DNA of 34,934 bases from an uncultured Ruminococcus sp. (GCA_937901485.1 CALGTT010000173.1:1-34934), one strand, 5' to 3'. Shown: positions 1 through 34,934, counted from the first letter of the stretch. Notes: generated from the sequence alone by a model not told the origin. Made by a program: numbers and translations.

Positions 1-275
1 ATGATGCAGTCCGCGCCGGATGCCTTGAATGCCTCCACGCCGTCCTGTACATTCTTGATCGAAGGATTCGGCTTGATCTCGGAGAATACTGCATACGCGA
101 TCTGGTTTGCATCGAGCAGATCCGTCACCTTAGCGGTCACGCCGAACTTGATGAGATCGGGATCGGAGCAGACAAATGCTTTCCGGAAGCCCCTGCTCTG
201 TACTTCTGTGATGATGTCTGCGATCGCGCCTGCGCCGTGGTAGGATGTGCCATTCAATACAATTCTGTTTGCCAT
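1..275 (-). CDS. Iron-containing (group III) alcohol dehydrogenase, N-terminal 91 codons only; the rest lies beyond the left window edge
   Basis: Not in the ORF track because it has no stop in the window. Minus-strand translation from ATG 275-273 gives MANRIVLNGTSYHGAGAIADIITEVQSRGFRKAFVCSDPDLIKFGVTAKVTDLLDANQIAYAVFSEIKPNPSIKNVQDGVEAFKASGADCII, a typical Fe-ADH / lactaldehyde-reductase-like N-terminus. SD GAAAGGAAG lies about 9 nt upstream; promoter at 311-339. Confidence 0.8.
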   Translation of the reverse strand, partial: MANRIVLNGTSYHGAGAIADIITEVQSRGFRKAFVCSDPDLIKFGVTAKVTDLLDANQIAYAVFSEIKPNPSIKNVQDGVEAFKASGADCI

Positions 276-310
276 AGGGAACAACTTCCTTTCTGATTTA
301 AGTTGTATAC

Positions 311-339
311 ATTATAGCATAAAGTTTCCGAAAAGTCAA
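311..339 (-). promoter_or_regulatory. Sigma-A-type promoter for the Fe-ADH gene
   Basis: Minus strand: TTGACT (339-334), 17 nt, TATAAT (316-311), with an extended TG (TGcTATAAT), about 35 nt upstream of ATG 275. Motif match only. Confidence 0.6.
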
Positions 340-364
340 TTGATTTTGTGTGAATTGCAGAGAA

Positions 365-1357
365 TTATCCGAGTACCTCGCTCCAGTCCGGCGTTTCACC
401 GCTGCCGCCGATGGCTGCATAGCGCAGGATGGCACTTGCGTCCTTGGCATCAAGAGCCGTGCCGTCATTTTCGCCGCAGGAAGTGGAATATTCATTGACA
501 TCGGCAAGGAAATAGGACAGGCGCGGATTTTCCTCCATCAGCACCGGAGAACCGCCCGCACCCTTTTCAGCAGCAAAGGTGAGGATGGCGGCGGCATCGG
601 CGGCATCGGTCTTGCCGTCAAGGTTCGCATCGCCGCCCTCAGCCACAACGACGGTCAGATTTTTCAGCTCCGGCACAAAATCGACATAGGTCAGCTCCGG
701 ATCGTCACTGCTGAGAAATGTCTGTCCATAGGGTTTTTCCTCTGTAATATCGGAGAGAAAGGATACGCTGTACTCCCCTGTTTCCGTACCGGCGGCAAGC
801 TGAAGATCCACATCAAGCAGGCTGTATTCATCCGAACGTCCGCCGAGGAACTGGGTTTTCTGACTGACCGAGCCGAGCCAGAGCAGACGGAAACTATCGC
901 GGCTTTCAGAGAAATTGACCTCCATGCCGGAGCTGCCGTGCACATAATAGCCGCCGCTGTTGACCGAACCGAAGCAGTAGGGCTTGAGTGTGGTAGAGAA
1001 TACTGTGCCGTTTTCAGTCACATACTCGACCGCCTCTTTCATGTAGGGACCGGTGGGGTTCTGGTAGCTTTCCGGCAGGAATGTCAATGCCGGACTGCTG
1101 ATATGCACCTCGCCCTCGATGATCTTGATGTCGGGGCGGTCCGTTTCTATGAACATGCTCATGTGCAGTGTTGCGCCGCTTTTCGCCGCTGTCGGGGATA
1201 CATAAATCGTATTATCCTGTGCCAGATAGCCGCAGCCGTTCTGTTCGATGCCGCGCAGAGCAAACGCGATTTCATCCTTGCTCTGGTAGGCAGCACCGGC
1301 GGGCAGGGCGGTCATGGTCATCATCGCCGCAATCGCGGCAGCAATTGGTTTCTTCAT
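365..1357 (-). CDS. Secreted protein with a cohesin-like beta-sandwich region and a C-terminal type-I dockerin (adaptor/scaffoldin-like)
   Basis: 330-aa track ORF. SD AAGGAGGA 7 nt before the ATG. Signal peptide MKKPIAAAIAAMMTMTALPAGAA. Duplicated Ca-loop/helix segments GDANLDGKTDAADAAAILTFAA and NDGTALDAKDASAILRYAA form a dockerin. The central region (IKIIEGEVHISSPALTF ... TGEYSVSFL) resembles cohesin strands; this is the weaker call. Confidence 0.85.
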   Translation of the reverse strand: MKKPIAAAIAAMMTMTALPAGAAYQSKDEIAFALRGIEQNGCGYLAQDNTIYVSPTAAKSGATLHMSMFIETDRPDIKIIEGEVHISSPALTFLPESYQNPTGPYMKEAVEYVTENGTVFSTTLKPYCFGSVNSGGYYVHGSSGMEVNFSESRDSFRLLWLGSVSQKTQFLGGRSDEYSLLDVDLQLAAGTETGEYSVSFLSDITEEKPYGQTFLSSDDPELTYVDFVPELKNLTVVVAEGGDANLDGKTDAADAAAILTFAAEKGAGGSPVLMEENPRLSYFLADVNEYSTSCGENDGTALDAKDASAILRYAAIGGSGETPDWSEVLG

Positions 1358-1377
1358 GGTGGATTCCTCCTTTGGGT

Positions 1378-1406
1378 ATTCTATTACTATAACAATCGAA
1401 AGTGAA
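1378..1406 (-). promoter_or_regulatory. Candidate sigma-A promoter for the 365-1357 gene
   Basis: Minus strand: TTCACT (1406-1401), 17 nt, TAGAAT (1383-1378), about 20 nt upstream of the SD. Motif match only. Confidence 0.45.
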
Positions 1407-1429
1407 ACATATTGGTTCTGCCGCAGCTT

Positions 1430-2731
1430 TTATGAGATCACTTTATACAGCATCGGCGCAGGCACGGGCTGTTCCTGCGTGATCTGCGTGCAGGCAAGGA
1501 TGCGTGCGGCAGCCTTCCGGCAAAGCTCCTGCGTGCTTCCGTGCACTGTGAACAGGGGCTGTCCCTCCTGTACGGCATTACCGACAAAGGAGTGCAGCTC
1601 CACGCCTGCGCCGTAGTCGATGGCATCGTGTCCGGCAGTTCTGCCCGCGCCAAGCTCCAGACAGGCAAGCCCGACCTCCTCGCTCTGAATAGACGAGATA
1701 TAGCCATTTTTCTCCGTGCATACGGTGTATTGCTCCGCCGCCTGCGGCAGACGGGAAAGCTCCTCGGTGATCTGCGGATCACCGCCCTGTGCGGCGATCA
1801 TTTCCGCAAATTTCCGCAGTGCCGCGCCGGAATCAAGAGCCTCCTGTGCAAGGGCACAGCAGGTTTCCACCGTCCCCTTGCCGGAAAGGGAAAGCATGTG
1901 TGCTGCAAGCGTGAGCGAGAGTCTGGAAAGGTCATTTCTCACCTCGCCGCGCAGAATGCGGATGACCTCGGTCACTTCGAGGGCATTGCCGACATTTGCG
2001 CCGAGGGGCGCGTTCATATCGGTCAGGACGGCGCGGCACCGCTTTCCGGCACGCTTGCCGACCTCGACCATCGCAGCGGCAAGGCGTTCGGCATCCTCCG
2101 GCGTTTTCATGAATGCGCCGTGACCGAACTTGACATCGAGCAGGATGCAGTCCGCGCCGAGCGCGAGCTTCTTGCTCATGATACTCGAACAGATCAGCGG
2201 AATACTGTCCACGGTCGCAGTGAGGTTGCGCAGGGCATACATTTTCTTATCCGCCGGCACGAGGTTGCCGCTTTGCGCGATGACACAGCAGCCGACTTCC
2301 TTGGTAATGCGCAGGAACTCCTCCATCGGCAGATCGGTGCGAAAGCCCGGAATGCTTTCGAGCTTGTCGATCGTGCCGCCGGTGAAACCCAGTCCCCTGC
2401 CGGACATTTTCGGGACGAATCCGCCGCAGGCTGCCACGATGGGCGCAAGCAGGAGTGTGGTCTTGTCGCCGATGCCGCCGGTGCTGTGCTTGTCCACGGT
2501 CACGCCGCCGATGGATGCCAGCGACAGGCAGTCGCCGGAATCGCGCATGGCAAGCGTCAGGGCGGCGGTTTCCTGCGCCGTCATGCCCTGACAGCAGACC
2601 GCCATGAGCCACGCGGACATCATATAATCGGGGATCTCGCCGCGGCAGAAGCCGTTTGTGATCCATGTGATCTCGTCATTGGTCAGTGCTTCGCGCCGTC
2701 TGGTTTTCTGAATAAGGTCATACATTTGCAT
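1430..2731 (-). CDS. pdp: Pyrimidine-nucleoside (thymidine) phosphorylase
   Basis: Track ORF 1430-2986 trimmed to the internal ATG at 2731 (MQMYDLIQKTRRREALTNDEI...), which has SD GAAAGGCGG 8 nt upstream. The product is 433 aa, the usual Pdp length. Family motifs are present: HSTGGIGDKT, SGRGLGFTGGTIDKLESIPG, and the C-terminal PYNP domain. Confidence 0.95.
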   Translation of the reverse strand: MQMYDLIQKTRRREALTNDEITWITNGFCRGEIPDYMMSAWLMAVCCQGMTAQETAALTLAMRDSGDCLSLASIGGVTVDKHSTGGIGDKTTLLLAPIVAACGGFVPKMSGRGLGFTGGTIDKLESIPGFRTDLPMEEFLRITKEVGCCVIAQSGNLVPADKKMYALRNLTATVDSIPLICSSIMSKKLALGADCILLDVKFGHGAFMKTPEDAERLAAAMVEVGKRAGKRCRAVLTDMNAPLGANVGNALEVTEVIRILRGEVRNDLSRLSLTLAAHMLSLSGKGTVETCCALAQEALDSGAALRKFAEMIAAQGGDPQITEELSRLPQAAEQYTVCTEKNGYISSIQSEEVGLACLELGAGRTAGHDAIDYGAGVELHSFVGNAVQEGQPLFTVHGSTQELCRKAAARILACTQITQEQPVPAPMLYKVIS

Positions 2732-2767
2732 AGGATTACCGCCTTTCTGGTGGGATGATATATATAC

Positions 2768-2796
2768 ATGATACAATATTTCGCACACGATTGCAA
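2768..2796 (-). promoter_or_regulatory. Candidate sigma-A promoter for pdp
   Basis: Minus strand: TTGCAA (2796-2791), 17 nt, TATCAT (2773-2768), about 30 nt upstream of the pdp ATG. This supports the trimmed start. Motif match only. Confidence 0.5.
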
Positions 2797-2869
2797 GTGT
2801 TTTTCTAAAAATCCTGCGGCACTGTATAAAATTTCCATCCCCGTCCATGCTTCTGCTGAGGTGATTTTG

Positions 2870-3595
2870 ATGAAAAAATTTGAACTTGCAGTGGTGCTTG
2901 GACTGGTCGCAGCGATCTTCTGCGGAAATCTTTCCGAATTCGCAAAATGCATTGAAGGACTGGAAAGCAGCGTCCTGCGGCTGCACATTCTGGCAAACTC
3001 CGACTCCGCCGAGGATCAGGATCTCAAGCTGAAAGTCCGCGACGCGCTGCTTGCCCAGTCCGACGCACTCTTTGCAGGCTGTGACACGCCGGAGGAAGTC
3101 CGTGCGCGTGCGCTTGAGGAGCAGGAGACCATCCGCCTGCTGGCACAGGCAGTTCTGGAGGAAAACGGCTGTGACGATCAGGTGACGGTACAGCTTGTGC
3201 AGATGGAATTCGATGCGCGGCAGTACGAGGAGATCACCATGCCCGCGGGCAATTATGACGCACTGCGCATCCTCATCGGGGAGGCGCAGGGGCAGAACTG
3301 GTGGTGCGTGATGTATCCGCCGCTGTGCATTCCGGCAGGCGCGGAGCTGGAAGCGGACACGGACACAGCGGAGCTGTTCTTCGATCCCGAAACGCTTGAA
3401 ATTCTGGAGGATGCGCCGCGCTATGAAGTGAAATTCAAATGTCTGGAAGTCTGGGACGAGCTGAAAGCCTCACTTGACAAGCAGCAGAATACTGACCGCC
3501 GCGTGCAGTTCCAGCCGCGTCCGGAGATCCGGCAGCAAAGCACAGAGGCTTTGTGCGGTGCTTCTGTAGCAGAAATTTCCGCAAGATATAAATAA
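2870..3595 (+). CDS. spoIIR: Stage II sporulation protein R (SpoIIR)
   Basis: Track ORF 2768-3595 trimmed to ATG 2870 (MKKFELAVVLGLVAAIF...), with SD GAGGTG 6 nt upstream. It has an N-terminal TM/signal segment and the SpoIIR hallmarks VLRLHILANSDSAEDQDLKLKVRDA and NWWCVMYPPLC. Confidence 0.9.
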   Translation: MKKFELAVVLGLVAAIFCGNLSEFAKCIEGLESSVLRLHILANSDSAEDQDLKLKVRDALLAQSDALFAGCDTPEEVRARALEEQETIRLLAQAVLEENGCDDQVTVQLVQMEFDARQYEEITMPAGNYDALRILIGEAQGQNWWCVMYPPLCIPAGAELEADTDTAELFFDPETLEILEDAPRYEVKFKCLEVWDELKASLDKQQNTDRRVQFQPRPEIRQQSTEALCGASVAEISARYK

Positions 3596-3705
3596 AAGCT
3601 CACAAAACATTCACATTTCTTCGGTACAATAACAGTAAAAAGAAAGATACACCGGAATTGGGAATCACGGACACATATTTGTGTTCAGAGAAGAAAGGTG
3701 TTTTT

Positions 3706-5526
3706 ATGAGTTCATCCATCCAGCGATTATTCGGCGCAGCCGCGGCATTTGCCGTGCTCGCATCGGGCTGCACGGCGCAGCCCGCCGAATCCGGCACATC
3801 GTCCGCATCCGCTGAAGCGGATACCACAGCGAGCAGTACAGCTCCGGCAGAAACAAAAACCGCAGAAACAACTGAAAGCACGCAGGAAGCAACGGCTGAC
3901 ACATCGACAGCAGAGCCGGATTTTGATGCCCTGTTCTCCGCGCGTGACCTCAGCGGAAGTTACGACACGCCCTCGGCAGTCATCGTGTGCAATGGAACCG
4001 AAGTCACCATTGACGGTACGGGCGCATCCGCGGACGGCAGTGACATCACCATCACGGACGAGGGCGTGTACCGGATCACGGGCGTGCTTGATGACGGGCA
4101 GATCCTTGTCAATTCTGCCGGAAAGGTGCAGCTCGTGCTTGACGGTGTTTCCCTGTCCTGCGCGGATTCCGCGCCGATCTATGTCCAGCAGGCAAAGAAA
4201 TGCTTCCTGACGCTCGCAGACGGCTCGGAGAATACGGTTTCCGACGGCAGCACCTATGCACAGGAAGGAAACGAGCCGGACGCGGCAATCTTCAGCAAGG
4301 ACAGCCTGACCATCAACGGCGGCGGCACGCTCACAGTCACAGGCAATTATAACGAGGGCATCACCAGCAAGGATGACATTGTTATCACGGGCGGCACGCT
4401 GCACATCACGGCGGTCGGAAACGGCATCAAAGGAAAGGATTATGCCGCATTTGCAGGCGGCACGGTCAATATCAAGGCAGGCGGTGACGGCATCAAATCG
4501 GACAATACCGAGGACACCAGCCGCGGCTTTGTGTACATCCATGACGGCAGTATCACAGTCGAAGCGGCAGAGGACGGCATTCAGGCAGAAACGCAGTTCC
4601 TTGCAGACGGCGGTACTGTTCGCGTGCAGAAAGCCTATGAGGGGATCGAGGCGGCAGCCATCCGCATTTCCGGCGGCAGCATCGAGGTCACAGCAGAGGA
4701 TGACGGCATGAACGCCAGTGACGGCACTGTACAGGGCGGCATGGGTACTTATTCGGCAGGGGCATCCCTGGAGATCTCCGGCGGTTCGGTGTATGTGAAT
4801 GCGGACGGTGACGGGCTGGATTCCAACGGCGATCTGCGCATCAGCGGCGGCACGGTCATTGTGGATGGTCCATCAAACAGCGGCAACGGCGCGATCGACA
4901 GTAACGGCGAACTGCTCTGCACGGGCGGTCTGCTCATTGCGGCAGGATGCTCCGGCATGGCAGAATATCCCAGAGGTACGCAGAAAACCGCTGTCATTAC
5001 GCTTGACGCGATGCAGGATGGCGGCACGGAGATCCGCATCCTCGGTGCGGACGGCAGCGAGCTTCTCGCACACACGCCAGCAAAAGCCTTCAATTCCCTG
5101 ATCGTGAGCAGTCCTGATTTTGCGGACGGCACATCCTGCACCTGCACAGCAGGCGGTACGGAGATCGGCAGCTTCACCTTTACGGATACGGTCGCGTTCC
5201 TTGGTGATGCCGGAAACATGATGGGCGGCGGCTTCCGCGGCGGCGGACACGGTAACATGGGCGGCGGCAGAGGTCAGCGTCCGGACATGCAGATGCCGAC
5301 TGACGAAAACGGCGAACCCGTATTTTCCGAGGGTATGACACCGCCGCACGACATGCAGATGCCGACTGACGAAAACGGCGAACCTGTATTTTCCGAGGGC
5401 ATGACACCGCCGCACGACATGCAGATGCCGACTGATGAAAACGGCGAACCTGTATTTTCCGAGGGCATGACACCGCCGCAGGGCGGCTTTGACGGAAGAA
5501 TGCCCATGGACAGGCAAATCTCATAA
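3706..5526 (+). CDS. Lipoprotein with a Cthe_2159-type (DUF4353) carbohydrate-binding beta-helix domain and a repetitive Gly-rich / 22-aa-repeat tail
   Basis: Track ORF trimmed to ATG 3706 (SD GAAAGGTG 5 nt upstream). Signal sequence with a lipobox-like AVLASGC. S/T/A/E-rich linker. Repeated beta-helix rungs typical of the family: ITITDEGVYRITGVLDDGQILVNSAGKVQLVLDGVSLSCADSAPIYV, ITSKDDIVITGGTLHITAVGNGIKGKD, GGDGIKSDN, AEDGIQAE. Confidence 0.8.
   Translation: MSSSIQRLFGAAAAFAVLASGCTAQPAESGTSSASAEADTTASSTAPAETKTAETTESTQEATADTSTAEPDFDALFSARDLSGSYDTPSAVIVCNGTEVTIDGTGASADGSDITITDEGVYRITGVLDDGQILVNSAGKVQLVLDGVSLSCADSAPIYVQQAKKCFLTLADGSENTVSDGSTYAQEGNEPDAAIFSKDSLTINGGGTLTVTGNYNEGITSKDDIVITGGTLHITAVGNGIKGKDYAAFAGGTVNIKAGGDGIKSDNTEDTSRGFVYIHDGSITVEAAEDGIQAETQFLADGGTVRVQKAYEGIEAAAIRISGGSIEVTAEDDGMNASDGTVQGGMGTYSAGASLEISGGSVYVNADGDGLDSNGDLRISGGTVIVDGPSNSGNGAIDSNGELLCTGGLLIAAGCSGMAEYPRGTQKTAVITLDAMQDGGTEIRILGADGSELLAHTPAKAFNSLIVSSPDFADGTSCTCTAGGTEIGSFTFTDTVAFLGDAGNMMGGGFRGGGHGNMGGGRGQRPDMQMPTDENGEPVFSEGMTPPHDMQMPTDENGEPVFSEGMTPPHDMQMPTDENGEPVFSEGMTPPQGGFDGRMPMDRQIS
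5284..5481 (+). repeat. In-frame tandem repeat, 3 x 66 bp (22 aa: DMQMPTDENGEPVFSEGMTPPH)
   Basis: Units start at 5284, 5350 and 5416. Units 1 and 2 differ by two synonymous changes (ccc/cct, ggt/ggc). Units 2 and 3 differ by one synonymous change (gac/gat) plus the last codon (cac to cag). Confidence 0.95.
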
Positions 5527-5530
5527 AAAG

Positions 5531-5560
5531 GGGCTGCTGCACGAAAATATGCAGCAGCCC
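5531..5560. terminator. Bidirectional rho-independent terminator between convergent genes
   Basis: Perfect 11-bp stem GGGCTGCTGCA / TGCAGCAGCCC with an 8-nt loop. AAAAA precedes it and TTTGTATTTT follows. It sits between stop 5526 (+) and stop 5569 (-). Confidence 0.8.
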
Positions 5561-5568
5561 TTTGTATT

Positions 5569-8094
5569 TTATGCTTCATCCTGCGGAATCAGCTTATTCG
5601 GTCTTGAAAAGAGATAGCCCTGTGAATAATCTACATCATAGGCACAGAGGATGTTCTGGATCGCGTCATTCTCTACGAACTCTGCAATCACCTTCTTGTT
5701 GCTCATCTTGCACCACATTGCCAGCATCTGGAGAAGCTGACAGCAGTTGCGGTCATCACAGATCTTCTGGATGATGCCGCCGTCCACCTTCAGGAAATCC
5801 AGATCCAGACGGAGTACATGGATCAGGTTCGAGAAGCCGCTGCCAAAATCGTCCAGCGCGATCTTGCCGCCGTAGGCATGGATCTTCTCCGCAAACTGGG
5901 CGAGGGCATCGTAATCATTGATCTCCTCCGATTCCACGACCTCAAAGACATAATTTTCCGGATGTCTGGAATGCTTCATATTTGTGTAGATCAGCTCTGT
6001 CACCAGCGGATCAAGGATGTCCTGCATGGAAAGATTCATCGTGACAAGCTTGTCCTTCTTCTCGATATACGCCATGACCTTTGCAATCATCTGACGGGAA
6101 AGCTGACCGTACAAGCCGTATTTTCTGGCGATCGGGAAAAATTCTCCCGGATAATAGACCTTTCCGTCCGTATCACAGATGCGCATCAGTGCCTCATACA
6201 TGACGATCTTCTTGGCGGAATTGTCATGGATGCCCTGATAATGCGGCAGTACGCCGTCATTGGCGATCGCGTCATTGATCACATGCACCATATGCATATC
6301 ATGGACATTCTTGTCCGCCATGCCCATCTCCTTAGAGAAGACAAGGAAGTGCAGGTCACTTCTGCCGCGCAGGTCACTCTGTGCGATCTTGACACAGCGC
6401 AGAAGATTGGAATCGTTCATTGCCAGACAGAAATCATAAACGGGCAGGATGCGGTAGTATTCTGCGGTCGAAAGATGCGTCCAGAGCCTGCGCATCAGCT
6501 GCTCGAATTCCTCCGCGGTCACATCGTCATTTGCAGAGATCATCAGCTCGCCCTGATCGGAAAGATAGTACCAGAAATGATAGTCTTTCAGGAACTTCTG
6601 CATCATATCCAGCACCTGCCATGTCAGACGGTCATAGGCACGGTAGCCTGCATACGCGATCATCTCACTGCAATTACGCGCAGAGATCAGGCAAAGCTTG
6701 TTGATCTTATGTACCTGCGTATCATAAAACAGCTTTGCAATTCGTCCGAGACGCAGCTCGCGGTTGTCGTACAGACGGGATTTCATTTCCTGGAAGAAAC
6801 GATTGTCCTTCTGGTTTCCGTCGGCTGCGGACATCGCAAGAAAGTCGATCAGATGCTCGTTATCATGATAGAGCATATGCGTCGTGCCGAGGTTGGAGGT
6901 ATCCAGAACGAGCTTGGTATCCGAGGTTGCAAGTGCGGACACGACAAAGGTACAGTTGCCGAAGCGGTTGTGCTGTCCGTCATAGAAGAACTCACCGCCG
7001 AGGAACGCACCAGCCGCCGTAGTGTGATTCAGGGGCTTCTGCTCCCATTTGGAGCAGTTCTGGAGCATTTCTGCACGGAGCGTACAGCTGTAGGCGAAAA
7101 TCGTTTCACCCGGCTGGCTTTTCAGTTTGCGGTACATGCGGTTGACCTCGTCCACCACAAGCGTCGGACTGATAAAGCCCAGTGCGACTTCCTCGCCCTG
7201 CTCAAGCTCATCCATGATCATAACTGCGTCGATCTTTCTGCTGCCGCCGCTGAACGCCATCGGCCATGCACAGGTCGGGTGTTTTTTGCGGATGACCGGG
7301 AAAATACGGATCACACCGAGATTTGCCCTGTCAATATTGCCGCCGCCGAATTTCGCAAGCAGCTCCGTGGGCGTGCGTCCGGCAACTTCGTAAATGAAAT
7401 TGCCCTCGCAGCGATCCACAGTTCTGTAGCCGCTGATCTTCTCCATACCCAGCGCATAGCTCTCCGAGCACTGCATCTGCGGGGAAGAGAGCACTGCCGC
7501 CGCCAGATGACCGGAGCCGCAGTATTCACGGGAAATGGTAAAGTCACTTTCTGTGATCACGCCTTCTGCACTGAATTCCACCTGCTGGTCATTGGCTATG
7601 CCGCCTATGATGCGGATGTCAGGGCAGAGTGTGTCGATCGTTTCAGCAAACTTACATGCCTGATAGTATTTCTGCGGAAGAAATACCAGAAGCTGCCCTT
7701 TCCGTTCACGCAGTCCAAGCGATTCGATCACCTGCATGGCAAGAACGTCACCGGATACCGAGGTTCTTTCGCCGCTTTCATTGCATTCGGAAAAGCAGGA
7801 AATACTGACGCTGTCCACACTGCACTGTTCGGGCACAGCAAAGACTGTAACGGAAATCATGCAGACCTCCGTCAGCCGTCTTCCGTTGAAAATTACGGCA
7901 GGACTGCTGCAGCCAATGAACTGCGCATTGGGCAGAAGCAGTTTCAGCTCCTCAAGAAGTGCGCGCATTCCCTCTGCGTCATGCACAGCTGTGTGAACGC
8001 GCACAAGCATTGAGGCATCGCAGGAAATGTCGTTCTCCTCCAAAAAAATACTGAACTGCTGCATTGTCGAAAAGATATGATTACAGGTCCTCAT
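5569..8094 (-). CDS. Signalling protein: FIST-like N-terminal sensor, degenerate GGDEF-like middle region, intact C-terminal EAL c-di-GMP phosphodiesterase domain
   Basis: The track ORF starts at GTG 8193 with no SD. I prefer ATG 8094 (MRTCNHIF...), preceded by GGGGGTGG. The EAL signature residues are all present: YEALMR, TMNLS, FEVVESE, DDFGSGFSN, LKVDGG, AEFVEN, SQGYLFSRP. The N-terminal 400 aa resemble FIST_N/FIST_C (moderate confidence). The middle region has DQGEL where GGDEF would lie. Confidence 0.85.
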   Translation of the reverse strand: MRTCNHIFSTMQQFSIFLEENDISCDASMLVRVHTAVHDAEGMRALLEELKLLLPNAQFIGCSSPAVIFNGRRLTEVCMISVTVFAVPEQCSVDSVSISCFSECNESGERTSVSGDVLAMQVIESLGLRERKGQLLVFLPQKYYQACKFAETIDTLCPDIRIIGGIANDQQVEFSAEGVITESDFTISREYCGSGHLAAAVLSSPQMQCSESYALGMEKISGYRTVDRCEGNFIYEVAGRTPTELLAKFGGGNIDRANLGVIRIFPVIRKKHPTCAWPMAFSGGSRKIDAVMIMDELEQGEEVALGFISPTLVVDEVNRMYRKLKSQPGETIFAYSCTLRAEMLQNCSKWEQKPLNHTTAAGAFLGGEFFYDGQHNRFGNCTFVVSALATSDTKLVLDTSNLGTTHMLYHDNEHLIDFLAMSAADGNQKDNRFFQEMKSRLYDNRELRLGRIAKLFYDTQVHKINKLCLISARNCSEMIAYAGYRAYDRLTWQVLDMMQKFLKDYHFWYYLSDQGELMISANDDVTAEEFEQLMRRLWTHLSTAEYYRILPVYDFCLAMNDSNLLRCVKIAQSDLRGRSDLHFLVFSKEMGMADKNVHDMHMVHVINDAIANDGVLPHYQGIHDNSAKKIVMYEALMRICDTDGKVYYPGEFFPIARKYGLYGQLSRQMIAKVMAYIEKKDKLVTMNLSMQDILDPLVTELIYTNMKHSRHPENYVFEVVESEEINDYDALAQFAEKIHAYGGKIALDDFGSGFSNLIHVLRLDLDFLKVDGGIIQKICDDRNCCQLLQMLAMWCKMSNKKVIAEFVENDAIQNILCAYDVDYSQGYLFSRPNKLIPQDEA

Positions 8095-8278
8095 GTTTCC
8101 ACCCCCAGAATGGTTTTGGGTAATCGCTGAATCATCGGATTCCGCGGTGGCAGGCTCCTCATCCGTCCTACTTTTCTGTCCGTTTCCTGTCACTGAAAGA
8201 ACTTGCTGAATGGTTCAGCAATACTGTCGGATTGTCGATTTCAGGTCTACTTAAACGTTTTCGTCACGACCTGATTAT

Positions 8279-8307
8279 AGTATAGCACATTTTCTGGAAA
8301 AAAGCAA
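8279..8307 (-). promoter_or_regulatory. Candidate sigma-A promoter for the FIST-EAL gene
   Basis: Minus strand: TTGCTT (8307-8302), 17 nt, TATACT (8284-8279), with an extended TG. It implies a leader of about 180 nt to ATG 8094, containing the 8-bp hairpin 8203-8221 (TTGCTGAA tgg TTCAGCAA). Confidence 0.5.
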
Positions 8308-8390
8308 GGGGTTTTGTAAAGTTTTTCCAGAATTTATAAAAACAGTGGTTAAACAATGTTAATGGTGCACAAAGTGCATTTTCATGTGCA

Positions 8391-9278
8391 TCAATACAGC
8401 ACGAACCACTCCAGTGCGCTGTGCACCCATGCAGCGGCAGCATTATCCGCAGAATAGCTGTCATCGCTGAGAAAGTCCGCAGCACCGACATAAACAATGG
8501 ACGCATTGGCTTTGTCCTCATGGCGGGCATAGCCCATCACATCGAGGGCAGTTTCCTCATAGGTCAGCGGATCGTCCTCCTGACCGCCGTAAGGCTCGCC
8601 AATGACGGACGCGGCGGTTTTCAGCATCACATCCTGTTTTACCGTACTAAAGTGATCCTGATACACAAAATGGAAGCTCCGTGCATCATGGAAATAGACG
8701 ATGCCGGCATCCTGTGCGGAGGAATAGAGGGGCATGTTATCCGGTCTGCCGATATAGTCCGTTTGGATGGTGAACTTGTCACCGTCGAGCATACGCGACG
8801 CATCGGTTTCCGAAATGCGGTCATAATCGAATCGCAGGCAGTAGGGTTCAAGGAACTGCGCAAGGTATTTGAAGCGTATTTCTTCCTCATATGCCGGCAG
8901 GAGGAGCAGCAGATGACCGCCGTCATCCATATAGCTGTTGAGGGCATTCATCTCGTCCCGTGTCAGGTCGGCAGTGGGCGCATTCAGAATGAGCGCGTCA
9001 GCATCCGCAGGGATGTCTGAGAATGTGGATTCGTTCCATACAAAGTCGTCCGCGGCGAGCTGTTCGCGGAATTTTTCCAGCTCTGCGGCATCCGTTGTGC
9101 CGTTTCCGGTGATGTAGCAGAGATTTCTGGAAACCGGCGCAGGCTCGGTGGGTGCGGCAGTTTCGGCGGCAGAATCAACAGATCCGGTGGGAGCAGTGGT
9201 ATTGGTATCCTTGCCGCATCCGGCAAACATGCCGGTGAGCATCAGGCAGGCGCAGAAGAGCGCGGTGGTTCGCTTCAT
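8391..9278 (-). CDS. Putative lipoprotein with a GldG/DUF4350-like alpha/beta domain
   Basis: 295-aa track ORF. SD AAAGGAG 8 nt upstream. Signal sequence with a lipobox-like LTGMFAGC, then a T/A/P linker. The segment ADALILNAPTADLTRDEMNALNSYMDDGGHLLLLLP resembles the ABC-transporter-auxiliary (GldG)/DUF4350 fold; the domain assignment is tentative. Confidence 0.75.
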   Translation of the reverse strand: MKRTTALFCACLMLTGMFAGCGKDTNTTAPTGSVDSAAETAAPTEPAPVSRNLCYITGNGTTDAAELEKFREQLAADDFVWNESTFSDIPADADALILNAPTADLTRDEMNALNSYMDDGGHLLLLLPAYEEEIRFKYLAQFLEPYCLRFDYDRISETDASRMLDGDKFTIQTDYIGRPDNMPLYSSAQDAGIVYFHDARSFHFVYQDHFSTVKQDVMLKTAASVIGEPYGGQEDDPLTYEETALDVMGYARHEDKANASIVYVGAADFLSDDSYSADNAAAAWVHSALEWFVLY

Positions 9279-9332
9279 AAATTAACTCCTTTTCCCGCAG
9301 TGGCGGGGGATGTATTTCCCAGTTCATGTTAT

Positions 9333-9360
9333 AAGGAGCAGAGAATGCACTCTGCTCCTT
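9333..9360 (-). terminator. Hairpin downstream of the hydrolase gene (possible weak or partial terminator)
   Basis: Perfect 11-bp stem AAGGAGCAGAG / CTCTGCTCCTT with a 6-nt loop, 32 nt after stop 9392. No clean U-tract on the minus strand, hence the low confidence. Confidence 0.4.
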
Positions 9361-9391
9361 TATTATAGCATATTTTGCGCCCGAAATCAAG

Positions 9392-11968
9392 CTATTTCCC
9401 CAAAATATACCGCTGTAAACGGACGATATCGTTCACTGTGCCGGCAAGCTCTCCGCTCCGGAAGCGCATTTTCGCTTCGGCGAGATCAAAGCCATCCACA
9501 CGACCATCGGCGTTGACATCCATTGCAAAGGCTGCCGGTGCTTCATAACCATAGAACGCCAGCTCATTCAGCTCACCGCCAGCCTTGACGATCTTCAGCA
9601 GATCCGTCGGGGCAGAAGCCGCCGTCAGCGTCATGGCGCGGTACATGTAGCCGCCCAGATCGCTTGACCAGAGAAGCTTGTCCGTGTGCGCGTCATAGAC
9701 CGAAATGCCGCCCGTACCAAAGGTATCATACACCCCGAAGCCCGTGAAAACGCAGGGTTTCGGGAATTTTGCGTAGCATGTGATATTGCCCGCATTGACA
9801 TTGGTTTCCGGCTTTCCGAGCGTGTCGGTATCGCCGTAGATCATCTGCGGCATGGTCTGCGGTTCATCGAACATGCGGTAGAACTGGTTGAGCGTGTTGT
9901 CCTGCGGCTTTGCGGTCAGGTCGTTGGTTTCCGTCGAAAAATCGGCATTCAGGCAGATGCGCTCCGGTGCGAGATACTGCCCCTTGCCGTTGATGATCTG
10001 CTCCGGTGCGTTTGCTGTCCGGATGAACACGGGCGTTTCGGTAACATCGAGCGTCACTTTTCCGCCGGATACGGGCATTTCCGTGGTCATACCCTCCGCA
10101 TATTCCGAGGGCACGGTCAGATACGCATACGCCGCATTCCCGATGGAAAGGCTGTGATCCGCAATCACCTTGTCCTCATTCGTCGGCGACCAGAGACAAT
10201 AGATCTTCTCCCCCGTGTCCCGATCGGTGAACGCATAGCAGGACACGCCGTTCTCGGAGAGATCCGCTGTAAAATCGGCATTTTCCAGCACATCCGTCAT
10301 GCAGGAAACATAGTACCACGCCGTTTTCTTCTTCCAGCTGCCCTTCTGCGTCACCAGACCGGAATCATAGTACACGCCCTCGCCCTCATCGCGGAGCTGG
10401 AATTTGGACACCCTGTCCACGCCCTCTGCGATGGCGGCAAGGTAGGTTCTCGCCACTCGCTGCGCATATTTCCGCTGGAAATTCTCATTGTCATGGTTAT
10501 CCACACCCTCGACCTCACAGTCGGACATGACGACCTCAAATTCCGAGATCCACAATTCCGTGCCGGGGGCATTCTCGCCGATCCAGTCCTGAAGCTCGTG
10601 AATCCGCTTGACAAAGCCGCTGTCCTCCGGATTCGGAGTATCCGGTCCGATGTGGACATTGATGATGTCCACGGCGAATTTCCCGTCCGTGCGGTTATAA
10701 TCGAACCACAGCTTCATTTCGTCGAGGTAGTCGATCATGGTCGGCGTGCCGACAAGTCCGCCCATGGCAAGCTTGAAATCGGGATCGGCGGCTTTCACGC
10801 CGGCGTTCGGGATCGTGCCCTCGTGTCCGTCATAATCCGCCGAACACATCGCCGCCAGCTCATAGGGCGTAAAGTAATTCGACTTGCCAGCCCAGCCCTT
10901 GTTCGGCTCATTGGAATTTTCCAGTGCCTTCAGAAGCCCCATGCCGATTTTCACATCCTGCGCATCGGTGATATTGATCGTGGAGGGATCGACATCGGGA
11001 TTGTGTCCGTAGCGTGCTGCCACCTGATAGAGCGTCTGCGCATGGAGGGCGTAGCTTTCCGGATCGAGGGTATCCGCACCCTCGGCAACAGGAATTTCCG
11101 GCACGGAATCCGCATCGCCGGAAATCACGGCACTGCCAGCCTGAAAACACGGAATAATGTCGATGTTCTGCGCTTTCATCGAGGCATAGAAGCTGTCCAT
11201 ATCGCCCCATGTGCCCTGTGTGAATTTGGTTTTTCCGCTTGCATCGAGAAGCCAGCTGAAATTGTGATACTCGCGCACGTTGCCGCCTGCCATGATCGCT
11301 GTCATCGGATCGTCAATGAACGCATTGAAGCCGATGATACCGCCTGCGGTGAGGTTGATCTGTGCGGAGGTGTTCGGCTTCGGGGCAGTTTTCGCAAGCT
11401 GTTTCTCCGTCAGATCGGACGAAAAATAGCCATAGATCGCAAGCTCCGCTACGCCGCTGTCCCCTGCGGGCGTGGAGAAGCGCAGATAGCGTGTGGCTTT
11501 TGGATTTTCAAAGGTCAGACCGCGCCACGCATTGTACCAGTCGGTCGTAAACGCCCCGATCTCCTCCCACGCGAACGGCTCGCCGCTTTCCACCGTCCAT
11601 TCGTTGATACCGTTGGAATCCATAAAGCAGATGCCGGTAATGACGTAATTCGCCCCGAAGTCGATGTAGAACGAATCATCCCCGAACGCCTGCATATTGG
11701 GTTTCCAGTTGGTGTGGCCGGTCGCCTCCCAAAGCTCCTTGTCCACACTCGTATCCTCCGGCGAGGCAGGAACTTTGTCCTGATCATCGAACAAAACAGA
11801 CGCATCCCTGAGATAGTCCGCCCCCAGATGCGCCAGATTTTCGTCCATGACCGTGAACTGTGTCATGTCCAGCAGTGCGGACTGCGGCTCTGCCGCCGAC
11901 ACGGGCAGTGCACTTGCGCAGAGCACAAGGGCTGTCAGAAACGCGGTCAGCTTTCGTAAATATTGCAT
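9392..11968 (-). CDS. Secreted multidomain glycoside hydrolase: two F5/8-type-C/CBM32-like modules flanking a clan GH-A-like TIM-barrel, plus an atypical C-terminal dockerin
   Basis: Track ORF trimmed to ATG 11968 (MQYLRKLTAFLTALVLCASALPVSAAEP), with SD AAGGAGA 8 nt upstream. Candidate acid/base motif LENSNEPN and candidate nucleophile motif LWISEFE. Discoidin-like segments end in ELAIYGY and ELAFYGY. C-terminus DVNADGRVDGFDLAEAKMRF ... TVNDIVRLQRYILGK is a dockerin with a degenerate second loop. The GH family cannot be assigned by eye. Confidence 0.85.
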   Translation of the reverse strand: MQYLRKLTAFLTALVLCASALPVSAAEPQSALLDMTQFTVMDENLAHLGADYLRDASVLFDDQDKVPASPEDTSVDKELWEATGHTNWKPNMQAFGDDSFYIDFGANYVITGICFMDSNGINEWTVESGEPFAWEEIGAFTTDWYNAWRGLTFENPKATRYLRFSTPAGDSGVAELAIYGYFSSDLTEKQLAKTAPKPNTSAQINLTAGGIIGFNAFIDDPMTAIMAGGNVREYHNFSWLLDASGKTKFTQGTWGDMDSFYASMKAQNIDIIPCFQAGSAVISGDADSVPEIPVAEGADTLDPESYALHAQTLYQVAARYGHNPDVDPSTINITDAQDVKIGMGLLKALENSNEPNKGWAGKSNYFTPYELAAMCSADYDGHEGTIPNAGVKAADPDFKLAMGGLVGTPTMIDYLDEMKLWFDYNRTDGKFAVDIINVHIGPDTPNPEDSGFVKRIHELQDWIGENAPGTELWISEFEVVMSDCEVEGVDNHDNENFQRKYAQRVARTYLAAIAEGVDRVSKFQLRDEGEGVYYDSGLVTQKGSWKKKTAWYYVSCMTDVLENADFTADLSENGVSCYAFTDRDTGEKIYCLWSPTNEDKVIADHSLSIGNAAYAYLTVPSEYAEGMTTEMPVSGGKVTLDVTETPVFIRTANAPEQIINGKGQYLAPERICLNADFSTETNDLTAKPQDNTLNQFYRMFDEPQTMPQMIYGDTDTLGKPETNVNAGNITCYAKFPKPCVFTGFGVYDTFGTGGISVYDAHTDKLLWSSDLGGYMYRAMTLTAASAPTDLLKIVKAGGELNELAFYGYEAPAAFAMDVNADGRVDGFDLAEAKMRFRSGELAGTVNDIVRLQRYILGK

Positions 11969-12010
11969 AATTCCATCTCCTTTTTGGGAAAGGTTTTCTA
12001 CCATATGTAT

Positions 12011-12039
12011 ATGATAGCACAGAATCCCCGAAAAGTCAA
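12011..12039 (-). promoter_or_regulatory. Candidate sigma-A promoter for the hydrolase gene
   Basis: Minus strand: TTGACT (12039-12034), 17 nt, TATCAT (12016-12011), with an extended TG, about 40 nt upstream of ATG 11968. Confidence 0.55.
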
Positions 12040-12144
12040 CGAAAAACGCACATGCCGAGATATGCAAAACGCACAAAAAAACAAAAGGGATTTTGTACCA
12101 AATTGCCTATAGCGTGGAAAATTCGTCTATATCCCCGACAATTC

Positions 12145-12173
12145 TTGACTTTTTTCGATCCGAGGTATAAAAT
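12145..12173 (+). promoter_or_regulatory. Candidate sigma-A promoter for the MATE gene
   Basis: TTGACT (12145-12150), 17 nt, TAAAAT (12168-12173), about 30 nt upstream of the start. Confidence 0.45.
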
Positions 12174-12207
12174 AAAAGATAGAAAATATACAAAAAGGAG
12201 AATGCAT

Positions 12208-13569
12208 ATGAATGACAAGACAAGAGAAGTCTTCCGGAACGCCCCCGTTCCGGTGGCTGTACTGACCAACATCATCCCCTCGATCGTCAGCATGATCATG
12301 GTGCTGCTGTACAATCTGGCGGATACATTTTTCATCGGGCAGACCAAAGATCCGCTTATGGTCGCGGCGGTTTCTGTCGCAACGCCGGCATTTCTGCTGT
12401 TCATGGCAGTGGGTATGCTGTTCGGTATCGGCGGCACTTCCCTGATCTCGCGCACACTGGGAGAGGGCAACGAAAGGAAGGCGCGGCGCATCTCGTCATT
12501 CTGCTTCTGGACGGGGCTGGGGATCGGCGTGGTTTCCACACTCCTGATGATCCTGTTCAGCCGTCCGATCTGTATGCTCATCGGTGCAAGTGCGGATACA
12601 GTGGGCTATGCTTCGCAGTATCTTTCCATCGTGGCACTGGGTATCCCATTCCTCATCCTGAGCAATGCATTCAGCAATATCATCCGTGCGGAGGGCAAGC
12701 CCGTGATCGCAATGGCTGGCATGATCGCCGGCAATCTGGTGAACATCGTGTTCGATCCGATCATGATCCTGAGCTTCGGCTGGGATGTTGCCGGTGCGGC
12801 GATCGCAACGGTGCTGGGCAATGTGGTTTCATCGGTGATCTACCTCGTCCACCTGCTCTCCAAAAAATCCATCCTCTCGATCCATCCCAAGCACTACCGT
12901 GTAAGAAACGGCATCCTTTCGGGAGTTTTCGCGATCGGCATTCCGGCATCCCTCAACAGCGTGCTGATGAGCTTTTCGAATATCATCATCAACAACCTCA
13001 TGCAGCCGCACGGCGATATGGCGGTGGCAGGTCTGGGCGTGGCGATGAAGGTCAACATGATCGTGGTGATGCTCCTGATCGGACTGGGCACGGGCATCCA
13101 GCCGCTGCTGGGCTACTGCTTCGGTGCAGGCAACCGCAAACGCTACATGGCAGTGCTGAAATTTTCGCTGTGTCTCGCGCTTGGTCTGAGTGCGGTGATG
13201 ACAGTAGTCTGCTACGCCTTTGCAGGTCCTTTGGTAACGGCGTTTCTCGATAATGCGGACGCATACGGCTTTGGTATGCAGTTTGCAAGAATCTATATTT
13301 ATTCCGGTCCCATTCTGGGTGTGCTGTTCGTGCTGATGAATGCGATCCAGTCCACCGGTGCAGCTCTCCCCTCCCTGATCCTTTCCCTGAGCCGGCAGGG
13401 TATCCTGTTCATCCCGACCATCCTGATCCTGAACACCTTCCACGATGCCAGAATCCTCTCCATGGCACAGCCCATCACGGATTATCTCGCAACAACGGTT
13501 GCAGCGATCCTGTTTATTGCGACGTATCGGAAGTATCTGAAGAAGATGCAGGAAACAACGGAAGCCTGA
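12208..13569 (+). CDS. MATE family efflux transporter
   Basis: Track ORF trimmed. AAAGGAG (12194-12200) lies 7 nt before ATG 12208 (MNDKTREVFRN...); the ATG at 12202 is too close to the SD. The product is 453 aa with 12 predicted TM segments and a typical MATE N-terminus: PSIVSMIMVLLYNLADTFFIGQ ... GIGGTSLISRTLGEG. Confidence 0.9.
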   Translation: MNDKTREVFRNAPVPVAVLTNIIPSIVSMIMVLLYNLADTFFIGQTKDPLMVAAVSVATPAFLLFMAVGMLFGIGGTSLISRTLGEGNERKARRISSFCFWTGLGIGVVSTLLMILFSRPICMLIGASADTVGYASQYLSIVALGIPFLILSNAFSNIIRAEGKPVIAMAGMIAGNLVNIVFDPIMILSFGWDVAGAAIATVLGNVVSSVIYLVHLLSKKSILSIHPKHYRVRNGILSGVFAIGIPASLNSVLMSFSNIIINNLMQPHGDMAVAGLGVAMKVNMIVVMLLIGLGTGIQPLLGYCFGAGNRKRYMAVLKFSLCLALGLSAVMTVVCYAFAGPLVTAFLDNADAYGFGMQFARIYIYSGPILGVLFVLMNAIQSTGAALPSLILSLSRQGILFIPTILILNTFHDARILSMAQPITDYLATTVAAILFIATYRKYLKKMQETTEA

Positions 13570-13577
13570 AACAAAAA

Positions 13578-13611
13578 CCGCCATACAGCGTAAAAACTGT
13601 ACGGCGGTTTT
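13578..13611. terminator. Rho-independent terminator (usable in both directions) between MATE and GNAT genes
   Basis: Stem CCGCCATACAG / CTGTACGGCGG pairs 10 of 11 positions, with an 8-nt loop. AAAAA lies 5' and TTTT lies 3'. Confidence 0.75.
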
Positions 13612-13647
13612 ATGTTATCCTACAAACGAATCAGCGGACAAGGAGCG

Positions 13648-14307
13648 TTAATCCTCCAGCTTCATCCCCGATCTGCAATGAATATAGAACTCCTCCTGAC
13701 TCGGCTTCCAGCCCTTTTCCTTGGGCGGGAACTGTGCATCAAACACAGCAACAGCGGCTTCATCCTCGCAGGGAGCACTTGCGGTGCTCTCGTGGAAATA
13801 CCATCTTCTGCCGTCAAATGCACCGGGTTTCAGCTCCTTGCAGAGCATTGCCATCGGGACATAATCGCCCTCCAGACAGATATTGTGCTTCTGGCAGCTG
13901 ACAAAGCCCCGTCCCACATAATTCGCGGGGCTGCCGAAAATGACGATGGCATCGTAGCCCAGCTCCCGTGCCTTTGCAAAGGAATGCTCCAGCAGAAGTC
14001 CGCTGTATCCCCTGCGCTGGTGCGCCGGATGGATGCAGAGAGGACCAAAGGAAAGAATGGTCTTTTCCTCGCCGGATTTGTCCACAAGTCGGGACTTTGT
14101 GTACATGACATTGCCGATGATCCCGCCGTCAAGCTCCAGCACGAATGCCAGCTCCGGCACGAAATCGGGATGCTCACGCATCACATGCACAAAATAATGC
14201 TCATTGCAGCCCGGCACATACTGATTCCAGAATGCTTCACGGGTGAGTGTTTCCACTGCACGGTAGTCAGCGGGTGTTTCCAGTCGGATGATGATGTTTT
14301 CGTTCAT
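13648..14307 (-). CDS. GNAT family N-acetyltransferase (YhbS-like)
   Basis: 219-aa track ORF. Acetyl-CoA binding motif LCIHPAHQRRGYSGLLLEHSFAKARELGYD and a YhbS-like C-terminal extension. Confidence 0.9.
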   Translation of the reverse strand: MNENIIIRLETPADYRAVETLTREAFWNQYVPGCNEHYFVHVMREHPDFVPELAFVLELDGGIIGNVMYTKSRLVDKSGEEKTILSFGPLCIHPAHQRRGYSGLLLEHSFAKARELGYDAIVIFGSPANYVGRGFVSCQKHNICLEGDYVPMAMLCKELKPGAFDGRRWYFHESTASAPCEDEAAVAVFDAQFPPKEKGWKPSQEEFYIHCRSGMKLED

Positions 14308-14433
14308 GATAATTACCTCCAGAGAATTTTCGTGTTTTGTGAAATCCTATGGGAGGTCTGTGTGATTCTATCTCTGACCTCCCGATCAGGATACAATCTC
14401 CTTTTTGTTGAAATGCTTCAAACACTTCTCTCC

Positions 14434-14580
14434 TTACTCGTCATGTGTTAATTTTTTGTTTGCCGCGATCGTCAGAAGCAGGACGATAATGTCATCCACA
14501 GGGCCGGGCACGAGGTCAACGGGGGATATGATATACGCCGCAACTGCGATCAGTACGATGATCTTTGCCAATCCTTTCAT
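14434..14580 (-). CDS. 48-aa membrane mini-protein with a DUF1232 (YkvA)-like motif
   Basis: Below the track size cut-off. My translation: MKGLAKIIVLIAVAAYIISPVDLVPGPVDDIIVLLLTIAANKKLTHDE. SD GAAAGGAAG 8 nt upstream. Y-x2-SP-x-DL-x-P ... DD-x2-V is the DUF1232 core. Confidence 0.55.
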   Translation of the reverse strand: MKGLAKIIVLIAVAAYIISPVDLVPGPVDDIIVLLLTIAANKKLTHDE

Positions 14581-14640
14581 GACTGCACTTCCTTTCTGAC
14601 AATGCTGACACATTTATGATAACATATCTGCGCGGAAATG

Positions 14641-15885
14641 TCAATCTTCCACGGCATATTCCTGCGCTTTTTTCTGCCGCTTGACATCCACCATGATATC
14701 CACAAGCGTGCCGTCCGCGGTGTATTCCTCGGAAAAGAGCTTGCCCTCCTCGCGCAGGAGCTGCAAAAATCCGCCCTCGGCATAGGGAATGCAGAGCTTC
14801 ATGCGCTTTGCGGTCTGCGGCAGTCCGTGCACGATCGCTTTGAGCAGGTGGTCGAGTCCGTCACCGGGCTTCGCGCTGATCCAGACATTCTCAAAGTCGC
14901 TCTGCTTGGGGATATCCACAAGATCCGCCTTGTTGAGCACATGGATCTGCGGAATTTCCGCACAGCCCAGATCGTTCAGAAGCTCCTGCGTGATCTTCAT
15001 GCGCTCCTGCACATCCGGCTCGGAGGCATCGAGGACATGCAGAATAAGATCTGCCTGCGCCGTTTCCTCCAGCGTCGAACGGAACGCTTCGACCAGATGG
15101 TGGGGCAGGCGGCGGATGAGTCCGACCGTATCGGACAGGAGCACGGTTCTGCCGTCGGGCAGTTCGAGTGCTCTTGCAGTGACATCAAGCGTGGCAAAGA
15201 GCTTGTTTTCTGCCAGCACACCGGCATCGGTGAGCATATTAAAAAGCGTGGATTTTCCGGCATTGGTATAGCCGACAATGGCGGCGGTCAGAATGCCGTC
15301 CTTCTTTCTGCGGCTGCCGATGAATTTGCGGTGCTGTTCCATCTCACGCAGTTCCTTTTCGAGCTGTGCCACACGGCTGCGGATGTGACGGCGGTCGGTT
15401 TCGAGCTTCGTTTCGCCCGGTCCTCTCGTGCCGATACCGCCGCCGAGTCGGGACAGTGCCGTGCCCATACCGGTCAGGCGCGTCATGCGGTATTTGTACT
15501 GCGCAAGAGAAACCTGCACCTTGCCCTCACGGGTGCGTGCGCGTCCTGCGAAGATATCGAGGATGAGCATGGTGCGGTCGATGACCTTGCAGTCGGCGGC
15601 ATCGGAGATGTTGCGCATCTGCATACCGGTCAGCTCAAGGTCAAAGATGAGCATGTCCGCTTCGAGCACCTTCACCTGCTCTGCGATCTCCTCCAGCTTG
15701 CCTGCGCCGATGCAGGTTGCCGCTTCCGGTGCGGGGCGGCTCTGGATGGCAGTGGCGATGACCTCGCAGCCTGCGGTATCCGCAAGCTCTGCCAGCTCCT
15801 CGATGGACTGCTGTGCGTCATATTCTCCCGTGTCGATGCCAACGAGGATGACACGGGGCATTTTTTCCAGTTCTATTTCATGCAT
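14641..15885 (-). CDS. hflX: Ribosome-associated GTPase HflX
   Basis: 414-aa track ORF. HflX N-domain (IFDLELTGMQMRNI, ILDIFAGRARTREGKVQVSLAQ), linker helix, and G-domain motifs GYTNAGKST, DTVG, NKAD. SD GGGAGGA lies 9 nt upstream, inside the end of the preceding small ORF. Confidence 0.95.
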   Translation of the reverse strand: MHEIELEKMPRVILVGIDTGEYDAQQSIEELAELADTAGCEVIATAIQSRPAPEAATCIGAGKLEEIAEQVKVLEADMLIFDLELTGMQMRNISDAADCKVIDRTMLILDIFAGRARTREGKVQVSLAQYKYRMTRLTGMGTALSRLGGGIGTRGPGETKLETDRRHIRSRVAQLEKELREMEQHRKFIGSRRKKDGILTAAIVGYTNAGKSTLFNMLTDAGVLAENKLFATLDVTARALELPDGRTVLLSDTVGLIRRLPHHLVEAFRSTLEETAQADLILHVLDASEPDVQERMKITQELLNDLGCAEIPQIHVLNKADLVDIPKQSDFENVWISAKPGDGLDHLLKAIVHGLPQTAKRMKLCIPYAEGGFLQLLREEGKLFSEEYTADGTLVDIMVDVKRQKKAQEYAVED

Positions 15886-15890
15886 ATAGA

Positions 15891-16058
15891 TTAGTCCTCC
15901 CAGTTTCTTTTCCTGTGCTTCGTGTGCCGCCTGTACGCCTTTTTATTCTCCTCCTGCCGCGCGGCAGGATTGCAAAGCCCCCAGCTTCCGCGCTTTTTCA
16001 GATCCAGCTTTCTTCTGGCTTTTTTGCTCATTTTGGCATAGGGTACGAATTTTTCCAT
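15891..16058 (-). CDS. 55-aa highly basic protein of unknown function
   Basis: This is the internal ATG of track ORF 15891-16211: MEKFVPYAKMSKKARRKLDLKKRGSWGLCNPAARQEENKKAYRRHTKHRKRNWED, with 19 of 55 residues K or R. SD GAGGT about 5 nt upstream. The start is 7 nt after the rtcB stop and the stop is 5 nt before the hflX start. Confidence 0.55.
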   Translation of the reverse strand: MEKFVPYAKMSKKARRKLDLKKRGSWGLCNPAARQEENKKAYRRHTKHRKRNWED

Positions 16059-16065
16059 CCGTACC

Positions 16066-17289
16066 TCATTTCTTCCACGGTGCATCCTCCGAACCTGCCT
16101 TGAAATTGTAGATGGGCTTGAGCACATCCACGATCTCGGCGGTGGGAGTGATGTTCTCGGTGATGGCTGCCATATCCTTGTACGCCATCGGGCATTCGTC
16201 AAGCGTATCACGGCTGACGGAGGTCGTGTAGATGCCCTCCATCTGCCGGCGGTATTCCGCCATGGAACAGCTTTCCTTCGCTTCGCTTCTCGACATCAGC
16301 CGCCCTGCGCCATGGGGTGCGGAGCAGTTCCAGTCAGGGTTGCCCTTTCCTCTGCAAAGCAGTGAGCCGTCACGCATATTGATGGGCACGAGGAGGATTT
16401 CGCCCTCCTGTGCGGAAACCGCGCCCTTTCGCAGGATCATGTGCTCGGTGTCGATATAGTTGTGGATGGTCGCGAACTGTTCCTGCACATGCCAGTGCAT
16501 TCCCTTGACGATCTCACGGAGCATCGCGCGGCGGTTCAGGCTTGCAAATTCCTGCACGATCCGCATGTCGTGGATGTATTGCCGGAACAGCTCGCCCTCG
16601 CAGTAGGCAAGGTGCTTGGGGACATCGGTGCGCTTGGTGTTTTTCAGTGCCTTGATCGCGCCGGAGATTTCGCGCTGTCTGCCCTCGGCTTTGAGCTGTG
16701 CAATGAGCGCGTTTACATCCGTGTCACTGGACTTGTTCAGGCGGCGGTACGCCTCCTCCTGATACCATTTTGCGACCTCCACGCCGAGGTGACGCGAGCC
16801 GGAGTGGATGACGAGGTAGAGCGTGCCGTCGCTCCCCTTTTCCACCTCGATGAAGTGGTTGCCGCCGCCGAGCGTGCCGATGCTGCAAAGTGCACGGCTT
16901 TCGTTAATGTGGTCGAAGCAGTACAGCTCCAGCAGGTCGGTCTGATCGGCGAAGCTGTGCGGTTTTTCGCGGACGGCAAAGCCGGACGGGATCTTTTCGC
17001 GGATGACCTTGTCAAGCCGCTGGGGTTCGATGTGGGTTTCCCGGAGGACGGCAGTTTCCATGCCGCAGCCGATGTCCACACCGACGAGATTGGGAACGAC
17101 CTTGTCCGTGATAGTCATGGTCGTGCCGATGGTACAGCCCATTCCGGCGTGCACATCGGGCATGATACGGATGCTTGCCCCTTCTGCAAAGGGCTGATTG
17201 CAAAGTGCGGTGATCTGTGAAATGGCGGTCGCATCGGCGCAGTCGGTAAAGACCTTTGCCATGCTGTACGCGCCGCGGATCTCAAACAT
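16066..17289 (-). CDS. rtcB: RNA 3'-phosphate/2',3'-cyclic phosphate ligase RtcB
   Basis: Track ORF trimmed to ATG 17289 (MFEIRGAYSMAKVF...), with SD AAGGAG 7 nt upstream. The product is 407 aa. RtcB metal/GMP-site motifs are present: MPDVHAGMGCTIG, GVDIGCGM, GGGNHFIE, HSGSRHLG, TIHNYID, APHGAGR. Confidence 0.95.
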   Translation of the reverse strand: MFEIRGAYSMAKVFTDCADATAISQITALCNQPFAEGASIRIMPDVHAGMGCTIGTTMTITDKVVPNLVGVDIGCGMETAVLRETHIEPQRLDKVIREKIPSGFAVREKPHSFADQTDLLELYCFDHINESRALCSIGTLGGGNHFIEVEKGSDGTLYLVIHSGSRHLGVEVAKWYQEEAYRRLNKSSDTDVNALIAQLKAEGRQREISGAIKALKNTKRTDVPKHLAYCEGELFRQYIHDMRIVQEFASLNRRAMLREIVKGMHWHVQEQFATIHNYIDTEHMILRKGAVSAQEGEILLVPINMRDGSLLCRGKGNPDWNCSAPHGAGRLMSRSEAKESCSMAEYRRQMEGIYTTSVSRDTLDECPMAYKDMAAITENITPTAEIVDVLKPIYNFKAGSEDAPWKK

Positions 17290-17351
17290 AGTGTACTCCT
17301 TTTCTGCCGCACCTGCCTTGCCGGATGGAAGATTTGCCCGCAGACGGACGC

Positions 17352-17383
17352 AAAAAGGCACTCCTGTTCAAAACAGAAGTGCC
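17352..17383 (-). terminator. Intrinsic terminator inside the rtcB leader (candidate attenuator)
   Basis: Minus-strand RNA GGCACUUCUGUU uug AACAGGAGUGCC forms a 12-bp stem with one G-U pair, followed by UUUUU. It lies 62 nt upstream of the rtcB ATG and 40 nt downstream of the uORF stop. Confidence 0.7.
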
Positions 17384-17423
17384 CATTGAATCCGTACGGT
17401 AAGATACTATGACCTGCGGAAAA

Positions 17424-17522
17424 TTAGACGCAGGCTCCCCCATCCGAAAGGCATACGGCTGTCTTGTTTGTGTGGTTATGTGATTTTGTTGTGCTGCATA
17501 TGGATTGATAACTTCTGAACAT
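17424..17522 (-). CDS. 32-codon upstream ORF (candidate leader peptide)
   Basis: Not in the track. My translation: MFRSYQSICSTTKSHNHTNKTAVCLSDGGACV. SD GGAAGGTGA lies 6 nt upstream of ATG 17522. The uORF starts about 25 nt after the TSS predicted from the 17555-17583 promoter. Its stop codon sits in the loop of the CCTGCG/CGCAGG hairpin (17413-17435). Confidence 0.45.
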   Translation of the reverse strand: MFRSYQSICSTTKSHNHTNKTAVCLSDGGACV

Positions 17523-17554
17523 ACCGTTCACCTTCCTTTCTGTAGAATGGTTTT

Positions 17555-17583
17555 ATTATAGCACAGAATTCCGTGGTTGTCAA
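17555..17583 (-). promoter_or_regulatory. Exact consensus sigma-A promoter driving the uORF-rtcB-hflX transcript
   Basis: Minus strand: TTGACA (17583-17578), 17 nt, TATAAT (17560-17555), with an extended TG (TGcTATAAT). Confidence 0.7.
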
Positions 17584-17622
17584 GGGGGAATTTCCAGATT
17601 TTATGAACTTTTTCAAAACCCC

Positions 17623-17651
17623 TTGCAATCCGCGCGGATGCGTGATATAAT
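17623..17651 (+). promoter_or_regulatory. Sigma-A promoter for the cohesin-peptidase-dockerin gene
   Basis: TTGCAA (17623-17628), 17 nt, TATAAT (17646-17651), with an extended TG. SD AAAGGAGG at 17691-17698. Divergent from the rtcB promoter. Confidence 0.65.
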
Positions 17652-17705
17652 AAAATTGGAGAGATATGACAGAAACCACTTGACAAACTGAAAGGAGGTT
17701 TCTGT

Positions 17706-19790
17706 ATGAAAACAAAACTGATCGCCGGCATCACGGCTCTGCTCATGGCAGCAGTCTGTTCCGGCTACACAGCAGCTGCGCAGGGTTCAGAAAACAACGG
17801 CATTTCCATCGAAATCGACCGCATCACACTGACGCTTGACGAGCTTGCGGCACTTGATCACACCGTGCCCGTCTATGTCCGTGTGACGGAAAATGCCGGC
17901 TTTGATGCCGCGGAATTCGGTGTCCGCATTGATGAACGCTGCGGCTTTGACAAGGATATCAAATGGCTTGACTACGATGATGGCTACGCATCCGTCGGGC
18001 AGGATCTCATCTGGCGCGTGCTTGCCAATCATGAAAACTGGTACGATACGGGCACGATCCTGAAAGTGGAGCTGACGGTTCCGGAGGATGCACAGATCGG
18101 GGATGTGTACACAGTCAGCTACTGCGATGCGGAATACAAGCCCCATGTCTGGAGCAGTCTGGACGCGGACAGGGATCATGCCGCTTCCGGAAACGTGACA
18201 TGGACGGACGGCTATGTGGAAATCATCGAAACGCCCGAAGATACGGGGTTTGTTCTCGGCGAGGATGACTGGAGCTTCCTCAACAGCGCACAGGCATTCG
18301 GCACAACCTATTATAAAATGAACAGCAATTATTTAAAAAAACTGAAAGAGGGATTGAATCCGATTGAGCGTGAGCGCGTGGATGCAATGCTGTTCAATTC
18401 GTGGGGCGGCGCGTGCTATGGCATGGCAGTGACCTCACTGCTTGCACACAATGACATCATGAACCCCGCACAGTGGCAGGTCGGCGCACACACGCTGCAT
18501 GACATCAGCAGTCCCCCCTCGGAGGAGATCCTGTCGCTGATCCACTATTACTGCGCACTCCAGAAAACCGACATGATAATGGGAATGCAGACGGACTATG
18601 TCTATCTGCGCACCGAGGAGGAAAAACTGCGCATTCTCATAGACTGTATGGCAAAGGACTCCCCCGCCCTGCTGACCTATGTGGACTATACATGGGGTGC
18701 TCACGCGGTCGTGGCATATGATCTCATTTCAGGACATTTCGTCCATGACGGCAAGACCTACAACCGGAAGACTCTGCTGTACGATTCCAATTATGACGGT
18801 TTGCAGGATGATTGCTGCCTGTATTTCAACACGGACACATGGGAATGGACGATTCCCGGCTATGGTCTGCATTCCGGCAAGAGCTATCTGGGCATTGTCA
18901 CGGATGATATTGACCTGCTCAACCGCGGCGGCTATCTGGACGGCTCAGAATACATTTCCCCCGATCCCTATATTTCCATCCTGACCTCCTCCCCCATCAG
19001 CGCGGAGTTCACCATTTCCCAGACTGATGATGCCGGAAATCCCGCGCCGCCGGAGACACTGCATTCTGAAGTGCCCGGAAGCGGCATTCGTGCCTTCGCA
19101 TCACTTGCCGGTGCGAATCATGTGCAGGAGGTCTGCTTTGCACTTCCGAAGCCGGACAGCGGCTATCTGATGCAGCTCGAAACGCCCGATTCGCTGGCAC
19201 TGGTAATGAACTATGAGGATTGTCTGCTCAGGCTCAGCGCGGACGCGGCAGTCAGCGCGGCATTCGATCCTGCCGGCAGGATCACGATGGAGGGCGTGCA
19301 GACGGATTATGAAATGAAGATCCTGTACAGTGAGGAAATCTGCGCGGATGACAATTATCTGCACATTGAGGGACAGAACGCTTCCCGTGCAGAGCTGGAA
19401 CGCGTGGATGCGGGCTATCTTCTGACAGCGGACGACCTGCGGATGCTCTCCGTGAATCTGCGAAGCGGCGAAACTGACGAAGCACTGGGATTTTCCGTGC
19501 AGGCCGACCGTGTTCTCCTGCATCGGGCAGAGAACGGCGTGCTCAGTGCATCCATAGACACGGACGGTGACGGCAGCTTTGAAACGCCCATTGCCCGAAG
19601 TTCGGACATGCTGACGGGCGACCTGACGCTTGACGGCGTGCTTTCCATTTCGGATGTGATCGCGCTGTCGCAGAATCTTCTCTGCGGCAAAAAGCTCAGT
19701 ACCATCCAGAAGCAGCTTGCCGACCATGACAGTGACGGCATCCCGACTGCGGCGGATCAGCTTGCACTGCTGCATGATGTATTAAGATAG
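17706..19790 (+). CDS. Secreted protein: N-terminal cohesin-like module, central papain-fold-like Cys/His domain (putative peptidase or transglutaminase-like), C-terminal dockerin
   Basis: 694-aa track ORF with signal peptide MKTKLIAGITALLMAAVCSGYTAAAQG. Cohesin-like strands: VPVYVRVTENAGFDAAEFGVRID ... ILKVELTVPEDAQIGDVYTVSY. Candidate catalytic Cys in NSWGGACYGMAVTSLL, His in WGAHAVVAYD and Asp/Asn in LLYDSNYD. Dockerin: DTDGDGSFE ... GDLTLDGVLSISDVIALSQNLL ... DHDSDGIPTAADQLALLHDVL. Confidence 0.85.
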   Translation: MKTKLIAGITALLMAAVCSGYTAAAQGSENNGISIEIDRITLTLDELAALDHTVPVYVRVTENAGFDAAEFGVRIDERCGFDKDIKWLDYDDGYASVGQDLIWRVLANHENWYDTGTILKVELTVPEDAQIGDVYTVSYCDAEYKPHVWSSLDADRDHAASGNVTWTDGYVEIIETPEDTGFVLGEDDWSFLNSAQAFGTTYYKMNSNYLKKLKEGLNPIERERVDAMLFNSWGGACYGMAVTSLLAHNDIMNPAQWQVGAHTLHDISSPPSEEILSLIHYYCALQKTDMIMGMQTDYVYLRTEEEKLRILIDCMAKDSPALLTYVDYTWGAHAVVAYDLISGHFVHDGKTYNRKTLLYDSNYDGLQDDCCLYFNTDTWEWTIPGYGLHSGKSYLGIVTDDIDLLNRGGYLDGSEYISPDPYISILTSSPISAEFTISQTDDAGNPAPPETLHSEVPGSGIRAFASLAGANHVQEVCFALPKPDSGYLMQLETPDSLALVMNYEDCLLRLSADAAVSAAFDPAGRITMEGVQTDYEMKILYSEEICADDNYLHIEGQNASRAELERVDAGYLLTADDLRMLSVNLRSGETDEALGFSVQADRVLLHRAENGVLSASIDTDGDGSFETPIARSSDMLTGDLTLDGVLSISDVIALSQNLLCGKKLSTIQKQLADHDSDGIPTAADQLALLHDVLR

Positions 19791-19795
19791 CATTC

Positions 19796-19825
19796 AGCCC
19801 ATTCCTGTAAAGGGGTGGGCTTTTT
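19796..19825 (+). terminator. Rho-independent terminator
   Basis: AGCCCAUUCC / GGGGUGGGCU forms a 10-bp stem including two G-U pairs, with a 6-nt loop, followed by UUUU. It starts 6 nt after stop 19790. Confidence 0.65.
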
Positions 19826-19888
19826 CACAGTAAAACCCGCATAAAGCCTCCTGATATTGTGCATTCCGCCATATTTCCTCAAATGGCA

Positions 19889-19917
19889 TCGACAAATTTC
19901 GCTAAACATGTTATAAT
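19889..19917 (+). promoter_or_regulatory. Candidate sigma-A promoter for the CPBP protease gene
   Basis: TCGACA (19889-19894), 17 nt, TATAAT (19912-19917), with an extended TG, about 30 nt upstream of ATG 19948. Confidence 0.55.
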
Positions 19918-19947
19918 GTTAGCATATTAACGATCGGAGGTACTGAC

Positions 19948-21015
19948 ATGCAAACAACAACTGAAACTTCTACCGCACCAATGGATGCGCAGGAACTGCG
20001 CAAACAGCTGCGGACCGGCTCGAACGCAAGCGGACTGATGCTGCTCCTGTTCTATGGACTGGTCTTCACCTTTTCCGGTGTTCTTGCCGTCATTATGAAG
20101 CCGTTCGGAGACATCGACGGCGGCTTTCTGGGCGCACTCTACGGATTTCTTGCTTTCACACTGCAATATCCTGTAACCGTCCCTCTCGTCCTGCTGGTGT
20201 TCCATTTTGCCGGCGGCAAAAAGCTGGGACTGCGTCTGCGTGACGCATTCGGAAAACCTGCTGTGCCGCTTTCCAAGATGTTCCGCTGGATCATCATTGG
20301 TCTTGGCATCATCTACGCTTCCACGATGATCAGCCGTGTGTTCTGGATGCTCCTGCAGTCCGTGTTCCAGCTTGACATGGTGGCGCAGAGCTTTGCGGCA
20401 GAACCGCACTGGCTCTCGATGGTGACAAATCTTGTGGCAATGATCCTCTACGCGCCGATCTTTGAAGAGCTGATGTTCCGCGGCACGCTGCTGCGCAGTG
20501 TGGAAAAAGGCGGTGAGCTGCCGGCGGCTCTGCTGTGCGGCATCCTGTTCGGACTCTGGCACATCAATTTCGACCAGACGATCTACACGGGCGTGATGGG
20601 CTTTGTGGCAGCGATGCTCTATTTCAAGACGCGCACGCTCCTTGCCCCGATGCTCATGCACGCATTCATGAACACCATTGGTGCGGTGCAGTCGCTCTTT
20701 ATGGGAAGCTTTGATCCGTATGAGATGATGAAGCTCGAAACGGATGCAGAGGCGATGGCCTACATGACGGAAAACCTCTCCGGCATCGCAATGATCATGC
20801 TCTCCGGTATGCTCGTCATGGGACTGATGGGACTTGGCATCATCCTGCTCATCATCGAGCTTGTCAACCACAAGGAGCTGTTCACATTCCGCAAAAACGA
20901 ATGCGGACTTTCCGCAAAGCAGGTGCTTTTCACCTGCATGACCTCCCCGCTGATGCTGATTGCCATTATCGCGCTGATCGCGATGACGGTGCTCAGAGCG
21001 ATGGGGCTTCTATAA
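19948..21015 (+). CDS. CPBP (CAAX/Abi) family intramembrane glutamic endopeptidase
   Basis: 355-aa track ORF, polytopic. The three family motifs are present: FEELMFRG, FGLWH, HAFMN. Confidence 0.9.
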   Translation: MQTTTETSTAPMDAQELRKQLRTGSNASGLMLLLFYGLVFTFSGVLAVIMKPFGDIDGGFLGALYGFLAFTLQYPVTVPLVLLVFHFAGGKKLGLRLRDAFGKPAVPLSKMFRWIIIGLGIIYASTMISRVFWMLLQSVFQLDMVAQSFAAEPHWLSMVTNLVAMILYAPIFEELMFRGTLLRSVEKGGELPAALLCGILFGLWHINFDQTIYTGVMGFVAAMLYFKTRTLLAPMLMHAFMNTIGAVQSLFMGSFDPYEMMKLETDAEAMAYMTENLSGIAMIMLSGMLVMGLMGLGIILLIIELVNHKELFTFRKNECGLSAKQVLFTCMTSPLMLIAIIALIAMTVLRAMGLL

Positions 21016-21020
21016 AAAAC

Positions 21021-21049
21021 ACGGCTTCTGCATGATCTGCAGAAGCCGT
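21021..21049. terminator. Bidirectional rho-independent terminator between convergent genes
   Basis: Perfect 12-bp stem ACGGCTTCTGCA / TGCAGAAGCCGT with a 5-nt loop. AAAAAA lies 5' and a T-rich tract lies 3'. It sits between stops 21015 (+) and 21056 (-). Confidence 0.8.
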
Positions 21050-21055
21050 TCTGTT

Positions 21056-23887
21056 TTATCCGAGACAAACAAGAGAAACATCCGAAATATAGTACGTTCC
21101 CGTTTTATAGCCGCAGTCGAAGCCTGCTTTCAGGATATTGCAGGTTTCCTTTGCGGTAAAGGTCTGGCTGTAGGTCTTGGCAGTCGTGCCGATGGACTCA
21201 CTGCGCCATGTGAAGGTGTCGTAGGGATCGGCATTTCTTTGCAGGAATGCCGCAACTGTGCCGTTGGCATCACCGCACAGAGTGTAGGTGAAGCGATAGC
21301 TCTTGCCCTTTTCCACCGTCACGGGCGTATACTGCGCCTGTACGCCCCACTGGACATCGCTGACACCGGTTGCTTTTACGGTCAGAACGCCGTCCTTGTC
21401 CACGCTGATCGTACCTGCACCGCCCGCATCGTCCGTGTAGAGATTCCACAGGCTCATGTCGCTGAGCAGATTGCCGCCGTTGTTTGTATTGCCGTTTCCA
21501 TTGGTATTCCCGCTGCTGCCCGTGTACTTTTCCAGATGCTGGAGTGCGTAGCGTGCACGGTTCTGGTAAAAATTGTGCACGGATCGGATGCTGGCATCGT
21601 ACTGGCTGGCAAGCTTGTTGCCCCAGCTTCCCTGGAAACGCCGCAGTGTGAGACACGCCGCATCCTTGCGCTGTGCGGCAAAGGTGTCGATCAGGGGCTT
21701 GACTTTGGTTTCATAGTCGAAGGTATTTTCCACATGCCAGCGGTACTTGGCATCGAATTCCGCCTTGAATTCGTCATTTTCCAGAAGCTTGAAGAACAGT
21801 GCGCCGATGTTCGTCCACTCCTGCCGCTTGTTCATATTGCCGATGGCATCAAACGCATGGGAGGTCTTGGCATCATTGTACAATGCGCTGGAATACTCCG
21901 TATCAAACAGCATGTAACGCCATTTGCCGTCACCATAGGGATTGCCCTCGACCGGCTCGTTGACACGCCACATCTGCCAGTTGTTCGTGCCGTTCTCATT
22001 ACACCAGTCCCAGTTGCAGACATAGGTCTCCAGCGTGATGTAGTCGATAAAGCTCTGCATGTCGATAGTGTCGCAGACTCTCTGGTAGTTGGCAGGATCG
22101 CGCAGATCTGCGGACATTGCCCACTCATAGAACTCCCTGTAGGACTGTCCGACTGCCGCGTCGCCCTCAATCTCACCGACCTTGATGGTGGTCACATTCT
22201 CCGCGTCAATGCCGTAATGGGACTCGACATAATTGTCCTCCAGACGCTCCTTAAGCGCATAGAAGCCCCAGAATTCGCCGTCAATGAACAGAATGCACTC
22301 CTGCGATGCCTGACGCGCCAGAGCCATATCCGCCACCAGTTCCTGCACAATATCATCACGCATCTGTGCATCACTGACATCATTGCCGTGGTTGCGGATG
22401 GTCACCTTGTCGAATTCCTCAATCGGGTTGCCGCTGAGATCCGTCAGCCCCTCAAAGAACTCGTACTTCATCTTCGATGTGCCGTAGTCACTTCTTGCAT
22501 ACAGGCGGATGCTCTTCTGCTGGTTGCTGCGTGTGGCATTGCCGGCAATGCGGATGCCCACATTTCCTTCATACACAAGTGCGCCCTGTTCGAACACCTG
22601 CACCGCTGCCGGACGCTCCCACTCCTTGCCGCTCTGATTGTAGTTGGTGGGGTTGCGCGTATCCCATTCCTCATACGCACTGCTTTGTCCCACACTGTTC
22701 TTCCAGTCGTAGTATGCCTTGCCGACCACATAGATGCCCTTTTCCTCATCAAAGAGGTTCGCCGGATCGGTCACAATGGACACGACCTTCATATCCTGAT
22801 AGAAGGCGGCTGTTTTGCCCACAAAATAGCTCTTTGTCAGTACATCACTGAAATTGCCCTGTGCATCCGTGCAGACTGCGCGGATGGTATGGCCCTTGTC
22901 CACATTGAAATCCGGATCAGCATCCTCATAGAGGCTCACATCCTTGCCGGCACTGTGAACATTCGGTTCGTTTGTGTTGTTATAGATGCGCAGGCTGCCG
23001 CTGTAATCGCGTGCAGTCACCGAGGTGCGCGGATCGGTGCCGTCGGTGGTATAGCGGATGGTGCAGCCCTCCGGCGCGGTCAGATCCAGCTGGAATTCCG
23101 ATGCATAGAAGCCGCTTTCCGCAGAAAATACGGGAGCGTCAACCACAACGATGCGCTGTGCGGTATCATTGCTTGCGTTCGGTGTCGGAGAAAGATTGCT
23201 CAGATTTGAAGAGCCGTTCTCAAAGCGTCCATAGGAAACATCCGTCTGCGCCGCAGGGATCTCCACCACATCGAGCGTGCCGTATGCCGGATGCGTCAGG
23301 TAGAGCGTTTCGCCGGATGCGCTGAGCTTGAACGGCGCGTGGTGCTCCTTCGGATCAAGGCTTGTCAGTCCGTCATCACAGCAGACCATGAGATAGCCGC
23401 CTGCGGGAATGACCGTTCCCTCAGGGAACACATATTTGTAGAGATTTTTCTTGCCGTCCGCAAAGCCGTAGCCGCCAAGATCAACATCGGTACTGCCGCC
23501 GTTGTACAGCTCCACCCAGTCGGGTTCTCTGCCGTCGGCATCCGACCAGCTTTTCTTATTGGACGCGCAGACCTCGTTGATGACAAGCTTGGTAAAATCC
23601 TGCGGCTGGTATCTGCCGAGCACCATTGCCTTGAGCAGCGCAAGGTCAAAGCCGTCAATGCCGCCGTCCGCGGAAAGATCCGCATTGTCGGACACGCTTT
23701 TGTCCGTGCTCAGAAGATAGCGTGTGAGCTTCACAACATCCGAAACGCCGACGTTTTCGCTGTTGTCGGCATCACCGAGCAGGGTGATGCGGCTCATTTT
23801 CACCTCTTCTTCCGCCGCCAATGCGGGCATTCCCGTGCACAGCAGGATGCCTGCGGTCATGGCAGCGCAGAGTTTCATTTTGTTCAT
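21056..23887 (-). CDS. Secreted N-terminal dockerin / lamin-tail domain / CotH kinase-fold / C-terminal CBM-like protein
   Basis: Track ORF trimmed to ATG 23887 (MNKMKLCAAMTAGILLCTGMPALA), with SD GGAGG 7 nt upstream. Dockerin: GDADNSENVGVSDVVKLTRYLL ... DLSADGGIDGFDLALLKAMVLG. LTD: LVINEVCASN ... DWVELYNGGSTDVDLGGYGF. Chitobiase-C-like segment: CTIRYTTDGTDP. CotH core: SIRLYARS, FDKVTIRNHGND, FIDGEFWGFYALKERL, NWDWCNENGTNNW. C-terminal galactose-binding-like sandwich. Confidence 0.9.
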   Translation of the reverse strand: MNKMKLCAAMTAGILLCTGMPALAAEEEVKMSRITLLGDADNSENVGVSDVVKLTRYLLSTDKSVSDNADLSADGGIDGFDLALLKAMVLGRYQPQDFTKLVINEVCASNKKSWSDADGREPDWVELYNGGSTDVDLGGYGFADGKKNLYKYVFPEGTVIPAGGYLMVCCDDGLTSLDPKEHHAPFKLSASGETLYLTHPAYGTLDVVEIPAAQTDVSYGRFENGSSNLSNLSPTPNASNDTAQRIVVVDAPVFSAESGFYASEFQLDLTAPEGCTIRYTTDGTDPRTSVTARDYSGSLRIYNNTNEPNVHSAGKDVSLYEDADPDFNVDKGHTIRAVCTDAQGNFSDVLTKSYFVGKTAAFYQDMKVVSIVTDPANLFDEEKGIYVVGKAYYDWKNSVGQSSAYEEWDTRNPTNYNQSGKEWERPAAVQVFEQGALVYEGNVGIRIAGNATRSNQQKSIRLYARSDYGTSKMKYEFFEGLTDLSGNPIEEFDKVTIRNHGNDVSDAQMRDDIVQELVADMALARQASQECILFIDGEFWGFYALKERLEDNYVESHYGIDAENVTTIKVGEIEGDAAVGQSYREFYEWAMSADLRDPANYQRVCDTIDMQSFIDYITLETYVCNWDWCNENGTNNWQMWRVNEPVEGNPYGDGKWRYMLFDTEYSSALYNDAKTSHAFDAIGNMNKRQEWTNIGALFFKLLENDEFKAEFDAKYRWHVENTFDYETKVKPLIDTFAAQRKDAACLTLRRFQGSWGNKLASQYDASIRSVHNFYQNRARYALQHLEKYTGSSGNTNGNGNTNNGGNLLSDMSLWNLYTDDAGGAGTISVDKDGVLTVKATGVSDVQWGVQAQYTPVTVEKGKSYRFTYTLCGDANGTVAAFLQRNADPYDTFTWRSESIGTTAKTYSQTFTAKETCNILKAGFDCGYKTGTYYISDVSLVCLG

Positions 23888-24011
23888 AACCATTCCTCCA
23901 GTCATGTTTTTTCAGTCCGTCATGGACTGCCTCTCATGTTAAGCATACCACAATTTCACAGAAAAAGCAAGTGGGAATGGAGAAAAACTGTGAAAAATGC
24001 AGCTTCTCTGC

Positions 24012-24045
24012 AAAAAAGGAACTGCACACCGAAATGTGCAGTCCC
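24012..24045 (-). terminator. Rho-independent terminator of the CE12 gene
   Basis: Minus-strand RNA ACUGCACA uuucgg UGUGCAGU (8-bp stem) followed by UUUUUU. It starts 20 nt after stop 24066. Confidence 0.65.
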
Positions 24046-24065
24046 AATAAGAAAGGATGGAGAAA

Positions 24066-27038
24066 TCATTTTACCTGTGCGGACAGATCCGTGTTCATGC
24101 CCTTGATCGCGCCTGCTACCAGACCTGCCACGGCATTTGCGCCGGTTTCGGTGAAATGCGTCATGTCCGTGCCGCCCTCGGTCGCGGAGCACATATGGTA
24201 CTTGTACGCCGCATCATAGCCGATCTTGTTGTAGTGATCGACCATCAGACCGTTCAGGTCGATGTACGGGATCTTGTAGTAGCCTGCCAGCTTCTTCACA
24301 GAATCCGTGTAGTTGGTGTAATTCGCCTTGAATACGCCGCCGCTGCTGCTCTTGAGGCTCAGCGTCGGGGAAATGATGATCGGTGTTGCGCCCTTTTCCA
24401 GTGCGCCCTCGATGTAGAATGCCATGTAATACTCAAAGCTTCCCGTATCGCCCGGCACCTTGCCGCAGGTCGGCGCATAGCGTTCGGGCTTGGTGGATGC
24501 ACCGTCATTGATGCCGAACTGCACCAGCAGGTAGTCCCCTGCCTGAATGCTGTCGAGGATCGTGGTCAGTCTGCCGTTGTCATAGAAGGACTTCGAGCTT
24601 CTGCCGGCGATCGCGTGATTCTGCACGGTCACAGCATCGGTCATGTAATTGCCCAGATAATAGCCCCAGCCCTGCTGCGGTGCATAGCTTTCGCGGTAGG
24701 TCTGCACGGTGGAATCACCTGCGATGTAGACCGTTCTGCCCTTTGTATCGGGATTCTGCGGCGGATCAGCGGGCGTGGTATTGGGAATAAAGGTTTCCGC
24801 GATCGGCTCATCCGTCAGCTCCAGACGCAGATAGTCGATATTCGGCGCACCCTCCGCTGTATTGGAGGTCGTGCGGATGATGTTTCTGCCCTTTTGCAGC
24901 GGCAGTACGATCGCGCGTTCCTCCCATGTCGTCCATGCACCCGTGGTCAGGAACGGCTGGATCCAGTAATCCTTGGCGTTGTTGACCTCGATCTTCACAC
25001 TGCGGTCATTGGCACTGCCGTTTGCCACAAGGAAGGTGCACAGATAGTTGCCGTCCTTGGGAACGCTGACGTTCCATTCGATGAAGCTGCCGAGCTTGTT
25101 GTCGAGGTTCAGGTAGGCATCGGACGCGAAGCCCTCGTTGTAGCTCTCCTCGATCGCGGAACTGTATGCCTGATCCACTGCGTAGTAGACGCGGTTTCCG
25201 GTTTTCATCGGCTCAATGCTGCCGCGTGCCATGATGAAGTCGCGCAATGTCTTTACATCCGATGCGTCCACCGTTCTGTCGGCATTGGCATCGCCCTTGC
25301 GCTTCATGCGGCGGTCAGTGTCGCCCTTGTTCATCATCTTTTTGAGGATGGCTTCGTCAAAGGCATTGATGACACCGTCCTCGTTCATATCGCCCGGAGT
25401 CACATCTTCCGCCGTTTTCTTCACATATTCGAGCTGCCATTTCTGGTTGGATGTACCGTCGATCTCCCATTCAATGGCAGTCGCACCGGACTCCAGCGCA
25501 CCGCCTGCAATGCCGACTGCGCTCTTGTCGTTCGTGACCTTTGTCACGAGCAGATAGCTGCCGTCGCCGTTGTCCACGAATTTGAAGGACTGCGCATCAT
25601 GGGAGGTATTGCTCCATGTGCCGATGTTCGTGCCGTTGTCCGTGCCCGCACTTGCCACATCAAGGAGCTGCGTCTCATCCGCGCCGTTGTAGATCTTGTA
25701 GTAGCCGTCCCCTGCGGAAACTGCTTTCCAGAGGGAAAGTCCGGCATCAATGCCGCCATTGGCTGCCTGCACGACATCACCGCCGTCCTTCGGCATTTCT
25801 GCCGCGGACAGGTACAGACCGCTGTTGACATTCTTCAGCATAAACCATGTGTTTTCCGTGATCTCCGCGCCGGGCTTTCCGGTGGATGTGCCCGTGCCGC
25901 TCCAGTCGATCTGATCGACCGCATACTGTGCCAGACGCTTCGCGCCCTCACGGTTCGGGTGGAGATCGTCGCCGGACATGTAATAGTTCAGCGTCTTGTC
26001 ATAGCCCATTGCCACATTGTCCGCCTGCCACGGGGTAAACAGGTCGATGACCTGTACATTTTCTGCCGCACCGATGGCATCGAGCTGACCGCTGAACCAT
26101 CTGCTGCCCAGCAGCGGGTTTCTGTTGACATCGCTTGCGCGTCCCTGCTGCTTGACGAGGATGACCTTCATGCCCTTTTCCTTCGCCTGCTGTACCATGG
26201 AGGTCACGGTTTCCGTGTATTCATCCGCGTTGGAATAATTGGTATCGTTGATGCCGATGGAGATGATGTAGATATCCCCTGCCTTGCCGTATTTCAGGAT
26301 GGGTGCGAACTGTCCTGCACTGACAAAGCCTGCGGCATACTGTCCGCTTGCCGCCATGTTGCGCACCTGCCATGAGGCATCCACATACTGGTCAAGCACC
26401 TGTCCCCAGCCAGCCTGCGTACTGGTCGCCTTGGGATAGTAGTTGCAGACCGTGGAGTCACCGCACATCCAGATGGTCGGCGGGAGCGTGGTGTCATCGG
26501 ACACCCACTCGATATCCAGCGCACTCATGGTATGCGGATAGCCAGCCTTTCCATCCGTTGCCATGATGTTGAGCTGTCCGTCCGTGATCGGAATAAGAAT
26601 GGAATCCACGGCGTTGTTACCCGTCATGTTCATGATCTGGAGCATATTCTCCGCGACAACGGAGGTGCGGTTGGTGTTGCCGAGCGTGACGGTCACACGG
26701 TACAGACCGTTGGGCAGATCCACATTGAATGTGTTCTTCCAGCCGGTGTCCGTGAACTGCACGGCATCGCTCAGCGCACCTTTGCCGGATGCGGCAACGT
26801 TCTTGATGCCGGCGGTATTGGCAAAGCCGTAGCCGCGTGAGGCGTTGTAGCCATCTCCCGCGCCCACGCCGGTATAGCCCGATGCTGCGCCGCTTCCGCC
26901 GAAGTCAAAGTGGTAATTTGTTCCCGCCGCAGATGCCGTCATGCGATTTTTTGACGGAATACTGCCGGAAACGCCGGTCGCCGCCATTGCACAGGCAAGG
27001 AATGCGCCGGTCAGACGTTTCAATACTCTGGATTGCAT
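24066..27038 (-). CDS. Secreted multidomain esterase: two CE12/SGNH (rhamnogalacturonan acetylesterase-like) modules, a ricin-type (CBM13) lectin, an internal dockerin and a CBM6/35-like module
   Basis: Track ORF trimmed to ATG 27038 (MQSRVLKRLTGAFLACAMAATG), with SD AAGGGGAG 5 nt upstream. SGNH blocks: MCGDSTVCNY / ASGQYAAGF / GINDTN, and IAGDSTVQTY / AGRSSKSF / GINDGA. Beta-trefoil with QxW (NQKWQL). Dockerin: GDMNEDGVINAFDEAILKKMM ... GDANADRTVDASDVKTLRDFIM. CBM6/35-like: YLNLDNKLGSFIEWNV ... NIDYLRLE. Confidence 0.9.
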   Translation of the reverse strand: MQSRVLKRLTGAFLACAMAATGVSGSIPSKNRMTASAAGTNYHFDFGGSGAASGYTGVGAGDGYNASRGYGFANTAGIKNVAASGKGALSDAVQFTDTGWKNTFNVDLPNGLYRVTVTLGNTNRTSVVAENMLQIMNMTGNNAVDSILIPITDGQLNIMATDGKAGYPHTMSALDIEWVSDDTTLPPTIWMCGDSTVCNYYPKATSTQAGWGQVLDQYVDASWQVRNMAASGQYAAGFVSAGQFAPILKYGKAGDIYIISIGINDTNYSNADEYTETVTSMVQQAKEKGMKVILVKQQGRASDVNRNPLLGSRWFSGQLDAIGAAENVQVIDLFTPWQADNVAMGYDKTLNYYMSGDDLHPNREGAKRLAQYAVDQIDWSGTGTSTGKPGAEITENTWFMLKNVNSGLYLSAAEMPKDGGDVVQAANGGIDAGLSLWKAVSAGDGYYKIYNGADETQLLDVASAGTDNGTNIGTWSNTSHDAQSFKFVDNGDGSYLLVTKVTNDKSAVGIAGGALESGATAIEWEIDGTSNQKWQLEYVKKTAEDVTPGDMNEDGVINAFDEAILKKMMNKGDTDRRMKRKGDANADRTVDASDVKTLRDFIMARGSIEPMKTGNRVYYAVDQAYSSAIEESYNEGFASDAYLNLDNKLGSFIEWNVSVPKDGNYLCTFLVANGSANDRSVKIEVNNAKDYWIQPFLTTGAWTTWEERAIVLPLQKGRNIIRTTSNTAEGAPNIDYLRLELTDEPIAETFIPNTTPADPPQNPDTKGRTVYIAGDSTVQTYRESYAPQQGWGYYLGNYMTDAVTVQNHAIAGRSSKSFYDNGRLTTILDSIQAGDYLLVQFGINDGASTKPERYAPTCGKVPGDTGSFEYYMAFYIEGALEKGATPIIISPTLSLKSSSGGVFKANYTNYTDSVKKLAGYYKIPYIDLNGLMVDHYNKIGYDAAYKYHMCSATEGGTDMTHFTETGANAVAGLVAGAIKGMNTDLSAQVK

Positions 27039-27269
27039 AAAAACTCCCCTTTCGATCGAAGCATTATTGTGAATATTGCATGTCTTTGTTATTATCTTAC
27101 TATATTTTTCCGGTCTTTTCAATGAACGATTCTCTTTAAAACTACATTTTTACAACTCTTTTCCATGCAGTCTATGACTTTTTCTGCACTTTTTGTGGGG
27201 TTTTATTTTTGCCGGAAAAATGTTTTAACTTATTTTCAGAAATTTTATTTTTAAGGGAAGTACTGCGAT

Positions 27270-27298
27270 TTGACAAAAGAGAAGCAAAGCGGTATAAT
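27270..27298 (+). promoter_or_regulatory. Exact consensus sigma-A promoter with an AT-rich upstream (UP-like) region
   Basis: TTGACA (27270-27275), 17 nt, TATAAT (27293-27298). A/T tracts at 27225-27260. Confidence 0.7.
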
Positions 27299-27346
27299 AG
27301 GATAGATACATGTTCAAGAAACCGAACCGGAAAGGAGCTATTATAA

Positions 27347-27463
27347 ATGTATATTCCAGAAGTACCGGACAACTCCCTCAGGGAGCGTATTGCAGCGATC
27401 GCTGCTTACAGCAGGGATCTGAACTTCGGCGATATCCTCGGCTGGCTGGAGGAGTGTATATAA
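27347..27463 (+). CDS. 38-aa hypothetical peptide
   Basis: Not in the track. My translation: MYIPEVPDNSLRERIAAIAAYSRDLNFGDILGWLEECI. SD AAAGGAG 9 nt upstream. Its stop overlaps the next start (TAATG). Confidence 0.4.
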   Translation: MYIPEVPDNSLRERIAAIAAYSRDLNFGDILGWLEECI

Positions 27464-27735
27464 TGGACAGGGTAAAGAAGTTTCTCAGATACAACTGGGG
27501 CTATCTGCTCGGTGCGGCATTCGTTGTGCCGTGGTGCATGACATCCGGCATCCTGAAAGCCCTCTGCTGGATTGCGGCGGCGGGCATTCTGTTTGCAGTG
27601 AGCTTTTTCAACCGCAGGCGCACGGAATCCAAAAAAGGCAGGACCATCTACACGCTGCTCACCATCTTCTACGGCTGGATGCTGCTTTGTTCGCCGCTTC
27701 TGCTGGTTATGGAGCTGATGGTTCCAAAACAATGA
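27463..27735 (+). CDS. 90-aa membrane protein with three predicted TM segments, unknown function
   Basis: Internal ATG of track ORF 27310-27735 (MDRVKKFLRYNWGYLLGAAFVVPW...). Start-stop overlap with the 38-aa ORF. The track N-terminal extension would begin only about 5 nt downstream of the predicted TSS of the 27270-27298 promoter and has no SD. Confidence 0.6.
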   Translation: MDRVKKFLRYNWGYLLGAAFVVPWCMTSGILKALCWIAAAGILFAVSFFNRRRTESKKGRTIYTLLTIFYGWMLLCSPLLLVMELMVPKQ

Positions 27736-27751
27736 AAAGGACGTGATACAC

Positions 27752-28531
27752 ATGCTATACGCAAACTACCACACCCACACCGCGCGGTGCAGACATGCCG
27801 CGGGTGAGGACAGGGAATACATCGAACACGCCATCCGCGCAGGAATGCAGGTGCTCGGCTTTGCCGACCACAACCCGTGGTGCTACGACACGGACTATAT
27901 TTCCGGCTCGCGGATGCTCCCCTCCCAGCTCGACCGCTACTTCACCTCCCTGCTTGATCTCAAGCGCGAATATGCGCGGGATATCACCATTTATATCGGC
28001 TTTGAAACGGAGTATCTGCCGGAGAAGATGGCTTCCCTTGACGAAATGCTCAAGGGGTATCCGGTGGATTATATGCTCCTCGGTGAGCATTTCACCGAAA
28101 GTGAGCCATACGGCAGCTACACGGGCTTGCCGTGTCCCGATGCAGCAGAATTCCGCCGCTATATCGACCTTTGCATTGAAGGAATGGAAACGGGACGCTT
28201 TGCCTATCTTGCCCATCCCGACCTCTTTCATTTTGTCGGGGACGCGCAGATCTATGACGCGGAGTACCGCCGGCTGTGTGCGTATCTCAGGTCGCGGAAC
28301 ATTCCGGTGGAGATCAACCTCCTCGGTGTGGTCGAGGGGCGGCACTACACCTCACCTGCGTTTCTGAAGATCGCACAGGAGGTGGGCAATTCCGCTATCA
28401 TCGGCGTGGACGCGCACACCCCCGACCGGATGAGCAATGTGCAGATGCACGAACAGTGCCGTGCACTTGCCGAGCGTTTCGGGCTTCCCCTCGTGGAATT
28501 CCTGCCGGAGCTTCCGGCGGCAAGGGACTGA
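27752..28531 (+). CDS. HisJ-family histidinol-phosphatase / PHP-domain phosphoesterase
   Basis: Track ORF (GTG 27743) trimmed to ATG 27752 (MLYANYHTHTARCRHA). PHP metal motifs: YHTHT..C.HA, GFADH, GFETEY, LLGEH, AHPDL, GVDAH. Confidence 0.9.
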   Translation: MLYANYHTHTARCRHAAGEDREYIEHAIRAGMQVLGFADHNPWCYDTDYISGSRMLPSQLDRYFTSLLDLKREYARDITIYIGFETEYLPEKMASLDEMLKGYPVDYMLLGEHFTESEPYGSYTGLPCPDAAEFRRYIDLCIEGMETGRFAYLAHPDLFHFVGDAQIYDAEYRRLCAYLRSRNIPVEINLLGVVEGRHYTSPAFLKIAQEVGNSAIIGVDAHTPDRMSNVQMHEQCRALAERFGLPLVEFLPELPAARD

Positions 28532-28567
28532 TATTTCAAAAAAATGCATTGCGGATGAAAATTTCTC

Positions 28568-28596
28568 TTTACATCTGCGAAAAAGTATGCTATAAT
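28568..28596 (+). promoter_or_regulatory. Candidate sigma-A promoter for ddh
   Basis: TTTACA (28568-28573), 17 nt, TATAAT (28591-28596), with an extended TG. The leader to ATG 28687 is about 85 nt. Confidence 0.6.
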
Positions 28597-28686
28597 AAAG
28601 TTGTCGGTATTTTCAGACAGTTGTCCGCCCGTGGCGGTCAGGTGTACCAAATGCTCCGACTGCAAAAAAATCAGCATGGAGGAATT

Positions 28687-29679
28687 ATGATGGAAAAAAT
28701 CAGAATCGGCATTGCAGGCTACGGCAACCTCGGCAAGGGCGTGGAGCTTGCGATCGGGCAGAATGATGATATGGAGCTTGTGGGCGTATTCACCAGACGC
28801 GACCCGGCATCCGTGAAGCTCATGACGCAGGGCGTTCCGGCGTACCGCATGGACGATGCGGAGAAAATGCAGGATGCCATTGATGTGATGATCATCTGCG
28901 GCGGCAGTGCGACCGATCTGCCGGAGCAGACACCGGCACTGGCGAAGCTTTTCAACGTCATTGACAGCTTTGACACCCATGCAAGAATTCCGGAGCATTT
29001 TGCAAACGTGGACGCTGCCGCAAAGGAAAGCGGTCATCTGGCGATGATCTCCCTCGGCTGGGATCCCGGTCTGTTCTCGCTGAACCGCCTGTATGCGGAG
29101 TCCATTCTCCCCTGCGGCAAGACCTACACCTTCTGGGGCAAGGGCGTGAGTCAGGGACATTCCGACGCGATCCGCAGAGTGGCAGGTGTCAAGCGCGGCA
29201 TTCAGTACACTGTTCCCGTGGACGCGGCAATGGACGCAGTCCGCAGCGGCGCACAGCCGGAGCTTTCCACGCGTGAAAAGCACGAGAGAGTGTGCTTTGT
29301 GGTTGCCGAGGAGGGTGCTGACAAGGCTGCGATCGAGAACGAGATCAAGACGATGAAGAATTATTTCGACCAGTACAACACGACGGTCAATTTCATTACA
29401 GAGGAAGAATTTGACGCACAGCACACGACCATGCCGCACGGCGGATTCGTGATGCGCAGTGCAAAGACGGGCGCGGGCGAGCAGAATCACCAGATGATCG
29501 AATACTCCCTGAAGCTCGACTCCAATCCGGAGTTCACCGCAAGCGTGCTGGTTGCCTATGCAAGAGCACTGCACCGCATGAAGGCGGAGGGCATGACCGG
29601 ATGCAAGACGGCGTTCGATGTCGCACCGGCATATCTGAGCCGCATGAGTGCGGAGGAGCTTCGTGCGCAGATGCTGTAA
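28687..29679 (+). CDS. ddh: meso-diaminopimelate D-dehydrogenase
   Basis: Track ORF 28276-29679 trimmed to MMEKIRIGIAGYGNLGKG (GGAGG 4 nt before ATG 28687 and 7 nt before ATG 28690). About 330 aa. Matches the Ddh family along its length: Rossmann GYGNLG, WDPGLFS, GVSQGHSDA, MPHGG. Confidence 0.95.
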   Translation: MMEKIRIGIAGYGNLGKGVELAIGQNDDMELVGVFTRRDPASVKLMTQGVPAYRMDDAEKMQDAIDVMIICGGSATDLPEQTPALAKLFNVIDSFDTHARIPEHFANVDAAAKESGHLAMISLGWDPGLFSLNRLYAESILPCGKTYTFWGKGVSQGHSDAIRRVAGVKRGIQYTVPVDAAMDAVRSGAQPELSTREKHERVCFVVAEEGADKAAIENEIKTMKNYFDQYNTTVNFITEEEFDAQHTTMPHGGFVMRSAKTGAGEQNHQMIEYSLKLDSNPEFTASVLVAYARALHRMKAEGMTGCKTAFDVAPAYLSRMSAEELRAQML

Positions 29680-29686
29680 AAATATC

Positions 29687-29717
29687 CCCCTCCTGAAACA
29701 ATTTTCAGGAGGGGTTT
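29687..29717 (+). terminator. Rho-independent terminator of ddh
   Basis: Perfect 12-bp stem CCCCTCCTGAAA / TTTCAGGAGGGG with a 4-nt loop, then TTT, which runs into the -35 of the next promoter. Confidence 0.7.
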
Positions 29718-29744
29718 GACATTTGGGGGAGAATGTGGTATAAT
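29716..29744 (+). promoter_or_regulatory. Exact consensus sigma-A promoter
   Basis: TTGACA (29716-29721), 17 nt, TATAAT (29739-29744), with an extended TG (TGgTATAAT). Confidence 0.7.
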
Positions 29745-29843
29745 GGTGGGGTGGAGTTTGGCGGAACTGGCAGACGTGCTTGATTGTGGGTGTGTTACTA
29801 CAGTGGACGGATACATGAGGTACTCAGAAAGGCTGTGCAGTTT

Positions 29844-30206
29844 ATGAATTACAATAAAATTTTGTATGATGTGACTGCCATGCTGCTGATGCTGCAAGTC
29901 CAGATGAAAGAGTACAGTTATTCCACGGTCGTTTCCCGATACTTCTGTGAGTGTGGTTATTCAGGTGCGAGAAATTCCGAATATGCGGCGGTCGAAGCAC
30001 TTGCGATACTGTTGTCACTTGAACGAAATGGTGTACCAATTCCCTCAGAAATGATAGATGAGCTTGAAAAATGTATTCATCGTATTGATGGTGATTTTAT
30101 TTCTGCATATATTTCGGATGCGGATAGAAAGCAGTTCGAAGAGGATCTGGATACTGTCAAATTTGTCATTCGCTGGTATCGGACAACTGATGGAAAACTG
30201 ACATAA
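29844..30206 (+). CDS. 120-aa hypothetical protein (AT-rich cassette)
   Basis: ATG within track ORF 29784-30206 (MNYNKILYDVTAMLLMLQVQMKEY...). Only a weak, distant SD (GAAAGG, 12 nt upstream), so the start is uncertain. No recognisable domain. Lower G+C than its surroundings. Confidence 0.45.
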   Translation: MNYNKILYDVTAMLLMLQVQMKEYSYSTVVSRYFCECGYSGARNSEYAAVEALAILLSLERNGVPIPSEMIDELEKCIHRIDGDFISAYISDADRKQFEEDLDTVKFVIRWYRTTDGKLT

Positions 30207-30225
30207 TGAATATTCTTAGGAGCAA

Positions 30226-30477
30226 ATGATGTCCAATAAAATTCTGCATCTCATTTATTTGAGAACTGGCGAGATGCTTTTGAGCAAGAAAGAATATTCC
30301 CATTGGGAAGAAATCCAAGATGAGTACGAACATTATATGACGGATTTAGCATTTGACTCATGTGAAGATTTAATCAGTTACTTTGAATTGGATTTTGGTG
30401 ATGAATCGCACTGGCCCTTTTCAAAAAATGAACTCTTACATTTTATTAATTCAGATGAGGTTGTTTTATCAACCTAA
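30226..30477 (+). CDS. 83-aa acidic hypothetical protein (AT-rich cassette)
   Basis: Track ORF. AGGAG lies 3 nt before ATG 30226 and 6 nt before ATG 30229. 18 D/E against 5 K/R. A hand count gives 22/60 G+C for 30241-30300. No recognisable domain. Confidence 0.55.
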   Translation: MMSNKILHLIYLRTGEMLLSKKEYSHWEEIQDEYEHYMTDLAFDSCEDLISYFELDFGDESHWPFSKNELLHFINSDEVVLST

Positions 30478-30487
30478 AATTGAATAT

Positions 30488-30569
30488 GCGCCTGTGGTGA
30501 AATTGGCATACACGTTGGATTTAGGTTCCAATTCCGCAAGGAGTGCAGGTTCAAGTCCTGTCAGGCGCA
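30488..30569 (+). tRNA. tRNA-Leu (anticodon UAG)
   Basis: Hand-folded cloverleaf. Acceptor GCGCCTG/CAGGCGC. D-arm GTG-AAATTGGCATA-CAC. Anticodon arm TTGGA-TTTAGGT-TCCAA. Long variable arm TTCCGCAAGGAGT. T-arm GCAGG-TTCAAGT-CCTGT. Discriminator A. CCA is not encoded. Confidence 0.9.
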
Positions 30570-30575
30570 CTCACA

Positions 30576-30602
30576 AGCCCCCGAATGATCGGGGGCTTTT
30601 TT
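30576..30602 (+). terminator. Rho-independent terminator after tRNA-Leu
   Basis: GCCCCCGA atga TCGGGGGC (8-bp stem) followed by TTTTTT. Confidence 0.85.
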
Positions 30603-30611
30603 ATACCCGTA

Positions 30612-30640
30612 TTGACAAACGCTATTTCAGGGAGTATAAT
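30612..30640 (+). promoter_or_regulatory. Exact consensus sigma-A promoter for the sigma-factor gene
   Basis: TTGACA (30612-30617), 17 nt, TATAAT (30635-30640). Confidence 0.7.
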
Positions 30641-30684
30641 TAATGCAACAAGATATTCCCCTTTGTGAATTATTGGAGGAAATT

Positions 30685-31140
30685 ATGATTGGAAATGTGA
30701 TAGAGCTGATCTATCGTGAGTACTACTCCGCAGTGTTCCAGTACTGCCGCACGCGCCTCAACGGCGATTTTGCCGCGGCGGAGGACTGCACGCAGGAGGT
30801 CTTTCTGGTACTGACAAAAAAGATCAAAAAGCTCGTGGAACTCGAATCCATTCTGCCGTGGCTGTACAGGACGGCAGATCTGGAAATCAAGAAATACCGA
30901 CGAAAAAACCCCGTAACGACCGACATTGACGAGATACCGGAGCCTGCCGCGCCGGAGCACGCGGAAAGCCCGCTGGACATTCTCGATGAGGAGGAACGGC
31001 GGCTCGTGGAGCTGTATTACAGCGGTGCGGACAAGTTCGCGCTTGCCGAGCAGATGGGCATTTCGTTGGATGCACTGTACAAGCGGATTCATCGGATACG
31101 GGCGAAGCTGAAAGCGTATATGGATAATCCTGACAAATAA
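30685..31140 (+). CDS. Sigma-70 family RNA polymerase sigma factor of ECF size (regions 2 and 4 only)
   Basis: Track ORF trimmed to ATG 30685 (MIGNVIELIYREYYSAVFQYC...), with GGAGG 5 nt upstream. The product is 151 aa. Region 2: AAEDCTQEVFLVLTKK. Region 4 HTH: LDEEERRLVELYYSGADKFALAEQMGISLDALYKRIHRIRAKLK. Confidence 0.85.
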   Translation: MIGNVIELIYREYYSAVFQYCRTRLNGDFAAAEDCTQEVFLVLTKKIKKLVELESILPWLYRTADLEIKKYRRKNPVTTDIDEIPEPAAPEHAESPLDILDEEERRLVELYYSGADKFALAEQMGISLDALYKRIHRIRAKLKAYMDNPDK

Positions 31141-31246
31141 TGCACCCAAAATTTGTGCATTCCTACAAAGTTACAAATCCGATGTCAAAAACAGCCCCTT
31201 TTTGGACGGATATAAGTAAAGGGGCAAGAAAATGAGGTGAGTTTTT

Positions 31247-32053
31247 GTGAAACTTGAATCAAACCACGAATTCGAGCAGCGTGCACTGCTGGAGCTGAAC
31301 AGAATGCTTGACGAAGAAATGGCAAAGCCCCACAATGAGAGGGATTACAAAAAGATCAAGGAAATATCCGCGGCGTGTGCGGCGGTACTGGATGATGCAG
31401 AACAGGAGCAAGAGGTAATGGAACAGGGGTTCAAAAAGATGATGGCGAAGATCAACAAGCCGGTGATCTCCGTGCGCAGGCGTATTCAGGTCGCGGTGGC
31501 GGCGGCTGGTACGGCGGCGGTGCTGGTCGGTGCGAATCTTTACACCGTCACCGCGTACAACACGAACGTCTTTTCCGCGCTGGTCAAGATCGCGGACGGC
31601 AGCTTTGCACTGAACCCACAGCCGACAGAATCAACCGATCTGCCGACCACACCGGAAGATCCCTACGGCATCAAGGCGGAGTGTGCCAAGCACGGCATTA
31701 CGGATGTTCTTGCGCCGACCTATCTCCCCGAAGGCTTTGTGCTGGAAGATGTCAGCCATAACAACACCGAAGGATACCTCAATAGAGTTCGCTTTGATTT
31801 TTATGATGCTCACCGCAATGTGATTCTGATTATCTATAGCCAGTGGGCTAATGATACACTGCACGGCAACACCCCTTGTGACGATTATAACCTGACAGAA
31901 ACTGAAATTGACGGAAACCCTGCAATCATCTCACAGGAGGACGGTCAGTATGTACTGGTCTTCCGCAACGACACCAATCTGGAAACAAAGCTCTGGATGG
32001 AGGGTGTGGATTACAAAGAATGCGACATGGTCGTTGCATCCCTTGATGATTGA
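31247..32053 (+). CDS. Single-pass membrane protein with an extracytoplasmic DUF4367-like domain (anti-sigma factor candidate)
   Basis: GTG start, with SD GAGGTGA 6 nt upstream. Helical cytoplasmic N-domain, one TM (VAVAAAGTAAVLVGANLY), then LAPTYLPEGFVLEDV ... VRFDFYD ... TEIDGNPAII ... VLVF, typical of DUF4367. No zinc-finger anti-sigma motif. The role is inferred from gene context. Confidence 0.7.
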   Translation: MKLESNHEFEQRALLELNRMLDEEMAKPHNERDYKKIKEISAACAAVLDDAEQEQEVMEQGFKKMMAKINKPVISVRRRIQVAVAAAGTAAVLVGANLYTVTAYNTNVFSALVKIADGSFALNPQPTESTDLPTTPEDPYGIKAECAKHGITDVLAPTYLPEGFVLEDVSHNNTEGYLNRVRFDFYDAHRNVILIIYSQWANDTLHGNTPCDDYNLTETEIDGNPAIISQEDGQYVLVFRNDTNLETKLWMEGVDYKECDMVVASLDD

Positions 32054-32080
32054 AATTTCTGAGGAAAGGAGGTGAGCGTG

Positions 32081-32536
32081 ATGAAGAAAGCTATATCACT
32101 GCTCTGTGCAGTACTGCTGACAGCGAATCTCACAGTGACACTGCCGACAACAGCAGCAACTGGAGAGGGTACAGAGGACGCAGTGATCTTCTCCACAGGA
32201 TTGATCATTGATCACGAGATTTCTGTGTCCAATTCCAATGGTCAGCTCTGTATCAATGGCGATACGGAAGCCAGTGAAACAATGAAAAGCATTGGCTTTA
32301 CGGACATTCTGATTGAACGGAGCAGCAACGGCACAAGCGGCTGGTCAACGGTATTCTATCCGGACGATGTACTGGCATCGAATGCAAAGAGTTGCAGTTT
32401 CAACAATTACATGCAGCCCGTTGTCAAGGGTTACTACTACCGCGTGACCTGCACGCACTACGCAAAGGAAAGCGGCATCTGGTTTCCGAAATCGGAAAGC
32501 ATTACCGCGACTTCAAACACCGTTTACATCGGATAG
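32081..32536 (+). CDS. 151-aa secreted beta-rich protein, unknown function
   Basis: Track ORF trimmed to ATG 32081 (MKKAISLLCAVLLTANLTVTLPTTAATG), with GGAGG 8 nt upstream. Signal peptide present. No recognisable domain. Confidence 0.7.
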   Translation: MKKAISLLCAVLLTANLTVTLPTTAATGEGTEDAVIFSTGLIIDHEISVSNSNGQLCINGDTEASETMKSIGFTDILIERSSNGTSGWSTVFYPDDVLASNAKSCSFNNYMQPVVKGYYYRVTCTHYAKESGIWFPKSESITATSNTVYIG

Positions 32537-32592
32537 AAGCTTCTGTCCGTTGTACAAAAACCAAAATCATAAAACAGAAAGGATGATTTCAG

Positions 32593-33750
32593 ATGAAAAT
32601 CAAAAAGACTCTTGCCGCAGTACTGGCAGCACTTTGCATGACCAGTACAATGCCCGCCGTGATCTCCTCGGCTACCTATGACAACCACGATGTCAACCAC
32701 GACGGTTCAGTGGATATGCTGGATATCCTCGCGATCAATCAGCATCTGATGGGCTCGAAGTACTATATGGAATACAATCGCCTTGATGTGAACCAGAGCC
32801 ACACGGTGGATTCTGTAGACGCAAACTGTGTTCAGAATGAAGTACTGGGCATTGACTACTCGGTATTTTATATCCGTCAGTATGGCAACGGCTACAAGCA
32901 GCCTGTGTCGATGCCGGCTGTGAATTCCTTTACGCCGGATTCTTCTGCGACTCAGACAACAGGACGTACCTACAGAAGATATTCCTACAAAGAGGGCAAG
33001 TTTCTTTCAAACTATACCCTGACTCCCAACAATATGAGCCTTGATGCGGATACCACCCAGAGCAGAGGACTTATCAACAACGATGACAACCGCACCGTTG
33101 CACATGGTGCTGAAAATGCAGCGATCGTGGCTATCGGTACTGTCGGTACCGGCTTCATCGTTGGCGATCACACAATTGCAACTGCCGCAAGCTGTGTATA
33201 TGAAAGCGGACAGATCAAAGAAGATCTTTTCGTCTACAGACACGACACCACCGGCAATATTGTAGGCATCCCCATGTCCATTTCTGAGATCCATGTGCCT
33301 GCAAACTACAGCACAAAGGGTTCTCAATATGATTATGCACTGATCACTGTGGATCAGGATCTTTCCACCCTTCCCCATTTCGACATCGGCAATGCCTACA
33401 GCTTTACAGCAAGCGAAGCAGGCTCGATTCCGCTCCATGTCACAGGTCAGCCTGCTTCGGTGGGGGACGATCTGGATATCGAGAATCTTACAGGTGTTTT
33501 GTACACGCACAATGGCAGTGTTCACGACGACTCCAATGGTTCTATGTTCTATTTCAACATGGACGCAACTTCTGGACAGGAAGGTGCACCGGTCTACACG
33601 ATCACCCGTGAAGCCTACAATGGTGAGTTTTATTACACCTATACTGCACTTTCGCTCTTTGCGGCGGACAGTAATGGACGCAACCGTGGTCCGCGAATGA
33701 CCAAGCATCACCTTACATTCTATGGAAACAATCCCTATGTCAGCTATTAA
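32593..33750 (+). CDS. Secreted N-terminal-dockerin protein with a catalytically substituted trypsin-fold (S1B/V8-like) domain (pseudoprotease)
   Basis: 385-aa track ORF with a signal peptide. Dockerin: DVNHDGSVDMLDILAINQHLMG ... DVNQSHTVDSVDANCVQNEVLG. S1 fold blocks: GTGFIVGDHTIATAASCV (Ser where TAAHC has His), YDYALITV (Asp kept), DATSGQEGAPVY (Glu where GxSGxP has Ser). Confidence 0.85.
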   Translation: MKIKKTLAAVLAALCMTSTMPAVISSATYDNHDVNHDGSVDMLDILAINQHLMGSKYYMEYNRLDVNQSHTVDSVDANCVQNEVLGIDYSVFYIRQYGNGYKQPVSMPAVNSFTPDSSATQTTGRTYRRYSYKEGKFLSNYTLTPNNMSLDADTTQSRGLINNDDNRTVAHGAENAAIVAIGTVGTGFIVGDHTIATAASCVYESGQIKEDLFVYRHDTTGNIVGIPMSISEIHVPANYSTKGSQYDYALITVDQDLSTLPHFDIGNAYSFTASEAGSIPLHVTGQPASVGDDLDIENLTGVLYTHNGSVHDDSNGSMFYFNMDATSGQEGAPVYTITREAYNGEFYYTYTALSLFAADSNGRNRGPRMTKHHLTFYGNNPYVSY

Positions 33751-33762
33751 GGAGGAATCATT

Positions 33763-34587
33763 ATGAAAAAAAGATTGACAGCTATCATGACAGCTCTGCT
33801 CTGTATGTCCGCTCCCATGACCGCATTCGCAGAAGATGTAATTATCGAAACTGCTCCTCCCAGACCGGTTTACAATGTTAGCGGCGGAATCAGCTTTTAT
33901 ACGCTTCCTGAGGTAACGATCAAGACCGACAAATTTACTTACATCAGCAATACCAAGGTCAGCGACAGACAGGGTTTCTACCTTTTGACCGATATCGCTG
34001 CACCAGACCTGATGATCGTCGGTACTGAATATACTCCTGAAGGTGATTTCTGGGGCTATATCGTAACTCCGATCAATACCCTTGGATACGGTGTTGAGAA
34101 CCTCCAGCATGGTATCGGCACGATCAATCGTTATGTACTCGATTACAATTTCGGCGAGGAGCAGCCGGATTTTGAAATCGGCGATCTGATTCAGGTGGAC
34201 GGATATCTCTGCGGCGGCTATGCAACAGATATGGAGTGTGAACCCGAAGTCAGAATGGAATGCATCGGCAACGGCGTGGATATTTTCGGCGAAGCATTTT
34301 CAAGAGTTATCCGTATGCAGATGGTGATCGATCAGAAGATGTGCGATACATGGGATGAACGCAGAGAGGGTTACTTCACCTATGAAATCGTCAAGGGCGA
34401 TGTCAACATCGACGATGAACTTTCCGTCCTCGACTGCCTCGCCATCAACCGCAACCTGCTCACCGGCGAACCGCTCTGCGACTACGCAAAGCTTGCCGGT
34501 GACATCAACGAAAACGGCACGATCGACGCTGTGGACTCCCTGAGCATCCTGAAAGAATGCATCAACATCACAGAAAATTTCGAGTGA
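33763..34587 (+). CDS. Secreted protein with an unknown N-terminal domain and a C-terminal dockerin
   Basis: 274-aa track ORF. Signal peptide MKKRLTAIMTALLCMSAPMTAFA. Dockerin: GDVNIDDELSVLDCLAINRNLL ... GDINENGTIDAVDSLSILKECI. 12-nt gap from the preceding gene. Confidence 0.8.
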   Translation: MKKRLTAIMTALLCMSAPMTAFAEDVIIETAPPRPVYNVSGGISFYTLPEVTIKTDKFTYISNTKVSDRQGFYLLTDIAAPDLMIVGTEYTPEGDFWGYIVTPINTLGYGVENLQHGIGTINRYVLDYNFGEEQPDFEIGDLIQVDGYLCGGYATDMECEPEVRMECIGNGVDIFGEAFSRVIRMQMVIDQKMCDTWDERREGYFTYEIVKGDVNIDDELSVLDCLAINRNLLTGEPLCDYAKLAGDINENGTIDAVDSLSILKECINITENFE

Positions 34588-34621
34588 TCCCGCGCTGAGT
34601 CATAAAATGATATAGTGTCGG

Positions 34622-34658
34622 ACAGCCGCCCCGCTTTGTGGGCGGCTGTTCTCTGTTT
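34622..34658 (+). terminator. Rho-independent terminator ending the sigma / secreted-protein unit
   Basis: 9-bp stem ACAGCCGCC / GGCGGCTGT with a 10-nt loop, followed by the T-rich TCTCTGTTT. Confidence 0.6.
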
Positions 34659-34772
34659 CGGCGGCTCTGCATTTTCCGGAAATTTCCTGCACTTTCCTCC
34701 CCCATCACGGGCATACTATAGGAAAACCACTGAAACGAAGTATGCAGTCTGATCGAAAAGGATACTATCAGT

Positions 34773-34934
34773 TTGCTGAGGGAGTGCGATGCCGGTATTA
34801 AAATGGGCATTTCCTCCATTCAGGATTCCGTGAAGTACGTCCGGCACGATGACCTGCGGGACATTCTCGAACGCAGTCTGGAGGAGCACGAGCACATCAA
34901 GGACGACATGCAGGGCTTACTGGCGGACTACCAC
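34773..34934 (+). CDS. Hypothetical helical protein, 5' part only (runs off the right edge); start uncertain
   Basis: The frame is open from 34734 to the window end: ...SLIEKDTISLLRECDAGIKMGISSIQDSVKYVRHDDLRDILERSLEEHEHIKDDMQGLLADYH. The only plausible in-frame start with an SD (GAAAAGGA, 11 nt upstream) is TTG 34773. ATG 34803 is an alternative. Confidence 0.35.
   Translation, partial: MLRECDAGIKMGISSIQDSVKYVRHDDLRDILERSLEEHEHIKDDMQGLLADYH

Follow-up and report, generated by a model that had tools for sequence, protein, structure and literature searches.

A conserved Oscillospiraceae leader with an upstream ORF and an intrinsic terminator ahead of rtcB and hflX, a candidate ribosome-dependent attenuator with exchangeable cargo

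The rtcB-hflX locus and its leader

The window, by which is meant the whole 34,934-nucleotide stretch of DNA analysed (uncultured Ruminococcus sp., GCA_937901485.1, CALGTT010000173.1:1-34934), carries on its minus strand the gene for the RNA ligase RtcB, a small ORF for a very basic protein, and the gene for the ribosome-splitting GTPase HflX (Table 1). The identities given to rtcB and hflX in the initial annotation are borne out by Pfam and NCBIfam. The small ORF, of 55 amino acids, starts 8 nucleotides past the rtcB stop codon, has no Pfam family and is kept in the relatives L001, L004, L005, L009 and L010; another ORF of the same length, at 16195-16028, overlaps the 3′ end of rtcB in a different frame and is probably spurious. 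The upstream neighbour is a dockerin protein gene on the plus strand, with its start at 17706, and as it is divergent the intergenic region belongs to the leader described here, of which no second copy was found within the window.

The elements that the initial annotation had picked out in this region, a consensus promoter with an extended TG, an upstream ORF (uORF) of 32 codons led by a strong Shine-Dalgarno (SD) sequence, a hairpin with the uORF stop codon in its loop, and an intrinsic terminator followed by five U residues, are all present. The promoter is the sole 12/12 match in the 6 kb scanned. The uORF SD is GAAAGGAAGGTGA, or CAGAAAGGAAGGTGAAC in its extended form, and the 32 codons encode MFRSYQSICSTTKSHNHTNKTAVCLSDGGACV. 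The terminator stem, at first read as 12 pairs, has 13 pairs and then TTTTT, and its hairpin has a predicted stability of -19.4 kcal/mol. No promoter-like site was found in 17352-17290, the 62 nucleotides ahead of the rtcB ATG, as had been claimed, and rtcB is reachable solely via read-through of the terminator. The predicted minimum free energy (MFE) structure of the full leader (-89.9 kcal/mol, z -4.2) contains a pairing between segments B and C (B:C), and in read-through transcripts segment C would also pair with the bases immediately 5′ of the terminator. The terminated leader RNA is predicted to have a compact fold (z -2.9), the MFE structure of which contains a pairing between segments A and B (A:B).

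Table 1. Coordinates of the leader elements and of the genes downstream of them in the window
Feature	Position	Strand	Remark
SigA-type (sigma-70) promoter: TTGACA, 17 nt, TG-n-TATAAT	17555-17583	-	12/12 match, extended -10
Predicted transcription start site	~17548	-	inferred
Segment A: extended Shine-Dalgarno CAGAAAGGAAGGUGAAC and uORF AUG (17522-17520)	17520-17542	-	pairs with B
uORF: 32 codons and stop, ATG 17522-17520, TAA 17426-17424	17424-17522	-	translation
Segment B: ACAAGACAGCCGUAUGCCUUUCGGAUGG, within uORF codons 19-28	17440-17468	-	strand common to three pairings
Hairpin H2: GCCUGCG/CGCAGGU	17412-17435	-	uORF stop in loop; 7 bp
Terminator T: 5′ arm (T5′) 17384-17372, loop 17371-17369, 3′ arm (T3′) 17368-17356, U-tract 17356-17352	17352-17384	-	
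Segment C: from end of U-tract to beside rtcB SD	17305-17351	-	pairs with B
rtcB, including SD AAAAGGAG (17303-17296), ATG 17289	16066-17304	-	Pfam RtcB, E 5e-62
Small ORF, 55 aa, very basic, between rtcB and hflX	15891-16058	-	conserved
hflX, ribosome-splitting GTPase	14641-15885	-	Pfam; NCBIfam GTP_HflX, E 1e-137

A leader family in Oscillospiraceae

Scanning with the RtcB protein, one genome per species, gave 80 loci from species-level genomes with close RtcB homologues. With the leader of the window as query, nhmmer found it upstream of rtcB at 16 of the 80, and with a profile of those 16 the number rose to 28. A pattern scan of metagenomes for the promoter plus SD block gave 111 matches of which about 31 are full leaders, the remainder being unrelated genes that share just a strong promoter and SD. 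Removal of duplicates left 53 distinct leaders, from Oscillospiraceae/Ruminococcus genomes and metagenomes, every homologue being a metagenome-assembled genome or metagenome sequence. More distant rtcB loci have a comparable uORF and terminator in one case (L013) out of 49, and no plasmid-borne copies of the leader were found.

All 53 leaders have the promoter, the SD block, the AUG, an ORF of 24-38 codons that is open throughout, and a tract of 5-8 U residues. The promoter is kept in essentially all homologues, with both hexamers present in the 27 that were aligned, and in these 27 the segment A block is nearly invariant. The distance from the uORF stop to the U-tract is 41-79 nucleotides, apart from one outlier of 104, and the spacer before rtcB is just 25-35 nucleotides in relatives. 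The terminator hairpins of homologues range from -15 to -26 kcal/mol, the outlier being that of L051 for which the value is -10.1 or -22.8 according to the extent of sequence folded. Covariation in the terminator stem is clear: 98.9% of alignment cells are paired, there are compensatory changes in 5 of 10 pairs, and none of 500 shuffles matches the score.

The statement in the initial annotation that the leader is not of a known riboswitch or T-box class is in keeping with Rfam, which gave no match at gathering threshold in the window or in seven homologous loci; at E≤10 the sole match was a chance one to a miRNA. In the literature searched, no description of this leader was found. That it is real, and conserved far beyond chance, is confirmed, and it constitutes a previously undescribed conserved family of Oscillospiraceae/Ruminococcus.

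A frame that is kept and a peptide that is free

There is no in-frame stop codon in 791 spacer codons, as against about 22 and about 38 in the other two frames, and the indels that distinguish leaders leave the uORF open. The uORF always spans segment B, terminates 3-12 codons past it, and in 48 of the 53 leaders has its stop codon inside a hairpin. On the evidence of these sequences the promoter-proximal, SD-led uORF is genuinely maintained by selection. What it encodes is another matter. Across the 53 leaders the peptide has no sequence conservation. It carries no arrest motif of the RLR type, and block B, which is AAGACAGCCGTATGCCTTTCGGATGG in the window (17465-17440) and CATGGAGTTTGCC(C/T)GCA in a second sub-group, is translated as TWSLPAR, HGVCL or MEFA(R/C)T depending on the member, so that all three frames are used. 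As its nucleotides are conserved but read in three frames, B is an RNA element that the ribosome must traverse. A conserved arrest peptide (TAVCLSD or TWSLPAR) was considered and rejected, the same nucleotide block being read differently across members.

The spacer, from codon 2 to about codon 20, is A-rich and G-poor (45% A, 10% G) and therefore unstructured. Its composition is also relevant to whether the ribosome could be responding to particular codons, i.e. by stalling at the Thr, Lys, Tyr, Asn and His codons whose tRNAs are cut by anticodon nucleases. Such a hungry-codon sensor would have the same wiring with a specific input, and would induce the RtcB ligase that reseals those tRNAs, an attraction of the idea being that rtcB makes up most of the cargo. 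In frame there is a modest excess of NAY codons (206 observed with 172 expected, z ~3, a value inflated by the non-independence of the sequences), and frame 0 has more Tyr and Thr than either of the alternative frames. However, this bias mostly follows from the base composition, there are no runs of a single codon, peptides differ freely between relatives, and exporters and acetyltransferases are found behind the same leader, all of which make codon-specific sensing quite unlikely.

Being a structured and conserved 5′ leader in which the terminator could serve as expression platform, the element might also be a riboregulator that binds a ligand or a protein (a riboswitch, a T-box-like element or a ribosomal protein leader), with the ORF being incidental. 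This is barely credible given the strong exclusion of stop codons from a single frame, the lack of any such family matching it in Rfam even at the permissive threshold, and the absence of conservation, in sequence or in length, both of the stretch from A to B and of the loop of H2. The leader is very probably a uORF-dependent cis-regulator.

One segment with three partners

Segment B can pair with A, with the 5′ arm of the terminator or with C, each of these pairings excluding the other two. The A:B duplex is at the same site in all 27 aligned leaders, with predicted stabilities of -16 to -26 kcal/mol, and the A side of it comprises the 3′ half of the SD together with the AUG. With anchors picked independently of pairing, 86% of alignment cells are paired, and the count found was reached in just 3 of 2000 permutations. 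Compensatory changes are at positions 3, 6, 7 and 8 and include A-U to G-C, C-G to U-A and U-G to A-U, and the distant L013 retains the duplex with a different sequence, GGCAGAC:GTCTGCC. When cognate duplexes were compared with non-cognate ones in 32 representatives, A:B and B:C were both distinguished at p<2e-4, and B:T5′ at p=0.016. A:B, which overlaps the B bases used for T5′ and is supported by covariation, corresponds to the anti-antiterminator (1:2) pairing of an attenuator.

Segment C begins 0-3 nucleotides past the U-tract in all 27. Its pairing with B varies pair-for-pair, as GCCCGC:GCGGGC, GCCUGCA:UGCAGGC and GCCCGU:ACGGGC, with GCCCGAACGA:UCGUUCGGGC and CCUUUCGGA:UCCGnAAGG as further variants, and its predicted stability equals that of A:B and exceeds that of B:T5′. 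One of the two 7-nucleotide complementarities proposed in the initial annotation, CGGAUGG (17446-17440) with CCAUCCG (17328-17322), is real and turns out to be part of this longer conserved helix. The other, CAGAAGU (17517-17511) with ACUUCUG (17380-17374), is present in the window and lost in its closest relatives, where the first strand is CATCAGT (L001) or CAGTCAT (L004), and by this comparison is probably due to chance.

The distance from C to the cargo SD varies from 2 to about 30 nucleotides among cargos. Helix B:C was assessed as a switch acting on the rtcB SD and rejected, the predicted accessibility being unchanged between states: the unpaired probability of the rtcB SD is about 0.6 whether the RNA is free or has A, B or the uORF stop masked. 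In the translational attenuation of ermC and cat there is likewise a leader ORF, alternative hairpins and a long-range helix that reaches just 5′ of the cargo SD, but here the cargo SD is unsequestered in every predicted state and a canonical terminator with U-tract is always present. Base-pairing that involves the U-tract and C on one side and rtcB codons 10-13 on the other recurs, but is explained by conserved Ala-Lys codons. By eye, this last pairing has no obvious counterpart in one leader with an ABC cargo.

The terminator and its competitor

When A is masked, mimicking a ribosome on the start site, and the transcript is truncated ahead of the T 3′ arm, the predicted folds have T5′ paired with B and the resulting stem capped by H2. 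For the window this means pairing of ACAAGACAG with CUGUUUUG and of UGCC with GGCA. The best upstream partner of T5′ lies within the B region in 50 of the 53 leaders (median -13 kcal/mol), and in the register concerned 83.5% of alignment cells are paired compared to 28-63% in slid registers. A formal count gave no B:T5′ covariation above shuffles, because both strands are conserved; RNAalifold with the truncated alignment did not recover a consensus B:T5′ helix, and the single-sequence z-scores are weak (median -0.7). The conserved complementarity suggests that B:T5′ may act as an antiterminator. An alternative pairing of T5′ with A was dismissed on inspection by eye, as it amounts to 4-6 bp with no consistent register, and A is invariant while T varies.

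Mutually exclusive folds had been anticipated for the leader, and pairings centred on the uORF do exist; at equilibrium, however, the terminator wins. The pair probability of its stem is at least 0.83 under every mask of the uORF, and the fold with the terminator is more stable than that with the antiterminator by a median of 13 kcal/mol. A terminator/antiterminator switch operating at equilibrium was accordingly rejected, and antitermination, if it occurs, must be kinetic. In the E. coli trp leader the stability gap between the 2:3 and 3:4 pairings is of similar order, and the choice there is likewise kinetic.

With no antiterminator at equilibrium, the terminator might be constitutive, bleeding off most of the transcripts that a very strong promoter yields, and the regulated step might be post-transcriptional, being the choice between A:B and B:C. 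Under this scheme scarcity of 30S subunits or of intact anti-SD would let A:B close the uORF ribosome-binding site and B:C would keep it open in mRNA made by read-through, with the altered ribosome loading at the 5′ end changing mRNA stability or cargo translation. It gains from A:B and B:C being the two strongest co-varying helices, from the position of C right after the U-tract in all leaders, and from the nearly full complementarity of A to the usual 3′ tail of Firmicute 16S rRNA, which is STAB-SD-like. STAB-SDs are 5′ ribosome-binding stabilisers of Bacillus mRNAs in which, as here, a very strong SD lies within a few nucleotides of the 5′ end and can hold a 30S subunit or stalled ribosome; the SD here differs in starting a maintained ORF and in being part of a switch with B. 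Against the post-transcriptional scheme are the constancy of predicted accessibility at the rtcB SD and ribosome-binding site between states and the variable distance from C to that second SD, and it leaves unexplained why the uORF runs through B to a stop in H2 and why T5′ is complementary to B in nearly all leaders. It is unlikely.

Exchange of the cargo genes

In the initial annotation rtcB-hflX was taken as the target of the leader. Yet hflX follows rtcB solely in the closest relatives, L001-L010 and L114, and its absence from most family members led to rejection of the idea that the leader is tied to it; the tie is to rtcB. Elsewhere the cargo is rtcB alone, a DrrA-like ABC ATPase with an ABC-2 permease, a MatE pump and then rtcB, or a GNAT acetyltransferase, in some cases accompanied by a P-loop kinase-like protein; for the P-loop and GNAT proteins no informative match was found in PDB or NCBIfam. 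The L170 contig has two divergent copies of the leader, 1.5 kb apart, that drive different operons. The swapping of cargo argues for a portable cassette responsive to translation stress or antibiotics rather than a device specific to hflX or rtcB, and against an input that is purely tRNA damage.

The exchange of cargo also bears on whether the unit is an independent small gene. A strong promoter and a terminator of its own make it a complete transcription unit, and the compactness of the terminated RNA would suit a self-contained small RNA or small protein gene from which rtcB was reached by unregulated leak-through. This is decidedly improbable: the peptide is not conserved, the unit is always 25-135 nucleotides upstream of a same-strand cargo with no room for another promoter, it is kept while the cargo is swapped, and C, which co-varies with B, lies beyond the terminator.

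Among the nearest known leaders are those of Firmicutes in which read-through of a terminator depends on a uORF, as with rli80-hflXr, ARE-ABCF, erm and bmrCD (PMC6310831, PMC4191407), a mode of action that is predicted for the present leader. Their genes include an hflX homologue and exporters, and the signal is presumed to come from stalled ribosomes. In Listeria the leader of hflXr, rli80, has a 14-codon uORF with an RLR motif and a terminator/antiterminator pair (PMC6310831). There is no sequence similarity between rli80 and the leader described here, the ORF of which is 24-38 codons in length with no conserved motif and the hflX link of which is confined to one sub-clade. The notion of a ribosome-sensing attenuator is partly supported: the conserved promoter, uORF and terminator stand, while the pairings first proposed, the emphasis on hflX and the analogy to erm and hflXr need correction.

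A proposed race between ribosome and polymerase

With a confidence a little above even, the leader is considered to attenuate transcription in a ribosome-dependent manner, by the same four-segment logic as the trp leader, segments 1 to 4 being A, B, T5′ and T3′. The consensus promoter would fire constantly. If no ribosome loads, A:B and T would form and transcription would terminate about 195 nucleotides from its start. An unhindered ribosome would be on B and H2 while the polymerase makes T, and with B covered, T would form and termination would again ensue. If, instead, the pioneer ribosome is detained at the AUG or makes slow progress through the ~20 unstructured A-rich codons, A would stay covered, as it would when further ribosomes load at the strong SD. 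With A covered and B naked, B could pair with the emerging T5′ in a stem capped by H2, and B:T5′ would delay the terminator hairpin enough for the polymerase to clear the U-tract and go on to transcribe rtcB, the 55-aa ORF and hflX. Once made, C would capture B, T could then form harmlessly, and the uORF ribosome-binding site would not be re-closed. A guess at the role of B:C is that this helix serves to resolve the antiterminator and to leave the uORF site open on the full-length mRNA; insulation of the cassette against its cargo is another possible role. The signal would be slowed or blocked early translation in general, not the arrest of a specific peptide by a drug.

The AUG is 46-67 nucleotides from B, and B about 80 from T. 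With typical rates of translation and transcription these distances suit a race in which the first ribosome competes with the polymerase, and the narrow spread of leader lengths supports such a race. The leader SD is nearly the full complement of the usual 16S 3′ tail of Firmicutes, and so strong an SD would secure fast loading and reloading of ribosomes. A weak point of the model is that a ribosome standing at the stop codon covers, besides H2, no more of B than its 3′ end. Moreover the best-supported helix after A:B is B:C, the role of which the four-segment model explains just loosely.

With attenuators of the E. coli trpL type the leader shares a constitutive promoter, a short SD-led ORF, an intrinsic terminator, three competing pairings (1:2, 2:3 and 3:4, of which 2:3 is putative here) with a terminator far stabler than the antiterminator, and, as proposed here, termination both when the ribosome reaches the stop codon and when there is no translation. 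The differences are also considerable. Segment 1 is the SD and start codon of the uORF rather than codons inside it, neither runs of regulatory codons nor a conserved peptide is seen, and an additional partner, C, would recapture segment 2 after the U-tract. The cargo is for RNA repair, ribosome rescue and efflux instead of biosynthesis.

Implications

To the question of what governs production of the RtcB ligase in bacteria outside the RtcR/sigma-54 paradigm the leader offers a testable answer, with the ribosome itself as the sensor. In the RtcR/sigma-54 system of the rtcBA genes of E. coli and Salmonella, and with Anabaena rtcB, RtcB is switched on when translation or RNA integrity is compromised, as it would be here; there a trans-acting protein or promoter repeats are responsible, in contrast to the cis-acting leader RNA proposed here. 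In Anabaena, translation inhibitors co-induce rtcB and hflX via the promoter repeats (PMC8421152).

Tentatively, and as a possibility on which we would not yet insist, the leader may be a drug-agnostic sensor of the pioneer-ribosome race, a portable cis-encoded cassette for translation stress with B:C as a new type of lock, and the first cis-acting RNA regulator to be described for bacterial rtcB. Since its first strand is the uORF ribosome-binding site and its peptide is free, a race sensor of this sort would report any lag of initiation and early elongation behind transcription. Its inputs could then include several classes of antibiotic, cleaved tRNA and damaged 16S 3′ ends, and the B:C lock would resolve the antiterminator and hold the uORF site open on full-length mRNA. 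A self-sequestered uORF site as segment 1, an irrelevant peptide and a third helix past the terminator are unusual features, and the three would widen the known repertoire of attenuators. Possible uses are as a compact reporter of general translation stress and as a 'guilt by leader' marker for resistance and repair genes.

The carriers are abundant and mostly uncultured Firmicutes of gut and rumen that are exposed to feed antibiotics. Through the leader RtcB would be joined with HflX, exporters and acetyltransferases in a common stress regulon, and if the proposal is correct, repair by RtcB, ribosome splitting by HflX, efflux and modifying enzymes would come under a single regulon in rumen and gut Oscillospiraceae.

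Small ORFs and insertions around rtcB and hflX

The 55-aa ORF between rtcB and hflX has its start codon 8 nt past the rtcB stop, and its 3′ end overlaps the hflX Shine-Dalgarno (SD) sequence. It is kept at the homologous loci L001, L004, L005, L009 and L010, and its extremely basic product, which matched no family in Pfam, may bind RNA or the ribosome as a small partner of RtcB or HflX. A second 55-aa ORF, taken from a mechanical ORF list, is probably not a gene because its apparent conservation derives from rtcB, whose final 130 nt it overlaps in another frame.

Several relatives carry insertions. At L004, L007, L008 and L009 about 27 extra nucleotides lying after the −10 box and ahead of the SD block (columns 37-63 of alignment A1) form a small 5′-terminal hairpin, which precedes the segment holding the uORF SD and start codon and may serve as a 5′ stabiliser. 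In L015 and L017 the rtcB SD is separated from the leader terminator by inserts of 100-170 nt; that of L017 has a TATAAT-like box, and so rtcB there may have acquired a second promoter. L001 has about 90 nt, absent from the window, inserted after the small ORF and ahead of hflX (~3900-4010); the insert contains the G/C-rich palindrome CCCCTCCCCTCGGGGAGGGG and possibly represents a terminator or a repeat element setting hflX apart from rtcB in this genome.

The U-tract of the leader terminator, together with the first bases of the segment directly following it (17356-17345), can pair with rtcB codons 10-13 (17258-17250; GCAAAGG, Ala-Lys-Val). This pairing is seen again in many rtcB leaders, a recurrence for which conservation of the AK(V/I)F codons may be explanation enough.

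Features in the window and on metagenome contig L170
Feature	Location	Positions	Strand	Remarks
Small ORF, 55 aa	window	16058-15891	minus	extremely basic; MEKFVPYAKMSKKARRKLDLKKRGSWGLCNPAARQEENKKAYRRHTKHRKRNWED
Second 55-aa ORF	window	16195-16028	minus	probably not a gene
Promoter TTGACA-17-TATCAT with TG	window	14644-14616	minus	near-consensus; overlaps hflX stop codon (14643-14641), extends just beyond
Promoter TTGCAA-17-TATAAT with TG	window	17623-17651	plus	near-consensus; faces divergent dockerin gene (17706-19790)
MatE efflux gene	window	12052-13569	plus	1 kb beyond hflX, opposite strand
tRNA-Leu (anticodon tag)	window	30488-30570	plus	sole Rfam or ARAGORN match within the window
Leader copy	L170	4329-4498	minus	
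Leader copy	L170	6054-6248	plus	

Promoters, the SD string and paired leaders

At metagenome loci the promoter with the SD string GAAAGGMAGGTGA also precedes unrelated long ORFs, including ones that by eye, from N-terminal sequence, are TnpB-like (IS200/IS605; e.g. L125, L148, L154 and L179), phage-like or similar to the ClpB N-terminus (e.g. L081, L171 and L176). The SD block alone therefore does not identify the leader; in these bacteria it is a general signal for high expression.

The MatE gene of the window has no leader copy of its own. On L170 there are two copies, divergent and 1.5 kb apart, one heading an operon for a P-loop protein and a GNAT protein, the second heading an operon for an ABC-2 exporter, and the pair looks like a small cis-encoded regulon.
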